Source: Leptospira sp. (lineage in GTDB: Bacteria > Spirochaetota > Leptospiria > Leptospirales > Leptospiraceae). Taken from it: a DNA stretch of 64,000 nt. Where the stretch lies: contig JAWXAQ010000007.1 in the NCBI GenBank assembly GCA_034439575.1, positions 128,001 to 192,000 of the forward strand, in the 5' to 3' direction. The position numbers were made by a program, and so were the translations under genes. Positions 1 to 64,000 of the stretch are shown here, in pieces; the stretch's first letter is position 1, and every line of letters starts with the position of its first letter. The notes below the pieces were generated by a model, which was given only the letters and a program-made list of their open reading frames with translations, made no database searches and was not told where the DNA came from.

Positions 1-353
1 TCATCTGATTGAAAATAAGTAATAAGCATATCAGTTCTCAAACTTGAAATATAAATTTTTTACTCAATTCTTTATCGCCGGCGATAATCTTCTAGATAAT
101 TGACCTGGTTTCTTTTGTAACAATTGTATTTGCAATTTCTACGATAGGGAATATCAGTAAAATTTATATAAAATTCAGGGAAATTTTCATACCGAAAATA
201 TCCATCTTTGAATGATTCAGAACATCTACGTAAGCCACATCGTTCTCCAACCATCTCATATGACCCATTTAGAACCGTTCGTTCCCTATTCGTAGAGATG
301 CATTGGATTGAAAAAAGAATCTGGCAAAGAATGAAAATTTTTAGTAGAGACAT
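1..353 (-). pseudogene. Probable decayed secreted protein/lipoprotein gene, running off the window start
   Basis: ORF 72..353 starts with a signal-like segment (MSLLKIFILCQILFSIQC). Protein-like text continues in other frames (FPIVEIANTIVTKETRSII*KIIAGDKELSK, then KIYISSLRTDMLITYFQSD to base 1), suggesting frameshifts and an internal stop. Confidence 0.4.
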
Positions 354-429
354 CGAACAATTGTTAGATAACGAATAATTATCTTACAATTATACTGAAA
401 TTACATTCTACAGCAATAGGTGAAACCCA

Positions 430-831
430 CTAAATGTGGATATCCACTAACACTCCTTCGATTTCTAAATCCAATGCCTTGATCGACAAAAGTATTTCCC
501 AAAAAGACAAAAATAAAGAGCCTATCATAAGCACTAATGCAATTCCAAAAAAATAATAAGCAAGTATTGTGTGAAACATGATACTTCCTAGGGACGTGAT
601 ACAAAAAATTAAACTCAATATTCCTAAGCTTTGTGTATGTTGAATTAAGGCAATGCGGTACCTAAGTGATTTAATTTGTTCCAAGATTACCGATTCTTTC
701 GTTTCTTTGTATTTATCTAATAATTTCCTTAAAAGAGATGCTAATCCGAGAAAGCGATTAGTATAAGCTAACATAAGTAATGAGATTGCGGGAAATAATA
801 GCCCTGGTGTACTGTAGCTGAGTGGTTCCAT
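430..831 (-). CDS. DUF2721-family small membrane protein
   Basis: 133 aa. N-terminal TPGLLFPAISLLMLAYTNRFL motif typical of DUF2721; three hydrophobic segments. Confidence 0.8.
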   Translation of the reverse strand: MEPLSYSTPGLLFPAISLLMLAYTNRFLGLASLLRKLLDKYKETKESVILEQIKSLRYRIALIQHTQSLGILSLIFCITSLGSIMFHTILAYYFFGIALVLMIGSLFLSFWEILLSIKALDLEIEGVLVDIHI

Positions 832-921
832 TTACATCATTCACTAACAGTCCAATTCTTAATAAAAGGATTTTTTTCTTGCATTGAAGATTTAATATAT
901 AATCATTATCTTTGCTTCCCA

Positions 922-2736
922 ATGGATTTAGAAAATAGAATCACAGTCGACCTATGGGAAAAAATTTTTCAATTCAGCCCAATTGGTGTCACACTATCTT
1001 CTTTAGAAACAGGTAGATATTTAGAAGTTAACGATTTATTCCTCAAATGGATAGGGAAAGATTCCCTTTCAGTCATTGGAAAAACTCCATTAGAACTTAA
1101 TGTTTATGGAAATTTAAAAGACCGAGAAATTATCTTAGAAGGTTTGCGAACAGATGGTCAAATCACAAACCTTGAAGTAGAATTTAATTCCGAAGTTGGC
1201 AAACGAATCATTTTATTCAATGCACGCATTCTCGAAGAAGGTAAGTATCTTTTAGCAATTGGACAAGACATTGCTGATTTAAAATTGAAAGAGTCAAGCA
1301 ACTTAAAGTTGCAAGAAGAGCTCAGATTAAATAAAGAACTCTTTGAAAATATTTTTAGATTAAATCCTGCGGCTGTTAGTTTATCAGAAATGAGCACTGG
1401 AAAATATGATGATGTCAATGACGCCTATTGTCAATTAGTTGGTTATTCAAGAGAAGAAATTATTGGAAATACTTCACATAACCTAAATATCTGGATCACT
1501 AAATTTGATAGAGCATTATTGTTAGCTGAAGTTGTCAAAAAAGGCTGGATTACTGGGATGGAAGCAAGTCTTCGTAAAAAATCTGGGGAAATTCGTCACG
1601 TTGTCACGGGTAATGCAATTTTCCAAGTCGGAGGTTCTCCGAAACTACTTGCTATCTTAATAGATATCACTGATTCAAAAAATAATAAAGATGCTCTCGA
1701 AGTAGCAGTTGAAAAAAGAACCAAAGAATTAAACGAAACTCTTGAAAATTTAAAAAAAATGCAAGAACAATTAATTTCTTCAGAAAAAATGGCAGCCTTG
1801 GGACAGTTAGTTGCAGGTGTCGCACATGAGATTAATAATCCTATCGCTGCAATTTCTGCTTTAAGCCAATCCATACAGTCAAAGAATAAAAACTTTGGAC
1901 AAAGTTTATTAAAAATTCATAAAATACTAAATAGATATCCTGAAGAAAAATTAGACCAACTCATCCAAATCATAGATCAACTTCTAAATGCTAAACCAAT
2001 ATTATACAATTTTCAGGAAACCAGAAAGTTGAAAAAAGAATTAGATCAATTATTTTCCAATCATAACTTCAAAAATTCTTTTCACTGGGCAGATCAAACA
2101 GTGGATTTGGGATTAGTGCAAATCGTTTCAAAACACTTACCGTTTTTTGATGGAAATGAAGATGAAGATATTTTAAAAATAGTTTTTGATGAAATACAAA
2201 GTTACAGAAATCAAGATCTTATTCGCCAAGCAGTAGAAAGAACATCAAAAATCGTATATAGTCTGCAAAATTATACTCACTTAGATCAATCCAATAAAAA
2301 GGTAGACACAGATATTATCGAAACCATTGAAACTGTTCTTACATTATACCAAAGCAAACTTCGAATGGGTGTAGAATGCAAATTGGAATATAGTTCTAAA
2401 CCTATCATTCAAGCTTATCCTGATGAATTAATTCAAGTATGGACAAACCTAATCTATAACAGTTTGCAGGCGATGAATTTTAAAGGATTTATATTAATTT
2501 CTGTTTTATCTGATAATGAATCGGTTTCTGTTTCAATAATAGATTCAGGCACAGGCATTCCCGAATCTATTATGGATAAAATCTTTGATCCATTTTTCAC
2601 TACCAAAGCTTATGGTGAAGGATCTGGATTAGGATTAGGGATAGTTAGGCGTTGTGTAGTAGATAAACACCAAGGCAAAATAGATGTTACGTCTGTTCCA
2701 GGCAGGACTGAATTTAAAGTAACATTACCGATATAA
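922..2736 (+). CDS. Cytoplasmic PAS-PAS sensor histidine kinase (orphan)
   Basis: Two PAS-like repeats, H-box VAHEINNP, N-box NLIYNS, G1 DSGTGI, F-box FDPFFTTK, G2 GSGLGL; no TM segment. Confidence 0.92.
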   Translation: MDLENRITVDLWEKIFQFSPIGVTLSSLETGRYLEVNDLFLKWIGKDSLSVIGKTPLELNVYGNLKDREIILEGLRTDGQITNLEVEFNSEVGKRIILFNARILEEGKYLLAIGQDIADLKLKESSNLKLQEELRLNKELFENIFRLNPAAVSLSEMSTGKYDDVNDAYCQLVGYSREEIIGNTSHNLNIWITKFDRALLLAEVVKKGWITGMEASLRKKSGEIRHVVTGNAIFQVGGSPKLLAILIDITDSKNNKDALEVAVEKRTKELNETLENLKKMQEQLISSEKMAALGQLVAGVAHEINNPIAAISALSQSIQSKNKNFGQSLLKIHKILNRYPEEKLDQLIQIIDQLLNAKPILYNFQETRKLKKELDQLFSNHNFKNSFHWADQTVDLGLVQIVSKHLPFFDGNEDEDILKIVFDEIQSYRNQDLIRQAVERTSKIVYSLQNYTHLDQSNKKVDTDIIETIETVLTLYQSKLRMGVECKLEYSSKPIIQAYPDELIQVWTNLIYNSLQAMNFKGFILISVLSDNESVSVSIIDSGTGIPESIMDKIFDPFFTTKAYGEGSGLGLGIVRRCVVDKHQGKIDVTSVPGRTEFKVTLPI

Positions 2737-2831
2737 TCAAAATGAATATTACTTAAAATTTACTATCACCTTCGGCATTGTCTTTGTTGTTTGCGCTAGA
2801 ACATTGATTCGATTTTATCTTAATATATTTG

Positions 2832-3260
2832 TTAAATTTTCCCATACGTTGATTCTAAGAATTGAATGGTTGCCTTTATCATTTTTTTTAACGCGGCCTG
2901 ATTGATATCAGAAAGTTTATTGATATAGATACAGGCTTTTCCCAATTTAAATTTTCCAAGATCCTTTAACAAGTATTCGTGTTCTTTTTTACCTGTGTAA
3001 ACATACAATGATATGGCGGCCTTTCGAGGTGAAAAACCTACCAATGGCCAATCTCCTTCTTGTTTGCTTCGATCCGATTTATAATGATATTTTCCAAATC
3101 CTATAATCGTTGGTCCCCACATCTTTGCTTTGTGACCTGTGGATTTTTCCATTAGTTGGAGAATCTCCAAGCTATCTTTTCGTTTCTGATCAGTATTAGC
3201 GAAGGAATCTATAAACTTTAGTACATCTTCATTTGTTTGTTTAGTTTTGATATCTGCCAT
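2832..3260 (-). CDS. DUF1801 (YdhG-like) domain protein
   Basis: KMWGPTIIGFGKYHY and GFSPRKAAISLY motifs; LGKFKLGKACIYI. Confidence 0.85.
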   Translation of the reverse strand: MADIKTKQTNEDVLKFIDSFANTDQKRKDSLEILQLMEKSTGHKAKMWGPTIIGFGKYHYKSDRSKQEGDWPLVGFSPRKAAISLYVYTGKKEHEYLLKDLGKFKLGKACIYINKLSDINQAALKKMIKATIQFLESTYGKI

Positions 3261-3450
3261 AAATTTTTACCTTACTAGTAAGTTTTTCTTTAGATAAATG
3301 TTCTGTTTAGATTTTATTGGAGTCAATAAAATATATGATTTTGAAAGGAACTTATCTAACATGTTGTATATGTTGGCTTTTTCCAATTTTTGATTGATCT
3401 AGATATAAATTTATTGATAATATTATCATTCTAATTTGAATACATTCTAT

Positions 3451-5211
3451 ATGGGAAAAAAAATATTTAAAATATTTCACCAAATTATGGTTATAGCATC
3501 TTTTTCCTGTATCCAATATTGCTATTTTAATCCTTTCTGGTCTGAAGTATTGAAGGTCGAGCCCAATGGTGGTCTCCCAAATTATTTACTTTTTCTTTCT
3601 CCCGTTCAAAACAATCAGAGCAATGAATCCAACGCTAACACTGTTACATCTGCCCCTCAGTCTATACGATTTTCAAAACCTCAAATAAAATTGATTCCGG
3701 GTGTCTCAATTAATTATGTTCCTTCAGTTGAGGGAAAAGTTGATTCTTGGAGTTTAAGTCCGACTCTCCCTACGGGACTAGATTTCAGTTCAACTAACGG
3801 AGCAATTTCAGGCACGCCAGATTCCTCTTATCTGACCACGGGTTATCCATTAACAACTTTCACAATAACGGCAACAAACTCACTTGGATCTACTCCTGCT
3901 ACATTTGAATTACAGGTTTTAGCTACTGGTGAAAAAGTATGGACAGTCATCAACGGAGTTAGTGGGGGAAATACGGAAGCCGGTACAAATAGTATGAAAT
4001 TTGATGCATCTTGCAATTGTTTGTATATTGCCGGACAAACAACTGTAAACCTAGATGGACAGACTATACCCAGCACTGGTGGAAATGCATCTGGTTATCT
4101 GAGTAAGTATGATTTAGATGGGAATCGAATTTGGACGAGATTATTTGGGGTTACTGGGGCCTCTGGATCAGGAGTAACTGGACTCGTAACTGATGCTTCT
4201 GGCAATATATTTATCAGTGGATTTATGGGCACAGGTAACTTCCAAGGTTGCAATGTAACAAATACTTATTCTGGTTTTATTTTAAAATACAATTCCGAAG
4301 GTACTTTCCAGTGGACAACTTGTACTGACCCCGCTGTTAGACATTATTATAGTGGTGTTGTAATAGACAGTGCTGGTGATGTCGTCGGTGGCGGAACTAC
4401 ATATGACCAACCTATCAGCGGTATGACGCATTCCAGTGGCTCAGACCAAGCAGCAATCATACAAAAATTCAATCCCAACACTGGTGCAAGAATCTCGGGA
4501 ATCGCAATACCGGGAAATTCTGCCAGAGGAACAGATGGAGAAGGTATATCTATAGATACAACTGGTAAAATATATATGGCTGTCGCCACGAGATCAGGCT
4601 CCTATTGTGGAGATGGATCTCTCAATTGGAGGCCAGCTCTTTTTCGATTTGATTCCAGCATGAATTACTTGGGATGTACTTTTATACCAACTGGTGCCTA
4701 TACATCATTTGCTTTTGGAGTCACAACTACACCAGCTGGAGAATCTTATCTTTCAGGATACGCAAATACAGCAGCCACTTTTGACTCAATTCCTGCTATC
4801 GGGACCACAGATGGGTTTGTGACTAAATTTAACAGTGCCGGAACAAAGGTTTGGACAAGACGATTTGGTGTTACAGGCGGGTTTACATCCATTCTTTCTG
4901 TCGAATATGAATCCACTCTAGACACACTTTATTTTACAGGAATTACCGGTGGAAATATTCAAGGGAATGTGATCAGCGGAACGAAAGATATGTTCATCGC
5001 AAAGTATGATACCTCAGGAAATCAAATTTGGCTAAGAATTCAAGGGTTACAAAATGATACAGCTGGAGCTAGTTTATCTGATAGAACATCAATTGCATTT
5101 GATACGAGCATGACTATGTATTCATTTAGCAATACTAATGGCACTGTAAGCGGGGTCACAAATCCTGCCTCACCAAACAGATCTTTATTTTTAGTTCGCA
5201 ACGTTCGATAA
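3451..5211 (+). CDS. Surface lipoprotein with He_PIG (Ig-like) domain and SBBP-like beta-propeller repeats
   Basis: ATG at 3451 (track starts at TTG 3436). Signal peptide ending in C-YFNP; He_PIG signature LPTGLDFSSTNGAISGTP...FTITATNSLG; repeated SKYDLDGNRIWTR / KYNSEGTFQWT / KFNSAGTKVWTR / KYDTSGNQIWLR blades. Confidence 0.85.
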   Translation: MGKKIFKIFHQIMVIASFSCIQYCYFNPFWSEVLKVEPNGGLPNYLLFLSPVQNNQSNESNANTVTSAPQSIRFSKPQIKLIPGVSINYVPSVEGKVDSWSLSPTLPTGLDFSSTNGAISGTPDSSYLTTGYPLTTFTITATNSLGSTPATFELQVLATGEKVWTVINGVSGGNTEAGTNSMKFDASCNCLYIAGQTTVNLDGQTIPSTGGNASGYLSKYDLDGNRIWTRLFGVTGASGSGVTGLVTDASGNIFISGFMGTGNFQGCNVTNTYSGFILKYNSEGTFQWTTCTDPAVRHYYSGVVIDSAGDVVGGGTTYDQPISGMTHSSGSDQAAIIQKFNPNTGARISGIAIPGNSARGTDGEGISIDTTGKIYMAVATRSGSYCGDGSLNWRPALFRFDSSMNYLGCTFIPTGAYTSFAFGVTTTPAGESYLSGYANTAATFDSIPAIGTTDGFVTKFNSAGTKVWTRRFGVTGGFTSILSVEYESTLDTLYFTGITGGNIQGNVISGTKDMFIAKYDTSGNQIWLRIQGLQNDTAGASLSDRTSIAFDTSMTMYSFSNTNGTVSGVTNPASPNRSLFLVRNVR

Positions 5212-5439
5212 TTTATTATCTCCGATTAAGAATTAGTTTTGAAACCGACGTCTCATTTGAGTTTTTATTTACATGTAAAAATCAAATCTCGAGAGAGAAC
5301 ATTTTACTTAAATAATTCACTATAACTGATGTTCTACTTGAAATTTTTTTTATTAATAAATAATTGAGTAACTTATTAATGGATAAAATCAAATTCTCAT
5401 ACTTGGCAAAAAAAAAGTTATTTTAATAGGCAGGAACAT

Positions 5440-6641
5440 AATTAAAAAATTTCATTTCGTATATTTCTGATTATTTTCATTTTTATATTTAACACATGTT
5501 TGCTTAATCCAATGATAAATAATCTTTTCTAGCCCGATAAAAATAAATCAAATTTCAATGTATTTGCCATTTTTTTAATTAGTTCTTTAAATTAATTCTT
5601 CTAATTCAGCCACACCCACTCATCGTTTAACTTTTACTTCATCTTCGTTCGTTTTTATTAAAGGAGGATCTATTGATACTCATACTCCAAATTCGCCAGA
5701 CACTCTAACTGGATGTACATCAAATCCTAGTTTACCAGCAGGGCTAACGATTAATTATTCATCATGTGAAAATAGTCGCACCCGTACAACGATTCAATTT
5801 GCGACAGATTATATAATTAGAGGATTAAACTCATATAGATTTAATTCAACGTCCAACAGAACAGCTAATACATATATCAATTGTTTAACTCAAGTTGAAT
5901 CTTAAGGCTAAGGTCCTTATTCAATTCAAATTCGTTACTATGAAGTTGTGCTGATCACACTTAGAACAAATTTTCGAAGTCCGTATTCGTGTGCTTTTGT
6001 CAATAAGCAATACAAAGTTTCCTGCTTCAGGTTCTTTCACAAATATAATGGATGGCTCGACTCGCATGTCTGTCAAATATTCGGCAACAACTTCAGTTTT
6101 GGAATGGCAATGGTTTTCTTTAGGAAGTATGGTCGGCATCACCGGAACAAATGAAAGTTATCGATTACCCCTTGTGACCACCGAAGACTTATTATTTAAT
6201 TCTGAGTTGCACCTTTCATATTCGAAATATGATAATTCATTAAAATTAATTGGTTTTTAAACACCATCAACCGGGAATTATAGCAAAACATGCATTATTT
6301 CAAATTTAACTGAGATTACATTTTATTATGTGACATCAATGGTAATTAACATTAATATTTCTTATTATCATAAATATCTAATATGTTTTACATCAAACAA
6401 TGCTCATGGTTTTACGGCAGGAGATGTCGGATGTATCTATGGCCTAAACTTAAATGGCTCTGCTCCGATTGCTGAAACAATTTCAGATAAAGATTCAAGA
6501 ATTTTAAGGAGACCATTTAGTATAGTAAAAATAGATAACATACCCGCAGGTACAATTCCAATCACGATTCTGTAACAATACAAAGCATCAACAAACTGCC
6601 ATGTCGATAATGCAGTTATTACAGTCATTCCACTTGAGTGA
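5440..6641 (+). pseudogene. Decayed He_PIG-domain lipoprotein gene, similar N-terminal layout to 3451..5211
   Basis: Signal/lipobox RIFLIIFIFIFNT-CLLNPMINNLF then TAG at 5530. He_PIG remnant GCTSNPSLPAGLTIN...ATDYIIRG (~5710-5825). Track ORFs 5991..6260 and 6330..6575 share one frame, broken by TAA at 6258 and 6573, ending at TGA 6641. Confidence 0.75.
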
Positions 6642-6719
6642 AAGTCGGGAAAAGATTAAATATAATTGTACTCAGTCGCGATTTTAATTTCGAAAATTCC
6701 TTAAATTTCTCTGATAATT

Positions 6720-7160
6720 TCAGCTATCCCAAGAATAATAATTGTGATCATTATCCAATTCAAATCCAACTTTAGGATATAACTGATTTCCAATTTTATT
6801 TTTCTTTGCTGTTTCGAGAATCAGTCCACAGGCATCTGTGTCCAAACAAAGTGACTTAGCTTTTTCAATCAATTGGATGGATATTCCTTTTCCTCTATAT
6901 TTTTCTGAAACAAATAAATCATTTAAAAGCCAAAGTCGTCTCATGCGAGTGGAGGAAAAAAGTGGATATAATTGAACAAAACCATTCATAACCGAATCTT
7001 CATTTTCACTGATATAAATCACTGATTCATTTTTTGTGATTCTATCAGTCAAAAAAACTTTCGCCTGTTCTATATCAGAAGGTTTTTCATAAAATACTCG
7101 GTAGGCGTTAAAAAGTAAGGATAAATTTTCTATATCGGATAATTTTACAGCACGAATCAT
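6720..7160 (-). CDS. GNAT-family N-acetyltransferase
   Basis: WLLNDLFVSEKYRGKGI acetyl-CoA motif A; N-x6-LY-x2-GF motif B. Confidence 0.92.
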   Translation of the reverse strand: MIRAVKLSDIENLSLLFNAYRVFYEKPSDIEQAKVFLTDRITKNESVIYISENEDSVMNGFVQLYPLFSSTRMRRLWLLNDLFVSEKYRGKGISIQLIEKAKSLCLDTDACGLILETAKKNKIGNQLYPKVGFELDNDHNYYSWDS

Positions 7161-7294
7161 AATTGCAATATTTAATATGCTAATTGATTTGAATATATAT
7201 TTTATTAATACGCGAGGATTTTTATAAATTCAGTTTTTATATGCTATGCGATAATACGCACCCAAAATTAAATTTATACAAAATTTCCCATAAC

Positions 7295-8044
7295 TCATGT
7301 TCGATCAAATAATTTGGATAAGTATTCTTCAAGATTTATTCTAATTGGCATCAGATAAATATTCAGTTCATTGCTTGCACAATAATTAATCACATCCTTA
7401 GCATAACTTACATTCCAGTCTATTGTCGGATTAAAACCTTTTGGAAAGTAGGCCCTATTTCTTGATTCCCAATAGCTTTGAGATTTATCAGAAATCACTG
7501 GACTAATGCCAATATATACTTCCATTCCTCTAAGTTTTTCAGTAAATATATCTATAAGTCTTAAGTCAAAAAATGGTTGAGTTAAAAATCCATCAGCACC
7601 AGCATCCTTCTTCATTTCGATATAATCAAATTCATCTTTAATCCCAACTCGATATTGATCAATTGCAGCATAAACTTTCAAAGAGCTTATTTCTTTTTTG
7701 AGTTTTTTAATCAATTTAATTGAAGTTGTTGGATATACCTTATTTGACATATCTGTTGGCGGATCTCCTTTAATCACAACAACAGATGTTATTTTATTTT
7801 CACGAAGGTAATTTATAATGTGACTGCAATTCTCAATATCAAAATCAATTGCACGTATATGTGGAATAACATTTGGAAAAATATCTTTTATCAAAGTTGC
7901 TGCGACCCAGCTTCTTGTTTCGAATCTTAATAAGTCAGGTATATTTATACCAAAAATTTGATTAAAATTTTTTTTTACATAACTAACTTCAGATAAAAGT
8001 GATTTGACTTCTCTTGGTATGATTTCAAGTAATATCTTGTTCAT
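7295..8044 (-). CDS. metF: Methylenetetrahydrofolate reductase, compact form
   Basis: EIIP, INIPD, IPHIRAID, VIKGDPP, KKDAGADGFLTQPFFD: MTHFR FAD-barrel motifs. Confidence 0.85.
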   Translation of the reverse strand: MNKILLEIIPREVKSLLSEVSYVKKNFNQIFGINIPDLLRFETRSWVAATLIKDIFPNVIPHIRAIDFDIENCSHIINYLRENKITSVVVIKGDPPTDMSNKVYPTTSIKLIKKLKKEISSLKVYAAIDQYRVGIKDEFDYIEMKKDAGADGFLTQPFFDLRLIDIFTEKLRGMEVYIGISPVISDKSQSYWESRNRAYFPKGFNPTIDWNVSYAKDVINYCASNELNIYLMPIRINLEEYLSKLFDRT

Positions 8045-8446
8045 AATAAATACATAACTTCTTTGTTTAATTTATAATGGCAACTTAAAGTTTAATTACC
8101 GATGTTCTAAATCACAAACCAAATCCTCATCGACGATTCTTACCTTACGGCAAACTTAGTTTCCATCGGAAGCTTAGCCATGGATAATGTAGCGCTGCCT
8201 TTTTAGAAGATAGCTAGATCAGGAAATTAAGAATAAATTTATCATTTAACAAATCCGAGGTGCCCATGTATTCAAAAATAATTGCATAAAAATTTGTAAG
8301 AACTCAAAATTATAATTCGTCGCGATTATTAGCATATTGCTTAAATTTTCATAACTATTGAAAGACTTTTAAGTAACTTAAATTTAAAAAATTTATTGAA
8401 TAAAGGATCCATTGATGAATACTTCTGCTGATGAAAATAATAATTT

Positions 8447-10576
8447 ATGATTAAAACTAATTTTGATATTCTTTGGATTATTTTTTCAAGTGGGCTAGTT
8501 TTCTTTATGCAAGCAGGCTTTCTCTGTTTAGAGTCTGGCCTAACAAGAACCAAAAATTCCATCAATGTAGCCATCAAAAATATCACGGACTTCGGGATTG
8601 CCACTGCCGTTTTTTATACACTTGGTTTTGGTATCATGTATGGCGAAAGTTTTTATGGTTTCTTTGGAACAAATTCATTTTTACCTAACTTCGGAATTGT
8701 TTCGCCTGAAATTCCTGTTTTTTTTATTTTTCAATTAATGTTTTGCGGAACAGCGGCAACTATAGTATCAGGAGCTGTCGCCGAACGGATGAAATTCGGT
8801 GCTTATATTATAGTAACGATTATTATATCCGCTTTGATTTATCCACTATTTGGCCACTGGGCTTGGGGGAAAAATTTATCATCTTGGAATATAGCCACGG
8901 GTTGGCTCGCAAAACTTGGATTTATTGATTTTGCAGGATCTACTGTTGTGCATAGTTTAGGTGGATGGGTTGGCCTAGTCGCGATGTCAATTATTGGGCC
9001 AAGGGAAGGAAAGTATTCGGCCTCAGGTGAAATTAGAAATATAACAGGACACAGTTTACCTATTGCCATGCTTGGAACATTGATTCTATGGTTTGGTTGG
9101 ATAGGATTTAATGGTGGTAGCACTTTAGCGTTCTCAGGAAAAGTTCCGGGAATTATCGCAAATACTATGTTGTCTGCTGCAGGTGGATTGGGCGCTGCAT
9201 TAATATACGGATGGAAACGATTAGGTTATGCAGAAGCGACCCTACCATTGAACGGGGCATTGGCTGGTCTTGTTTCAATCACGGCATCTTGTCATGCTGT
9301 AACTTCAGCGCAAGCTTTACTAATTGGAATCGTTGGTGGGATTCTAATGTTTGAGACTCGTCCCCTATTAGATAAATTCAAGATGGATGATGCAGTCGGT
9401 GCCATTCCCGTTCATTTAACAGGTGGAATATGGGGTACTCTCGCCGTCGGTCTTTTTGGAAACTTAACAACTTTAGGAACAGGACTTTCACGTGTTGATC
9501 AAATTTTAATACAACTTACAGGAATCGTATGTTGTAGTTTAAATGCATTGTTCATTAGTTATTTGTTATTGAAATTGATTAATCATTACTATCCGCTTCG
9601 CGTATCATCGCAAGACGAATATGAAGGGCTCAATTTTACTGAACATAGAGCAACGACAGAACTTACTGATTTATTTCTGGAAATGGAATACCAAAAAAGA
9701 ACTGGGGATCTCAGTAAAGATATTTCTGTCGAACCATTTACCGAAGTTGGCCAAATTGCTGAAAGATACAATTTGGTTTTAAAAAAAATAAGAATCGGTA
9801 TCGAAGAAAGGGATCAGCTAACAAAGGATTTACAAAAAAATTTGAGTCTAATTCAGTCTGATCTTTTAACAGCCAAAAAGATTCAAAAGTCAATCATTGC
9901 AGAAAATGATAAAAAAATTCAAGGGTTAAATATTAATGCTCGCTATCTTCCGCTAACAGAAGTAGGTGGAGATTTTTATGATATTTCTGAAGTGAAACCT
10001 GGTGTAACAAGAATATTCCTTGCGGATACGACAGGTCACGGAGTCCAGGCCGCCCTAATGACAATGGCGATCAAAACATTATATGAATCATTAAAGAGGA
10101 AATCATTCTCCGTCGCAGAAATACTCTATTATTTAAATAATGAATTTTTAGATTTTTTTGGAACTTTAAACCAATTCTTAACCTGTATCATTATAGAAAT
10201 AGATATAAATAAAAACCAAATTTTATATTCATCTGCCGGCCATATACCTCAATATTTAGTTGCCGATGGAAAGTTGATTCGATTAGAAAAAACTGGTCGC
10301 TTGTTAGGTGTCAAAAAGAATGCAGAACATGAAAGTAAAATTCTGCCCTTCGCTGGAAATTCTAAGTTATTTTTATTCACAGATGGAATTTCAGAATCTT
10401 GGAATCATGAAAAAATCGAATATGGAGACGAAAGAATTGAAATGATTCTTTCAGATTCTAACAATGCACACGTTTCCGAAACAATAAATCGTTTGTTAGA
10501 TGATCAAAAATTATTTTTAGCAGGCGAAAAGGTAGAAGATGATATTACGATCATCGGCATAGAAAAAGAAAATTAG
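8447..10576 (+). CDS. amt: Ammonium transporter (Amt) fused to a C-terminal SpoIIE/PP2C phosphatase domain
   Basis: Amt motifs FFMQAGF, FQLMFCGTAATIVSGAVAER, DFAGSTVVH, WFGWIGFNGGS, DDAVGAIPVH. Coiled linker, then PP2C motifs VGGDFYD, ADTTGHG, FTDGISE, DDITII. Confidence 0.93.
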   Translation: MIKTNFDILWIIFSSGLVFFMQAGFLCLESGLTRTKNSINVAIKNITDFGIATAVFYTLGFGIMYGESFYGFFGTNSFLPNFGIVSPEIPVFFIFQLMFCGTAATIVSGAVAERMKFGAYIIVTIIISALIYPLFGHWAWGKNLSSWNIATGWLAKLGFIDFAGSTVVHSLGGWVGLVAMSIIGPREGKYSASGEIRNITGHSLPIAMLGTLILWFGWIGFNGGSTLAFSGKVPGIIANTMLSAAGGLGAALIYGWKRLGYAEATLPLNGALAGLVSITASCHAVTSAQALLIGIVGGILMFETRPLLDKFKMDDAVGAIPVHLTGGIWGTLAVGLFGNLTTLGTGLSRVDQILIQLTGIVCCSLNALFISYLLLKLINHYYPLRVSSQDEYEGLNFTEHRATTELTDLFLEMEYQKRTGDLSKDISVEPFTEVGQIAERYNLVLKKIRIGIEERDQLTKDLQKNLSLIQSDLLTAKKIQKSIIAENDKKIQGLNINARYLPLTEVGGDFYDISEVKPGVTRIFLADTTGHGVQAALMTMAIKTLYESLKRKSFSVAEILYYLNNEFLDFFGTLNQFLTCIIIEIDINKNQILYSSAGHIPQYLVADGKLIRLEKTGRLLGVKKNAEHESKILPFAGNSKLFLFTDGISESWNHEKIEYGDERIEMILSDSNNAHVSETINRLLDDQKLFLAGEKVEDDITIIGIEKEN

Positions 10577-10701
10577 TATATTATGATTCAATAGATTTTA
10601 ATTCAAAAAAGCATTCATGCGTATTTCAATTTATGATCTGGAAACAATTCTTAGTCGAAACTTAAGAAGAATATTAATTTTGGGAGAGTATGATAGAATT
10701 T

Positions 10702-10731
10702 GTTCGGATCACATACATTCGCGATCCGAAC
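10702..10731. terminator. Hairpin between convergent amt and EF-hand genes
   Basis: GTTCGGATC-N12-GATCCGAAC perfect 9-bp stem; no strong U-tract. Confidence 0.45.
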
Positions 10732-10771
10732 TGAGAAATTACTTACGCCTAATCGTATTTAAGCGCTAATT

Positions 10772-11056
10772 TTATTTTTTTCCATTTTTCTCTTCTTTTT
10801 TGGATTCTCGTTTCTCTTCTTTTTTGACTTTTTTGAAGTTCTTTATTTCATCCGCAGTAATAGAGCCATCTGCGTCTTTATCAAATTCAGTAAATCGAGC
10901 ATCGTGAAAAGTTTGCCATTCTTCTTTAGTAATTTTTTTATCTGAATTCGCATCCATTTCTTTAAAATGTCCCATACCATTCCCTTTATCATGAGCGCTC
11001 AGTGCGACTGAAAAAGTAAATAGGGAAATTAGTGAATAATAGTGTAGTTTCATCAT
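10772..11056 (-). CDS. Secreted EF-hand calcium-binding protein
   Basis: Signal peptide (..FSVALSA-H); two EF loops DANSDKKITKEE and DKDADGSITADE; Lys/Glu tail; AGAGGA SD. Confidence 0.85.
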   Translation of the reverse strand: MMKLHYYSLISLFTFSVALSAHDKGNGMGHFKEMDANSDKKITKEEWQTFHDARFTEFDKDADGSITADEIKNFKKVKKEEKRESKKEEKNGKK

Positions 11057-11210
11057 GTCCTCTTTGACCTAAAATTAGATGCCAATCCTGAGGAAAGTCA
11101 AGACCAACGAGAACAATTACAAGAAATTATGACGCATTCCAAATTATACAGCAATGTAATAAGTCGTTTAATATTGACAGAGGGACTGATTTTATAAGCA
11201 TTTAAGAATC

Positions 11211-13052
11211 ATGCAAAATGAATACCTACTCGGCATTTCTGCCTATTATCATGACAGTGCTGCGTGTTTGCTAAAGAACGGAGAAATCGTAGCTGCGGCT
11301 CAAGAAGAAAGATTTACTCGGAAAAAACACGATTCCAGATTTCCAATCAATGCTATCCAGTATTGCCTTAAAGAAGCAAATATCAGTTCCGATGATTTAA
11401 CGAATGTTATATTTTACGACAAACCATTAGTTAAATTTGAAAGATTATTAGAAACTTATCTTTCTTACGCACCCCGTGGATTGTTCTCGTTTTTTGCTGC
11501 GATGCCAATTTGGCTGAAAGAAAAACTTTTTCTAAAAAGTACCCTACAAAAAGAATTTAAAAGTTTATCACCCACGAAAAAATCTCCTAAACTTTTATTC
11601 ACCGAACACCACCAAGCACATGCAGCCTCAACTTTCTTTGTTAGCCCTTATGAAAAAGCCATTGTTCTTTGTCTTGATGGGGTTGGTGAATGGGCAACTA
11701 CTTCCGCTTGGGTCGGAGATGGCAACAAACTAACACCTCTTTGGGAGATCGACTTTCCACATTCGATAGGTTTATTATATTCAGCATTTACTTATTATAC
11801 AGGGTTTAAAGTAAATTCAGGTGAGTACAAAGTAATGGGACTCGCACCGTATGGCGAACCAAAGTATGTTGATCTCATTTATAAACATTTGTTAGACCTA
11901 AAAGAAGATGGTACATTTCGTTTAAATATGGAATACTTCAATTATGCAGCTGGCCTAACAATGACAAATGATAAATTTCATAAATTATTTGGTGGGCCAC
12001 CAAGAAAAAGTGAATCTACTCTCACACAAAAGGAAATGGATTTAGCTAGATCAGTCCAAGAAGTCACCGAAGAAGTTATGTTACGACTTGCAAGAGCGGC
12101 AAAAAAAGAAACAGGTATCAATCATATTTGTTTGTCAGGTGGTGTCGCATTAAATTGTGTAGCAAATGGAAAAATACTAAAATCAGGAATTTTTGATGAA
12201 GTATACATTCAACCTGCTGCGGGCGATGCAGGTGGTGCACTAGGTGCTGCACTTTCTGCACACTACGAATATAAAAAACATCCCAGAAAAGTGAATCCGC
12301 TTGATTCTATGAAAGGTTCTTATTTGGGACCATCATATGAAAATCCTGATATTAAAATTTCTTTAGATAAGCTTGGTGCCAAATATACAGAGCTTTCCAA
12401 CGATGCGCTTGATGACCGTTTGGCGAAAGTATTAGAAGAAGGAAATGTAATCGGTTATTTCCAAGGACGAATGGAATTTGGACCACGAGCCCTTGGTGGA
12501 AGGTCTATTATTGGCGATCCAAGAAACCAAAAAATGCAATCGGTGATGAACCTAAAAATCAAATATAGAGAAAGTTTTCGTCCATTTGCTCCCGCAGTAC
12601 TTGCAGAAAAAGTTTCTGAATATTTTGATATCAAAGCAAAAAGCCCTTATATGCTAATAGTCGCAGATGTATTGCCTAAACATCGAATTGAAATGACAAC
12701 CGAACAACAAAAGTTATTCGGTATAGAAAAATTGAATGTTCCAAGGTCTTCATTACCCGCCATAACGCATGTAGATTATTCAGCAAGAATTCAAACGGTC
12801 CATCCTGAAACGAATCCAAGATTTCACTCACTCTTAACAAAATTCTATAAACTGACAAATTGTCCAGTTTTAGTAAATACCTCTTTCAATGTTAGAGGAG
12901 AGCCAATCGTATCTACACCCGAAGATGCTTACAGATGTTTTATGAGAACTGAAATGGATTATCTCGTCATTGAAAATTTTCTATTAGATAAAAAAGATCA
13001 GCCCATAATTGAAAAAGATGATTCTTGGAAACAAGAATTCGAGTTGGATTAA
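11211..13052 (+). CDS. O-carbamoyltransferase, NodU/CmcH/TobZ family (SxtI-like)
   Basis: GISAYYHDSAA, AAQEERFTRKKHD, EHHQAHAAS, DGVGEW, GEYKVMGLAPYG, GGVALNC, GRMEFGPRALG, RESFRPFAP, NTSFNVRGEP. Confidence 0.95.
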   Translation: MQNEYLLGISAYYHDSAACLLKNGEIVAAAQEERFTRKKHDSRFPINAIQYCLKEANISSDDLTNVIFYDKPLVKFERLLETYLSYAPRGLFSFFAAMPIWLKEKLFLKSTLQKEFKSLSPTKKSPKLLFTEHHQAHAASTFFVSPYEKAIVLCLDGVGEWATTSAWVGDGNKLTPLWEIDFPHSIGLLYSAFTYYTGFKVNSGEYKVMGLAPYGEPKYVDLIYKHLLDLKEDGTFRLNMEYFNYAAGLTMTNDKFHKLFGGPPRKSESTLTQKEMDLARSVQEVTEEVMLRLARAAKKETGINHICLSGGVALNCVANGKILKSGIFDEVYIQPAAGDAGGALGAALSAHYEYKKHPRKVNPLDSMKGSYLGPSYENPDIKISLDKLGAKYTELSNDALDDRLAKVLEEGNVIGYFQGRMEFGPRALGGRSIIGDPRNQKMQSVMNLKIKYRESFRPFAPAVLAEKVSEYFDIKAKSPYMLIVADVLPKHRIEMTTEQQKLFGIEKLNVPRSSLPAITHVDYSARIQTVHPETNPRFHSLLTKFYKLTNCPVLVNTSFNVRGEPIVSTPEDAYRCFMRTEMDYLVIENFLLDKKDQPIIEKDDSWKQEFELD

Positions 13053-13053
13053 A

Positions 13054-13464
13054 ATGAAAGATACCACCAAACCTACACCCAGCCTTGACGATTTAAGAAA
13101 ATTTGCATTCATAGTCGGGGGTGTCCTTGCTGTGATTTTCGGCGGACTCATTCCCTATTTGAATCGAGGATCTTGGAATCCTAATTTGGTCTATATTGGT
13201 TCGGCCATCATATTCCTTGGAGTCACCGTTCCAAAAATATTGCTATATCCTTACAAACTTTGGATGTTGATCGGTGAAGTTCTCGGTTGGATCAATACAC
13301 GTATCATCTTATCTGTTATCTTTTTCTTGTTGTTTACACCAATTGGAATTATAAAAAAGATCTTCGGTAATGACTCTATGCGAAGAAAGTTGGATTCAAA
13401 GACTGAAACTTACCGCATAGTTTGTATAGAACGAACATCAGATCATATGGAAAGGCCATTTTAG
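13054..13464 (+). CDS. SxtJ-family membrane protein
   Basis: ATG 1 nt after the carbamoyltransferase stop. LRKF, two TM helices, WMLIGEVLGWINTRIIL...FTPIG, C-terminal MERPF as in SxtJ-type proteins. Confidence 0.88.
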   Translation: MKDTTKPTPSLDDLRKFAFIVGGVLAVIFGGLIPYLNRGSWNPNLVYIGSAIIFLGVTVPKILLYPYKLWMLIGEVLGWINTRIILSVIFFLLFTPIGIIKKIFGNDSMRRKLDSKTETYRIVCIERTSDHMERPF

Positions 13465-13473
13465 AGGAACAAA

Positions 13474-13626
13474 ATGATAGAATTACTTAAGGACTTATGG
13501 GATTTTTTAAGAATACGGAAAAAATTTTGGTTAGCACCCATTATAATCATCTTACTTTTATTAGGTGCTCTGCTTGTATTAACACAAGGTTCAGCAATCG
13601 CTCCTTTTATATATACTTTATTCTAA
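13474..13626 (+). CDS. DUF5989/SxtK-like 50-aa single-pass membrane peptide (not in ORF track)
   Basis: GAGGA SD, then ATG 13474: MIELLKDLWDFLRIRKKFWLAPIIIILLLLGALLVLTQGSAIAPFIYTLF* (TAA 13624-13626). Confidence 0.9.
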   Translation: MIELLKDLWDFLRIRKKFWLAPIIIILLLLGALLVLTQGSAIAPFIYTLF

Positions 13627-13627
13627 G

Positions 13628-14785
13628 TTAATTTGAATTAAAAAGGGGAGATTTTTGTAAATGTTGTACGAAAATCTTCCCAAATACTTTGTGACCTTCC
13701 CCATTCCAATGAGCATCATATGGAAAGTATAAATTTTCCGGATTCACATTCCATAAAAGCCTAGATGTCATCAAACAATCAATAAACTTCATTTCACAAA
13801 AGGACTGTATATTTTTAAGATGCGGATTTTTTTGTTCATACGCTTTTATTTCATGGGATTTGATATCACCAAGAATTCCACCTTTTGCAAAAAATTCTTT
13901 TGCTGGGATATATATAATTCCCATTTTAATATTATTTTCAGTTAAAAGATCAAAAATTAAATCAAGATAATATATCTCTTTTTCCAAACGATCCTTCCAA
14001 ATCTGTGTTTCAGCAGATGCGTAAAATTCAAATTGTCCATTGTACTTAGTTTGAATCGATTCCGAGAGCGGTGTTAGTCGACCAAATTTCTGAAGTGATT
14101 CTTGGTGATTCAACAATTTCACATCCGGCACACGATTTTCTTTGTAATATAAAATGGGTTCAGTTCCACCTTTTGCAAATTTTAAGGACCGCTTTATAAG
14201 TCGGATAGTTGTGCTTTCCTTAACAAAATTGTAAAGTGGAGTGCTAAATATTTTAGCTAACAATGGTTTTTTGGGAATTCTAATTCCGTCCTTCTCTTCC
14301 AAAAATATTTCAAATTTATCAATATCATCCAAATCATTATCAAACAATTGAATATAAACAACCTCTGGTCTAAATTTTTTAACGTATTCTTTTAAGTGAA
14401 TGTACATTAAAGATGGAGAAGAGCCATGAACTCCCATATTTCTAATTTTTTTGTCTTTAGGTAATTCTTTATTGGCAATTTCTGTAAAAACTTCGTTCTC
14501 TTCAACTCCCCAACCTTCTGAGAATGAATCACCAACTAACAAAACAGGATAATTATCGGATGTTAATTTTTGTCGTCCGCCAAAATTATTAGTTTCTACT
14601 AAAACTTTATATTCTTCGGAAACAACATACCCAGACTTATTTGGATACATAGAAAATAATAAATCATCATCAAATGATTTTACAAATACAACTTCTGGAT
14701 CAAATAATCTAAGTAAAAATTCTGCAATGCTAATATAAAACAAAATCAAAACAAAATACAATACTAATTTTTTAAATATTTTCAT
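13628..14785 (-). CDS. Membrane-anchored SGNH/GDSL-fold protein (AlgJ/AlgX/DltD-like)
   Basis: N-terminal TM anchor (..AEFLLR); block I GDSFSEG, block II NMGVHG, block III DNDLDD, block V YDAHWNGEGH. Confidence 0.85.
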   Translation of the reverse strand: MKIFKKLVLYFVLILFYISIAEFLLRLFDPEVVFVKSFDDDLLFSMYPNKSGYVVSEEYKVLVETNNFGGRQKLTSDNYPVLLVGDSFSEGWGVEENEVFTEIANKELPKDKKIRNMGVHGSSPSLMYIHLKEYVKKFRPEVVYIQLFDNDLDDIDKFEIFLEEKDGIRIPKKPLLAKIFSTPLYNFVKESTTIRLIKRSLKFAKGGTEPILYYKENRVPDVKLLNHQESLQKFGRLTPLSESIQTKYNGQFEFYASAETQIWKDRLEKEIYYLDLIFDLLTENNIKMGIIYIPAKEFFAKGGILGDIKSHEIKAYEQKNPHLKNIQSFCEMKFIDCLMTSRLLWNVNPENLYFPYDAHWNGEGHKVFGKIFVQHLQKSPLFNSN

Positions 14786-14843
14786 TCTAATACCAAACCT
14801 GATAATAAATTTTTACTTATTAATAGCAAATGTTATGTGATAT

Positions 14844-15779
14844 TTACGATTCTTGAAAATCAGTAAGTAATTCAGAACTATTATCATTTAACAAAATGGT
14901 GATAATAGCTTTTGAACCATCGTCTTCGTAAGTCAAATCATCGAAGGATAATCGACGAGCCATAAAAATGCCTCGGCCATGTGTTTTAAATGCATTTTTG
15001 GTCATGGCTTGTAATGATAAAAACTTTCTCCAATCAAATCCTTTGCCCTGATCTTTTATAATAATTTTAATCTTATCTTCAAATTTCTCAAACAAAATTT
15101 GTACAAACTTTTGTGCATATTCAGGTTGATTCAATCGATTGAAAATTTCTTCCATCAATTTATCATTATCATGCAATTCCGTTTTTTCTTGATAGGTGAT
15201 GCCTAAATTACCATGTTCAATTGAATTATTCAGAATTTCCATGATCCCAGTTAACACTCGTTCTGGATTTGGACATGCATTCGCTAGAATTGGTGCCAAT
15301 TCATGAGACTCACGAATTGACTTAATTCTAAATTCACCCTTAACAAGGTGACGCAGTGCGCCCATTCCTTTATGCAGATCTTCTTTAGCTTTCTGTAATT
15401 TTATATAATGTTCAACTGCTGTCTGTACGATTGTGACTAACAATGCTCTTGAATAAGGTTTCGTTAAATAATAAAATGCACCTGCATCTAAACCATCAGT
15501 CATATCTGTAACTCCGCTCATAGCAGTCTGAAATATTACTGGGATATCTTTCCATTTCTCAGAATGTTTTATTTTTCTAAGTAATTCTATGCCATCCATC
15601 TTCGGCATCAATCGATCGAGTATAATTGCAAAAAAAGGAAATTCATTTCGATTTAATATGGCAAGTGCTTCTTCTCCATCTCTAGCTTTGACAATATTAA
15701 ATCCTTTTTCGCTTAACGACTCTTCAATGATCATTAAATTGATTGATTCGTCATCGACTGCCAAAAGATTCATAGTCAT
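14844..15779 (-). CDS. Response regulator: REC plus RsbW-like HATPase (Ser kinase/anti-sigma) output domain
   Basis: REC (VDD, ILDRLMP, FQTA, TKP); C-terminal EILNNSIEHGN, KDQGKGFDW, HGRGIFM; no H-box. Confidence 0.85.
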   Translation of the reverse strand: MTMNLLAVDDESINLMIIEESLSEKGFNIVKARDGEEALAILNRNEFPFFAIILDRLMPKMDGIELLRKIKHSEKWKDIPVIFQTAMSGVTDMTDGLDAGAFYYLTKPYSRALLVTIVQTAVEHYIKLQKAKEDLHKGMGALRHLVKGEFRIKSIRESHELAPILANACPNPERVLTGIMEILNNSIEHGNLGITYQEKTELHDNDKLMEEIFNRLNQPEYAQKFVQILFEKFEDKIKIIIKDQGKGFDWRKFLSLQAMTKNAFKTHGRGIFMARRLSFDDLTYEDDGSKAIITILLNDNSSELLTDFQES

Positions 15780-17359
15780 ACAAATTCTCCTTGTTTGACG
15801 GGTAGAAGTAAAGTAAAAATAGCCCCGCCATCTTCATGATTATCTGCATATAGCAATCCATGATGGTCATTTACAATTTCCCTAGATATTGACAATCCTA
15901 GTCCTGTGCCCTTAGTTCCAGCCTTTACTTGTTTGGATTGAATGAATTTTTCAAAAATTTTATCCAAGTCTTCAGGGAGAATGCCAGGTCCAAAATCCCT
16001 AATTTGAATCCCTATTCCTTTTACATACTTTTTCGTCTTCAAAGGTATAAACTCTCTTTCAGTTTTTGTAATTTCAATCACAGTATTGTCGGGAATAAAT
16101 TTCAAAGCATTCGATAGTATGTTTCGTATAACTTGCTGAATACGCTCAAAATCAAACTCAGCCTGCCAACGTTCATTCGAATTTTCAATTTTAATTTGAA
16201 TATTCTTTTTTTCTAATATAAGACTAAGTTCACCAGTCACATATTGTAATGTTTCTTTCAAACAATTTGGTTCAAATAAATACCTCATTTTGCCAGATTC
16301 CAATTTTGCTAAATCTAAAAGGTTTTCTAACAAATTTAACAATCGTTTTCCGGATGTATCTATGATTTGAAAGTATTCTTGTAATTTTTGTGGATTAGCT
16401 AATGTCGCTTTTGAAAACCCAAGTTCAGCATAACTTAAAATAGCATGAATTGGAGTTTTTAATTCATGCGAAATATTTGCAAGAAATAGTGATTTCATTT
16501 GAGATGCTTCTTCCGCGACTTCTTTAGCAATTTTTAAATCTAAGGTTTGTTGCTCTACTAATTCCTCTAAGTGATTTCGATAATGGAAAATTTCTTCTTC
16601 TTGTTGTCTACGAATCGTAATATCTCGTATGATACCAAAAAACATCTTTCCAGTATTTGTTTTAAATTCTCCGACAGATATATCGCAAGGAAAAGAATCA
16701 CCATTTTTCCTTAATCCTTGTGACTCAAATTGCGATTGGGCCAAATTTTCCCAAGCATTCGCATTACCAGTATTAACTAATTTTGGTAGAATGCCATAAA
16801 TTTCTCTTGAAAGTATTTCTTCCTGTTTATATCCAAACGAAATTTCTGCAGCCTTATTGAAAAATTGTATGATACCTGATTCATTGAAGATCACTATAGA
16901 ATCTGCAGCATTCTGAGCCATTGATAAAAATCTAGATTCACTCTCTAGAAATGCCGCTTCTAAACGTTTACGTTCCGTTATATCACGATGTGTTGAAACA
17001 ATATATCCTTCATATATTACAACGAATCTTACTTCTGCAAATCGGACTTCATCAGTAGAATTATATTCATATTCTTTCCAGAAGACTTGATTCTTTTTAA
17101 TACTTAAATATCCAATTGCTTCTTCGGCAAGTTTACTTAAATAAGGAGGCAATCCTTCCCATAATTGTTTACCTACGATTTCTTCATTGGATTTTCCCAT
17201 CGTCATATAACGAGAAGGTTTAAAATCTACTATCAAACCATCGAAAGTAAATTTTAGCCAAAAATCTGGATTTGAGCGTAAAAGATTTTCAAGTTCGCGT
17301 AATACTTCTTCGGAAGTAAAAGCCCTTGGATTTTGCCAAATTCTTTTTAATTGATTCAT
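15776..17359 (-). CDS. PAS-PAS sensor histidine kinase
   Basis: Two PAS-like regions, FLANISHELKTP H-box, NILSNALKF, DFGPGI, GTGLGL; ATGA overlap with the downstream regulator. Confidence 0.93.
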   Translation of the reverse strand: MNQLKRIWQNPRAFTSEEVLRELENLLRSNPDFWLKFTFDGLIVDFKPSRYMTMGKSNEEIVGKQLWEGLPPYLSKLAEEAIGYLSIKKNQVFWKEYEYNSTDEVRFAEVRFVVIYEGYIVSTHRDITERKRLEAAFLESESRFLSMAQNAADSIVIFNESGIIQFFNKAAEISFGYKQEEILSREIYGILPKLVNTGNANAWENLAQSQFESQGLRKNGDSFPCDISVGEFKTNTGKMFFGIIRDITIRRQQEEEIFHYRNHLEELVEQQTLDLKIAKEVAEEASQMKSLFLANISHELKTPIHAILSYAELGFSKATLANPQKLQEYFQIIDTSGKRLLNLLENLLDLAKLESGKMRYLFEPNCLKETLQYVTGELSLILEKKNIQIKIENSNERWQAEFDFERIQQVIRNILSNALKFIPDNTVIEITKTEREFIPLKTKKYVKGIGIQIRDFGPGILPEDLDKIFEKFIQSKQVKAGTKGTGLGLSISREIVNDHHGLLYADNHEDGGAIFTLLLPVKQGEFV

Positions 17360-17472
17360 TCGAATATTGCTATTGATTAAGGATTCGAAATCAGCTTACA
17401 AACAAGGATATATTTCGGAAAGAAATTGTAAGTTTCAGTAAAGAAAAAAGGCTGAACTTAAAGAAGCTCATT

Positions 17473-18543
17473 GTGATCTACGAGAACCTATTAAAACCTA
17501 TTCTTTTCCAATTGGATCCGGAATCAGCTCATCATTTTGCAGCCTCACTGATAAATCTTTCAAAAAATATTCCCTTTTTTCATCATTCTCTGCGTATGCT
17601 CTTGGAATACCGATCAGATAGACTCAGGCAGTCAATTTGGGGCATAGAATTTAAAAACCCTATCGGACTGGCGGCAGGTTTCGACAAAACTGCTGAACTT
17701 TATCCCTCTTTAGTCAATATGGGTTTTGGATTCATTGAAATCGGCACTATTACTGCTAAGGAACAACCTGGAAATGATCTACCACGACTCTTTCGTTATC
17801 CAAAAGAAAAAGCTTTAATCAATAGGATGGGTTTTAATAACCCTGGAGCAGATAAAACCGAGCTTACATTAAAAAGACAAAAGAAAACAGGCATTAGGGG
17901 AATCAACGCAGGTAAATCAAAAATTACACCTATAGAAGAATCTACATCCGATTATATTTATACTTTAAAAAAACTTTTACCTTATGCTGATTATGCTGTA
18001 ATTAACATCAGTTCACCAAATACTCCAGGCTTACGTTCCTTACAAAATAAAAAATCTTTGATTGACCTGATAGATGGAATTCAAAGTGAATTTGGAAATA
18101 AATTTCCTGTTCCATTATTTTTTAAATTTGCACCCGATCTTACTTTTGATGAATTAAAAGAAAATTTGGAGATTTGCCTTTCAAAGAAAATTGATGGAGT
18201 CATACTTACAAATACCACTTTAGATAAAGGATTATTAGGCGAAGGTAGCTTTCCAGAAGGCGGATTATCTGGTGCCCCTCTATTCGAAAAATCACTTTCT
18301 TTTGTTTCGGAAGCTTATAAAATATTACAGGGCAATATACCAATCATCGGAGTTGGTGGTATTGATTCTGGCGAAAAGGCATTAAAAATGATATTAGCTG
18401 GTGCTAATTTACTTCAAGTCTATACAGGTTACATTTATGAAGGTCCATTCCTTCCCAACCAAATATGTGCTTTCTTAGATAAATATTTGAAAAACAATAA
18501 ATATAATCATATTTCAGAGATCGTCGGACTAAATCACAAATAA
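17473..18543 (+). CDS. pyrD: Quinone-dependent dihydroorotate dehydrogenase (class 2)
   Basis: NPIGLAAGFDK, QPGNDLPRLFR, INRMGFNNPG, NISSPNTPGLR, TNTT, GGLSG. Confidence 0.96.
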   Translation: MIYENLLKPILFQLDPESAHHFAASLINLSKNIPFFHHSLRMLLEYRSDRLRQSIWGIEFKNPIGLAAGFDKTAELYPSLVNMGFGFIEIGTITAKEQPGNDLPRLFRYPKEKALINRMGFNNPGADKTELTLKRQKKTGIRGINAGKSKITPIEESTSDYIYTLKKLLPYADYAVINISSPNTPGLRSLQNKKSLIDLIDGIQSEFGNKFPVPLFFKFAPDLTFDELKENLEICLSKKIDGVILTNTTLDKGLLGEGSFPEGGLSGAPLFEKSLSFVSEAYKILQGNIPIIGVGGIDSGEKALKMILAGANLLQVYTGYIYEGPFLPNQICAFLDKYLKNNKYNHISEIVGLNHK

Positions 18544-19728
18544 ATGAGCAAAATACATTGCACTCACTTCGGATTATGCGGAGGATGTTCTTCGCTAAAC
18601 ATAGATTATGGTAAAGAATTAGTAAAAAAAGAAACTCTCATAAAAGAATTATTTAATGACCTAAGGCATCTTCAGTTTCGACCCATAATCCCTAGTCCAA
18701 ATTCAGAACTTTATCGATACAAACTTCAATTGCCTTTTGGTAGAAGGACCATTGGCAGAAAAACACTCACTACCTTAGGACTCTTTAATATTGAGTCCTC
18801 ATTCATTGTAGATCAAACCGAATGTCAAATTCAAGAACCAGCTCTTTCGGAAATAGCACAAGCTGTCAAATTGTGGGCAAGAAAAGAGGGTTTACCACCT
18901 TACAATGAAAAATCGAGAAAAGGGATTCTTAAATATTTGGTGGCGAGAAAATCATTTTCTACTAATGAAATATTGGTAGGTATCGTCACCAACCAAGAAG
19001 ACCTACCCCATCCAAAGGATATGTCAAAACGATTACACAATCATATTACAGATCGTATCGGTAAATCTGGCAAATATGGAAAGTTAGTTGGCATCATACA
19101 AAATATTAATTTAAGACATACAAGCATGGCACTAGGTAAGGATGAAAATCTTTTATGGGGCCGACCTTATATGAATGAATTTGTCGGGAAATTTAAGTAT
19201 AGAGTAGGATTATCTACTTTTTTACAGGTAAATCCTGCACAAACACCTAGTTTATACAATCTTATATTGGACGAAATAACTCCAGGATCCAAAGTCATAG
19301 ATGCTTACTCTGGGATTGGTACAATCGCATTATGGATATCAGGCGTTGCAAAAGAAGTCCTAGGTCTTGAAGACAATCCAAATTCACACAAAACAGCTAT
19401 TGAAGCCTTAAAAGTAAATCATATTAGAAATGTAAGGTACAGGAGAGGACGAGTCAATGAATCCCTCCCGAGCGTAGTCAATAAAGACTTTAGTACAATC
19501 GTTATCGATCCACCTAGAACTGGTATCGGTGAAGAAGTTGCTAATATCATATCAGACTCCACCTTACAAAAGATAATTTATGTTTCATGTGATCCAAAAA
19601 CGCTTAGAGAAGACACCAGATTTTTATCAAAAAACTTTTTTTTGAACTCATTGCAACCAGTTGATATGTTTCCTCGCACTGAACATTTGGAAACGGTTGC
19701 CGTATTTACAAGAAAATCTCAAATTTGA
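18544..19728 (+). CDS. rlmD: 23S rRNA m5U methyltransferase (RlmD/TrmA family, no TRAM domain)
   Basis: CTHFGLCGGC Fe-S motif, FLQVN, DAYSGIG, DPPRTG, YVSCDP, DMFPRTEHLE. Confidence 0.88.
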   Translation: MSKIHCTHFGLCGGCSSLNIDYGKELVKKETLIKELFNDLRHLQFRPIIPSPNSELYRYKLQLPFGRRTIGRKTLTTLGLFNIESSFIVDQTECQIQEPALSEIAQAVKLWARKEGLPPYNEKSRKGILKYLVARKSFSTNEILVGIVTNQEDLPHPKDMSKRLHNHITDRIGKSGKYGKLVGIIQNINLRHTSMALGKDENLLWGRPYMNEFVGKFKYRVGLSTFLQVNPAQTPSLYNLILDEITPGSKVIDAYSGIGTIALWISGVAKEVLGLEDNPNSHKTAIEALKVNHIRNVRYRRGRVNESLPSVVNKDFSTIVIDPPRTGIGEEVANIISDSTLQKIIYVSCDPKTLREDTRFLSKNFFLNSLQPVDMFPRTEHLETVAVFTRKSQI

Positions 19729-21272
19729 TTTAATACTTGTTTGCTTGCAATTTTACTAAAAGCCATAATTGTAAAACTCGGATCTACACTCACACCCGTA
19801 GGAAATACAGAAGAATCTGATACAAATAGATTTTTAAAACCGTGCACTCTATGGCTAGAATCCACCACCGAATCAAAAACAGTTTTTCCCATTCGGCAAC
19901 CACCAGCGGGATGAGGGGCCGCCATTGGAAATTCAGCTGGTTTCCATTGAAGGGAATCAATATCTTCTTTTTTCGGAATTTTTGAAAAACGAATCAATTT
20001 ACTTCCTGGTAAAAAAACTTCTTTGGCACCTGCTTGGAAGTTTAAAACTATTTGTTTGTAAGTTAAATCATTAAATATTTGTTTGGTGATACTTCCAAAA
20101 GGATAATGAATTTTTCGATCTCCAAATTGATTCACCTCAATACGTCCAAGTTCTGATGGAACATCATCTATCCAGCCTATTGTACCGCCAAGATTTGGTA
20201 ATTGTTTCATATAATGAAAGTGATCCTTTCCGAAACCTGGAAGTAATGCGGCAAGCGTTGCTGGTTGCAATTGATTTGGCATAAGCATGTATCCTCCCTT
20301 AGAATACTTACCATTTTGGTATTCTGCTAATCGGAATGAATCTATACCAAAAGCGGCAGGGATGTTACGCCATTGTATGATAGGCTCATCAAATAGTGCA
20401 TGAACCATAGGAGAAGGGTTAATAGCTAGATATTCACCTAATTTGGGCAAACGATCTTTTAATCCATTTCGTAATAAAAAAGTAGAGCTACCAAATCCAC
20501 CAGCGGCTATGACCACGGCCTTCGACTTAAAAATAACTTTTTTAGAATCTTCTTTTTGCGACTTACGATTGATAACATGTGTTTCTAAACCACTAACCTG
20601 ATTTCCATTTTTTATTAATTTTATGGCTCGAAGATCAGTATAGACCTCCAAACCTAGGCTGACTGCTCGTGGAATATGTGTGACAAGTTGTGATTGTTTT
20701 GCACCGAAGATACATCCTTGCATACAATGTCCAGATTTCTGACAATTTTTTCTTGCCTGTGGTACATTGTGTCCTTCCCAACCTAATTCTTTTGCAGACC
20801 TACGAAATAATTGATTCATTCGATTGAAATATTCTTCGCTAGCAGGAGAAACATACAAATCTGATTCTAATTCTTGCCAATGTGGTTTCAAATCATCAGG
20901 TAAATGATGATCTACTCCGTAATTCTTATGCCACAACAGCAAACGGTCATCAGGTGTTCTGTAACTGTCTGCCCAATAATGAACGGACGCACCACCCAGA
21001 TTGTTTCCATATACTAATGATACTCCCCCATCTGAAGTGGTATGAAAATTTCTCTCCGCTGAAATTTTACCCGCCATATTTAATTCATAATTATCAAATG
21101 TACCAGTATGATAATTACCACCTTGCTCGACTAAGGCGACTTTAACTCCCTTTTTTGCCAATTCGTATGCCATTGTCGCACCACCACAACCCGATCCTAT
21201 GACGACAACATCAACAAAAATCTCTTCGCCACTGACATATGATTTCCAATCCCGATAAAACCCTGATTTCAT
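19719..21272 (-). CDS. GMC-family FAD oxidoreductase (long-chain alcohol oxidase-like)
   Basis: GSGCGG FAD motif, LGGAS, CQKSGHCMQGCIFGAKQS, HPAGGCRMG, DSSVFPTGVSVDP. Likely start is ATG 21272 (ATGA overlap with upstream gene), not 21320. Confidence 0.9.
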   Translation of the reverse strand: MKSGFYRDWKSYVSGEEIFVDVVVIGSGCGGATMAYELAKKGVKVALVEQGGNYHTGTFDNYELNMAGKISAERNFHTTSDGGVSLVYGNNLGGASVHYWADSYRTPDDRLLLWHKNYGVDHHLPDDLKPHWQELESDLYVSPASEEYFNRMNQLFRRSAKELGWEGHNVPQARKNCQKSGHCMQGCIFGAKQSQLVTHIPRAVSLGLEVYTDLRAIKLIKNGNQVSGLETHVINRKSQKEDSKKVIFKSKAVVIAAGGFGSSTFLLRNGLKDRLPKLGEYLAINPSPMVHALFDEPIIQWRNIPAAFGIDSFRLAEYQNGKYSKGGYMLMPNQLQPATLAALLPGFGKDHFHYMKQLPNLGGTIGWIDDVPSELGRIEVNQFGDRKIHYPFGSITKQIFNDLTYKQIVLNFQAGAKEVFLPGSKLIRFSKIPKKEDIDSLQWKPAEFPMAAPHPAGGCRMGKTVFDSVVDSSHRVHGFKNLFVSDSSVFPTGVSVDPSFTIMAFSKIASKQVLNQI

Positions 21273-21817
21273 TTTTGGTTCCGAAGCATTTCTTGATAAT
21301 AAATCCGAGATTCGCTCCATTTTTCAGGAGGATCACCAAAGGGACCATCATATCCGATCTGTTCCCATGAACTTCGATGTCCATAATAGGCAAGAAATGT
21401 GACTAACTTTAAATTTCCGATTACGGCTCGGATGATATCTGAATTCGTATCATTGCATAACATAAGTAATGCGAATCTGTCCGTTTGATTTAGTTTTTGA
21501 AATTTTGAAAAATATCCATAAAAAAACGGAAGATACTCTAATATAAAAATTGCATTATGAAATTCTTCTTGGATGTCTTCTGAAACAAAAGAAAATTCTT
21601 CATCAAGCCTTCTAATCACCTCGGCCTTAGCAATCGTTGGCATATTGTCTTCTAAGTTTGGTAAAATAGTTTCTGAAAAACACGAAACTATTTCTTGTTC
21701 TCGTTCCGAAAAATATAAAAAATTCTTTTTATCAATCTTACGACAAACGAAAACAAAACTCGAAAAAAATAACCCTGAAACAATTTGAAAAAAATATTTT
21801 CTAGATACCGATGGCAT
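21269..21817 (-). CDS. Gluconate 2-dehydrogenase subunit 3-like partner of the GMC flavoprotein
   Basis: Tat-like SRKYFF plus hydrophobic segment ending in Cys; SETILP; F-x2-L-x4-R; AYYG..SWEQIGYDGP tail. Start could be 21829 or 21817. Confidence 0.75.
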   Translation of the reverse strand: MPSVSRKYFFQIVSGLFFSSFVFVCRKIDKKNFLYFSEREQEIVSCFSETILPNLEDNMPTIAKAEVIRRLDEEFSFVSEDIQEEFHNAIFILEYLPFFYGYFSKFQKLNQTDRFALLMLCNDTNSDIIRAVIGNLKLVTFLAYYGHRSSWEQIGYDGPFGDPPEKWSESRIYYQEMLRNQK

Positions 21818-22958
21818 ATATTCTTCCAAGACCTTTTTCTTTTTTTCTAATTACAGGAATTGTTTTTTCATTTTTTATTATAAAGGCATCGCCAGTAGAT
21901 TCCAAATCCCAGATTTTTCCTCTAAAAAAAATGTTCATTCCATTAGGAATTTTATATTTCTTTGCTTTACCAAGAAGAGCATATTTTTGCCAAGCTTGAT
22001 ATTCTGTTAGCTTATGAACATCCGATTTATTTACATCACTTGGAGTTTTTTCTCCATTATATCCATTCCATTTTTCATCCCAAGATTTACTTGGTGCGAC
22101 TAACGAAGGTATTGCTATTAATGTGACATTGTTCTTAATTGCTGATTCATAAGGATTTGGATACCAAGAATCAGCGCAGATCATAATTTTGAGATTACCC
22201 AAAGAAGTATTATAAAAAACATCTTCGCTTAAATTTTCTTTAGATAAAAATGATTTTTCTTCTTCAATTAGAAATTGCTTTCGAGTAATATTGGGATGAA
22301 CAACTCCCGTAGAATCAAAATAAAAACTTACGTTTTGTAATGGCCCATCTGATATAGTAATTTTTCCTTCCACAACTTTTGGTTCAGGTAATACAATTGA
22401 ACCTGCTACGATTCCTACTCTATATTCACTTGCCAATTTACTAAATACATTTTGATAGGTTTCTGCCATTCTAAGAGCTTTCATTCTGAACAAAGTTTCT
22501 TTGGTTTTATCTTTCGCATAACTAGTATCAAATAAATATGTCCAGATATATCGAATCAAATGATTGAAAACAAGAGTTTCCATGGCCGCATTGATTGTTT
22601 CTTCTTTGAAAACATTTTGATTTTCACCACTGGCAACTAACCAAGTACCAATGTATTCTGGGAATATGAGAATCGTACGATCAGACTGAAGTAATTCTTC
22701 TTTTTTCGCAGTATCCAGATAAAATTTAAGAAGCTGGTAAAACGTATCCTCTGTTAGGTAATCTTCCTTTTCAAGATAGGGTTCGATACCTAACAAATAA
22801 CCTTTATGTGGTTTCCCCTCAATTTGAATTAGAACATTGGGAATTTTTGATGGTGAGTGTGGAAAATCATTTGTAATGTTCTGATTGGAACAAGACAAGC
22901 TTAACAATGAGAACGAAATGATAAGACCTAAGATCTTGCGATTCATACTTTGGAACAT
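21801..22958 (-). CDS. Carbon-nitrogen hydrolase (nitrilase superfamily) lipoprotein
   Basis: Lipobox LSLS-C; catalytic triad FPEY (Glu), RKQFL (Lys), ICADSW (Cys). Confidence 0.85.
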   Translation of the reverse strand: MFQSMNRKILGLIISFSLLSLSCSNQNITNDFPHSPSKIPNVLIQIEGKPHKGYLLGIEPYLEKEDYLTEDTFYQLLKFYLDTAKKEELLQSDRTILIFPEYIGTWLVASGENQNVFKEETINAAMETLVFNHLIRYIWTYLFDTSYAKDKTKETLFRMKALRMAETYQNVFSKLASEYRVGIVAGSIVLPEPKVVEGKITISDGPLQNVSFYFDSTGVVHPNITRKQFLIEEEKSFLSKENLSEDVFYNTSLGNLKIMICADSWYPNPYESAIKNNVTLIAIPSLVAPSKSWDEKWNGYNGEKTPSDVNKSDVHKLTEYQAWQKYALLGKAKKYKIPNGMNIFFRGKIWDLESTGDAFIIKNEKTIPVIRKKEKGLGRIYAIGI

Positions 22959-23018
22959 TCGAAAGGAACAATATTTTATTGTCTTCCTTCATTTTTCTTT
23001 TACTTTGACTCATAACCT

Positions 23019-24227
23019 ATGAAAGAGAAAAACCCTCCTAAAAAAATCGTACTGGCTTACTCAGGCGGTTTAGATACCTCAGTCATCCTAGCATGGCTTA
23101 AAGATACTTATGGTTGCGAAGTCATCGCGTTTTGTGCTGATGTGGGCCAAAAAGAAGAACTCACTGGCTTAGAAGAAAAAGGAAAAAACACTGGGGCTTC
23201 GAAGGTATTTATAGAAGATTTACGTTTAGAATTTGCTCGAGATTTCATCTATCCAGCCATTCGCGGATCAGCCATTTATGAAATGCGATACTTACTCGGC
23301 ACTTCATTAGCGAGACCACTGATAGCAAAAGCGATGGTCGATGTAGCTTTAAAAGAAGGAGCTGATGCTTTTTCGCATGGTGCCACAGGAAAGGGAAACG
23401 ACCAAGTACGATTTGAACTCACATTTAAAGCATTATCCCCTGATTTACAAATCATTGCCCCTTGGCGTATTTGGGAATTTGGTGGCCGACAAGACTTAGT
23501 AGAATATGCGAAGAAAAAAGGAATACCTGTTCCCGTAACAGCCGCTAAGCCTTATTCGATGGATAGAAATCTTATGCATCTTTCTTTTGAAGGTGGTATA
23601 TTAGAAGATCCGTATACGGAACCCAAGGAAGATATGTTTATTCTCACTGTCTCACCAGAGAAAGCACCCGACAAAGCCACTTATTTAGAGTTAGGTTTTG
23701 AGAAGGGGGATTGTACTTCAATTGATGGAAAAAAAATGAATCCATTAGAAGTTATGGACTTCTTAAACGATGTGGGTGGTAAAAATGGAATCGGTCGTGT
23801 GGACATCGTAGAAAATAGATTGGTTGGGATCAAATCTAGAGGTGTATACGAAACCCCTGGTGGAACGATACTACATACTGCTCATAGAGATCTTGAATCG
23901 ATAACTATAGACCGCGACACTCAACACAAAAAAGACGAACTCTCTCATGAGTTTGCTCGTTATATTTACAACGGCCAATGGTATTCAAATCAAATGAATG
24001 CTTTAAGAGTATTTATGGACTATACACAAACGTCTGTTACGGGAACTGTTCGTATAAAACTTTATAAAGGAACTTGCAGTGTCGTGGGCAGAAAATCTGA
24101 TAAATCCTTATATAACGCTGGATTATCTACTTTCGAAAAAGAAGAATTGTACAATCAGAAAGATGCAGAAGGTTTTATAAACCTCTTTGGTTTACCGATG
24201 AAGGAATGGGCAAGAGTAAGGAAATAA
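23019..24227 (+). CDS. argG: Argininosuccinate synthase
   Basis: [44 protein letters not shown]. Confidence 0.98.
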
Positions 24228-24228
24228 G

Positions 24229-24723
24229 ATGAAATCCATAGCCATATATCCCGGTTCTTTTGATCCATTTACTAATGGTCACCTTGATATAATTAGGCGT
24301 GCCCATCCTTTATTCGAAAAAATAATTATTGCTGTAGCGATAAACTCAAAAAAATCTTCTCTCTTTTCACCTGAAGAGAGAGTGGATTTGATTAGTCAAA
24401 TTTTCAAGGGATGGGATAAAATCGAAATAGATACTTTCCAAGGTTTAACTGTCGATTATTGCAAATCAAAAAATTCGCATGTCATTCTTCGAGGTCTACG
24501 AGCTGTGACAGACTTTGATTATGAGTATGCGATTTCACTAATGAATAAGAAATTAGCTCCAGATATAGAGACTTTTTTTCTAATGGCGGATAATGAGTAC
24601 TCTTTTGTGTCTTCTACTATAGTCAAAGAAGTAGCACGTCATGGTAGAGCTGTTTCCAATCAAGTTCCAGACATTGTCAATGATGCACTTTTAAAAAAAT
24701 ATCAAAACGGCGAATCACATTAG
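24229..24723 (+). CDS. coaD: Phosphopantetheine adenylyltransferase
   Basis: [37 protein letters not shown]. Confidence 0.98.
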
Positions 24724-24727
24724 CACA

Positions 24728-26836
24728 ATGAAATCTAGATCATCAATTTTCTACCTTGTATCAATCATTGTTTTTGGAATCATTGCCTATTTGATAATTA
24801 ATCTAGGTGGAGAATTAAAAGCTCCCATTCCTGACCAAATCATTCAGGATAAAGATGAACTGTCATTTGATATATTAAAAAAACTTAAACACCCCTTAGC
24901 CTTATTATTTTTACAAATTATTATCGTTTCTGCATTCGCCAGGATACTTGGATATATTTTTTCCAGAAGACTCAAACAACCAAGTGTTATGGGAGAAATC
25001 GTCGCAGGTATTTTACTCGGACCTTCATTATTGGGATATTATTTTCCAGAGATAATGAATTCTCTTTTTCCACCAGCTAGTTTGTCTAACCTAACAACAT
25101 TTAGTCAAATTGGTTTAGTACTTTTTATGTTCATCATAGGAATGGAATTGGACATTAAAATATTAAAATCAAAAGTACATTCAGCTATTATCATCAGTCA
25201 TGCGAGTATTCTATTTCCATTTATATTGGGAATGACGCTTGCATATTATTTATATACTGATTACGCTCCCGCAAATATTTCATTTTTATCTTTTTCTCTC
25301 TTTTTAGGAATTGCTATGAGCATCACAGCTTTTCCTGTTCTGGCACGTATCTTACAAGAAAGAAACTTAACTCGTACCCCACTGGGGGCATTAGTTCTAA
25401 CTTGTGCGGCAGCGGATGATATAACAGCTTGGATACTCCTTGCCATCATCGTCACAATTGCCAAAGCAGGTAACCTTAGTTCTGCACTTTTTACAATTGG
25501 TTTATCATTTACTTATATTTTAGGGATGTTGTTCTTGGTTGCACCATTTCTAAAAAGACTTGGAATGATTTATATCTCCAGGGAAAACCTAACACGCACA
25601 GCCGTTGCGATGATTTTACTTATTGTATTTGGATCTGCATTTACAACAGAAATAATCGGAATACACGCATTATTCGGAGCATTTTTAGCAGGTGTAATCA
25701 TGCCAGCTGAAGGAAATTTGAAAAAATTGATCGCAGAAAAAATAGAAGATTTAGCGGTTATATTATTTCTCCCCATTTTCTTTGTGATAACAGGTTTAAG
25801 AACACAAATAACTCTATTAAATGATCCAAATTTATGGGCAGTTTTGGGACTCGTTATTTCCATCGCAGTAATTGGAAAATTTTTCGGCAGTGCAATGGCT
25901 GCTCGCATTTCAGGTGCTAATTGGGAAGAATCACTTTCCATCGGTGCTTTGATGAATACACGCGGACTAATGGAACTTGTCGTTTTAAATATTGGATATG
26001 ATCTCGGGATTTTAAGTCCTGAAATATTTGCCGTATTTGTCCTCATGGCACTAGTAACCACTCTTTCCACAGGTCCTTTGTTAGATGGGATTCAAAAATG
26101 GTTTTCACATTCGCCATCGGATTCCGTAGCTACAAAAGTTGTTGAAAATAAATTGAAAGTCGTAGTGGCTTTTGCCCAAGAAAAAATGGGAAGTAGCCTT
26201 GTTCGTTTTGCATATGCACTTACCGGAAATCAGAAAAAAAATCTCGATTTGACCGCCTTACATATTTCACCAAATGATACTTTGACCAATGAAGAATTAA
26301 TTCGTTATCGAGAATCTAGTTTTGAAAGTATTCGTGATACTGCCAAAGAAATAGGTATCAATGTAAAAACTGAGTATCGGGTGACAGATAATATTACCTA
26401 TGAAATTGTTAACTTCGCCAAACAATATCAATCCGATCTTTTACTAATTGGAGCTGCAAAACCTTTATTTTCCAGAAGTTATACCGGAGGAAGGATCAAA
26501 AGTATATTAAATTATTCTCCAGCAACTGTAGGTGTACTGATTGATAATGGATTAGAATCTTATGATAAAGTTGGAATACTCTATCACGCAAGTAATGATA
26601 CAATCTTATCCTTTGCCGAAAAATTAACAACTCTCAAAGGGATGAAATCTTCGAAAATAAAAATCAGTGATATCTTACAACCTGAAACAGATTTAAATCC
26701 TGAACCTATCTCAGTCGTTAAATTATCCCCTTATTCTTTATTAATTATTGATCTCAAAGATTGGGAAGAAGCTGGTTTCGAAAAATTGGACAATCTTCCC
26801 ACTTCATTTCTACTCGTCCGATTTTTGCATTCATAA
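24728..26836 (+). CDS. Cation:proton antiporter (CPA2/CHX-like) with USP-like C-terminal domain
   Basis: QPSVMGEIVAGILLGPS, SITAFPVLARIL, AAADD, HALFGAFLAG, MNTRGLMEL; soluble C-terminus with DLLLIG. Confidence 0.92.
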   Translation: MKSRSSIFYLVSIIVFGIIAYLIINLGGELKAPIPDQIIQDKDELSFDILKKLKHPLALLFLQIIIVSAFARILGYIFSRRLKQPSVMGEIVAGILLGPSLLGYYFPEIMNSLFPPASLSNLTTFSQIGLVLFMFIIGMELDIKILKSKVHSAIIISHASILFPFILGMTLAYYLYTDYAPANISFLSFSLFLGIAMSITAFPVLARILQERNLTRTPLGALVLTCAAADDITAWILLAIIVTIAKAGNLSSALFTIGLSFTYILGMLFLVAPFLKRLGMIYISRENLTRTAVAMILLIVFGSAFTTEIIGIHALFGAFLAGVIMPAEGNLKKLIAEKIEDLAVILFLPIFFVITGLRTQITLLNDPNLWAVLGLVISIAVIGKFFGSAMAARISGANWEESLSIGALMNTRGLMELVVLNIGYDLGILSPEIFAVFVLMALVTTLSTGPLLDGIQKWFSHSPSDSVATKVVENKLKVVVAFAQEKMGSSLVRFAYALTGNQKKNLDLTALHISPNDTLTNEELIRYRESSFESIRDTAKEIGINVKTEYRVTDNITYEIVNFAKQYQSDLLLIGAAKPLFSRSYTGGRIKSILNYSPATVGVLIDNGLESYDKVGILYHASNDTILSFAEKLTTLKGMKSSKIKISDILQPETDLNPEPISVVKLSPYSLLIIDLKDWEEAGFEKLDNLPTSFLLVRFLHS

Positions 26837-26878
26837 AGATTCGGTTGCTTTTTTGCGTTCTTAGGGCGATCTGGACTT

Positions 26879-27292
26879 ATGGAAAGAACTTTCATTATGC
26901 TAAAACCTGATGCTGTTAAAAACAAGCATATAGGTGACATCCTTCAAAGAATTGAAAAAGAAGGATTTAAAATTCTAGGATTAAAATTCCTTAAACTCAG
27001 TTTAGAAGACGCGAAACAGTTTTATAAAGTACACTCTGCTCGCCCTTTTTACAATGACCTTTGTAACTACATGGCATCTGGTCCTATAGTTGCTGCTGCC
27101 CTCGAGAGAGATAACGCTGTATTACATTGGAGAGATGTTATCGGTGCTACGGATCCTAAAGAAGCAAAAGCTGGAACGATCAGAGCCTTATTTGCAGAAA
27201 GCAAAGAAGCAAATGCGGTTCATGGATCAGATTCCGTTGACAATGCATTGCAAGAAATTGCATTTTTCTTTAAAGGTTACGAGCTTAACTAA
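26879..27292 (+). CDS. ndk: Nucleoside diphosphate kinase
   Basis: [29 protein letters not shown]. Confidence 0.98.
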
Positions 27293-27299
27293 AAAAATT

Positions 27300-27327
27300 T
27301 ACCGGCCTGTTTTTTTACAGGTCGGTA
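27300..27327 (+). terminator. Stem-loop after ndk
   Basis: TACCGGCCTGT-T-rich loop-ACAGGTCGGTA, 11-bp stem with one G-U pair; lacks a downstream U-tract. Confidence 0.55.
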
Positions 27328-27338
27328 GGTATATGTAA

Positions 27339-28283
27339 ATGAATGCATTTCTACTTTCTGTTGATAATGCTAAATCACTTTTTGACTCTTTTTTCCTTCC
27401 CTTTATAAAATCTATACTTTCATCTTATTCAAATTCTCGCGTAAGTGATGCATGTTTATATAGTTTGGAAGCTGGTGGAAAACGCATTCGACCAATTATT
27501 GCCATTAACAGTTATTATGGGAAAAATCCTTTTCCGAATACATTTTTTGAAAATTTATCCCAACAAAATATTTTATATATAGCTTCTGCCTTAGAATGCC
27601 TCCACACCTATTCTTTAATTCATGATGATTTGCCATCTATGGATGATGATGATTTAAGAAGAGGAAGGCCCACATGCCACAAACAATTTGATGTTCCCAC
27701 AGCCATTCTAGCAGGGGATGCGCTTAATTCATTAGGATTTTACATTTTAAGTTTGCTTGAAGTAGATACTAGTACTTTAAAATCTTGTTTCGCCTATTTA
27801 CATGAAGGTGTTGGAATTCCAGGAATGATCACAGGCCAAATGGAAGATCTGCAAGAGGAAGGAAAAGCGCTAGTTTCCATCATAGAAAAAAATATTTCTA
27901 GAGAAGATCGTTTAGAATCCATTCATTCTAAAAAAACTGGAGCCTTAATCGTTGCTAGTTTTTTGCTTGGCAATAGGTTACGCGAAGACTATTCAGATAG
28001 AGAAAATTTAATTCGTCAATATGGTAAAGAAATTGGTCTCTTGTTCCAGATAACAGATGATATATTGGATGTTGAAGGAAATGAATTAGAAATCGGCAAA
28101 ACACCAGGAAAAGACCAAAGATCTGGAAAATTGACCTACCCTGCATTATATGGCATGGAACAATCCAAAAAATTACGAGAAAACACTAAAGAAAAAGCCA
28201 TCTCTATCGCCAAACAACTAAAAGAAGAAGATAATTCATTTTTGATCGGATTTCCAAATTACCTTGCAGAACGAAAAAATTAG
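27339..28283 (+). CDS. ispA: Polyprenyl (farnesyl/geranyl) diphosphate synthase
   Basis: GGKRIRP, SLIHDDLPSMDDDDLRRG, GQMED, KKTG, FQITDDILD, GKTPGKD. Confidence 0.92.
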   Translation: MNAFLLSVDNAKSLFDSFFLPFIKSILSSYSNSRVSDACLYSLEAGGKRIRPIIAINSYYGKNPFPNTFFENLSQQNILYIASALECLHTYSLIHDDLPSMDDDDLRRGRPTCHKQFDVPTAILAGDALNSLGFYILSLLEVDTSTLKSCFAYLHEGVGIPGMITGQMEDLQEEGKALVSIIEKNISREDRLESIHSKKTGALIVASFLLGNRLREDYSDRENLIRQYGKEIGLLFQITDDILDVEGNELEIGKTPGKDQRSGKLTYPALYGMEQSKKLRENTKEKAISIAKQLKEEDNSFLIGFPNYLAERKN

Positions 28284-29034
28284 ACTGGATATTTTTTTGC
28301 AGTCTTCGGATTTAATCCCCGAAAAACATTTAATTCCATCCTTTATCCTTTCTGGATCCATCCTTGTCAATGACCGTGTTATCACAAAGCCAGGCACCTT
28401 AATCCACAAAACAGACATAGTACGAATTAAGGAAAAAATTAAAAAATATGTTTCAAGAGGTGCTTATAAATTAATCGGTGCCTTTGATGCTTTTAAAGAT
28501 ATCGATATAAATGAAAAAGTTTGTTTAGATTTAGGGGCTTCAACTGGTGGATTCACTCAAATTCTTTTAGAAAAAAATGCAAAGCATGTATACGCAGTTG
28601 ATGTCGGTTATGGCCAATTAGCACAAAAACTAGCAAATGATAAACGAGTTACTGTATTTGATAGAACTCACATCAAAGATCTTCACTTTTCAGAATTACA
28701 TTTTCCAAATGAAAAATATTTTGTTTGTATGGATTTAAGCTTTATTTCATTAACAGCTGTCTTTCCATATCTTTCTAATCTAATTCAAGAATCAAATTTA
28801 GAATATTGGGAGGGAGTCTCATTGATTAAACCTCAATTTGAATTACCGTCTCGTTATTTAGAAAAAGGTATTGTTCGAGATCGTTTTATTCAGCTTATTG
28901 CCATAAGACACGTTTGGCGAGAGATAAAAAGACAAAATCCAAATTTCTGTTTTGTAGCATTGGCCGAATCACCTATACAGGGTACAGATGGAAATCATGA
29001 ATTTTTATTAAGATGGAAATGGAAAAGATCGTAG
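28264..29034 (+). CDS. tlyA: TlyA-family rRNA 2'-O-methyltransferase
   Basis: S4-like N-terminus (RLD), YVSRGAYKL, DLGASTGGFT, AVDVGYGQL, DLSFISL, LIKPQFE, SPIQGTDGNHEF. Confidence 0.93.
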   Translation: MQNEKIRLDIFLQSSDLIPEKHLIPSFILSGSILVNDRVITKPGTLIHKTDIVRIKEKIKKYVSRGAYKLIGAFDAFKDIDINEKVCLDLGASTGGFTQILLEKNAKHVYAVDVGYGQLAQKLANDKRVTVFDRTHIKDLHFSELHFPNEKYFVCMDLSFISLTAVFPYLSNLIQESNLEYWEGVSLIKPQFELPSRYLEKGIVRDRFIQLIAIRHVWREIKRQNPNFCFVALAESPIQGTDGNHEFLLRWKWKRS

Positions 29035-29048
29035 GATACTTTGTTATA

Positions 29049-29414
29049 CTAATTGAAGAATGAGGAAATTGATTCTCTGAGTTGGTCGGTTGTGAAAGGT
29101 TTAAGCAAGATATGGTAAGTGGGAATTTTCCGTATTTTGTTTTGATGGTCTTCAGCTAAATTGCCAGTCAGAAAAAGAATCGGTACTGAAAATCTTTCCA
29201 ACAATGAGTCGGCAGTTTCCATGCCATCAAGGCTACCTTCCAAATTTATATCCATTAGGATCAAATCGGGTACTCGTTCAGATACGACTTGGAAAGCCTC
29301 ATCTCCAGATGGAACTACGGCGATTACGTGGTGTCCAAAAGACTCAATTTTTTGTTTTATATTGAGTCCGAGGAAGGGTTCATCCTCAACCACCAAAACA
29401 TTTATTTTCGCCAT
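29049..29414 (-). CDS. Single-domain response regulator
   Basis: VEDE, LILMDINL, FLTG, KPF; GGAG SD. Confidence 0.92.
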   Translation of the reverse strand: MAKINVLVVEDEPFLGLNIKQKIESFGHHVIAVVPSGDEAFQVVSERVPDLILMDINLEGSLDGMETADSLLERFSVPILFLTGNLAEDHQNKIRKIPTYHILLKPFTTDQLRESISSFFN

Positions 29415-29506
29415 ATTGACTCCATTTTATAGTGGGGGGTCGGTTATGAAGTAAAAATCTTTTTCATTTTGTAAAAGTAATGCCTTAACACCCGTCAGGA
29501 AAATCC

Positions 29507-30379
29507 CTAATACTTTATAGAAAAATTTCTAATTTGAATGGCAATTTCTTTCGGTTTTTCCAGGTGAATCGCGTGTTTTGCCTTAGGTAACCAAATGATA
29601 TTGGACTTACTTATGTACGTTTTCATTTTTTTTATCATGGAAGGAGGTGTAATTTCATCCGCTTCACCAGAAATGATCAATGTCGGAATTTTAATTCCTT
29701 TCATCGCCTTACCATGAAAAATTTCAGCTTCTCTGCTTAGGGTATTTTCTTGCAAATAAACGTTTTCCCAACTATTCCAAACGGTAACCAGTGTTCTACG
29801 TAAGAGAAAATTAGGATCGGGTGCCTCTTCCCCATACAAATGGTTTAGTAATGAAACAACATCACGTTCCGTTTTTGGAAAAAGTATCTCTTGCATTTCT
29901 TGTCTTTTAGGATGTGGCATTCCACCAGGAGCTAACATAATCAACTTTTTTATAAAACGTTTGGTATCTTTAAGAACTATATGCTGGGAAACTAAACCTC
30001 CCATTGAATGTCCTACAAGTAGAATGTTTTTTAAACCTAATGATTCAAAAGCGAGTAAAAGTAAATCTGCCCAAACATCGATTTGGTATAAATATTTTAC
30101 TTTTGGCATTCGACTCCGACCGTAACCAGGAAGATCAAAAACAAGAATATTTTTTCCTTCTCCTAACAACTCCTTAACGATTCGCCTATTGCTAAAACCT
30201 TCATCTAAAAGACCATGCAAAAAAACAATTGGACTTTCCTTATTTCCTTCAAATTTCCAATAAAAAAGTTTGTGTCCACCAAGATCTACATAAGATGGAA
30301 TACCACCCATAATTTTCATTGATTTGCTTCTCTGATATTGGTATAGTCTATATATAAGTTTATAAAAATATGAAAACAT
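29507..30379 (-). CDS. Alpha/beta hydrolase
   Basis: FLHG, DLPGYG, GHSMGG nucleophile, GEADEIT, AKHAIHLE. Confidence 0.92.
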   Translation of the reverse strand: MFSYFYKLIYRLYQYQRSKSMKIMGGIPSYVDLGGHKLFYWKFEGNKESPIVFLHGLLDEGFSNRRIVKELLGEGKNILVFDLPGYGRSRMPKVKYLYQIDVWADLLLLAFESLGLKNILLVGHSMGGLVSQHIVLKDTKRFIKKLIMLAPGGMPHPKRQEMQEILFPKTERDVVSLLNHLYGEEAPDPNFLLRRTLVTVWNSWENVYLQENTLSREAEIFHGKAMKGIKIPTLIISGEADEITPPSMIKKMKTYISKSNIIWLPKAKHAIHLEKPKEIAIQIRNFSIKY

Positions 30380-30410
30380 ACTTAGCTAAAATTCCTTCTT
30401 AATCATCAAT

Positions 30411-31895
30411 ATGAAAGATACATTAAAATCATTCCTAGATCAGTTATTCACATCTTCTGATGTCAGTATTCTTTTAGTCGATTCTAAAAGTTTTAAAATC
30501 ATAATGATGAGTGATTCTCTAGCTATGGAACTAGAATATCAAAAAAATGAATTAGAATCATTCTCCTTATTTGACTTATTATTGTTTGGTGAAGAAAGAC
30601 ACAGCTCGAGTATAAACTCTATGGGTTCATTAGATAGAATCGATGCTAGCTGGGAATTTTTGAAAAAAGATAAATCAATAGTTCCATTATCTTTTAAATT
30701 AACTAAAATTCCAAACCCAGAAGACCCAATCGATTTTATTTTCTATTTTCAATTTTTAAATAAAACTGTGGTAAATTTAGGAAATCAAGACATTCATTTC
30801 GCAAAGGAAGCAGAAACTCTTAGAACCATTATTGCTACAATGAATAACGGTATTGTAATGGTTGATGATAATGGAATCATACAAGAGATCGCACCAATTT
30901 TCAAATTTTTACTTTTTCAATATCTTCCACTAGAAAAGGGAGATTTTATTTTTTCCTTTTTGGAAGAATCACTCCAAAAAGAATTTTTACAAGCAACCCA
31001 AGATGCCATTCATCTGATGGAAACCAAAACAAAAGAATTCAATTATACAATTCTTGAATCAGAGTACAATTTTATTGTTCGCTTCATCCCAATTAGGCGA
31101 TCCATTAAATCTCAAAAAATAATCATGCTAGTTTTTACTGATCAAACAGAAACCAAACGATTGGATAGACAGTTAATTGAGTCTATGAAATTTGTAAGTA
31201 TTGGTGAAATTGCCGCAGGATTGGCACATGAAATCAATAATCCATTACAAAGTGCACTTCTTTATCTAGATGATCTAATTCTTATAGGTGAAGATGATCC
31301 TGTCGAAAGAAAGGCGATTTTAAAAAAAATTGAATCTGCCAATTTGAGAATCAGAGATTTAGTTCGCTCCCTTCTCGATCTTGGACGCGTAGAAAGCCAA
31401 ACTCGTGATTTAGTTTCACCCTATTATATTTTGGTCCGAGCTAGTGAACTTGTCGAAGTTAGTTGTAAGAAAAAAGGTATTGAATTTGTCCGTCATGCAG
31501 GACCAAATCTTCCTGGTATCATTGTTCGTTGGCAAGAAATCGAACAAGTACTAATAAATTGTGTAGTAAATGCTATCAATGCTATATCAGAAATGGAATC
31601 TCAAAGGCAAAGTCCGAAAATAGAAATTGGTATTGATTTGATTACTTCAAACAAAAAAGATTGGGTAGTATTTTCCATAGAAGATAATGGTCCAGGAATG
31701 AACGATACAGTTTTAGATAAAGCTTTTCTACCTTTGTTCACGACTCGTCGCGATAAACAGGGCACAGGACTTGGACTTTCCATCTCTAAAAAAATAATCA
31801 ACGATCATGATGGAGAAATATTAATCAAATCTAAGTATGGTGTAGGAACCAAAATAGAGATCTATTTACCTGCACAATTGGACAAAAATGACTAA
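30411..31895 (+). CDS. PAS-containing cytoplasmic sensor histidine kinase
   Basis: LAHEINNPL, NCVVNAI, DNGPGM, FLPLFTT, GTGLGL. Confidence 0.92.
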   Translation: MKDTLKSFLDQLFTSSDVSILLVDSKSFKIIMMSDSLAMELEYQKNELESFSLFDLLLFGEERHSSSINSMGSLDRIDASWEFLKKDKSIVPLSFKLTKIPNPEDPIDFIFYFQFLNKTVVNLGNQDIHFAKEAETLRTIIATMNNGIVMVDDNGIIQEIAPIFKFLLFQYLPLEKGDFIFSFLEESLQKEFLQATQDAIHLMETKTKEFNYTILESEYNFIVRFIPIRRSIKSQKIIMLVFTDQTETKRLDRQLIESMKFVSIGEIAAGLAHEINNPLQSALLYLDDLILIGEDDPVERKAILKKIESANLRIRDLVRSLLDLGRVESQTRDLVSPYYILVRASELVEVSCKKKGIEFVRHAGPNLPGIIVRWQEIEQVLINCVVNAINAISEMESQRQSPKIEIGIDLITSNKKDWVVFSIEDNGPGMNDTVLDKAFLPLFTTRRDKQGTGLGLSISKKIINDHDGEILIKSKYGVGTKIEIYLPAQLDKND

Positions 31896-33396
31896 GATTT
31901 TAATTATTGATGATGAAGAAGAAATAAGAATAGCTTTAAAAAGAGTTCTCACTCGAGAAGGATACGAGGTCGAGTTAGCCGACTCAGTAGAATCAGCAAT
32001 ATCAAAAATAGAATCAAAAATTAATTACAGTACCGTCATTTCTGATATTTTGATGGGTGGACTAAGTGGTATTGATTTTATGAAATATATTTCAGAATCA
32101 AATTTAAATTTACCAGTCATTCTAATGACAGGAAACCCTAACCTTAGTTCTGCGGAATCTGCTGTAAGATACAAAGCCTTTGACTATATCTCAAAACCTG
32201 TTGAAAGAAATCAGTTACTAAACGTAGTAAAAAAGGCCCTTGATTTAAAATTTCAAAAAGATGCAGAATCAGAAAAATTCCATCAATCTGAGATTATGGA
32301 GAAGGTTTTAAGATCTCAAAATTTAGATTTGAATAGGCAGAACTCTGCCATTCTCAATGCAACGAGCGATGCTGTAATCACTATTGATTCACATCAAATT
32401 ATCGTATCTGCGAATCTTGCCACTTTTGAATTATTTAAGTACAGTGATTATAGCGAGATTATCGGCCAACCCGTTGAAGTTATTTTTACTTTAGATAAAT
32501 ATGAAAAGTACATGAAACAGGTTAGAACTGTGATGACACAAAATTCAGATAAAAAAGCCATTCAACTACCTGATGTTACACTCAAAAGAAAAGATAATTC
32601 AACATTTCTCGCAGATATAGCGATCTGCTCTTATATCATTGATGGTGATTTATATTTTACTGGAGTGGTTCGCGATGTAACTCAAAAAAAAGTTATGGTC
32701 CAACAGCTAATAGATTCTGAAAGAAGAGCATTTCTTTCCACAGTTGCGGCAAGCATCGGTCATGAAATCAACAATTCACTGACTGCGATTCAAGGTTTTA
32801 CAGAAATGGCAATGAAGGACAACGCAGATATTAATCTAAAAAATCGAGCTTTGCAAGTGACCATGAATCAAACGCAAAAATTGCAAGCTTTAACTTCGAA
32901 TTTATTATTACTTGGTAAATCAAAAAGTATAAATTCAAATGAAAATGAATCGATAGAAATAAATGAAGCTATCAATAGTGTAATGGAAGTTTTTCGTGAA
33001 ACAGCACGCTTAAAATATTGCCAAATCAATTGGGAGTCAAGTTCTGAAAAAATATATATCAGAGTCAGTTCAGATCAATTCAGTATACTTCTCACAAATT
33101 TGTTGTTAAACGCCGCTGATGCGACTAACAATTCAGGAACGATACAATTGACAATTGAACCGAGTGCTAAACAAATTAAACTTCATGTTCATGATGACGG
33201 CATCGGAATGACAGATGAAGTTATGTCAAAGATATTTGATCCTTACTTCACAACAAAGGAACTAGGAAAAGGTACAGGTTTAGGTTTGTTTGTTGTAAAA
33301 CAAATTACTGATACTTTCGGTATTCAAATTGATATTAAATCAAAACTGAACCACGGTACAACCTTTAGTTTATCTTTTGAAAGAGTAAGTGAATGA
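31888..33396 (+). CDS. Hybrid REC-PAS-histidine kinase
   Basis: REC (IDDE, ISDILM, MTG, KP), PAS, IGHEINNSL, NLLLNAAD, DDGIGM, GTGLGL. Confidence 0.92.
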   Translation: MTKILIIDDEEEIRIALKRVLTREGYEVELADSVESAISKIESKINYSTVISDILMGGLSGIDFMKYISESNLNLPVILMTGNPNLSSAESAVRYKAFDYISKPVERNQLLNVVKKALDLKFQKDAESEKFHQSEIMEKVLRSQNLDLNRQNSAILNATSDAVITIDSHQIIVSANLATFELFKYSDYSEIIGQPVEVIFTLDKYEKYMKQVRTVMTQNSDKKAIQLPDVTLKRKDNSTFLADIAICSYIIDGDLYFTGVVRDVTQKKVMVQQLIDSERRAFLSTVAASIGHEINNSLTAIQGFTEMAMKDNADINLKNRALQVTMNQTQKLQALTSNLLLLGKSKSINSNENESIEINEAINSVMEVFRETARLKYCQINWESSSEKIYIRVSSDQFSILLTNLLLNAADATNNSGTIQLTIEPSAKQIKLHVHDDGIGMTDEVMSKIFDPYFTTKELGKGTGLGLFVVKQITDTFGIQIDIKSKLNHGTTFSLSFERVSE

Positions 33397-34382
33397 CTTC
33401 AAATCTAATTTCGAGCGAAACATATCAGTATCTTTATGAAAAATTTGGAAACGACATTCAAATTTTTCCATTGCAAGATGAAGCATCTACACGCCGTTAT
33501 TTTTTACTCGAATCAAAAACAAAAAAATTTGTGATCTGTCTTGATAATCAAGTTAATGAAGACTTTATTTTGTTATCTGATTTCTTTTTAGATCAAAATA
33601 TTAGAGTCCCAAAAGTTTTAGAAAGAAATGATAATTTAAATTTATTAATTTTAAGTTGGGAAGGGCAAAAAGATCTGAGTAGTTTAGATCAAGATACATA
33701 CCAAAAACAGATTCCAGATGTATTAAATTTATTACTAAAAATACAAAAACTCAATCCTCCCGTACTCGTAAAAAATAGAAAATTTGATACAGAAAAACTG
33801 ATGTCAGAAATTTTACTTACCGAATCAAAATTTGAAATATTTAAAAACTTATATAACATATCTACTGACATTTCTATAGAAGTTCATGCATTCTTAGAAG
33901 AATGTGCTGGGTATTTAAGCAAACATGAAGTTAACGTCTTTACTCATCGTGACTTTCATTCAAGAAATTTATTATTAAATGATGAAGGTTCTATGACCTT
34001 AATTGATTTTCAGGATGCGAGAATGGGAGTTCCCCAATATGATTTGGCAAGTATTTTATATGATGCTTATTATCCTTTGCCAAGGGACTTTCGCATTCAA
34101 ATGTTAGCCTACTTTCAAAAACACTCCATTGGTGGTACAGTAAAATTTAAAGAAACGTTTTATTTACAATCTCTCCAACGATCTTTTAAAGCATTAGGTA
34201 CTTACTTTAGAATGGTCGTAGATGAGAAAAAAGACAAATTTAAACCTTCCATATTATCCTGCCTTGATCAACTAGAAGAAATAGTGCAATTAGGAATGTT
34301 TTCTGATGCACTTTATATTTTTGTAAGATCACTACGAAATGAATTACAAAAACATCCAGATTTTAAAATTAAAATTAAATAA
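33393..34382 (+). CDS. amgK: Anomeric MurNAc/GlcNAc kinase-like phosphotransferase (AmgK-like, APH fold)
   Basis: DEASTRRYF, HRDFHSRNLL, IDFQDARMG, YDLASIL, QRSFKALG; coupled to a nucleotidyltransferase. Confidence 0.75.
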   Translation: MTSNLISSETYQYLYEKFGNDIQIFPLQDEASTRRYFLLESKTKKFVICLDNQVNEDFILLSDFFLDQNIRVPKVLERNDNLNLLILSWEGQKDLSSLDQDTYQKQIPDVLNLLLKIQKLNPPVLVKNRKFDTEKLMSEILLTESKFEIFKNLYNISTDISIEVHAFLEECAGYLSKHEVNVFTHRDFHSRNLLLNDEGSMTLIDFQDARMGVPQYDLASILYDAYYPLPRDFRIQMLAYFQKHSIGGTVKFKETFYLQSLQRSFKALGTYFRMVVDEKKDKFKPSILSCLDQLEEIVQLGMFSDALYIFVRSLRNELQKHPDFKIKIK

Positions 34383-35104
34383 TGAACCATTTTTTCTTTT
34401 TGGCTGCTGGTTTCGGAAAACGAATGGGATCGTGGACCGTTGGTACACCAAAACCATTGTTAAAGATTGATGGAATTTCATTTCTTGATTATTCATTATT
34501 CTTGGCTAATAAATGGGGAGCTAAAAAATCTTGGATCAACGTACATTACTTAGGTGATAAAATAATTTTCCATTTAAAAAAATTTAATGGATTTCCATTG
34601 GATATTTCATATGAGAAAAAAGAAATACTAGGGACAGCTGGTGGTATCAAAACAGCTTTAGAAAATGTAATTTTAGACCAACCTTTAGTATTGTATAATC
34701 CTGATACTCTCCTCTTTCCAAATAATAATTTTAAATTAAAATCGACATTACCAAAAGAATCAAAAATTCACCTTTATTTAAATCAACTTTCACCAAACGA
34801 TAACTATACGAAAATTAAATTGGAAGAATCAGGTCATATTTGCTTTGGTGATGGGGATTTATATTATATTGGTTTAGCGCTTATACATTTGGATATTCTA
34901 AAGGAAATTGAAAGTCATACCTATGCTGATCTTTCACCCATTTTTAAAGAACTAGCAAAAACAAATCAAATTACTGGTGAAATTTTTGATGGTGATACAT
35001 TGGATCTTGGTGAAAAAGATCTTTATGAATCCTATCTAAACAAAAATGTGTTTGGGGATCAAAAAAAAGAAATACTAGAATTTATTGCGAAAAGCTTTAC
35101 CTAA
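34382..35104 (+). CDS. murU: NTP-sugar nucleotidyltransferase (MurU-like)
   Basis: LAAGFGKRM, PKPLL, INVHYLG, LGTAGGI, DLG; TAATG overlap with the amgK-like gene. Confidence 0.72.
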   Translation: MNHFFFLAAGFGKRMGSWTVGTPKPLLKIDGISFLDYSLFLANKWGAKKSWINVHYLGDKIIFHLKKFNGFPLDISYEKKEILGTAGGIKTALENVILDQPLVLYNPDTLLFPNNNFKLKSTLPKESKIHLYLNQLSPNDNYTKIKLEESGHICFGDGDLYYIGLALIHLDILKEIESHTYADLSPIFKELAKTNQITGEIFDGDTLDLGEKDLYESYLNKNVFGDQKKEILEFIAKSFT

Positions 35105-35105
35105 A

Positions 35106-36452
35106 TTATTTCAAGTGATCCAAAATTTGTTTTTGTCTATCTTCAAAGCCTTTTTTACCAAGTAAGGCAAACATATTATTTTTATAATCCTCAACCCCAG
35201 GTTGGTCAAAAGGATTCACACCTAACATATATCCAGAAATAGCACAACTGAATTCAAAAAAATAAAGCAGTTCGCCTAATGTTTCTTCGTTTAAAATAGG
35301 TAAATGTAGTTCCAAACAAGGAACATTCCCATCACTATGGGCAACTAATGTTCCTAATATCGCTTGTTTTGTAACATCAGAAAGTTTTTTTCCAGCTAGA
35401 TAATTTAATCCATCACTATCATCCGATTTTTCTGTCAGATAAACATCTGTTTTTGGTGAATCAATTTGTAAGACGGTTTCAAATAAATTTCGTTCACCAT
35501 CTTGCAAATATTGTCCCATAGAGTGTAAATCTGTTGTGAATTGGACAGAAGCAGGAAAAATTCCTTTACCACCTTTTCCTTCACTTTCACCAAACAACTG
35601 TTTCCACCATTCCATTGTAAAAGAAAGATTTGGTTGGTAACTAACCAAAACTTCAGTTTTTTTACCTTTGTCATAAAGTGCATTTCTATAGCTCGCATAT
35701 CGACAAGCTAAGTTATTTTTGGGATCTTTTTGTGCTTTTAATTCAGATTCCATCACTTTCGCACCATCCACTAATTGGTTGATCGAAAATCCGGCAGCAG
35801 CTATCGGTAACAATCCCACTGGAGTTAAAAATGAATACCGACCTCCCACATCATCTGGAATCACAAACGTAGGAAATCCATACTCATCAGATAATTTTTT
35901 CAATGCGCCTTTTGCTTTGTCTGTAGTGGAAAAAACTCTATTTTTTACGCCTTCCTTTCCATACTTTCGTTCTAACAGTGACAATAACAACCGAAAGGCG
36001 ATAGCGGGTTCCGTAGTCGTTCCTGATTTTGAAACAACATTCACTGAAAATTCTTTATTTTCCAAGAAGGCTAATAATTTGGAATGATAATCTGAATCCA
36101 AATGATGTCCTGCATAAAGAATGGTTACACCCTTTTTAGAAGGTTCCATTAAATGAAAAGGCGATGACAGTGCTTCGATCACAGCGCGAGCACCTAAGTA
36201 AGATCCTCCGATACCTACAACGACTAAGTATTGAGACGTTTTTTGAATCAAATCAGCGGCATCCCTAATTTTCTTTAAGATTTCGGGGTTAGTATTCGTG
36301 GGTAAATCTACCCAACCAAGGAATTCATTGCCAGCACCTGTTTTGGATAAGAGTGTTTCTCTAGCTTTTTCTGCCTTTGTTAGATACGCATTATAATCGG
36401 TTTCGGAGATAAATTTTTTAACAAAGCGGTCATTCAAAGTCAGGTTGGACAT
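35106..36452 (-). CDS. pgi: Glucose-6-phosphate isomerase
   Basis: GIGGSYLGA, SKSGTTTEP, VGGRYS, QLFGESEGK, TDLHSMGQ, FDQPGVEDYK. Confidence 0.97.
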   Translation of the reverse strand: MSNLTLNDRFVKKFISETDYNAYLTKAEKARETLLSKTGAGNEFLGWVDLPTNTNPEILKKIRDAADLIQKTSQYLVVVGIGGSYLGARAVIEALSSPFHLMEPSKKGVTILYAGHHLDSDYHSKLLAFLENKEFSVNVVSKSGTTTEPAIAFRLLLSLLERKYGKEGVKNRVFSTTDKAKGALKKLSDEYGFPTFVIPDDVGGRYSFLTPVGLLPIAAAGFSINQLVDGAKVMESELKAQKDPKNNLACRYASYRNALYDKGKKTEVLVSYQPNLSFTMEWWKQLFGESEGKGGKGIFPASVQFTTDLHSMGQYLQDGERNLFETVLQIDSPKTDVYLTEKSDDSDGLNYLAGKKLSDVTKQAILGTLVAHSDGNVPCLELHLPILNEETLGELLYFFEFSCAISGYMLGVNPFDQPGVEDYKNNMFALLGKKGFEDRQKQILDHLK

Positions 36453-36538
36453 TTTTATATTACCTTCAGAAAAATTTGAAAATTAGATTCATAATTTGTG
36501 ATGTATTTCATGAGTTGTAAAGGAATTTTGTTAAGTTA

Positions 36539-37693
36539 ATGATGGATACGAATTCACTTTTTACTGCATTTAAAATGCACTTCCCCTCACAAGATTCACC
36601 TATACGACATTTTTCGGCTCCAGCAAGGATAAATATCATCGGTGAACATGTTGATTATCTGGGTGGCATAGTGCTCCCAGCCGCCATTGATTTTTCGATC
36701 CATGTTTTAATACAAAAAAACCAATCTTCACATTATCATTTATATTCAATGGACTATGAACAGCAAACAAGCGCGCAAAAACCGTTTGTGAATTCAAAAG
36801 AATTTCCATGGTCTGATTATATTTTAGGAGTCATTCTCGAGATCGAAAAAAAAGGACTTTCTGTACCGGGATTTAATTTGCTCATCAAAGGAAACATCCC
36901 GCAAGGAGCTGGACTTTCTTCTTCAGCGGCACTTGAAGTTGCGGTCGCATACGCCATCCATTCACTCTTTGATTTCAATCTCTCAAGAGAAGAAATTGCT
37001 CTGATAGGACAAGCAGCCGAAAATCATTTTGTCGGAACCAAATGCGGAATTATGGATCAATTCATTATCGCACTCGGAAAAAAGGATCATTGCATTTCTT
37101 TAAATACAGAAAATCTCAAATACACCTATCACGAGTTTGATTTAAAAGATTATGAATTTTATCTTATCAATTCTAATGTGAAACATAGTCTGAAAGATAG
37201 CGAGTACAACGAGCGCAGAAAAGAATGTGAATCGGCACTTAAAAAAATACAGTCAGTTTATCCCGAAGTTCCATCACTGTATGATTTTCCAAATCCTAAA
37301 AAAATAGAAACACAGTTAAATTCTGCTGAATACAAACGTCTCATACATGTTACGAGCGAACGAATTAGAACAGAAAGTGTGATTTCAAATCTAAAGAATG
37401 GTGAGTTTCAAACTGTCGGAAAATTGTTATATGAATGCCATTGGTCTTTGTCAAAAAATTTCGAAGTTTCATGTTCAGAAACAGATTTTATCGTCACATA
37501 TTTAGAATCAAAGGGTGTAATTGGTGCAAGAATGATTGGCGGTGGGTTTGGTGGTTGTGTTTTAGTGCTTGATAAAAAAGAAAATTTTGCTTTGATCAGC
37601 CAAGAATTAGTAAAAATTTATACACAAAAGTTTAAATATCCTGTAAACTTTTACAAATTCAAGATATCGGATGGAGTGAAAGAAATAGGTTAG
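36539..37693 (+). CDS. galK: Galactokinase (GHMP kinase)
   Basis: APARINIIGEHVDY, IPQGAGLSSSAA, CGIMDQ, GARMIGGGFGGC. Confidence 0.92.
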   Translation: MMDTNSLFTAFKMHFPSQDSPIRHFSAPARINIIGEHVDYLGGIVLPAAIDFSIHVLIQKNQSSHYHLYSMDYEQQTSAQKPFVNSKEFPWSDYILGVILEIEKKGLSVPGFNLLIKGNIPQGAGLSSSAALEVAVAYAIHSLFDFNLSREEIALIGQAAENHFVGTKCGIMDQFIIALGKKDHCISLNTENLKYTYHEFDLKDYEFYLINSNVKHSLKDSEYNERRKECESALKKIQSVYPEVPSLYDFPNPKKIETQLNSAEYKRLIHVTSERIRTESVISNLKNGEFQTVGKLLYECHWSLSKNFEVSCSETDFIVTYLESKGVIGARMIGGGFGGCVLVLDKKENFALISQELVKIYTQKFKYPVNFYKFKISDGVKEIG

Positions 37694-38086
37694 ATGACTG
37701 ATAATTGGGAAGAGTATTCTATAGAATCTGGCGAATTTCAAATGGCTGTTATTTCCAAGCCACCTATCATTCTGCCTGCTTCCGCCATTGCTTTCGATCT
37801 TATTGGAGAAATCAATTTATACAATTCCCAAGCGATTCGAGAAACACTCGACACTCTGATCGAAAAAGGTAAATTACACTTTTTTTTAAATTTAGAACAA
37901 GTACTATACATTGATTCTTCGGGATTGGGTGTATTTCTAGGCATTCATTCAAAATTAGCGAAGGTAAGCGGGTTCATTCGCCTCGTCTCACCCTCTGAAA
38001 AAGTACGGTATGTCCTTGAATTAACTAAATTAAAAAGTCTCCTTCAAATTTATGAAACCATTGAAGATGCGACAAAATTAATTTAA
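37694..38086 (+). CDS. STAS anti-sigma-factor antagonist
   Basis: GEINLYN, NLEQVLYIDSSGLG (phosphorylatable Ser), VLELTKL, IYETIEDA. Confidence 0.92.
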   Translation: MTDNWEEYSIESGEFQMAVISKPPIILPASAIAFDLIGEINLYNSQAIRETLDTLIEKGKLHFFLNLEQVLYIDSSGLGVFLGIHSKLAKVSGFIRLVSPSEKVRYVLELTKLKSLLQIYETIEDATKLI

Positions 38087-38946
38087 AAATAAGTCGGAAA
38101 CAAATATTTTAATTTTTGCACCTGCGCTGGATTTCTTTTTTCCACAGCAGTGACAATAGAAAATTTTGTGCTACCTACGAGTGAAGTATCTTCTCCGTTT
38201 CCGATTAAGTCAATAAGTTCAGATAACAGACGTTTTGCTGTTTCCGCGTTTTTACTCAAATTCCCCAATACCATTTCTAATGTGACATGAGCCTCATCTT
38301 CTTTCCAACAATCGTAATCAGTAGACATACAAATCATTTGGTAAAGAATTTCAGCTTCTCTGGCTAATTTTGCTTCAGGAAGTACTGTCATATTAATAAT
38401 GTCAGCCCCAAAAGAACGATACATATGAGATTCTGCTCTCGTAGAAAATAATGGACCTTCCATACAAACCAAAATTTTGTCTTTATGAATTTTAAGTCCG
38501 ATTGATTGTGCTGCTTTTTCTACTTTAACAGAAAGGCTACTTGAGAAAGGATCTGCAAAGGGAGCATGAGCAACGACACCGTTTTCAAAAAATGTCGCCT
38601 GACGAGACTTAGTTCTATCTATAATTTGTGATGGTATTACAAAATCACGGGGGTGAATTTCTTCGCGAAGACTTCCTACAGAACTAAATGCAATTATCTC
38701 TTCTACGCCTAAACTCTTTAAAGCAGCAATGTTTGCTTGAGCAGGAACTTCACTTGGATTTAGAAAATGACCACGGCCATGTCTAGGAAGAAAGGCGATC
38801 TCTTTGCCTTTGTATTTTCCAATTGTGATCGTATCGGATGGTTTTCCCCAAGGAGTGTCAGGAAATACTTCTCCTTTGATTTCCATTCCATCAAGTGAAT
38901 ATAAGCCAGTTCCTCCGATCACACCAATTTTTACTACATCTGCCAT
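38083..38946 (-). CDS. mtnP: 5'-methylthioadenosine phosphorylase
   Basis: GVIGGTG, TPWGKPS, RHGRGH, EGPLFSTRAES, INMT, PEAKLARE, TDYDCW. Confidence 0.95.
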   Translation of the reverse strand: MADVVKIGVIGGTGLYSLDGMEIKGEVFPDTPWGKPSDTITIGKYKGKEIAFLPRHGRGHFLNPSEVPAQANIAALKSLGVEEIIAFSSVGSLREEIHPRDFVIPSQIIDRTKSRQATFFENGVVAHAPFADPFSSSLSVKVEKAAQSIGLKIHKDKILVCMEGPLFSTRAESHMYRSFGADIINMTVLPEAKLAREAEILYQMICMSTDYDCWKEDEAHVTLEMVLGNLSKNAETAKRLLSELIDLIGNGEDTSLVGSTKFSIVTAVEKRNPAQVQKLKYLFPTYF

Positions 38947-39047
38947 TGATTACTCCTCTAGTTGCAGATTGAAATATCTCTTTTTGGTTGCATTCGTTTT
39001 TTTGATGCACATCCTGGAGTCTTGGTTAGGAGTTAGAAATTAATACT

Positions 39048-40475
39048 ATGAAAAAACTGACACTTGTTTGTCTTTTAGCATTCCTTTTTACGGGACTAGG
39101 AACTTATGCTGATTCAAATTCAAATTCTTCCACAGAGGAAAATAGAAAATCAATCAGTGTAACTATTTATAATGGGGGAATGGGTCTAGTACGGGAAACG
39201 AGAACAATCAATTTAAAGAAAGGTATTCGTACAGTAAGGTTTGAGGATGTAGCTTCACAAATAATTCCGCAAACAGTTCGTATTAAATCCGAAGATCCTA
39301 AAAAGCTTACTGTTTTTGAACAAAACTACGAATATGATCTAATTTCTCATGAAAGACTTATGGATAAATATATTGGTAAAGAAGTTACTATTTACCGCGA
39401 TGGCACAGAAAAAGATCCAGGAACTAAGGCGCTTCTAATTTCAAATAACGGTGGTAGCCCCGTTTATAAAATTGGAAATGAAATTTCTCTTGGATATTAT
39501 GGAAGAATTACTGTTCCAACATTGCCAGATAATTTATTCGCTAAACCGACATTAGTTTGGAAGTTAAAAAATGAAGAAGAAAAGGAACAAAATCTCGAAG
39601 TTTCCTATCAGACAAATGGTTTAAACTGGTCTGCAGATTATATTTTAGTTTTAAATAAAGAAGAAGACAAGTCGGGTTTGAATTCATGGGTCACACTAAC
39701 AAATAATTCTGGCGCAAGGTACAAGGATGCCACACTCCAATTAGTCGCTGGTAAAATCCAATTGATAAGTAACCAACCTCAGTATGCACCTTCTCCAAAA
39801 GTTTACAAGCGTTCAATGGAAATGGAATCTTCCGATGTTGTAGCACCAGAGTTTAATCAGGAAAATTTATCAGAATATTATTTATATACTTTAGACCAAC
39901 CAACAACCATTGGATTTAATCAAACAAAACAAGTGCAATTATTTCAGTCGGAAGATGTCGGGATTAAAAAATATTTTGTTTTTGAAAATTTGCCAATGTA
40001 TGAAGGTAATGAAAAAAAATTCAACAACGCTACGGTAAAATATATCTTCAAAAATTCAAAAAACAATAACCTGGGAAGACCATTACCAGCGGGAACTATA
40101 CGAGTATTTAAAGCAGACTCGAAAGGCAGACAACAATTATTAGGCGAAGATACGATCGACCATACTCCTGATAACGAAGATGTCAAAATTAAAACAGGTC
40201 AGGCCTTTGATGTTGTTGCAAATGGGAAAAGAAATTCTTTCGAAGTTTTTAAAATTTCGAATGGTAACAAGGCTACTTACTCAGCGGAAATTAGAAATCG
40301 CAAAAAGGAAGACATAGAAGTACGATTTTATGCAACTTTATATGGAGATTGGACAATCACAAAATCATCTCACAAATTCACAAAAGAATCATCTTCGAAA
40401 GCTTACTCGGACATAGCAATCAAAGCAGGCGAAACGGTCACCGTGGAATATGCAGTAGAAACCAAATATTGGTAA
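39048..40475 (+). CDS. Secreted DUF4139-domain protein
   Basis: Signal peptide; VTIYNGGMGLVRE, EQNYEYDL, SYQTNGLNWSADY, LGRPLPAGTIRVF, GEDTIDHTP, GQAFDV. Confidence 0.85.
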   Translation: MKKLTLVCLLAFLFTGLGTYADSNSNSSTEENRKSISVTIYNGGMGLVRETRTINLKKGIRTVRFEDVASQIIPQTVRIKSEDPKKLTVFEQNYEYDLISHERLMDKYIGKEVTIYRDGTEKDPGTKALLISNNGGSPVYKIGNEISLGYYGRITVPTLPDNLFAKPTLVWKLKNEEEKEQNLEVSYQTNGLNWSADYILVLNKEEDKSGLNSWVTLTNNSGARYKDATLQLVAGKIQLISNQPQYAPSPKVYKRSMEMESSDVVAPEFNQENLSEYYLYTLDQPTTIGFNQTKQVQLFQSEDVGIKKYFVFENLPMYEGNEKKFNNATVKYIFKNSKNNNLGRPLPAGTIRVFKADSKGRQQLLGEDTIDHTPDNEDVKIKTGQAFDVVANGKRNSFEVFKISNGNKATYSAEIRNRKKEDIEVRFYATLYGDWTITKSSHKFTKESSSKAYSDIAIKAGETVTVEYAVETKYW

Positions 40476-40513
40476 AATATTGATACGATTTTCTTTTTTT
40501 GGTCAAGGATTGA

Positions 40514-40542
40514 TTGACAAATCATTCAGTCCTTGATAGTTT
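40514..40542 (+). promoter_or_regulatory. Sigma70-type promoter of the marR gene
   Basis: TTGACA (40514-40519), 17-bp spacer, TAGTTT (40537-40542); ATG 12 nt downstream with no SD, so the leader is very short or absent. Confidence 0.7.
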
Positions 40543-40554
40543 AATATCAAACTA
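40537..40554. promoter_or_regulatory. Putative MarR operator palindrome
   Basis: TAGTTTAATATCAAACTA: 18-bp palindrome with one mismatched pair, covering the -10 box and ending at the base before the ATG. Confidence 0.7.
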
Positions 40555-41010
40555 ATGGGAACTAAATTCAAAGGCACAAAAAAGGAGATTCAGGCACTCG
40601 ATGCATTCATTAAACTGAAGAGAGCGACTGATTCGATTACTTCTCGCATTACTGCTGATTTTTCTAAGCTAAATATCTCCGAAAGTCAATTTGGCGTTTT
40701 AGAATCCTTGTATCATTTAGGTCCCCTTTGCCAAAAAAGTTTAGGTGATAAAATATTAAAGAGTACTGGCAATATAACTCTCGTTATTGATAATTTAGAA
40801 AAAAGACAATTAGTGGAAAGAGTAAGAGACAATGAAGACCGCAGATTTATAACCATTTATCTGACTGACTCAGGAAAAAAATTGATTGAGGGTATCTTTC
40901 CCGATCATGTCAAACGCATAACAAACGAATTTGCAGTTTTGACTCATGAAGAACAAGAAAGTCTCGGAAACCTCTGTCGAAAACTAGGAAAAAAAGAACA
41001 GACTACTTAG
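40555..41010 (+). CDS. MarR-family transcriptional regulator
   Basis: SESQFGVLESLYHLGPL, GNITLVIDNLEKRQLVER, DRR...LTDSG winged helix. Confidence 0.95.
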   Translation: MGTKFKGTKKEIQALDAFIKLKRATDSITSRITADFSKLNISESQFGVLESLYHLGPLCQKSLGDKILKSTGNITLVIDNLEKRQLVERVRDNEDRRFITIYLTDSGKKLIEGIFPDHVKRITNEFAVLTHEEQESLGNLCRKLGKKEQTT

Positions 41011-42284
41011 TCTCTATAATCCGTCACCAAACGAAAACCAGCCCGTCTATCTTCAAGTAAGTTAGGAATTCCTCCATAAGATCTTGCGATAGCACTAGAG
41101 TTTTTAGCATTCTCAGAAAATGATCCTCCCCGAATCACTTTATAAATTTTTCCAAAAGCAAAACTCTTTAAATGATGACCTGGGTAAAGTTCATACCAGC
41201 TTGATGTCCATTCGGGTGCATTGCCACACATACCCATCGCCCCGAATGGGCTTGCTCCTTCCTGTGAAAGTTCATAAACAGAAAGCGTTTTTCCTATGTT
41301 TGACTCTCGAGTATTACATAATAATGAATCAAATTCTTCACCGAAGGGATATTTGTTGTTCGTAATTTGATAATTAATCGTTTCATCACGATTTGTATAA
41401 GCGATGACGCCACCACCTCTGGCTGCTTTTTCCCATTCAAATTCAGTAGGAATCCGTTTTCCAGTCCACCTTGCATACTTCTCTACTTCACGGTATGTTA
41501 AATTTACAACAGGATGGTTCTCTTCATTCAATGGATACTTTCCACCTATCCAATGTGCAGGTGCAATAGTATTCGTTTGTTCCAAAAAATAAGCATATTC
41601 TTTGTTTGTAACTTCATACTTATCAATATAATAAGAAGGTAATTCTTTTAAAGTGGCAAGAGATGGTTCAGAAAAATACGGATTAAAATTATCTAGTGAG
41701 GCATCACTTCCTTGGCCATAAATAAATAAACCCCGGATAACAAGCACCATTTCTTTTTTATCGATAGGATGAATAATATTTTTTCGAGGGGTTGTAAATC
41801 TTCCTTTGAAATAATTATCGGGTTCTACATAGAAATCTTCTTCCACATAACTGGCAATATATGCATCAGTAGAAATAGCGGACATTCTGGTGTTTTTGTC
41901 TGGCAAATAATCGCCAATCAAAACTACTTCAAAAAATTTATCTTTTAATGTTAAGTTCTTCTCTTCGAAATTTCTTTCCCTCATTAAAAAAGTTCCGACA
42001 GGAAAATTCGTTTCTTTTTGGAAAACGGAGTATGATTTATTTGGCTCAAAAAGACTTTTTAATTTTTCAATACTGTATTTGGCAATTTTTTGATTTCGAT
42101 ATACTCTAATTTTAATCCAAACTCGATTTTTGTAAATTCCGACCACATCTCCTTTCCAAATCATTACCTTTTTTTTGGTACTTGCAAACGGAGAAACCTC
42201 AGATGAGTCTTCATTCTCCTGAGATAATATTGTTCCAGAAAAAATAAGATACAAACAGAATATTAGAACTAATCTTAAAAGCAT
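41007..42284 (-). CDS. Secreted SUMF1/FGE-sulfatase-domain protein
   Basis: Signal peptide; IDKYEVTN, HPVV, RIPTEFEWEKAARG, GMCGNAPEW, RGGSF, GFR. Confidence 0.9.
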   Translation of the reverse strand: MLLRLVLIFCLYLIFSGTILSQENEDSSEVSPFASTKKKVMIWKGDVVGIYKNRVWIKIRVYRNQKIAKYSIEKLKSLFEPNKSYSVFQKETNFPVGTFLMRERNFEEKNLTLKDKFFEVVLIGDYLPDKNTRMSAISTDAYIASYVEEDFYVEPDNYFKGRFTTPRKNIIHPIDKKEMVLVIRGLFIYGQGSDASLDNFNPYFSEPSLATLKELPSYYIDKYEVTNKEYAYFLEQTNTIAPAHWIGGKYPLNEENHPVVNLTYREVEKYARWTGKRIPTEFEWEKAARGGGVIAYTNRDETINYQITNNKYPFGEEFDSLLCNTRESNIGKTLSVYELSQEGASPFGAMGMCGNAPEWTSSWYELYPGHHLKSFAFGKIYKVIRGGSFSENAKNSSAIARSYGGIPNLLEDRRAGFRLVTDYRD

Positions 42285-42375
42285 TTCTTTCTTTAGTATC
42301 GACCACTTTCTAAAAACCTTTTGATTGAATTTTTAAAGCGAGTCTGTAGAATTAAAAAGTAGGGAAATCAATAGA

Positions 42376-42981
42376 TTGCTAGAATTCAATTATAAACGGG
42401 AAAAACAAAATATCCTGATCTCCCTGAAAACCGATACGACTCAATTCGGTACGTTTCACCGCATAGCGACTATTATTTATGCCTTAAAATTAGACATTTT
42501 GTCAGGTGAACTTGGCACTGTGGAAGAGAATGGACATCATTATACTGTCGATTCATTCATTTTGCAGGCAGATGAAAATACGGTATCTCAAGCGGCTTTT
42601 CAATTAGGTGTAATGATGGATTCATTATTTTCTAAAAATGCAAAATTTGAAGAAATACTCTCAAAATTGCAAATTCAAGAACCTGCAGTGAGCACATTCT
42701 TTAAAGAAAATCCGGAATTCATATTTTCTGACATCCATGAAAAAAATGAGACATGCCTTTATTTAGAATCTAGTGCAGGTCGTGGTCTTCTTTATTATGT
42801 TTCGCGCATATTAATGGAGAATAAGATCAATATTATTTCGGCAACGATTGAGACAGATCCGATAAACGGCAGAGCAAAAGATAGTTTTTATTTAACAAAT
42901 TCTGAAGGTGAGATGTTCGCATCTTCTCCGTTAGCGGAAAAGATACGAACTCAAATTTTAGCTCCTATAAAAACTAGTTAA
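42376..42981 (+). CDS. Stand-alone tandem ACT-domain protein (GlnD C-terminal-like)
   Basis: Two repeats: GTFHRIA..LDILSG..VDSF and GRGLLYYVS..INIISATIET..AKDSFYL. Confidence 0.75.
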   Translation: MLEFNYKREKQNILISLKTDTTQFGTFHRIATIIYALKLDILSGELGTVEENGHHYTVDSFILQADENTVSQAAFQLGVMMDSLFSKNAKFEEILSKLQIQEPAVSTFFKENPEFIFSDIHEKNETCLYLESSAGRGLLYYVSRILMENKINIISATIETDPINGRAKDSFYLTNSEGEMFASSPLAEKIRTQILAPIKTS

Positions 42982-42992
42982 ACTAGTTTTTA
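42968..42992. terminator. Palindrome spanning two convergent stop codons (candidate bidirectional terminator)
   Basis: TAAAAACTAGTT-A-AACTAGTTTTTA, perfect 12-bp arms. Confidence 0.5.
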
Positions 42993-43654
42993 CAAAGTAC
43001 TTTGTGTTTTTCCGATTTCAAGATCGTAACTGATTTTCCAGTTTTGAAATTGAATGCAAAAGCTTTGGTGTTGTTCGCAAAGTTTTTTGTCCAATAAACA
43101 TCATCTGTTTTTAAATCTGAAGCTGCTTCCTTTGAATAGTCAGCAAATTCTTGACGGGATGGTAAAATAGCACCTAACTTTTCACAGTAGGATCCAGCTT
43201 CTTCCCATTTTTTTCCTGATTCAATTTTATCAACAGCAAACTTTTTAACTTCCGCTTTAGCTGCTTCTTCAGGAGCAGTTGTTGATTCAGTTACTTCAGC
43301 TGGTTTTTTATCTACTTTCACTTCTGGAGTTTCAACTTTAGTTTGATTAGGTAGAGTTTCTGCTGATTTACTTTTGTATTTCGCATAACCTAAGTAACCG
43401 ATCGCTGCTACTCCTGCTAAAACTAAAAACAAATAAACCCCGTTGCCAGATTCATTTTTTTCATTCTTATCTTTTGAACTTGTCGATACCGCCGCTGATT
43501 GAAGAGATACTTGTGCCGATTCGTCATTTGAAAATAGAGAAGCTGATTCCTCTCTCATAGACGGCTTTTTTACAGTTGTAGATTTCTTCTTTGCTGCCTG
43601 CTTTTTAGGCGCAGCCTTCTTCTTAGCGGCAGAAGATGATTTTTTCGTTGCCAT
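42983..43654 (-). CDS. Single-pass membrane protein: Lys/Ala-rich N-terminus and C-terminal DUF1566/C-type-lectin-like domain
   Basis: MATKKSSSAAKKKAAPKKQAAKKK; TM VYLFLVLAGVAAIGYLGYA; WEEAGSYC...LPSRQE...YWT...VLC. Confidence 0.75.
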   Translation of the reverse strand: MATKKSSSAAKKKAAPKKQAAKKKSTTVKKPSMREESASLFSNDESAQVSLQSAAVSTSSKDKNEKNESGNGVYLFLVLAGVAAIGYLGYAKYKSKSAETLPNQTKVETPEVKVDKKPAEVTESTTAPEEAAKAEVKKFAVDKIESGKKWEEAGSYCEKLGAILPSRQEFADYSKEAASDLKTDDVYWTKNFANNTKAFAFNFKTGKSVTILKSEKHKVLCKN

Positions 43655-43798
43655 ATAGAATATCCTTATTGCCGAGACAATGCTTATATTAGTTATCTCA
43701 AGGAATTCAAAAATGCTTAAGAAGTTCTTCTCAAATTTGAAATTTTTTGATTTTTTTTTAAGTGTCCTATGATTTTCGAATCAGAAACTTGCATTTAG

Positions 43799-45082
43799 AT
43801 GAAACAAATTCGAATCGGACTCGTGGGTGCTGGAGTGGTTGGATCAAATCTACTCCAACTACTGGAAAAAAATAAAAAGACAATCCAAACTCGAAATCAA
43901 TTGGATATTGAAGTCGTAGCCATTGCCACAAGGACTCCATCTAAAGTGCAAGGTTTTGCACAGATCCCGGTTTCCACTGATCCGTTATCCATCACTCAAA
44001 ATCCGAATGTAGACTTAGTCGTAGAACTTATCGGTGGAACGACCACCGCTTACACTATCGTTCAAAATGCACTGAGCAATGGTAAACCTGTCATTACTGC
44101 AAATAAGGCTCTTCTTTCTGACCGAGGTGATGAAATATTTCAATTAGCAAAAGAAAAGGGCCTTGAGATTGGATATGAAGCCGCGGTTGCTGGTTCAATA
44201 CCGATCATTCGCACATTACGAGATGGATTGGCTTCTTGTGAATTTGAAGTTATCTGCGGAATTTTAAACGGAACTACAAATTTCATTCTAACAAAAATGG
44301 AAGAAGAAAATTGGAATTATGAAGTAGCGTTAAAGAAAGCACAAGACCTTGGTTTTGCCGAAGCAGATCCGACCTTTGATGTGGAAGGTATCGATGCAGC
44401 ACATAAGATATCTCTCCTTTCCTCACTCGCATTTCGAACAAAAGTTCCATTTAATTTTTTGAATGTCGAAGGAATCAGCAAATTGCAAGCAATTGATATT
44501 GCATCTAGCAAATCTCTCGGATATAGAATTAAATTACTTGGTATAGCTAAACGAATAAACAATGTTATCCTATCAAAAGTCCATCCAACGCTTGTGCCAC
44601 TAAACCATCCTTTGGCGAGTGTTATGAATGAATCAAATGCCGTTTATTATAAGACAGCTGAGGCTGGGGCTGGTATGGTTACGGGTAAGGGAGCTGGTGG
44701 ACTTCCGACGGCAAGTGCAGTACTAGCTGATTTGATATATTACGGATCGCGATTCAAAGTTCAAAATACCCTCATAGAAAATAATATTTACCCACTGGCA
44801 GAAAAATTTCCCGAAGAAAGCAATAAAGTTCGATACTATTTACGCTTTTCGACTTTAGATAAACCAGGAGTTCTTGCTGAAATAGCTCGAATTTTAGGCA
44901 AAAATAATATTTCCATAGCGTCCGTTCAACAAAAAGAATCAAATACCGAGCCTGTGAATGTAATCGTAGTGACACATGAAGCCTTGGAAGGCGATTTTAA
45001 AAAATCAATTCAAGAAATTGATCAACTTACATCGTTTATAAAAGAAAAAACGGTAGCCATTCGACTTCTAGAAAACTTATAA
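43799..45082 (+). CDS. hom: Homoserine dehydrogenase with C-terminal ACT domain
   Basis: GAGVVG, VELIGG, TANKAL, EAAVAGSIP, LNGTTNFIL, AEADPTFDVEG, GAGGLPTASAV, DKPGVLA. Confidence 0.97.
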   Translation: MKQIRIGLVGAGVVGSNLLQLLEKNKKTIQTRNQLDIEVVAIATRTPSKVQGFAQIPVSTDPLSITQNPNVDLVVELIGGTTTAYTIVQNALSNGKPVITANKALLSDRGDEIFQLAKEKGLEIGYEAAVAGSIPIIRTLRDGLASCEFEVICGILNGTTNFILTKMEEENWNYEVALKKAQDLGFAEADPTFDVEGIDAAHKISLLSSLAFRTKVPFNFLNVEGISKLQAIDIASSKSLGYRIKLLGIAKRINNVILSKVHPTLVPLNHPLASVMNESNAVYYKTAEAGAGMVTGKGAGGLPTASAVLADLIYYGSRFKVQNTLIENNIYPLAEKFPEESNKVRYYLRFSTLDKPGVLAEIARILGKNNISIASVQQKESNTEPVNVIVVTHEALEGDFKKSIQEIDQLTSFIKEKTVAIRLLENL

Positions 45083-45104
45083 TTACTTCAGGCCAAATCT
45101 AATT

Positions 45105-45475
45105 ATGAGATCTATTGAATTTTCATCCTTAACTCTCAATCTTGAAGACCAAACAATAGGAAACGAAAGTGTTCTTATCGTTGCTTTTAATGGCCAAATC
45201 ACAAACACTAACGCCTATGAAATCAATGGAAAAATTTCTGAAATTTTTCAGGGCAATATTTTCAATATCATTTTAGATCTCACAAATTTACAATATATCA
45301 ATAGTATAGGTGTTGCCACTTTACTCGGTATGATTAAGACCGTAGAACAAAACAAAGGTAAGATGTACATTGGTGGATTAAATCATTTTTTGGAAAACGT
45401 AATCAAACTTATGGAATTGCCAAGCAAATAAAAATATATCCTTCACGCGACGCAGCGATTTCAAATTGGGTTTAA
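45105..45475 (+). pseudogene. STAS-domain gene with a 1-nt frameshift near the 3' end (mutation or sequencing error)
   Basis: GQITNTN, LDLTNLQYINSIGV. Track ORF stops at 45431 (..MELPSK*), but the -1 frame continues [15 protein letters not shown] to 45475, a typical STAS C-terminus. Confidence 0.75.
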
Positions 45476-47113
45476 GGTTTCGCCCTTTTTTTCTTCCCAG
45501 ATTTTATTTTCTATAATTTCAAGCAATTCTTCCAGTCCCTGTTTTTTTCCAGCTGATACAAGTATCTCACCATTTTCTTTTAGTGGTAAAATCATCTCTT
45601 CTTCAATCTGATCCACTTTGTTATAAATGACTAATCGCGGTATTTCATGTAGGTTGAGACTATTCAAAATTCCATCTACTGCTTCCATTTGTTCGGTATA
45701 ATTTGGATTTGAAATATCGACCACGTGAAGAAGTAAATCAGCATCGCCTAACTCTTCGAGAGTTGCTTTAAATGCTTGGGATAAATCTGGTGGAAGATCA
45801 TGAATAAAACCAACAGTATCTGAAATGATAATCTCTCTTTCTTTTGGAAATCGAATCCTTCTAGTTGTCGGATCCAGAGTGGCAAATAGTTTGTCCTCTG
45901 CAGTTACAGTTGAATTTGTTAGAGCATTTAAAAGTGTTGATTTGCCAGCATTCGTATAACCGACGATAGCAACTATAGGAACTTCATTTCGAGTTCTAGC
46001 CTTGCGATTTAATTCCCTTCTTTTTTTGAGAGAGAGAAGTTCATTTTCTAATCGAGTAATTTTTTCTTCAACACGACGATTTCCTATCTCCAGTTTAGTT
46101 TCACCAGGCCCTCGACCTCCGATACCACCAGTTAGGCGAGACATATTGTCGTCTAATTCTGACAAACGATTTTTCAAATATTTTAATTGAGCTAATTCTA
46201 CTTGTAATTTACCATCGCGTGACTTCGCATTCTTTGAAAAAATATCCAGAATTAATTGTGTTCTATCTATGATTTTTAAATCACTGATATCGGAAATTTT
46301 TTTGGCTTGGGAAGGCGCGAGTTCTAAATCAAATATCAAAAGTTCTATATCTTTATGAACGGATTTAAGTATAATCTCTTGTAATTTTCCCTTACCGACG
46401 ACAGTCGAAGGATCAGCAGGTTTTTTCTGAACATAGGTATCTACGACATGAATGCCGGCAGTTTTACACAGTTCTTTCAACTCATCCATAGAATGTTCAG
46501 GGGTACGTTTCATTTTACGAACATCATAAACGCCAACGAGAAAGGCTCGATTCAATAATTGGGATTCTTTTAGATTAGAATTTTTTTTGGTGAACTCAGA
46601 TTCCAGAGCCAAAATTTCTTCCGTATAACCTTCCTTAATCTGTCCTGGAAAAACTTTTTGATCAAGTACCCAGGGATCTTCTGCATCGGGGTCAGGATTA
46701 ATAAATGCAGAATAAAAAAACTTGGGGATTCCTGATTCATCCACGACTGCCGCCGTGATCGAATCAAACCGATTCAAAACAAGATCCATAAGATCTTCTT
46801 GGTTTAAGTTTTCATTTTTTAAGTGAGTATGAAATAGCCGGAGCCCTCGTAAACGAGACTGAGCAACGCGCACTCGATCAAGATGGGGAATTTCTATCGA
46901 ATGATCACTGCCTACAATCAAATGTGTGACATAACCGGAACGGTCAATCAACGTTCCAATTTGTCGTTTAATTTCTATAGATAACTCACCTGTAGCTCGA
47001 GCAAACTCCTGGGTGACAATGGAATCACTACGAAGTCTGCGCTCAGACAGAGATTTTAACTTTTTTATCTGATTTGGCTTGAGTCCATTTAGATTGCCGC
47101 TAATTTTACTTAT
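45461..47113 (-). CDS. hflX: GTPase HflX, long N-terminal form, probable ATA start
   Basis: [36 protein letters not shown]. Frame stays open 54 codons above TTG 46951 to ATA 47113 ([18 protein letters not shown]..), with an in-frame TAA at 47120-47122. Confidence 0.93.
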
Positions 47114-47137
47114 GGTAGCTTACCGATATAATATAGT

Positions 47138-49036
47138 ATGGAAATAGGCTTTCACAAAACTAAACAGGGTCAAGACATAATTTCAAGAATCGGCCTGCTA
47201 ACAATTTTGCTCTTTATTATAAGTTGTAGTTCGACCAAGCCCTTTCAGTTAACAGACGTATCACCTAAATATAGAGAATTTCAAGGTACTGATTTGGATC
47301 CTGGAAATGGAAAAACTGAATCAATCGTACTTACAAAAAATCAGATTTATGATGATTTCATACTTAAAGCTAACAAAAGTATTCGCGAATTAGAATTTGC
47401 CGAAACCGTTGCACAGCAAGGCGAAAATAAAAAGGCAAATAATGAGCCTATCCAAAGAGAAATGAATGCGGCTGGTTATATTCTAGAAGACCTTCCGAAC
47501 ACAGTAGCAGAATTACCTTCACTACGGAAAAAGAATATTGAATTAATTGAAGCTTCACCTAACGACTTCGAAGGTCCAAGTATGGGAAAAGTGGGAAGCG
47601 AACTTGCACGAATTCAAGAAAAATTAAATGTACTTACTCCAAAATCTGAAAAGATTTTACAGTCTCTAAAAAACTTACGTTCCGATAGTTCCAACTATTC
47701 TACTACTCGTGAAGCTGAAGTTAAAAAAGAAGAAACACCACAAGATACGAAAAGTGATCCAATCATATTAACAGAAACTGTTGAATCAAAACCTGTAGAA
47801 AACAAAAAAGAAGATAAGAAAGATAAAAATAATAAATCAAAAATTGCAATTAACAGAGTTCCTAAGAAAAATAAAGTTACCGGCACCACAAAAGATTTGT
47901 TCAAAGAAGAAATTAGACAAATAGAAGACACTCTCAGTGATGATGAACGAAAAGAAAAAGAATACACTGAAAAAATCAGAAGTGGACTAGTAGAAGTTTT
48001 TAAATGGGAATACTTTCGAAAACCAAAGAATCTAGAAAAATTATTAATAACTCATCCTATCCCAAGAGTTAGATCTGCTGCAGCATTGGCACTGGGAAGA
48101 TTAAAGGCGGGTAGAATTGCTCTTCATCATGCCATTGACAAGGATGGTTATCAAGTTCGTCCGGCCGCTTATAAAGCATTATCAGAATTAGGTGATAAAA
48201 AATCGTTAGCCTATTTTCTTTCTGGAACTAAAGCAGAAGATATCGAAGTGATAGCCGCAAGTTATGAAGGATTAGGAAAAACCAAAGATCCAGCTGGTCG
48301 AGAATTGATCATTTCTCAAGGATTGAATTCAGAGTATGTAATCGTAGTTGCGAGTTCCATTAGAGGACTAGCATATAATAAAGTACCTGGTGATGTTTCG
48401 CTCTTAGAGAAATTTTTAAAGTCAGCAGAAGAACCTGAAATTAAGGATGCTGCTGTAGAAGCATTGTCAATACACGGAAGCCGAGAAGCCCTTCGTGTAT
48501 TAGAAGAAAACGTTAAAGAGCAACCCGAGTTATCTGCAAAAATTTTGGAAGCTATTGGTAAAAATCCTAGTTTAGCTGCAACATTTTCACTCATAAGACT
48601 CAATGAAATAATTGAGGATGAAAAGTTGACAAAACTTATAGGTGAAAATTTACTTCGAAAGAAAGCATTTGGAAAATATGCAATCGTACTTGTCCAAGAT
48701 GATTTTTTAAGACTAGAACCAAATGAAAGATCAAGACCAGTTTCCTATGTTAAAGCGAAAGAAATCGGTCTAGTACTTGGAGAATCAAAAAAGGAATTCG
48801 CTGTCCGATTGGGTGAAGAAATTATCACTGATAAGTATATGCAGCTCAAAATGGAATCAACGATTCCAGGCAGCCGAAGCCCATTTACTACAGGATGGAT
48901 TTTTTATCCGAAAATCGAAATTATCGAAGTAAAAAAGTTAGGTGATGATAATGAAGAAAAATATTCTAATTTGAAAAAAGGAAAACATCAGAATATTTTT
49001 AATCCTATCAAAGATAAAACTAAGGAAAAAGAATAA
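47138..49036 (+). CDS. HEAT-repeat putative lipoprotein
   Basis: LLTILLFIIS-C lipobox-like; coiled region; HEAT-like repeats (VRSAAALALGRL, VRPAAYKALSELG, IKDAAVEALS). Exact start uncertain. Confidence 0.78.
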   Translation: MEIGFHKTKQGQDIISRIGLLTILLFIISCSSTKPFQLTDVSPKYREFQGTDLDPGNGKTESIVLTKNQIYDDFILKANKSIRELEFAETVAQQGENKKANNEPIQREMNAAGYILEDLPNTVAELPSLRKKNIELIEASPNDFEGPSMGKVGSELARIQEKLNVLTPKSEKILQSLKNLRSDSSNYSTTREAEVKKEETPQDTKSDPIILTETVESKPVENKKEDKKDKNNKSKIAINRVPKKNKVTGTTKDLFKEEIRQIEDTLSDDERKEKEYTEKIRSGLVEVFKWEYFRKPKNLEKLLITHPIPRVRSAAALALGRLKAGRIALHHAIDKDGYQVRPAAYKALSELGDKKSLAYFLSGTKAEDIEVIAASYEGLGKTKDPAGRELIISQGLNSEYVIVVASSIRGLAYNKVPGDVSLLEKFLKSAEEPEIKDAAVEALSIHGSREALRVLEENVKEQPELSAKILEAIGKNPSLAATFSLIRLNEIIEDEKLTKLIGENLLRKKAFGKYAIVLVQDDFLRLEPNERSRPVSYVKAKEIGLVLGESKKEFAVRLGEEIITDKYMQLKMESTIPGSRSPFTTGWIFYPKIEIIEVKKLGDDNEEKYSNLKKGKHQNIFNPIKDKTKEKE

Positions 49037-49051
49037 TTCGATTATAAAGAA

Positions 49052-49462
49052 TTAGTCATTCAAAAAAGGAATGGTCTGATTCTTTATTTTAATTGTTGGG
49101 AAGAAAAGTACCTCTCCTTTCTTTAGAGGTACTTTTGGTATCATCCAATGAAGTCCACAAAACCAAGATAAAAAGTATCTTGATATCCACATCACACCGA
49201 GAACATCAAATCCAGTCGAAGCTATCACTATTACTCCTTTGTATCCTGATTTGTAAATTTTTCTCATCATCCACAGCCCAGATGTTTGTGTTTCCATAGT
49301 GATATCGGAAATTATCATATCATACGTTTTCCCTGAATTAAATAATTCTAATCCTTGTTTGGCGTCAATAGCACGATCACTTTGAATTGATTTTGAATCC
49401 AAATAAACTTTGAGATTTATTGCATATTTGTCATTATCATCAACGATTAATACTCGCATCAC
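49052..49462 (-). CDS. Single-domain response regulator, atypical C-terminal half
   Basis: VLIVDDN, IISDITM, SG, IAST, PK; overlaps the stop of the ABC transporter gene. Confidence 0.8.
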
Positions 49463-51354
49463 ATTTGTACCTCGGCATCAAGGAATTGACTGTCATACAA
49501 TTTTTTATATATCCCATTTTGAGATAATAGGAAGTCATGATCTCCCATTTCCTTTATCTCACCTTCTTCGATGACGACAATATTCTTCACTCGCCTAATT
49601 GTAGATAATCTATGTGCAATAATAAATGTAGTTCTATTTTTAAAAAGCCTCTCTAATGCTCTAGTTACAAGTCGTTCCGATTCGGCATCAAGAGCGCTAG
49701 TCGCTTCATCTAATATCATTATTTCTGGATTTCGTAATAATGCTCTTGCTATGACCAATCGTTGTCTTTGCCCACCACTCAGATCCAAACCGCGTACACC
49801 AATGATAGAGTCATATCCATTTTCCATTTTCATAATAAAGTCATGAGCATTGGCAAGTCTTGCTGCCCGAACCACATCACTTCGTTTAGATGCACTTGTA
49901 CCATAGGCGATATTATCTGCGATAGTTCCGTGAAATAAAAAGATTTCCTGTGTAACGATACCTATTTTACTCCGCAAAGATTTTAAAGTCACATCTCTTA
50001 TATCATGTTTATCTATAATGATCCGACCTTGAGTAGGGTCAAAAAATCTAGGTATCAAATCCATAAGAGTAGATTTACCACTGCCACTTGTTCCGACAAA
50101 TGCGTATGTTTCACCTAACTTTACATCTAAATTGATTCCTCTTAGTACTTCTTGATTTGTACCTGGATAAGAAAAATGAAGGTTATCAAATACAATTCCT
50201 TCTTTGATGGTTTCTAAATTCAATTTGCCTTTCTGTTCTTCTATTTCAGAGTCACGATCAATGATTTCAAAAATTCTTTTTCCGGCAGCATTTGCTTGTG
50301 TAATTTTTCCTACCATTTGAGAGAGTTGAGTTAAAGGACGGAGTAAAAATAGTAAAATTAATAGAAAAGTCATAAACTCGCCTTGAGTAAACTTTCCTGC
50401 ATAAATAAATTTAGCACCTAATGCAAAGTATCCTAATACTACGATTGAAGATGTTAACTCCACCAAACTCGGTGCCATTTGAAGATAAAATTGTCCTTTG
50501 AAATTTCGTTTATAAACTTTATCATTTATATTCTTAAATTTTTTGATTTCAGATTTTTCTTGTCTGAATGTTCTAATCACTTTAATTCCAGAGATAAATT
50601 CTTGGATATGCCCATTTAGATCGGCAAGACGTTCTTGCAATCTGGTGGTCGAACTTGAAATTTTTCGTGTAAACAATGTTACAGGCAAGATCACCACTGG
50701 TATCGTAATACATGCCAATATTAAAAGTTCAGTATTCATATAGATCAATATTAGTAAATGAGTCAGGACATAAAAAAAGTTGATAAGCGCATCACGAAAG
50801 TTACTTGATATTACCGCCGCAACTATCTCGGCATCATTGATAACTCTACTCATGATCAGTCCAGTTTTTTCTTTGTAAAAATATGTGAGAGGTAACCTTT
50901 GAACTTTGTCAAAAAGTTCCTGGCGGATATCTCGGACAGCTCGGTATCCGGAGGTAGCTATACAATAAACTGAAATAAGATATGTGAGCATTTTTAATAA
51001 ATACAAAGGAAAAACAGCAATGCAGACTGTCCAAACTACCTCCTTTGGTTCCATATCCTTAGTATATTCATTTAATTGAAGTTTTATGGAAATGATAACA
51101 CGCTTTATGCGATCAAGGCCATCAAGAAATTCTTCTCCCATATAAATTTCTTCAACAAGGATAGTTTTTTCTGGATTTGTTAATTCAAAGTGAAGTCGTT
51201 TTGTAGTATCCCCACCTAAAGAATCAAAAAGTGGAACAAGAGATGTTAAAGATATTCCATTTAAAATAGCTGTTAATAATGCAAAAACCAAACCGAGTAC
51301 AAATCGATTTCGGTAATTAAATGAATATTTCATCAAACGGATAAAATACTTCAT
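49459..51354 (-). CDS. ABC exporter, fused TMD-NBD (MsbA-like)
   Basis: Multi-TM N-terminus; Walker [34 protein letters not shown]. Confidence 0.93.
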
Positions 51355-51915
51355 TTATATACGTTTCTCACAAAAAGTTTTTAGCAATGTTTTACCATGT
51401 TCTGTTAAAATTGATTCGGGGTGAAATTGGATTCCATAAACATGTGGATCCGACTTTGACTCGATACCCATAATTAATCCATCCTTGGTCCTTGCTGTCA
51501 CTTCCAATTCCGATGGAAATTGGTCTGGAGAAACTACCCAGGAATGGTATCTATTGGCTAAGAATTGATTAGGAACCGAATGAAACACACCTTGATTTTT
51601 ATGAATTATTTCTGAGACTCGGCCATGAAATATATCTGGTGTTTTTTCCAATTTTGCACCGTAGTATTCTGCAATGGCTTGGTGTCCTAAACAAACACCT
51701 AACACGGGAATTTTTCCGATTATTTTTTGAAGATAAGACATGAGTAACCCAGAAGTTTTTGGAAGCCCAGGTCCAGGAGAAATAACAACGGAAGAAAGTA
51801 GTGCCAGATCAGGAAGTTCTTCGTTATTTTTGATTACTTTTACCTGATCCCATTCCATCAAATATTGGAAAAGAATATAGGTAAAAGAATCAAAGTTATC
51901 TATAAGTAAAATCAC
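51355..51915 (-). CDS. Anthranilate/aminodeoxychorismate synthase glutamine amidotransferase subunit (TrpG/PabA)
   Basis: IDNFDSFT, SPGPGLP, GVCLGHQ, RYHS, QFHPES. Confidence 0.93.
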   Translation of the reverse strand: MILLIDNFDSFTYILFQYLMEWDQVKVIKNNEELPDLALLSSVVISPGPGLPKTSGLLMSYLQKIIGKIPVLGVCLGHQAIAEYYGAKLEKTPDIFHGRVSEIIHKNQGVFHSVPNQFLANRYHSWVVSPDQFPSELEVTARTKDGLIMGIESKSDPHVYGIQFHPESILTEHGKTLLKTFCEKRI

Positions 51916-51939
51916 TTATGAGACTATAAATTAATTTCC

Positions 51940-53106
51940 TTATAAATTCGGACTTTCTATTCCGACTCCATCATTTAGAAATTTAGAAATGATCACTCTT
52001 TGGATTTGTGAAGTACCTTCGTAAATTTGGAAAATTTTAGCATCACGCATCAATTTTTCTACAGGATATTCTTCATTGAATCCGTAACCACCAAAGATTT
52101 GTACGGCGTCAGTCGCGACACGCATTGCCATATCTGCACAAAATACTTTGGCAATGGATGCTTGGTATGTATTGCGCATTTTGTTGTCAATAAGCCAAGC
52201 TGATTGCCAACATAACAATCGACCCGCTTCAATATCTCGTGCCATCTCAGCCAAAATAAAGGATACGCCTTGGTTTACAGAAATTGGTTTTCCAAATGCA
52301 TTTCTTGTGTTCGCATAACGAACGGAATGATCAAGTGCAGCTCTCGCAACACCAACGGCACCTATTGCCACAGCTGGTCTTGTTTGATCAAACGCACCCA
52401 TTGCAATTTTAAAACCCTCGCCTTCCTTTCCGATAATTTGTGATTTATGAACTTTTACGTCTTCAAAAGTCATCCCTCGTGTATCGGAACAACGTTGGCC
52501 CATATTTTTTTCTTTTTTGCCGAGAATGATTCCAGGCGTCTTCGCATCAACGATGAATCCCGTCATACCTTTGTGACCAGCTGTCGGATCGGTTTTTGCT
52601 AATACAAAAAACCAATCCGCATGACCAGCGTTAGTGATCCACATTTTGGAACCATTAATCACGTAATCATCACCAACTCTTTTTGCAACGGTTCGAATTC
52701 CTGCTACATCGGAACCAGCACCTGGTTCTGTTACAGCATAGGCCGCTAATGTAAATGTATCATTCATAGGTTGAATGAATTTTTTCATAATTTCATCACT
52801 TGCACCTAACAAAACCGGTGCTAGTGCTAGGTTATTTGCCAAAATAGCTGTAGCCATACCAGAACATGCGTAAAATAATTCTTCGGAAGAAATCAATTCA
52901 TCCAGAACCCCTAGACCTGCTCCACCATATTCAACCGGAATATGCAAATTCATAAGTCCGATTGCATGAGCTTTTTTGAGTATTTCTTTTGGAAATTCCC
53001 CTGTATGATCGTGGTGTTCTGCTTTGGGAGCTATTTCATTTTTTGCGAAATCTCGTGCAAGATCTCTAAGTGCTTTTTGTTCGTCGGTTATTGAAAAATC
53101 GATCAT
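51940..53106 (-). CDS. Acyl-CoA dehydrogenase (medium-chain, MCAD-like)
   Basis: [47 protein letters not shown]. Confidence 0.95.
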
Positions 53107-53232
53107 GACATGCCTTATTACGGTTTTTTTTACAGTACTTTGTATTTTTATCCTACCGTCAAGAAACTAGGGCTAAAAGGAAATCTGTTGAAAAATCCTA
53201 TATTTCAAAAAGAATAGTTATGGGAGCAAACT

Positions 53233-53976
53233 ATGTCAGGACATTCGAAATGGGCTACGATTCGCCGTAAAAAAGGAGCTATCGATGCGAAAAGAGGAGC
53301 TATCTTCACACGCATTGCAAAGGAAATCTCGGTGGCTGCCAAAGAAAGTGGTGGAGATATTGAAGGAAACCCAAGACTTCGCCTCGCGATCACGAAAGCG
53401 AAAGCCGCCAATATGCCAAAAGACAACATTGAACGTGCTGTCAAAAAAGGTACAGGTGGTCTCGAAGGCATGGTTTATGAAGAGTGCCTCTACGAATGTT
53501 ATGCTCCTGGTGGAGTTGCTATTATGGTCGATGTGCTTACAGATAAAAAATCACGAACGACTCCCGAAATAAAAAGTATCTTAACAAAACTTGGTGGTTC
53601 CTTGGCAAACCCTGGCGCTGTTTCAAGATTATTCGATCGAAAAGGCCAAATTACTTTAAAGATGGATCAAATCACAGAAGAAGCTCTTTTTGATTTAGCT
53701 CTCAGTGCAGGCGCAGAAGACATTCAAGCAGGTGATGGCATCTATACAATTCTTACACCTCCTAGTGAATATGAGGCTGTGCAATCCGCATTGACCACCA
53801 AGGGTTTGTCTATGGAAGAATCCGAAATAAAATATGTCTCCATGACAATGGTTGAAGTGAACGATAAGGAAACTGCAGAAAGAATTATGAAGCTAATCGA
53901 TAATCTAGAAGCAAATGATGATGTGCAAGGCGTAAGTTCAAATTTCGAACCTGGCGAAGGAATCGAATTAGACTAA
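53233..53976 (+). CDS. yebC: YebC/PmpR-family protein
   Basis: [42 protein letters not shown]. Confidence 0.95.
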
Positions 53977-53991
53977 CAAATCTTATAGAAA

Positions 53992-54027
53992 TCCCAACTG
54001 AAGTTTTTCTGTATTTCTCAGTTGGGA
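53992..54027. terminator. Hairpin between convergent yebC and GlsB-family gene
   Basis: TCCCAACTGA-N16-TCAGTTGGGA perfect 10-bp stem. Confidence 0.55.
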
Positions 54028-54034
54028 AAATGAT

Positions 54035-54286
54035 TTATCTTCGTTTCACAAGTCCAAGTACAAACACGAGCAAAATAGATCCAACCACTGCGACGACGAT
54101 TTCGGCAAGCCAGCCACCAGCATGAAAACCGACGAATCGGAAAACTACCCCACCCAAAAAAGATCCAATGACACCGATCACTAGATTGGCAATTAGACCA
54201 AATCCTTTTCCTCGCAGTATCTTCCCTGTAAGCCAGCCTGCGATGAGTCCAATGAGTAAAAATACAATAAAACTTTCTAAATTCAT
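54035..54286 (-). CDS. GlsB/YeaQ/YmgE (transglycosylase-associated) membrane protein
   Basis: IGLIAGWL..GFGLIANLVIGVIGSFLGG..AVVGSILL pattern; AAGGA SD. Confidence 0.92.
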   Translation of the reverse strand: MNLESFIVFLLIGLIAGWLTGKILRGKGFGLIANLVIGVIGSFLGGVVFRFVGFHAGGWLAEIVVAVVGSILLVFVLGLVKRR

Positions 54287-54408
54287 ACTATCCTTGTTGT
54301 CTTCTTAATTTAATTACATTAGAATATCCAGATTAGTAGACGATTTCAAACGAAATACGAAGGCAGATTTTGAAAAATCAAATATTCTCGGGTCCCTATT
54401 ATTATGGC

Positions 54409-55719
54409 ATGAAAGATTTGGATGTCTTCAAAAAAACATTCATCAATGAAAACCGTGGAAAACCATTATTTTTAATACGTTTTGAAAATATAACAAATAT
54501 TGAAGTCATAGCTTTTTTGGATCTTTTAAGAAGCGATTTTTATGCATGTCTTGATCTTGAAGATATTTCTTTTGGGTTTCATTATTTTGAAAAAAAACAA
54601 ATTCTTTTGATGGGGATCGCTCCCCTATTTGAATGGAACATTGAAAAATTTCCAAATATCGAAAATGCTGTAGGTAAGTTCCAACAAGAATGTATGCGAA
54701 CCAAAGTAGCTTCGTTTCATTTTGGTGTCTCACGAACTCAGTCAAATTTCATTTCAACCAATGATGAAATCTTTGAAGAATTATTTCGTTCATCAGAAAA
54801 AAACTTAAATGATAACTTAGTTAGGTGGAGTTGGACATATTACAACAAGGCAAATACTTATATTTCAGGTTCAATCCATGAAGCTATGATCCAGCCTACA
54901 GTTATATTTAATCCAAAATTAAAGAATTTCTCAGTGAAAGGGGGGGAAGTTTTTGTGGGTGGAGGGGCTTACGTTGGTTATAAAGATCTAATCAATGATA
55001 TACCATCCGATCAGGACTTAAACCGCATTGAACTTTTAATTTTAGAAAAACTAATCGTAGCATGTGATGGTGCCCCCGGATTATTAAAATTCAATATATC
55101 ACCTCAATCTCTTATCGATACTTTTTCGAGCAAAGAAAAAGTTGATAAGCTAAATAAACTAATCAGTAATAAAAATCTATCCACAGAAAATGTTCGTTTT
55201 GAATTGGTTGAAAAACCTTATGATGATTCTCAATTTCCTTTAAAAGATGTTTGCCAAGCTTTCTACGATCATGGTATGAGTTTCGCTGCAGATGATTTTG
55301 GCGTCAAAAGCCAATCACATCAAATCGTACTCGATCTTGGTATTATGATCAAGGAATTTAAATTGGATCCTATTAGTTTTAAATTTAAAATTGAAGAAGA
55401 TCAGATCAAATTTTTGGATAACTTAGCTTTTATAGATTATTGCAAGCGCCTAGCAGATAACAGAGAAGCTGTGATTACAGCGGAAGCCGTTGAAGACTTT
55501 GATACTTTGAGATTTTTAATGGAACACCAAATTTATCAATTTCAAGCAAATATTTTATTTGGAAAAATGTCTGTCACGGATTACAAGCGAGATTTCGAAT
55601 CATTGCATTCAATACACGAGGACGTAGTCAAAGAAGTTCTGAGTGATAAAATTTTAGCAGAAAAACAAAAGAGAGTCGGCAATGTTTTCCGCGTTGCCAT
55701 TGAAGCAGGACTCATTTAG
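54409..55719 (+). CDS. EAL-domain protein with divergent signature and degenerate N-terminal domain
   Basis: QP, GEVF (in place of EAL), FNISP, FELVE, ADDFG, KLD, AEAVE, QFQ. ATG 54409 is in frame with TTG 54370. Confidence 0.8.
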   Translation: MKDLDVFKKTFINENRGKPLFLIRFENITNIEVIAFLDLLRSDFYACLDLEDISFGFHYFEKKQILLMGIAPLFEWNIEKFPNIENAVGKFQQECMRTKVASFHFGVSRTQSNFISTNDEIFEELFRSSEKNLNDNLVRWSWTYYNKANTYISGSIHEAMIQPTVIFNPKLKNFSVKGGEVFVGGGAYVGYKDLINDIPSDQDLNRIELLILEKLIVACDGAPGLLKFNISPQSLIDTFSSKEKVDKLNKLISNKNLSTENVRFELVEKPYDDSQFPLKDVCQAFYDHGMSFAADDFGVKSQSHQIVLDLGIMIKEFKLDPISFKFKIEEDQIKFLDNLAFIDYCKRLADNREAVITAEAVEDFDTLRFLMEHQIYQFQANILFGKMSVTDYKRDFESLHSIHEDVVKEVLSDKILAEKQKRVGNVFRVAIEAGLI

Positions 55720-55733
55720 TTTAAGTTAAATAT

Positions 55734-56651
55734 ATGCATTTTATTATGGTGATCGAAAATGACCCGATAGCATCATCGGAATTAGAAACTATTTTTCAAG
55801 GTTTGAGACAGAGAGTTGTCATTACAAAATTTACACAAACTGTTAAAGAATATGTGAAGTCTTCCAATCCTGATATCATCCTCATGGGATTGACATTCAA
55901 AGACAAAAAAGAATTAGAATTTATTTTAGAACTACGAAGAGATGTGATAACACAATCTATACCTATTCTTGCTTTGATTCCAAAGGAAGACAATACTTTC
56001 AGCCAAAACATGAAACCTTTAGGATTTACAGATTTCATGGTCAAACCTTTATTTAAACAATCTTTGCTCGAAAGAATTCAGAGTTTAATAGAAGAATATA
56101 AATTTGGTGAAACAAACAAAACTAGAGACAACGTTTCTTTTGTCATAGTGGACAGAAGTCATGGTCGTGTTTTATTTCAATGTCGAGCCAATTTAAAACG
56201 ATATGTTTTTCCCGAATTCAAAAGAATTTTCACAATTAATTTTTTAAAATCGATCGTTGGAGAATACATTAGTTTTGATATTCGAGGTGTTCCTGATGTA
56301 GGCAAAGAAGAAGTAGAAGTTTTCGAAAGAGTATTGAAAATTTTTATCGGAAAGGAACGCATAGCCATTATTGCCGGCAGACATATGGGAGCTTTCATCG
56401 AACACGCGCAAGAAGAAGAAAGAATGATCGTCTTTATGGCACCTAGCGAGTTTGACGAATATCTAAAAGTAGAAGAACAAAAAAAAGAAGATCAGCGAAA
56501 AAAAGAAAAAAAAGAGAAATTTGCTCCGAGCCCAACTATTATAACAGAGGCTCCCCCAATTTCAATGAATAACAGTAGTTTGGATGAAAAATCAAATGAT
56601 ATCATTTCACCTAATCAAGATACAAATAAGGAAGATAAAACAGAAACATGA
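55734..56651 (+). CDS. Pseudo-receiver protein with STAS-like second domain
   Basis: REC fold (IEND, PDIILMG, IPILAL, KP) with the phospho-Asp replaced by Gly; ISFDIRGVPDV segment; low-complexity tail. Confidence 0.75.
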   Translation: MHFIMVIENDPIASSELETIFQGLRQRVVITKFTQTVKEYVKSSNPDIILMGLTFKDKKELEFILELRRDVITQSIPILALIPKEDNTFSQNMKPLGFTDFMVKPLFKQSLLERIQSLIEEYKFGETNKTRDNVSFVIVDRSHGRVLFQCRANLKRYVFPEFKRIFTINFLKSIVGEYISFDIRGVPDVGKEEVEVFERVLKIFIGKERIAIIAGRHMGAFIEHAQEEERMIVFMAPSEFDEYLKVEEQKKEDQRKKEKKEKFAPSPTIITEAPPISMNNSSLDEKSNDIISPNQDTNKEDKTET

Positions 56652-57430
56652 ATTTTAAACGTGAAGAAATTACAGTAAGTGGCGGAAAAGCGGAAATCAT
56701 TCATATGCAAATGAATGATCAAAATTCGCTTACTGGTTCAAATATGAAAGAATTTGGTAGCATTTTGAAAGAAATAGCAAACGACCCAGAAAAAAGAGGT
56801 GCTATCATTACCTCTGACAATGAAAAATTTTTTTGCAATGGTCTAGATGCCGAAAATCTTTTATCAGCACCAAAAGATAAACTATTAGATGAAGTCGGCG
56901 GGATAGTTTTACTTTTTGGAGAACTAATCAAATTTGATAAACCACTGATTGCAGAAGTTACTGGTCATGCTATGGGTGGAGGTGCGGTAATTACTGTTGC
57001 TTGTGATTACAAATATATGTTAGACGGTAAAGGTAGGATCGGTTTTACAGAAGTAAATGTTGGATTGCCATTGCCAGGTAGTTTTGTTGATAAAATTAAA
57101 ACATGTGTTAGTGGACGTTATTGGGCAGAAGTTTGTCTGGAAGGAAAGACTTTCAAAGGAGCGGAAGCAAAAGCAATAGGCCTAATCGATGAAATAGCAC
57201 CTTCTACAGAAGAATTGAGAAAACTTAGTTTGAAAAAAATAGATATTTTGTCTAAAATCCCTATGACAGCCTATCGTTCCACCAAAAACATGTTAAATGG
57301 TTCATTAATAGAAAAACTTGATCAATATGCCAAAGAAACAATCAAAGCATTCCAACAACCTGGTGTAACTGAAAATCTTTTAGAAGCAATGACTGCTCTT
57401 AAGGAAAAAAGAAGACCTGTTTTAAAATAG
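56648..57430 (+). CDS. Crotonase family, enoyl-CoA isomerase-like
   Basis: FFCNGLD, GHAMGGG, GFTEVNVGLP, EAKAIGLIDE; ATGA overlap with the upstream gene. Confidence 0.9.
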   Translation: MNFKREEITVSGGKAEIIHMQMNDQNSLTGSNMKEFGSILKEIANDPEKRGAIITSDNEKFFCNGLDAENLLSAPKDKLLDEVGGIVLLFGELIKFDKPLIAEVTGHAMGGGAVITVACDYKYMLDGKGRIGFTEVNVGLPLPGSFVDKIKTCVSGRYWAEVCLEGKTFKGAEAKAIGLIDEIAPSTEELRKLSLKKIDILSKIPMTAYRSTKNMLNGSLIEKLDQYAKETIKAFQQPGVTENLLEAMTALKEKRRPVLK

Positions 57431-57433
57431 AAA

Positions 57434-57502
57434 TAGATTTGGAATATGATTGGTAAGGATTTATAGATATCACATTGGGTATAAATCCTAATTCCGAATC
57501 TA
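57434..57502. other. Long two-stem intergenic hairpin
   Basis: Outer TAGATTTGGAAT/ATTCCGAATCTA (12 bp, one G-U pair); inner AGGATTTATA/TATAAATCCT (10 bp, perfect). Confidence 0.55.
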
Positions 57503-57586
57503 CCGATTGCACTTTCTTTTAAAGAACGAGAAGAGTAATCTCGAATAGTCTTGCATAAAGAATAGCCGAAATAATTCTGAAAATGA

Positions 57587-59524
57587 ATGTCTCGGCTTTT
57601 GATATTTTTCATTTCTGCTATTTTTCTTTTTACATTTCAATTAAAGGCAAGCGACTTTCCCCCAGGATTCGTTCTTAATGAGCCATACACTTGGCCTGTG
57701 AAGGGAATGAATCAAATCACAGGCACATTCGGAGAATTTAGAACGGGACATTTCCATATGGGCCAAGATTTTTCTACATCGGGTAGAATTGGAATACCCA
57801 TACTTGCGGTAGCTAATGGCAAAGTAACTCGCGTTCAGCGAAGATGGAGTTCCATTGGTTATGCAGTCTTTGTTCAACATGATGATGGTATGACATCAAG
57901 ATATGGACATCTTCATAAATTTGCACCAAAGGTGGTAAAACAAATCTTAAAATCAAAACAAGCAAGAAGATTTAAAGACCGCGTAGATTTCGATATAGTT
58001 TTACCAGATCCAGTTGAAGTTTCGAAAGGAGAAATGGTCGCATTGTCAGGCGATACTGGCGTAGGTCCCCCACATTTGCATTTTGAATTATTCAAAGATA
58101 ATATTTATTATAATCCTATGCACTTTGGATTGGGTTATGAGGAAGCTGAACCGATTATTTTTGATTCCTTGCGTATAACACCGGAAACAACCAGAACATT
58201 TATAAACGGAAGAAATGAACCACTAGATGTACCATTTTCTCATGTCGGAAATAATAAATATGAATTAGTAGATATTCCGAATTTAATGATTCAAGGTAAG
58301 GTGGGTCTACAAGTATCAATACATCAAAAATCAAATACAAATCGACTAGGGATTCATACTCTCGTGATGAATGTAGGACAACAAATCTTTCAAGGATTTC
58401 AATTGTCGAAAATTCTAAAAGATCATACAAGAAAAAATGTTTTGTTATATGATAGTAAAATTAGTAAACCAAATGGAAATCCATTTTCATATTTTTTACA
58501 TACCAAAGATGGCAATGATTTACTTGGGTTCTTTCGAAAAGAACGTGAACAAGGGTTAATCGATAGTGAATCTCTTAAGAATTCCGAACCAAAAGAAATT
58601 TCTATCAAAGCAACTGGTCAAGGTAAACAAGAAGCATTCGCATCTCTTTCTCTCTTTAAAGATCAAAATGATTATAGACATATTGTCACAAAAGAATTAA
58701 TTTATAATGTTTTTTATGATCGATATACAACTTTTAAATCAAAAGATACAAAAGTAGAATTGTTCTTTCCTGTCAATGCTGTGTATTCAAAAGGATATTT
58801 TGATATTGCTGCGAAAGAAGAAGTGAAAATAAAAACCAATGGATTGAATCAATTATCATCCGTTTATGAAATCGGACCTGAATTTAAAGATTTTAACTTA
58901 GGTTATGATCTATATGTGAAAGTCCCGAAAACTCACGACATCAACTCAGCTGACTTATACGAAGTTTTATCCGATGGTTCTGTGAAAAAAGTAAAGGGAT
59001 CATCCTTTAGTTCTTGGGGACAATTTTTTAAAGTTCGGTTGCGAAAAACTGGACTCTTTGTGGTCTTATCAGACCAAACGCCACCTAACATATACCTTCA
59101 CGATTCAATGACAAAATCAGTGTATCCTCGTGAAGATTTTGCGCTTCTGCTAAAGGCAAAAGATGTCGGCTCTGGAATTATGCCAGAGGGCTTTGATATA
59201 ACCGTTGATGGTCAAAGAGGAAAGGCAGAATATTTTCCAAAAGATGGTCGAGTGGAAATATTTGAACCTGAAATTTTATACCTACCAGGAAAACATAGTG
59301 TACTAGCAAGTGTTCGAGATTTTGCAGGTAACTGGAGCTCGACGGTTCGTTTTGATTATGAGATAGAAAGTCCACCAGCAGAAACAGTTGAAGTTCCAAT
59401 TAAAAATGAAATCAAAACGGAAGACCTTCCAAAAAAAGAAAATAAAACTTCAAAAGTGAAAGAGCCTAAGACGACTAAGAAAAAGTCGTCAAAGGTAAAA
59501 AAATCAAATTCTACATCCCGATAG
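57587..59524 (+). CDS. M23-family metallopeptidase, secreted
   Basis: Signal peptide; [16 protein letters not shown] (HxxxD), YGHL, GDTG, PHLHFE; Lys-rich tail. Confidence 0.93.
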
Positions 59525-60278
59525 CAGCACCACCATCTACGCGCAAGTAGGTGCCAGTAATATAAGAAGCATCATCGCTTAAGAAAAATTTCACAGCAGA
59601 AGCAATCTCTTCTTGTTTGCCAGGTCTCTTCAATGGAATCACAGATGCATCAGTTAATTTATCTTGAACTTCTTTGCTTAAAGTCCCAGTCATTTCTGTT
59701 TGAACGTATCCTGGACAGACAGCATTTACCAAAACATTACGGCCTGAAAATTCACGTGCAGAAACTTTTGTTAAAGCAATCACACCTGCTTTCGAAGTGG
59801 AATAATTTGCTTGGCCAGGTTGTCCCGTTAATCCAGAGACAGATGAAATATTTACAATTCTTCCAGCTGGAGCCTTTAACAAAAGTTTGCTTGCTGACTT
59901 AGTCATCAAAAAAACACCCTTGCAGTTGACATCCATTACAAAATCAAATTCTTGTTCACTCATTCTTATAAGTAGATTATCTTTTAGAACGCCTGCATTA
60001 TTCACTAGAAAATCTAATTTTCCAAATACTTCTTTTGTCTTTGTGATAGCGGCATCACAATCGTCTGGTTTTGTCACATTACATGCGATACCAATTGCCT
60101 TTACACCGTATTTCGCCTCTACTTCTTTGGCGGCTTCTTCAATCTTTTCTTGGTTTAAATCAACAAGTACTAAACTTGCACCATGTGATGCAATACGGTT
60201 GGCGATAGCTCTTCCCAATCCGATCGGAGAAGCTGCTCCTGTGACGAGTGCGATTTTACCTTCAAATTCTTTGGACAT
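59511..60278 (-). CDS. fabG: 3-oxoacyl-ACP reductase (SDR)
   Basis: [48 protein letters not shown] precedes ATG 60278; the track extension to 60353 is unlikely. Confidence 0.9.
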
Positions 60279-60389
60279 ACTTTCCTCATTATATATAGAT
60301 ACTATGCAACTATGTAAGAAGTAAGAACATCGTTCGGCAACTGTAAATTTCACAGTTGAATTGAATGTTTATCATGAAACATTGCCCTT

Positions 60390-61691
60390 ATGATCGATCG
60401 ATATAGCCATCCTGAAATTTCTGCCATTTGGGAATTAGAGAACAAATTTAGAATTTGGACAGATATAGAAATATATGCCTGCGAAATAAGAACCAATAGA
60501 GGTGAAGTTCCAAAAGAAGACCTCGCTACTATCAAAGCTAATGCAAAATTCAATGTAGATGAAATTCTAGAAATAGAATCAAAAGTTCATCATGATGTAA
60601 TCGCGTATCTTACAAATTTAAATTCTTATATCGGGCCTGCGGGTAGGCATGTACATTTTGGTTTAACATCTTCTGACGTAGGAGACACTGCACTTTGTGT
60701 ACAAATGGTACAAGCTATGGATCTACTAATCAAAAGGGCTAAAGAACTACTAGATACCACCAAACAAAAAGCATTCGAATATAAAGATTTACCCTGCATA
60801 GGAAGGTCACATGGCATCCATGCAGAACCTATGACTTTAGGATTAAAGTTTGCACTTTTTTATTCAGAAATGAAACGCAATATCGATCGTATGGAAGATG
60901 CGAAAAAACAAATTGCCGTTGGAAAACTTTCGGGAGCCGTTGGAACATATTCAAATATCGATCCTGAAATTGAAGAGTATGTGTTAAATAAACTTGGACT
61001 TGAAGTGGATCCGATTGCCACACAAGTGATTTCAAGGGATCGTCATGCATTCTATTTATCAATTTTAGGTATTGTGGCTGCAAGTTTAGATCGTATGGCA
61101 ACGGAAGTTAGGTTACTTCAAAAAACCGAAGGCCGTGAAGTAGAAGAACCATTTGCGAAAGGGCAAAAAGGCAGCTCTGCTATGCCGCACAAAAGAAATC
61201 CTGTTGTTTGCGAGAGGATATCTGGTATATCACGCGTCATACGAGCCAATGTAAATGTAGGTCTACAAAACGTAGGACTTTGGCATGAAAGAGATATCTC
61301 TCACTCTTCTGCAGAAAGAATTGTTTTACCCGATTCTACCATTGCACTTGATTATATATTAGAAAAGATGAATTTTGTGATTAAAGGAATTCATGTTTAT
61401 CCTGATGCCACAGAACGAACATTAAATGTGACTCGAGGATTAATTTTTTCTCAAAAAGTATTACTTTGGCTAATTGAAAAAGGTGGTATTTCTAGAGAAG
61501 ATGCCTATTTGATTGTCCAAGACAATGCAATGGCTGTCTGGGCAGACCAAAATCAAAATCTACGAGATAGATTGAAGGCTGATCCGCGATGTTCTTCAAT
61601 ATTGAAAGAAAAAGACCTAGATGAAATTTTTCAGATTCAACCTTATCTAGATCGAATTCCTCTGATTTTCGAAAGATTGGGAATTGTGTAG
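60390..61691 (+). CDS. purB: Adenylosuccinate lyase
   Basis: MIDRY, HHDVIA, HFGLTSSD, GRSHGIHAEP, GSSAMPHKRNP, WHERDISHSS. Confidence 0.98.
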   Translation: MIDRYSHPEISAIWELENKFRIWTDIEIYACEIRTNRGEVPKEDLATIKANAKFNVDEILEIESKVHHDVIAYLTNLNSYIGPAGRHVHFGLTSSDVGDTALCVQMVQAMDLLIKRAKELLDTTKQKAFEYKDLPCIGRSHGIHAEPMTLGLKFALFYSEMKRNIDRMEDAKKQIAVGKLSGAVGTYSNIDPEIEEYVLNKLGLEVDPIATQVISRDRHAFYLSILGIVAASLDRMATEVRLLQKTEGREVEEPFAKGQKGSSAMPHKRNPVVCERISGISRVIRANVNVGLQNVGLWHERDISHSSAERIVLPDSTIALDYILEKMNFVIKGIHVYPDATERTLNVTRGLIFSQKVLLWLIEKGGISREDAYLIVQDNAMAVWADQNQNLRDRLKADPRCSSILKEKDLDEIFQIQPYLDRIPLIFERLGIV

Positions 61692-61718
61692 AGTACTTCG
61701 AATTTATTTAATTTAGAT

Positions 61719-63071
61719 TTAGTTTACACTAACCGCTTGAGGCAATAAATTGTATTTCGCCTTAATCGTATTAATCTTTTCTTCCATTTCATTCCATAGA
61801 GTTTCCTTCTGTGGATGAAATGTACAATAAACACCTTGGCGCACTAAGTCGATCAATTCGTCCAAAGAAAAATCTAAAAAGCGATATAACTTAAAATACT
61901 CATAGGTGAGATTAACGTTAAAAATTTCTGGATCATCCGTATTGATTGATAACATCAGACCTTGGTCATAATAATAACGCACAGGATGGTTTTGTTCTTT
62001 GCGAACATATTTGCCTGTAAATACATTTGAAGTCACACAAATTTCGATAGGGATTTTGTTTTCTTTCATGTACTTCATAAGTTCAGGATCTTGAATCGCT
62101 GAAGTCCCATGACCGATCCGTTCCGCCTTACAAAGACTCACTGCATCCCATATTGCCCAAGGACCATCATCTTCACCAGAATGGGAAACACATCGTAGTC
62201 CTGCTTCCCTAGCCTTTTTAAATACTTCCGCATAATCTTTAGCAGGACCCATTAGCTCCGCGCCACCAAGACCTATACCAATCACTTCTTTATGTTTTAA
62301 ACCGAGAACTCGATTTAAATTGTTCATGGCATTGGCTGGACCAAAGGATCTAGAAACATCTACGAGTAGTCTAATAGTAATGCCATCTTTAACTTCGATT
62401 TGGCGAATGCGAGTTACCATTACTTCAACCATTTCATCAAAGTCTAAACCATTTTGAATGAACTTTGAAGGGGCAAAAAATGCTTCACAGTAAACAATAT
62501 TATTTGATCGCAAATAGTCTGCTAGACTATCTATAAAATATCCTAAGTCAGATGCTTCCTTTACAGCGCCTTGAACAAAAAAGAAAACCTGTATAAAACC
62601 ATTAAGATCTTTAAAGTTATATTTATCTTCAAATTCCTTATCAGTAACCTCTACGCCATTCTTCTTATAGAGGAATTTTAAAGTCTCTTTATTCACGCAT
62701 GCTTCTAGATGAAGGTGAATTTCTGTTTTTGGAATATCACGAATGAAATTGATGACGTCTTGTTCATTGGGATGAGGGAGAGATAAATCCCCTGCCAAAA
62801 GAGATTTTCTTTCTTTAAGGAAAGTAGCTTCCTCTGTTTGAAAGTTTCCAGTTTCTTTAGGGAAAAGCCATGACGGTGGATTTAAAACCGGCAGCTCCAT
62901 TAAAGAAACGCGCTCATTTAAGAGGGTATTGATTTGTTTATCAAAGGTTAATTGTAGAGACGGAGAATAAGGTCGATCCGCAGGTAAACGACCTTTTAGT
63001 CGGTTCAGTTCTGCGATGTCTCTGTCAATGACGGAGACTCTTTTAAGTATTTCTGAGAATTGAACTTCCAT
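61719..63071 (-). CDS. add: Adenosine/adenine deaminase-family enzyme with ~110-aa N-terminal extension
   Basis: PKTEIHLHLE, GLGGAE, HSGE, RIGHG, EICVTSN, NTDDP. Confidence 0.88.
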   Translation of the reverse strand: MEVQFSEILKRVSVIDRDIAELNRLKGRLPADRPYSPSLQLTFDKQINTLLNERVSLMELPVLNPPSWLFPKETGNFQTEEATFLKERKSLLAGDLSLPHPNEQDVINFIRDIPKTEIHLHLEACVNKETLKFLYKKNGVEVTDKEFEDKYNFKDLNGFIQVFFFVQGAVKEASDLGYFIDSLADYLRSNNIVYCEAFFAPSKFIQNGLDFDEMVEVMVTRIRQIEVKDGITIRLLVDVSRSFGPANAMNNLNRVLGLKHKEVIGIGLGGAELMGPAKDYAEVFKKAREAGLRCVSHSGEDDGPWAIWDAVSLCKAERIGHGTSAIQDPELMKYMKENKIPIEICVTSNVFTGKYVRKEQNHPVRYYYDQGLMLSINTDDPEIFNVNLTYEYFKLYRFLDFSLDELIDLVRQGVYCTFHPQKETLWNEMEEKINTIKAKYNLLPQAVSVN

Positions 63072-63220
63072 GTTCCTGGAAATTCTTTTGTTTTTGATGC
63101 CTACCTACAAGAATATTTTTATCAAACTTACGAATTTACCTATTTAGTGACGAAATTTCTTTCCGATGAGAGTAAAGGGAGCGGAAAAGACTGGAAATTT
63201 TTCCGAATTATGTCGTTTAG

Positions 63221-64000
63221 ATGAATATGCTTACCACTCGCAAAACTTTTCTTCCTTTTGCTTTGCCCTCTATCTCTGAAGAAGCGATAGAAGAAGTTGC
63301 CAACGTTCTGCGATCGGGCTGGGTAACATCTGGTCCTAAGGTAAAACAATTCGAAATGGAATTCGCTGATTTCGTGAATTCCCCGATTGCCATAGCGGTT
63401 AATTCCGCTACTGCTGGTCTCCATTTAGCACTAGAGGCAATTGGTTTAACAGAAAATGATGCTGTCATAACAAGCTCTGTTACTTTTACAGCAACGACTG
63501 AAGTTATTTGTTATTTTCAAGCCGAGCCCATTCTGACTGATGTTGACCCTATTAATAACCTCTTAACCCCTGAAACATTATTGGAAACGATAGACCGTGA
63601 TTGTTATTGGAACGGAAGCAATTTAATATCTAAAAAAACTTCGAAACAAGTGAAGGCAATTATGCCAGTACACCTAGCAGGTTACACTTGTGATATGGAA
63701 GCTATACTATCCATAGCAAAACGATATCGCCTCGTTGTGATAGAAGATGCTGCTCATGCTTTTCCCGCAGTTCATAAAAATAGAATGATCGGAAGTTGGG
63801 GTGATTATACAGTTTTTAGTTTTTATGCTACTAAAGGCATCACCACTGGTGAAGGTGGGATGATCACAACAAATGATCCTATTGCCGCTGATAGAATTCG
63901 TAAAATGCGACTTCACGGAATCAATCGTGATGCTTTCAATCGACCAGGTTGGTATTATGAAGTTGTCGAAGCAGGATTTAAATACAATTTATCTGATATC
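63221..64000 (+). CDS. DegT/DnrJ/EryC1/StrS PLP sugar aminotransferase, 3'-truncated by the window end (not in ORF track)
   Basis: MNMLTTRKTFLPFALP..LRSGWVTSGPKV..NSATAGLHLAL..MPVHLAG..IEDAAHA..SFYATKGITTGEGG; open to base 64000. Confidence 0.95.
   Translation, partial: MNMLTTRKTFLPFALPSISEEAIEEVANVLRSGWVTSGPKVKQFEMEFADFVNSPIAIAVNSATAGLHLALEAIGLTENDAVITSSVTFTATTEVICYFQAEPILTDVDPINNLLTPETLLETIDRDCYWNGSNLISKKTSKQVKAIMPVHLAGYTCDMEAILSIAKRYRLVVIEDAAHAFPAVHKNRMIGSWGDYTVFSFYATKGITTGEGGMITTNDPIAADRIRKMRLHGINRDAFNRPGWYYEVVEAGFKYNLSDI

Follow-up and report, generated by a model that had tools for sequence, protein, structure and literature searches.

Gene arrangement at the locus

In the window, i.e. 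the whole 64-kb stretch of DNA analyzed, ORF calling placed the genes for a carbamoyltransferase (CT), an SxtJ-family protein and a DUF5989/SxtK peptide (K) consecutively on the plus strand, with a gene for an SGNH protein converging on K (Table 1). In the raw sequence, one base separates the K stop codon (TAA, 13624-13626) from the reverse-complement stop of the SGNH gene (13628-13630), so that these two genes lie tail to tail with a gap of 1 nt. Together with the Pfam matches given below, this confirmed the packed trio and adjoining SGNH gene of the original prediction. The SxtJ ORF (13009-13464) opens at a TTG at position 13009, its likely start being the ATG at 13054, 2 nt past the CT stop, and a GAGGA is found 5 nt upstream of the K ATG. 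No other saxitoxin genes were found in the 64-kb window, and Pfam identified no AT3 domain at the locus.

Table 1. Genes and protein features of the locus, in window coordinates.
Feature	Position	Strand	Basis
O-carbamoyltransferase (CT), NodU/TobZ/NovN type, 613 aa	11211..13052	+	PF02543, PF16861
SxtJ-family small membrane protein, 136 aa from likely ATG	13054..13464	+	PF19588
DUF5989/SxtK single-pass peptide (K), 50 aa	13474..13626	+	PF19451
K C-terminal hexapeptide F45-I-Y47-T-L-F50, then stop	13606..13623	+	Fits FxYxxF; Tyr47 codon 13612-13614
Membrane-anchored SGNH/GDSL protein, AlgX-like C-terminal half, 385 aa	13628..14785	-	Weak Pfam ALGX/GDSL_2
SGNH N-terminal signal-anchor helix, residues 7-25, after MKIFKK	14711..14767	-	Hydropathy, charge
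SGNH block I, G85-D86-S87 (putative nucleophile Ser87)	14525..14533	-	63-member family conservation
SGNH block V, D357-A-H359 (D-x-H-W, as in AlgX-type match)	13709..13717	-	Family conservation; ALGX Pfam region

The CT is the same two-domain enzyme as NodU, TobZ, NovN and GdmN, with Pfam matches to PF02543 (1.8e-110) and PF16861 (2e-73), a near full-length match to the solved NovN (9s2t, 3.8e-100), and alignments over nearly its whole length to the solved GdmN and to TobZ. It has no hydrophobic segment by hydropathy and is predicted to be cytoplasmic. While those soluble O-carbamoyltransferases act alone on soluble small molecules, the clade of the window CT is tied to two membrane proteins and is sometimes fused to SxtJ.

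SxtJ (PF19588, 2.2e-18) has three to four hydrophobic segments. The conserved columns of its family alignment are P96, F17, P60 and W70, with no near-invariant His, Asp, Glu, Ser or Cys, and no relative was found among solved structures. Lacking a conserved catalytic residue or a solved relative, SxtJ lends no visible support to an MBOAT-like catalytic step in mid-membrane.

The trio across phyla

Among 80 K loci from many phyla, CT was present at 74 and SxtJ at 66 by tblastn, with three more SxtJ genes added by Pfam. Gene orders varied (CT-J-K, J-K-CT, CT-K-J and K-J-CT), and in other phyla the CTs next to K mostly shared 57-70% identity with the window CT. Natural fusions were also found, one of CT with SxtJ (L163:1344-3587) and one of SxtJ with K (P0317), both of which leave the C-terminus of K free. 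The recurrence of these genes in different phyla puts the set well outside what chance would give. In one genome (G030) the set is split, with CT and SxtJ on one contig and a divergent pair of K and SGNH on another, and in a second (G001) the trio lies within a sugar-nucleotide/glycosyltransferase cluster; this genome has no member of the SGNH orthologue family, and the nearest profile match is 7 kb off.

The C-terminal motif of K

K matched PF19451 (DUF5989) with an E-value of 1.1e-26, aligned through the last profile position. Hydropathy and charge indicate a basic amphipathic N-terminus (+2), a single hydrophobic helix and an uncharged 14-aa tail, which is predicted to lie outside the cytoplasm. 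The peptide ends in APFIYTLF-stop, and its last six residues, F-I-Y-T-L-F, fit FxYxxF, the acyl-shuttle motif published for DltX and MBOAT tails, a hexapeptide whose Tyr is described as carrying the acyl group in DltX and PatA (PMC12148441).

This ending is a family trait. At E<=0.001 we found 7997 K relatives among 8000 scored candidates, and 3543 cluster representatives of the K family. All 120 close relatives of K end in APFIYT[LI]F, and of 150 representatives of 50%-identity clusters, 138 carry strict FxYxxF, with the motif at the very C-terminus in 111. The remaining 27 of the 138 have residues beyond the motif, which may be gene-calling artefacts. The conserved Tyr/Phe-stop tail expected for DUF5989 was thereby borne out. 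Its likeness to MBOAT tails does not extend past the final 11 columns (hhalign probability 7.6%, P 0.0046), and a Pfam search with K gave no DltX-type family at E-values up to 10. These comparisons do not establish common descent, and the motif could be convergent.

The SGNH protein and its association with K

The Pfam matches of the SGNH protein are weak, namely ALGX (PF16822, 1.3e-3, residues 265-382) and Lipase_GDSL_2 (6.7e-3), both under the curated cut-offs. The catalytic blocks noted originally are nonetheless intact: in an alignment of 63 family members G85, S87 and H359 are invariant, D86 and D357 are at least 90% conserved, and N116 and N150-D151 are invariant or at least 90% conserved. 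A single N-terminal hydrophobic segment (residues 7-25, hydropathy 2.53), preceded by a charge of +3, places the catalytic domain, by prediction, outside the cytoplasm. The family profile matches GDSL esterases as well as AlgX (4knc, 3.6e-12), AlgJ (4o8v, 1.2e-8) and PatB1 (5v8d, 3.6e-5).

SGNH was the only neighbor family recurrent across lineages at the 80 K loci. An iterated HMM, built from the loci it was then used to score, gave 26 matches (at 25 of the 80 loci) in the 90 kb of sequence lying no more than 600 bp from the trio, against 24 in the 1023 kb farther out and nine in the 4109-kb genome of the window itself; beside the trio, matches are thus 12 times as dense as farther out and about 130 times as dense as in the own genome. 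The adjacency recurs in varied orders and orientations in many phyla, with SGNH between SxtJ and K at two loci (L062, L139) and between CT and K at another (L096).

The same tie appears in the distribution over genomes, although the genomes sampled are related rather than independent and any Fisher values are nominal. In Leptospirales, an SGNH orthologue (E<=1e-59) was found in 7 of 8 genomes with K and in none of 33 without, and the orthologues adjoin K in the relatives. In Cyanobacteria the figures are 32 of 48 and 0 of 253, and in the SAR11 order 57 of 73 and 7 of 128. In 18 of the best 30 cyanobacterial K loci, K is followed immediately by an SGNH ORF of some 420 aa, while in 13 of the 32 positive cyanobacterial genomes SGNH is unlinked to K, being at least 21 kb away on the same contig in eight and on another contig in five. 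SGNH is accordingly found almost only in K-bearing genomes in these three lineages, which, together with the enrichment beside the trio, upholds the expected linkage. No SGNH was detected in 16 of the 73 SAR11 genomes with K, many of which are incomplete, or in four cyanobacterial genomes with the trio.

Members of the SGNH family also keep company with membrane donors. Three of the eight other members in the own genome adjoin MBOAT genes, and in three of the seven SAR11 genomes with an SGNH match and no K, an AT3 gene is directly adjacent. Both MBOAT and AT3 proteins have been reported to supply their SGNH partner from a donor Tyr. Furthermore, one genome (G324) has tandem SGNH arrays next to K, with as many as five paralogues.

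MBOAT genes are, as originally proposed, missing from nearly all trio loci. None occurred among the 143 nearest neighbors scanned at K loci, and one lay within 10 kb at only two of the 80 loci. In the SAR11 order, MBOAT was found in 6 of 201 genomes, versus 73 with K, and 36 of the 57 genomes carrying K and SGNH had neither MBOAT nor AT3. The own genome holds 11 MBOAT ORFs, all ending in [F/V]xY[F/Y]xF-stop after the last helix and a short linker, much as K does.

Relation to known systems

The closest counterpart of K is DltX of the teichoic acid D-alanylation system, described in B. thuringiensis as a 48-aa protein whose N-terminus is cytoplasmic and whose one TM helix leads to an outer tail of 15 aa with the ending FIYNEF (PMC5541007). 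K resembles it in size (about 50 aa), predicted topology, terminal motif and SGNH partner, as the Tyr of DltX is reported to hand its group to a membrane-anchored SGNH protein. The window system, however, has no MBOAT (DltB), carrier protein or adenylating DltA; loading would fall to a carbamoyltransferase together with SxtJ, and what is carried would be carbamoyl instead of D-alanyl. In PatA-PatB, AlgI-AlgJ/AlgX and other MBOAT-SGNH pairs for O-acetylation, FxYxxF is likewise described at the extreme C-terminus after the last TM helix, with a periplasmic SGNH partner. The window SGNH family matches AlgX, AlgJ and PatB1 in its C-terminal half, and its members in the own genome adjoin motif-ending MBOATs. 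The motif is here on a separate peptide rather than fused to an MBOAT, and the donor would be carbamoyl-adenylate as opposed to acetyl-CoA. OatA-type AT3-SGNH O-acetyltransferases represent a second membrane donor family reported to have a Tyr intermediate for an SGNH domain, and relatives of the window SGNH stand beside AT3 in some SAR11 genomes without K; at the window locus, AT3 is absent and the Tyr is on the microprotein K.

In published saxitoxin clusters, the GDSL-type gene sxtL is described as adjoining sxtI-J-K, so the four genes make up an sxtIJKL-like module instead of a trio with a chance neighbor. The components agree, i.e. a carbamoyltransferase, SxtJ (PF19588), SxtK (DUF5989) and a GDSL-type gene, SxtL being matched by description. 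Source annotations name K-family relatives 'SxtK'. The module differs in being spread over many phyla, and in the window it comes without the other saxitoxin genes. The original prediction had missed this position of sxtL beside sxtI-J-K. In the literature consulted, SxtJ and SxtK are treated as helpers of SxtI with unknown function, and SxtL as a possible decarbamoylase (PMC2885083 for SxtL).

A possible carbamoyl relay

We propose, with a probability of roughly 0.55, that the four genes form one system for carbamoylating an acceptor outside the cytoplasm, with an envelope glycan as the likeliest target. It would copy the acylation logic of MBOAT-SGNH and AT3-SGNH pairs with a different loading module; here both the covalent transfers and the passage through the membrane are inferred. 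Judging from its family, the cytoplasmic CT would make carbamoyl-adenylate from carbamoyl phosphate and ATP. It would dock on SxtJ and K, as the natural fusions and conserved operons suggest, and the carbamoyl group would be loaded onto Tyr47 in the free, predictedly periplasmic tail of K, with SxtJ as the candidate conduit across the membrane. From there the group would pass to Ser87 of SGNH and on to a hydroxyl of LPS, peptidoglycan or exopolysaccharide. By these steps K would be a DltX-like shuttle microprotein, with CT and SxtJ replacing the MBOAT.

Counting for the relay are the conserved terminal motif of K, the joint occurrence and fusions of CT, SxtJ and K, the local and phyletic tie of SGNH to K, the scarcity of MBOAT, the predicted placement of the K tail and the SGNH domain together outside, with CT inside, and the MBOAT and AT3 neighbors that show the SGNH family at work with membrane donors. 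The active-site serines of serine hydrolases are, moreover, carbamoylated by aryl carbamates. On the other side, carbamoyl-serine enzymes usually turn over slowly, making the last transfer chemically demanding, and CT-family enzymes have their acceptor site in the cytoplasm, whereas the predicted place of Tyr47 is the periplasm, with no known conduit between them. The relay as first put forward is partly supported: each of its refutation tests run in silico favored it, while a minority of genomes have a trio and no detectable SGNH.

These genomes, and the glycosyltransferase cluster in G001, speak for a possible, if rather unlikely, alternative in which SxtJ and K do no more than anchor or activate CT on the inside of the membrane. 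CT would then carbamoylate a lipid-linked glycan precursor or a later-exported small molecule, and SGNH would be an extracytoplasmic hydrolase that trims or takes off carbamoyl (or acetyl) groups, the role guessed for SxtL. CT-family enzymes do use hydroxyl acceptors in the cytoplasm; the CT here is free of hydrophobic segments, and SxtJ is free of conserved catalytic residues. As a precedent, the O-carbamoyl group of the Pseudomonas LPS core heptose has been attributed to WapO/PA5005, a putative carbamoyltransferase that stands alone (PMC8005017). SxtL has been described as a GDSL lipase with a possible role in removing a carbamoyl group (PMC2885083), and a decarbamoylase would likewise be expected to be confined to trio-bearing genomes. 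This leaves unexplained, however, why K pairs with SGNH apart from CT and SxtJ in G030; SGNH relatives beside MBOAT and AT3 donors form a transferase arrangement, and the SGNH arrays in G324 are more in keeping with several acceptor specificities than with a single clean-up esterase.

Improbable, though it would solve the membrane crossing, is a route in which CT loads carbamoyl on a membrane lipid, SxtJ and K flip it, and SGNH uses the flipped donor outside. Such a route resembles three-part periplasmic glycan modification systems, and the tight gene linkage and small multi-pass SxtJ would suit it. Yet the neighborhoods of the trio at the 80 K loci show no recurrent lipid-binding or polyprenyl-phosphate enzyme, the invariant terminal Tyr motif is left without a role, and SGNH transferases with known donors are described as receiving their group from a protein Tyr.

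The idea that K serves MBOATs encoded elsewhere, as DltX serves DltB, with SGNH as an MBOAT partner that is merely nearby, is close to refuted: the own genome is rich in MBOAT genes and two clusters contain one (G399, L108), but all 11 own MBOATs and those of G399 and L064 have an FxYxxF-type tail of their own, MBOAT is rare in the SAR11 order, and K is linked to CT and SxtJ instead. The view that the genes are neighbors by chance, or travel together on a variable surface-glycan island with no function in common, could draw on the opposite strand of the window SGNH, its non-glycan flanking genes and the inflation of co-occurrence counts by shared ancestry, but is contradicted by the SGNH density, the varied arrangements across phyla, the lack of any other recurrent neighbor family and the unlinked cyanobacterial SGNH genes, which still occur with K only.

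No description of a carbamoyl-tyrosine shuttle was found in the literature searched. The carbamoyl relay from CT through K to SGNH would, if true, give bacteria a new means of moving carbamoyl groups from inside the cell to its surface.

Gene content of the locus

The locus consists of four genes, namely those for an O-carbamoyltransferase (CT), an SxtJ-like membrane protein (SxtJ), a 50-aa DUF5989/SxtK peptide (K) and, converging on the latter, a membrane-anchored SGNH/GDSL protein (SGNH). The first three are referred to as the trio. The original observation of four such genes with a 1-nt tail-to-tail gap, a distinctive K end and intact SGNH blocks was borne out in all particulars by the ORF list, the raw sequence, Pfam and hydropathy/charge analysis.

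Features of the locus and its surroundings, with positions in the window
Feature	Position	Strand	Description
Ammonium transporter	8447-10576	+	Fused to SpoIIE-type phosphatase domain; just 5' of the locus
94-aa protein	10772-11056	-	Hydrophobic N-terminus, two EF-hand matches, lysine/glutamate-rich tail; between transporter gene and CT
CT	11211-13052	+	613 aa; Pfam PF02543 (1.8e-110), PF16861 (2e-73)
SxtJ	ORF 13009-13464, likely ATG 13054	+	Likely start 2 nt past CT stop; Pfam PF19588 (2.2e-18)
K	13474-13626	+	50 codons; Pfam PF19451 (DUF5989, 1.1e-26); GAGGA 5 nt 5' of ATG
SGNH	13628-14785	-	385 codons; opposite strand, stop 1 nt from K stop
PAS histidine kinase and response regulator	14844-17359	-	Same strand as and directly upstream of SGNH; regulator fused to HATPase_c_2 (anti-sigma-kinase-like) domain and overlapping the kinase gene by 4 nt
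Dihydroorotate dehydrogenase	17473-18543		Near the locus
Argininosuccinate synthase	23019-24227		Near the locus

CT combines a Kae1-like N-terminal domain with a YrdC-like C-terminal domain according to Pfam, and is devoid of hydrophobic segments. Its residues 11-597 align to the solved NovN (9s2t), and nearly full-length alignments were also obtained with the solved GdmN and TobZ. SxtJ has three clear hydrophobic segments and possibly a fourth. No conserved catalytic residue was seen in the SxtJ family alignment, its profile had no credible match, and thus no solved relative, among PDB sequences, and Pfam up to E=10 gave no further informative family. Likewise, NCBIfam gave nothing useful for either SxtJ or K. 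The cytoplasm-side C-terminus of SxtJ (coding stretch 13054-13461) is conserved: SYR is followed by about ten residues, a charged position (acidic or basic), two more residues and F or Y at the very end. This end could be a docking peptide for CT. The single SGNH sequence scored weakly in Pfam, below the curated cut-offs (ALGX 1.3e-3, Lipase_GDSL_2 6.7e-3).

No Rfam match was obtained in the window, and nothing distinctive was found in a promoter/terminator scan of the stretch between K and SGNH. Among the surrounding genes, the transporter and the two biosynthesis enzymes are possibly linked to nitrogen or carbamoyl-phosphate supply, or may be there by coincidence, and the histidine kinase/response regulator pair might regulate the SGNH gene.

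In published tables of saxitoxin genes, sxtI (carbamoyltransferase), sxtJ, sxtK and sxtL (GDSL lipase, 1281 bp) have consecutive accession numbers; SxtJ and SxtK are presented in that literature as uncharacterised helpers of SxtI, and a passage of PMC2885083 lists SxtL as a possible decarbamoylase. The window has PF19588 and PF19451 beside a carbamoyltransferase, and relatives of K are named "SxtK" in their source records. As this family set matches the sxtI-J-K-L listing, the four genes are an sxtIJKL-like module situated outside a toxin cluster, with SxtL compared through its published description. A scan from 922 to 35104 covered 19 further ORFs, whose products are housekeeping enzymes, transporters and sensor kinases; no other sxt gene was among them. 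For a cyanobacterial SGNH member, the 120 relatives listed were either named SGNH/GDSL or unnamed, the name SxtL being absent.

The K peptide and its C-terminal motif

K ends in F45-I-Y47-T-L-F50 followed by TAA, i.e. an FxYxxF motif at the extreme C-terminus. According to passages of PMC12148441, the acyl-carrying tyrosine of DltX is part of a hexapeptide conserved at the C-terminus, FXYXXF, which also terminates PatA and other bacterial MBOATs, the acyl-tyrosine is the donor to an SGNH partner, and AT3-SGNH enzymes such as OatA likewise have a tyrosine donor. DltX of B. thuringiensis is described in part of PMC5541007 as a 48-aa protein that starts in the cytoplasm, crosses the membrane with one TM helix and has 15 residues on the outer side, the last six being FIYNEF. 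By this description K has the same build: hydropathy and charge show an N-terminal part with a net charge of +2, then one helix, then a 14-aa tail without charge, TQGSAIAPFIYTLF, and over 145 representatives the mean net charge is +2.5 on the N side and +0.1 in the tail. K is accordingly predicted to be a single-pass microprotein with its N-terminus inside and its short tail outside.

The conservation foreseen for the Tyr/Phe-stop tail of DUF5989 was confirmed. A word-indexed search returned 7997 relatives at E<=0.001 out of 8000 scored candidates, and all of the 120 relatives listed are 50 aa long and end APFIYT[LI]F (TLF in 115, TIF in 5). When the representatives of 50%-identity clusters were searched without an index, 3543 relatives reached E<=0.001. 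Among the best 150 of these, the strict FxYxxF occurs in 138 and stands at the very C-terminus in 111; the other 27 have residues beyond the motif, which may be gene-calling artefacts. A relaxed tail, [FLY][IVL]Yxx[FILV], is present in 146 of the 150, leaving four lacking a tyrosine tail, one through a Y-to-C change. Four divergent cyanobacterial members retain the tyrosine, with the ends FIYTVI, FIYTII, FIYTII and FVYPFF. These come from small genomes (loci L158-L161; G319, G343, G341 and G199) with the order K-J-CT, and three of the four tails end in I. No strong full-length SGNH match was found in them, only weak partial matches, none of these near K. This may be a hint that the terminal Phe goes together with the SGNH partner; the four loci may represent one clade.

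All 11 MBOAT ORFs of the source genome of the window terminate in [F/V]xY[F/Y]xF-stop behind the last helix and a short linker (e.g. L002-L009). When the K family was aligned with the last 60 residues of eight of these MBOATs, 11 tail columns matched (hhalign, P 0.0046, probability 7.6%). The resemblance originally proposed between DUF5989 C-termini and MBOAT tails thus stands for the terminal motif, but not as a relation between sequence families, and the likeness of K to DltX and MBOAT tails is one of motif level. Pfam up to E=10 returned only DUF5989, OppC_N and DUF5976 for K, with no DltX-type family; a credible match to its profile was absent among PDB sequences, and the ESM Atlas gave nothing.

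Conservation of the trio

A pattern-based scan of species-representative genomes yielded 80 K loci from many phyla. Since the patterns included the K tail, these loci are used for neighborhood counts only and not for motif conservation. CT was present in 74 of the 80, and SxtJ in 66 by tblastn with three more added by Pfam; several of the misses fall at contig ends. Gene orders vary and include CT-J-K, J-K-CT, CT-K-J and K-J-CT, and most CTs beside K are 57-70% identical to the window CT across phyla. Natural fusions join CT with SxtJ (747 aa, L163:1344-3587) and SxtJ with K (203 aa, protein P0317), and in both of them the C-terminus of K stays free. At L163, K is convergent to an SGNH gene, as in the window.

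The SGNH protein and its linkage to the trio

In a 63-sequence alignment of the SGNH family, G85, S87 and H359 are invariant, with conservation of 90% or more at D86, N116, N150, D151 and D357. GDSL esterases match the N-terminal half of the family profile and rank best overall, while the C-terminal half matches AlgX (4knc, 3.6e-12), AlgJ (4o8v, 1.2e-8) and B. cereus PatB1 (5v8d, 3.6e-5). ESM Atlas matches were confined to GDSL/AlgX clusters, and Pfam up to E=10 gave neither a DltX-like nor any other informative family. The protein begins with MKIFKK followed by a hydrophobic anchor at residues 7-25, and its catalytic domain is predicted to lie outside the cytoplasm.

SGNH genes had been expected to be enriched beside the trio, and this was found to be the case. 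An HMM that was seeded with the Leptospiraceae family and then iterated over all ORFs from the 80 loci settled at 50 ORFs in 39 loci. Within 600 bp of the trio, a total of 90 kb, it gave 26 matches (25 loci), against 24 in the 1023 kb farther out, these being the same loci on which it was trained; in the 4109 kb of the source genome it gave 9. Two checks are independent of this model, namely the conserved catalytic residues of the family and the GDSL or ALGX Pfam matches obtained for 10 nearest neighbors of the trio, in a scan of 143 out of 148 ORFs that omitted the five longest. Other nearest neighbors were often glycan genes, e.g. GT2, GT4, GT1, sugar transferase, DegT, UDP-glucose dehydrogenase and deacetylase. 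When 421 neighboring ORFs were clustered, SGNH was the sole family recurring across lineages (10 loci); the next clusters had at most four and came mostly from related lineages, e.g. Pelagibacteraceae and Balneola. At some loci the SGNH gene even lies inside the trio: L062 and L139 have it between SxtJ and K, and L096 has it between CT and K.

Multiple SGNH copies were also seen. A cyanobacterium (G324:C1:2555099-2565502) has five tandem paralogues, 46-54% identical to the query, beside K, and two to four copies adjoin the trio in L051, L074, L094 and G296.

Co-occurrence of K and SGNH across lineages

K and SGNH were scored in three lineages, and the co-occurrence that had been proposed was found in each. 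In Leptospirales, K is present in 8 out of 41 relatives, and an SGNH orthologue (E<=1e-59) in seven of these eight and in none of the 33 genomes without K, one of which has a match at 2.4e-5. The SGNH gene adjoins K in a convergent arrangement in G000 and four congeners. In G030, a genome of another family, the genes are split between two contigs, one carrying K and SGNH as a divergent pair and the other CT and SxtJ. G001 has the trio without an SGNH orthologue, with a weaker profile match 7 kb away. The trio of this congener (L111, G001:C14:152000-168000; CT 62% identical) is set amid genes for a dTDP-sugar epimerase, a C-methyltransferase, a GT2 and an AT3 acyltransferase.

In cyanobacteria, K scored above the cut-off in 48 out of 301 sampled genomes. 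SGNH, searched with a cyanobacterial neighbor as query (E<=1e-10), was found in 32 genomes, all of them with K (32/48), and in none of the 253 others. It lies within 5 kb of K in 19 of these and is unlinked in 13, either sharing a contig with K at a distance of 21 kb or more (8) or on other contigs (5). A further ten genomes with K show more divergent SGNH genes adjacent to it, and in the best 30 cyanobacterial K loci an SGNH ORF directly follows K in 18.

In the SAR11 order, in which many assemblies are incomplete, K is present in 73 out of 201 sampled genomes and the SGNH family profile (E<=1e-15) matches 64. Both were found in 57 genomes, K alone in 16, SGNH alone in 7 and neither in 121, i.e. 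SGNH occurs in 57/73 genomes with K and in 7/128 without it. Fisher values for the lineage tables (2e-27, 2e-31 and 4e-7) should be read as nominal, since the genomes compared are related and do not count as independent. The tie between K and SGNH is a genomic association.

Membrane acyl-donor genes

MBOAT and AT3 are the membrane acyl-donor families that partner SGNH proteins in known acylation systems. Such pairs exist also here: three of the eight other SGNH family members in the source genome directly adjoin MBOAT genes, and in SAR11 an AT3 gene is right beside the SGNH match in three of the seven genomes that have SGNH without K. At the trio, the predicted absence of MBOATs held up in nearly all loci. 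Pfam found none at the window locus and none among the 143 nearest neighbors scanned, none occurs within 1.5 kb in the best 30 cyanobacterial K loci, and a Brocadia-type genome with SGNH between SxtJ and K has no MBOAT match genome-wide. Only two of the 80 loci, L064 and L108, have an MBOAT within 10 kb of K; the one in L064 lies at a distance of 5 kb and has an SGNH of its own. In the SAR11 order, MBOATs were found in 6 and AT3 in 42 of the 201 genomes, and 36 of the 57 genomes with both K and SGNH have neither.

At L108 (9343-10882), the MBOAT is broken into three frames right after K and is followed by an SGNH fragment; as CT is also split, this locus looks like an assembly with frame errors. 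L164 (G399:C1:1022000-1036000, SAR11 order) is a one-strand operon, SxtJ-K-SGNH-MBOAT-CT, in which the MBOAT has its own tail, FIYFDF, and where two donor systems may share SGNH partners. A second SGNH gene is divergent from this operon.

Discussion

The gene set, the conserved tail motif, the fusions, the tie to SGNH genes, the lack of MBOATs and the predicted sidedness are all results of computation. By analogy with the known tyrosine shuttles, they point to a carbamoyl relay into the cell envelope. CT would, judging from its family, make carbamoyl-adenylate, and SxtJ is a candidate conduit from the cytoplasm to the tyrosine predicted on the outer side; the carbamoyl group would be taken up by Tyr47 of K, handed on to Ser87 of SGNH and finally placed on an envelope hydroxyl. 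We put the probability of this relay at roughly 55%. All genomic predictions of it that could be tested, concerning the motif, the SGNH linkage, the absence of MBOATs and the predicted sidedness, came out in its favor, and the interpretation as a whole, in which a Tyr-shuttle/SGNH system modifies the envelope with a new group by way of a new loading module, is partly supported. Chemically, aryl carbamates readily carbamoylate active-site serines, which favors the second transfer. The last transfer is a demanding one, given the usually slow turnover of carbamoyl-serine enzymes.

The main competing explanation is that carbamoylation takes place in the cytoplasm by a membrane-tethered enzyme, with SGNH acting as an outer esterase. 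A precedent, described in a passage of PMC8005017, is WapO of Pseudomonas, a putative stand-alone carbamoyltransferase of the LPS core, and genomes with K that lack SGNH would be accounted for. However, the conserved outer FxYxxF tail is left unexplained, as is the pairing of K with SGNH apart from CT in G030, and we consider this explanation less probable than the relay. That SGNH is a chance neighbor was rejected on the neighborhood density, the neighbor clustering and the cyanobacterial and SAR11 co-occurrence counts, and that K is a helper of distant MBOATs was rejected since the MBOATs of the source genome have tails of their own and so few SAR11 genomes have an MBOAT.

Returning to the relay, a broader and more tentative reading joins its parts. 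K would be the first known carbamoyl-tyrosine shuttle, and CT on SxtJ/K a third kind of transmembrane loading machine for SGNH transferases, beside MBOAT and AT3. Arrays of SGNH genes would spread carbamoyl over different envelope acceptors, and SxtL would be a final carbamoyl transferase acting outside the cytoplasm instead of a decarbamoylase. O-carbamoylated envelope glycans would then be widespread and so far overlooked, given how common the module is among SAR11, cyanobacteria, Leptospira and many other phyla.

Within the literature searched, which covers few papers from subscription journals, the carbamoyl relay appears to be undescribed. The search found no paper on DUF5989. Texts on SxtJ and SxtK assigned no mechanism in the parts consulted, nothing relevant to carbamoyltransferases together with SGNH proteins was found by title or abstract, and no title in the acyl-shuttle/DltX literature concerned carbamoylation.

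If the relay is real, the principle of tyrosine-shuttle/SGNH acylation reaches a new group, carbamoyl, and a new loading module that needs neither MBOAT nor AT3. It would also give a function to DUF5989/SxtK and SxtJ, both listed as unknown since saxitoxin clusters were first described. Furthermore, a +43 Da surface modification would be predicted in very abundant bacteria, K being present in the above-mentioned shares of sampled SAR11-order (73/201), cyanobacterial (48/301) and Leptospirales (8/41) genomes. Like O-acetylation and D-alanylation, surface carbamoylation could affect phage adsorption, resistance to lytic enzymes and host recognition.
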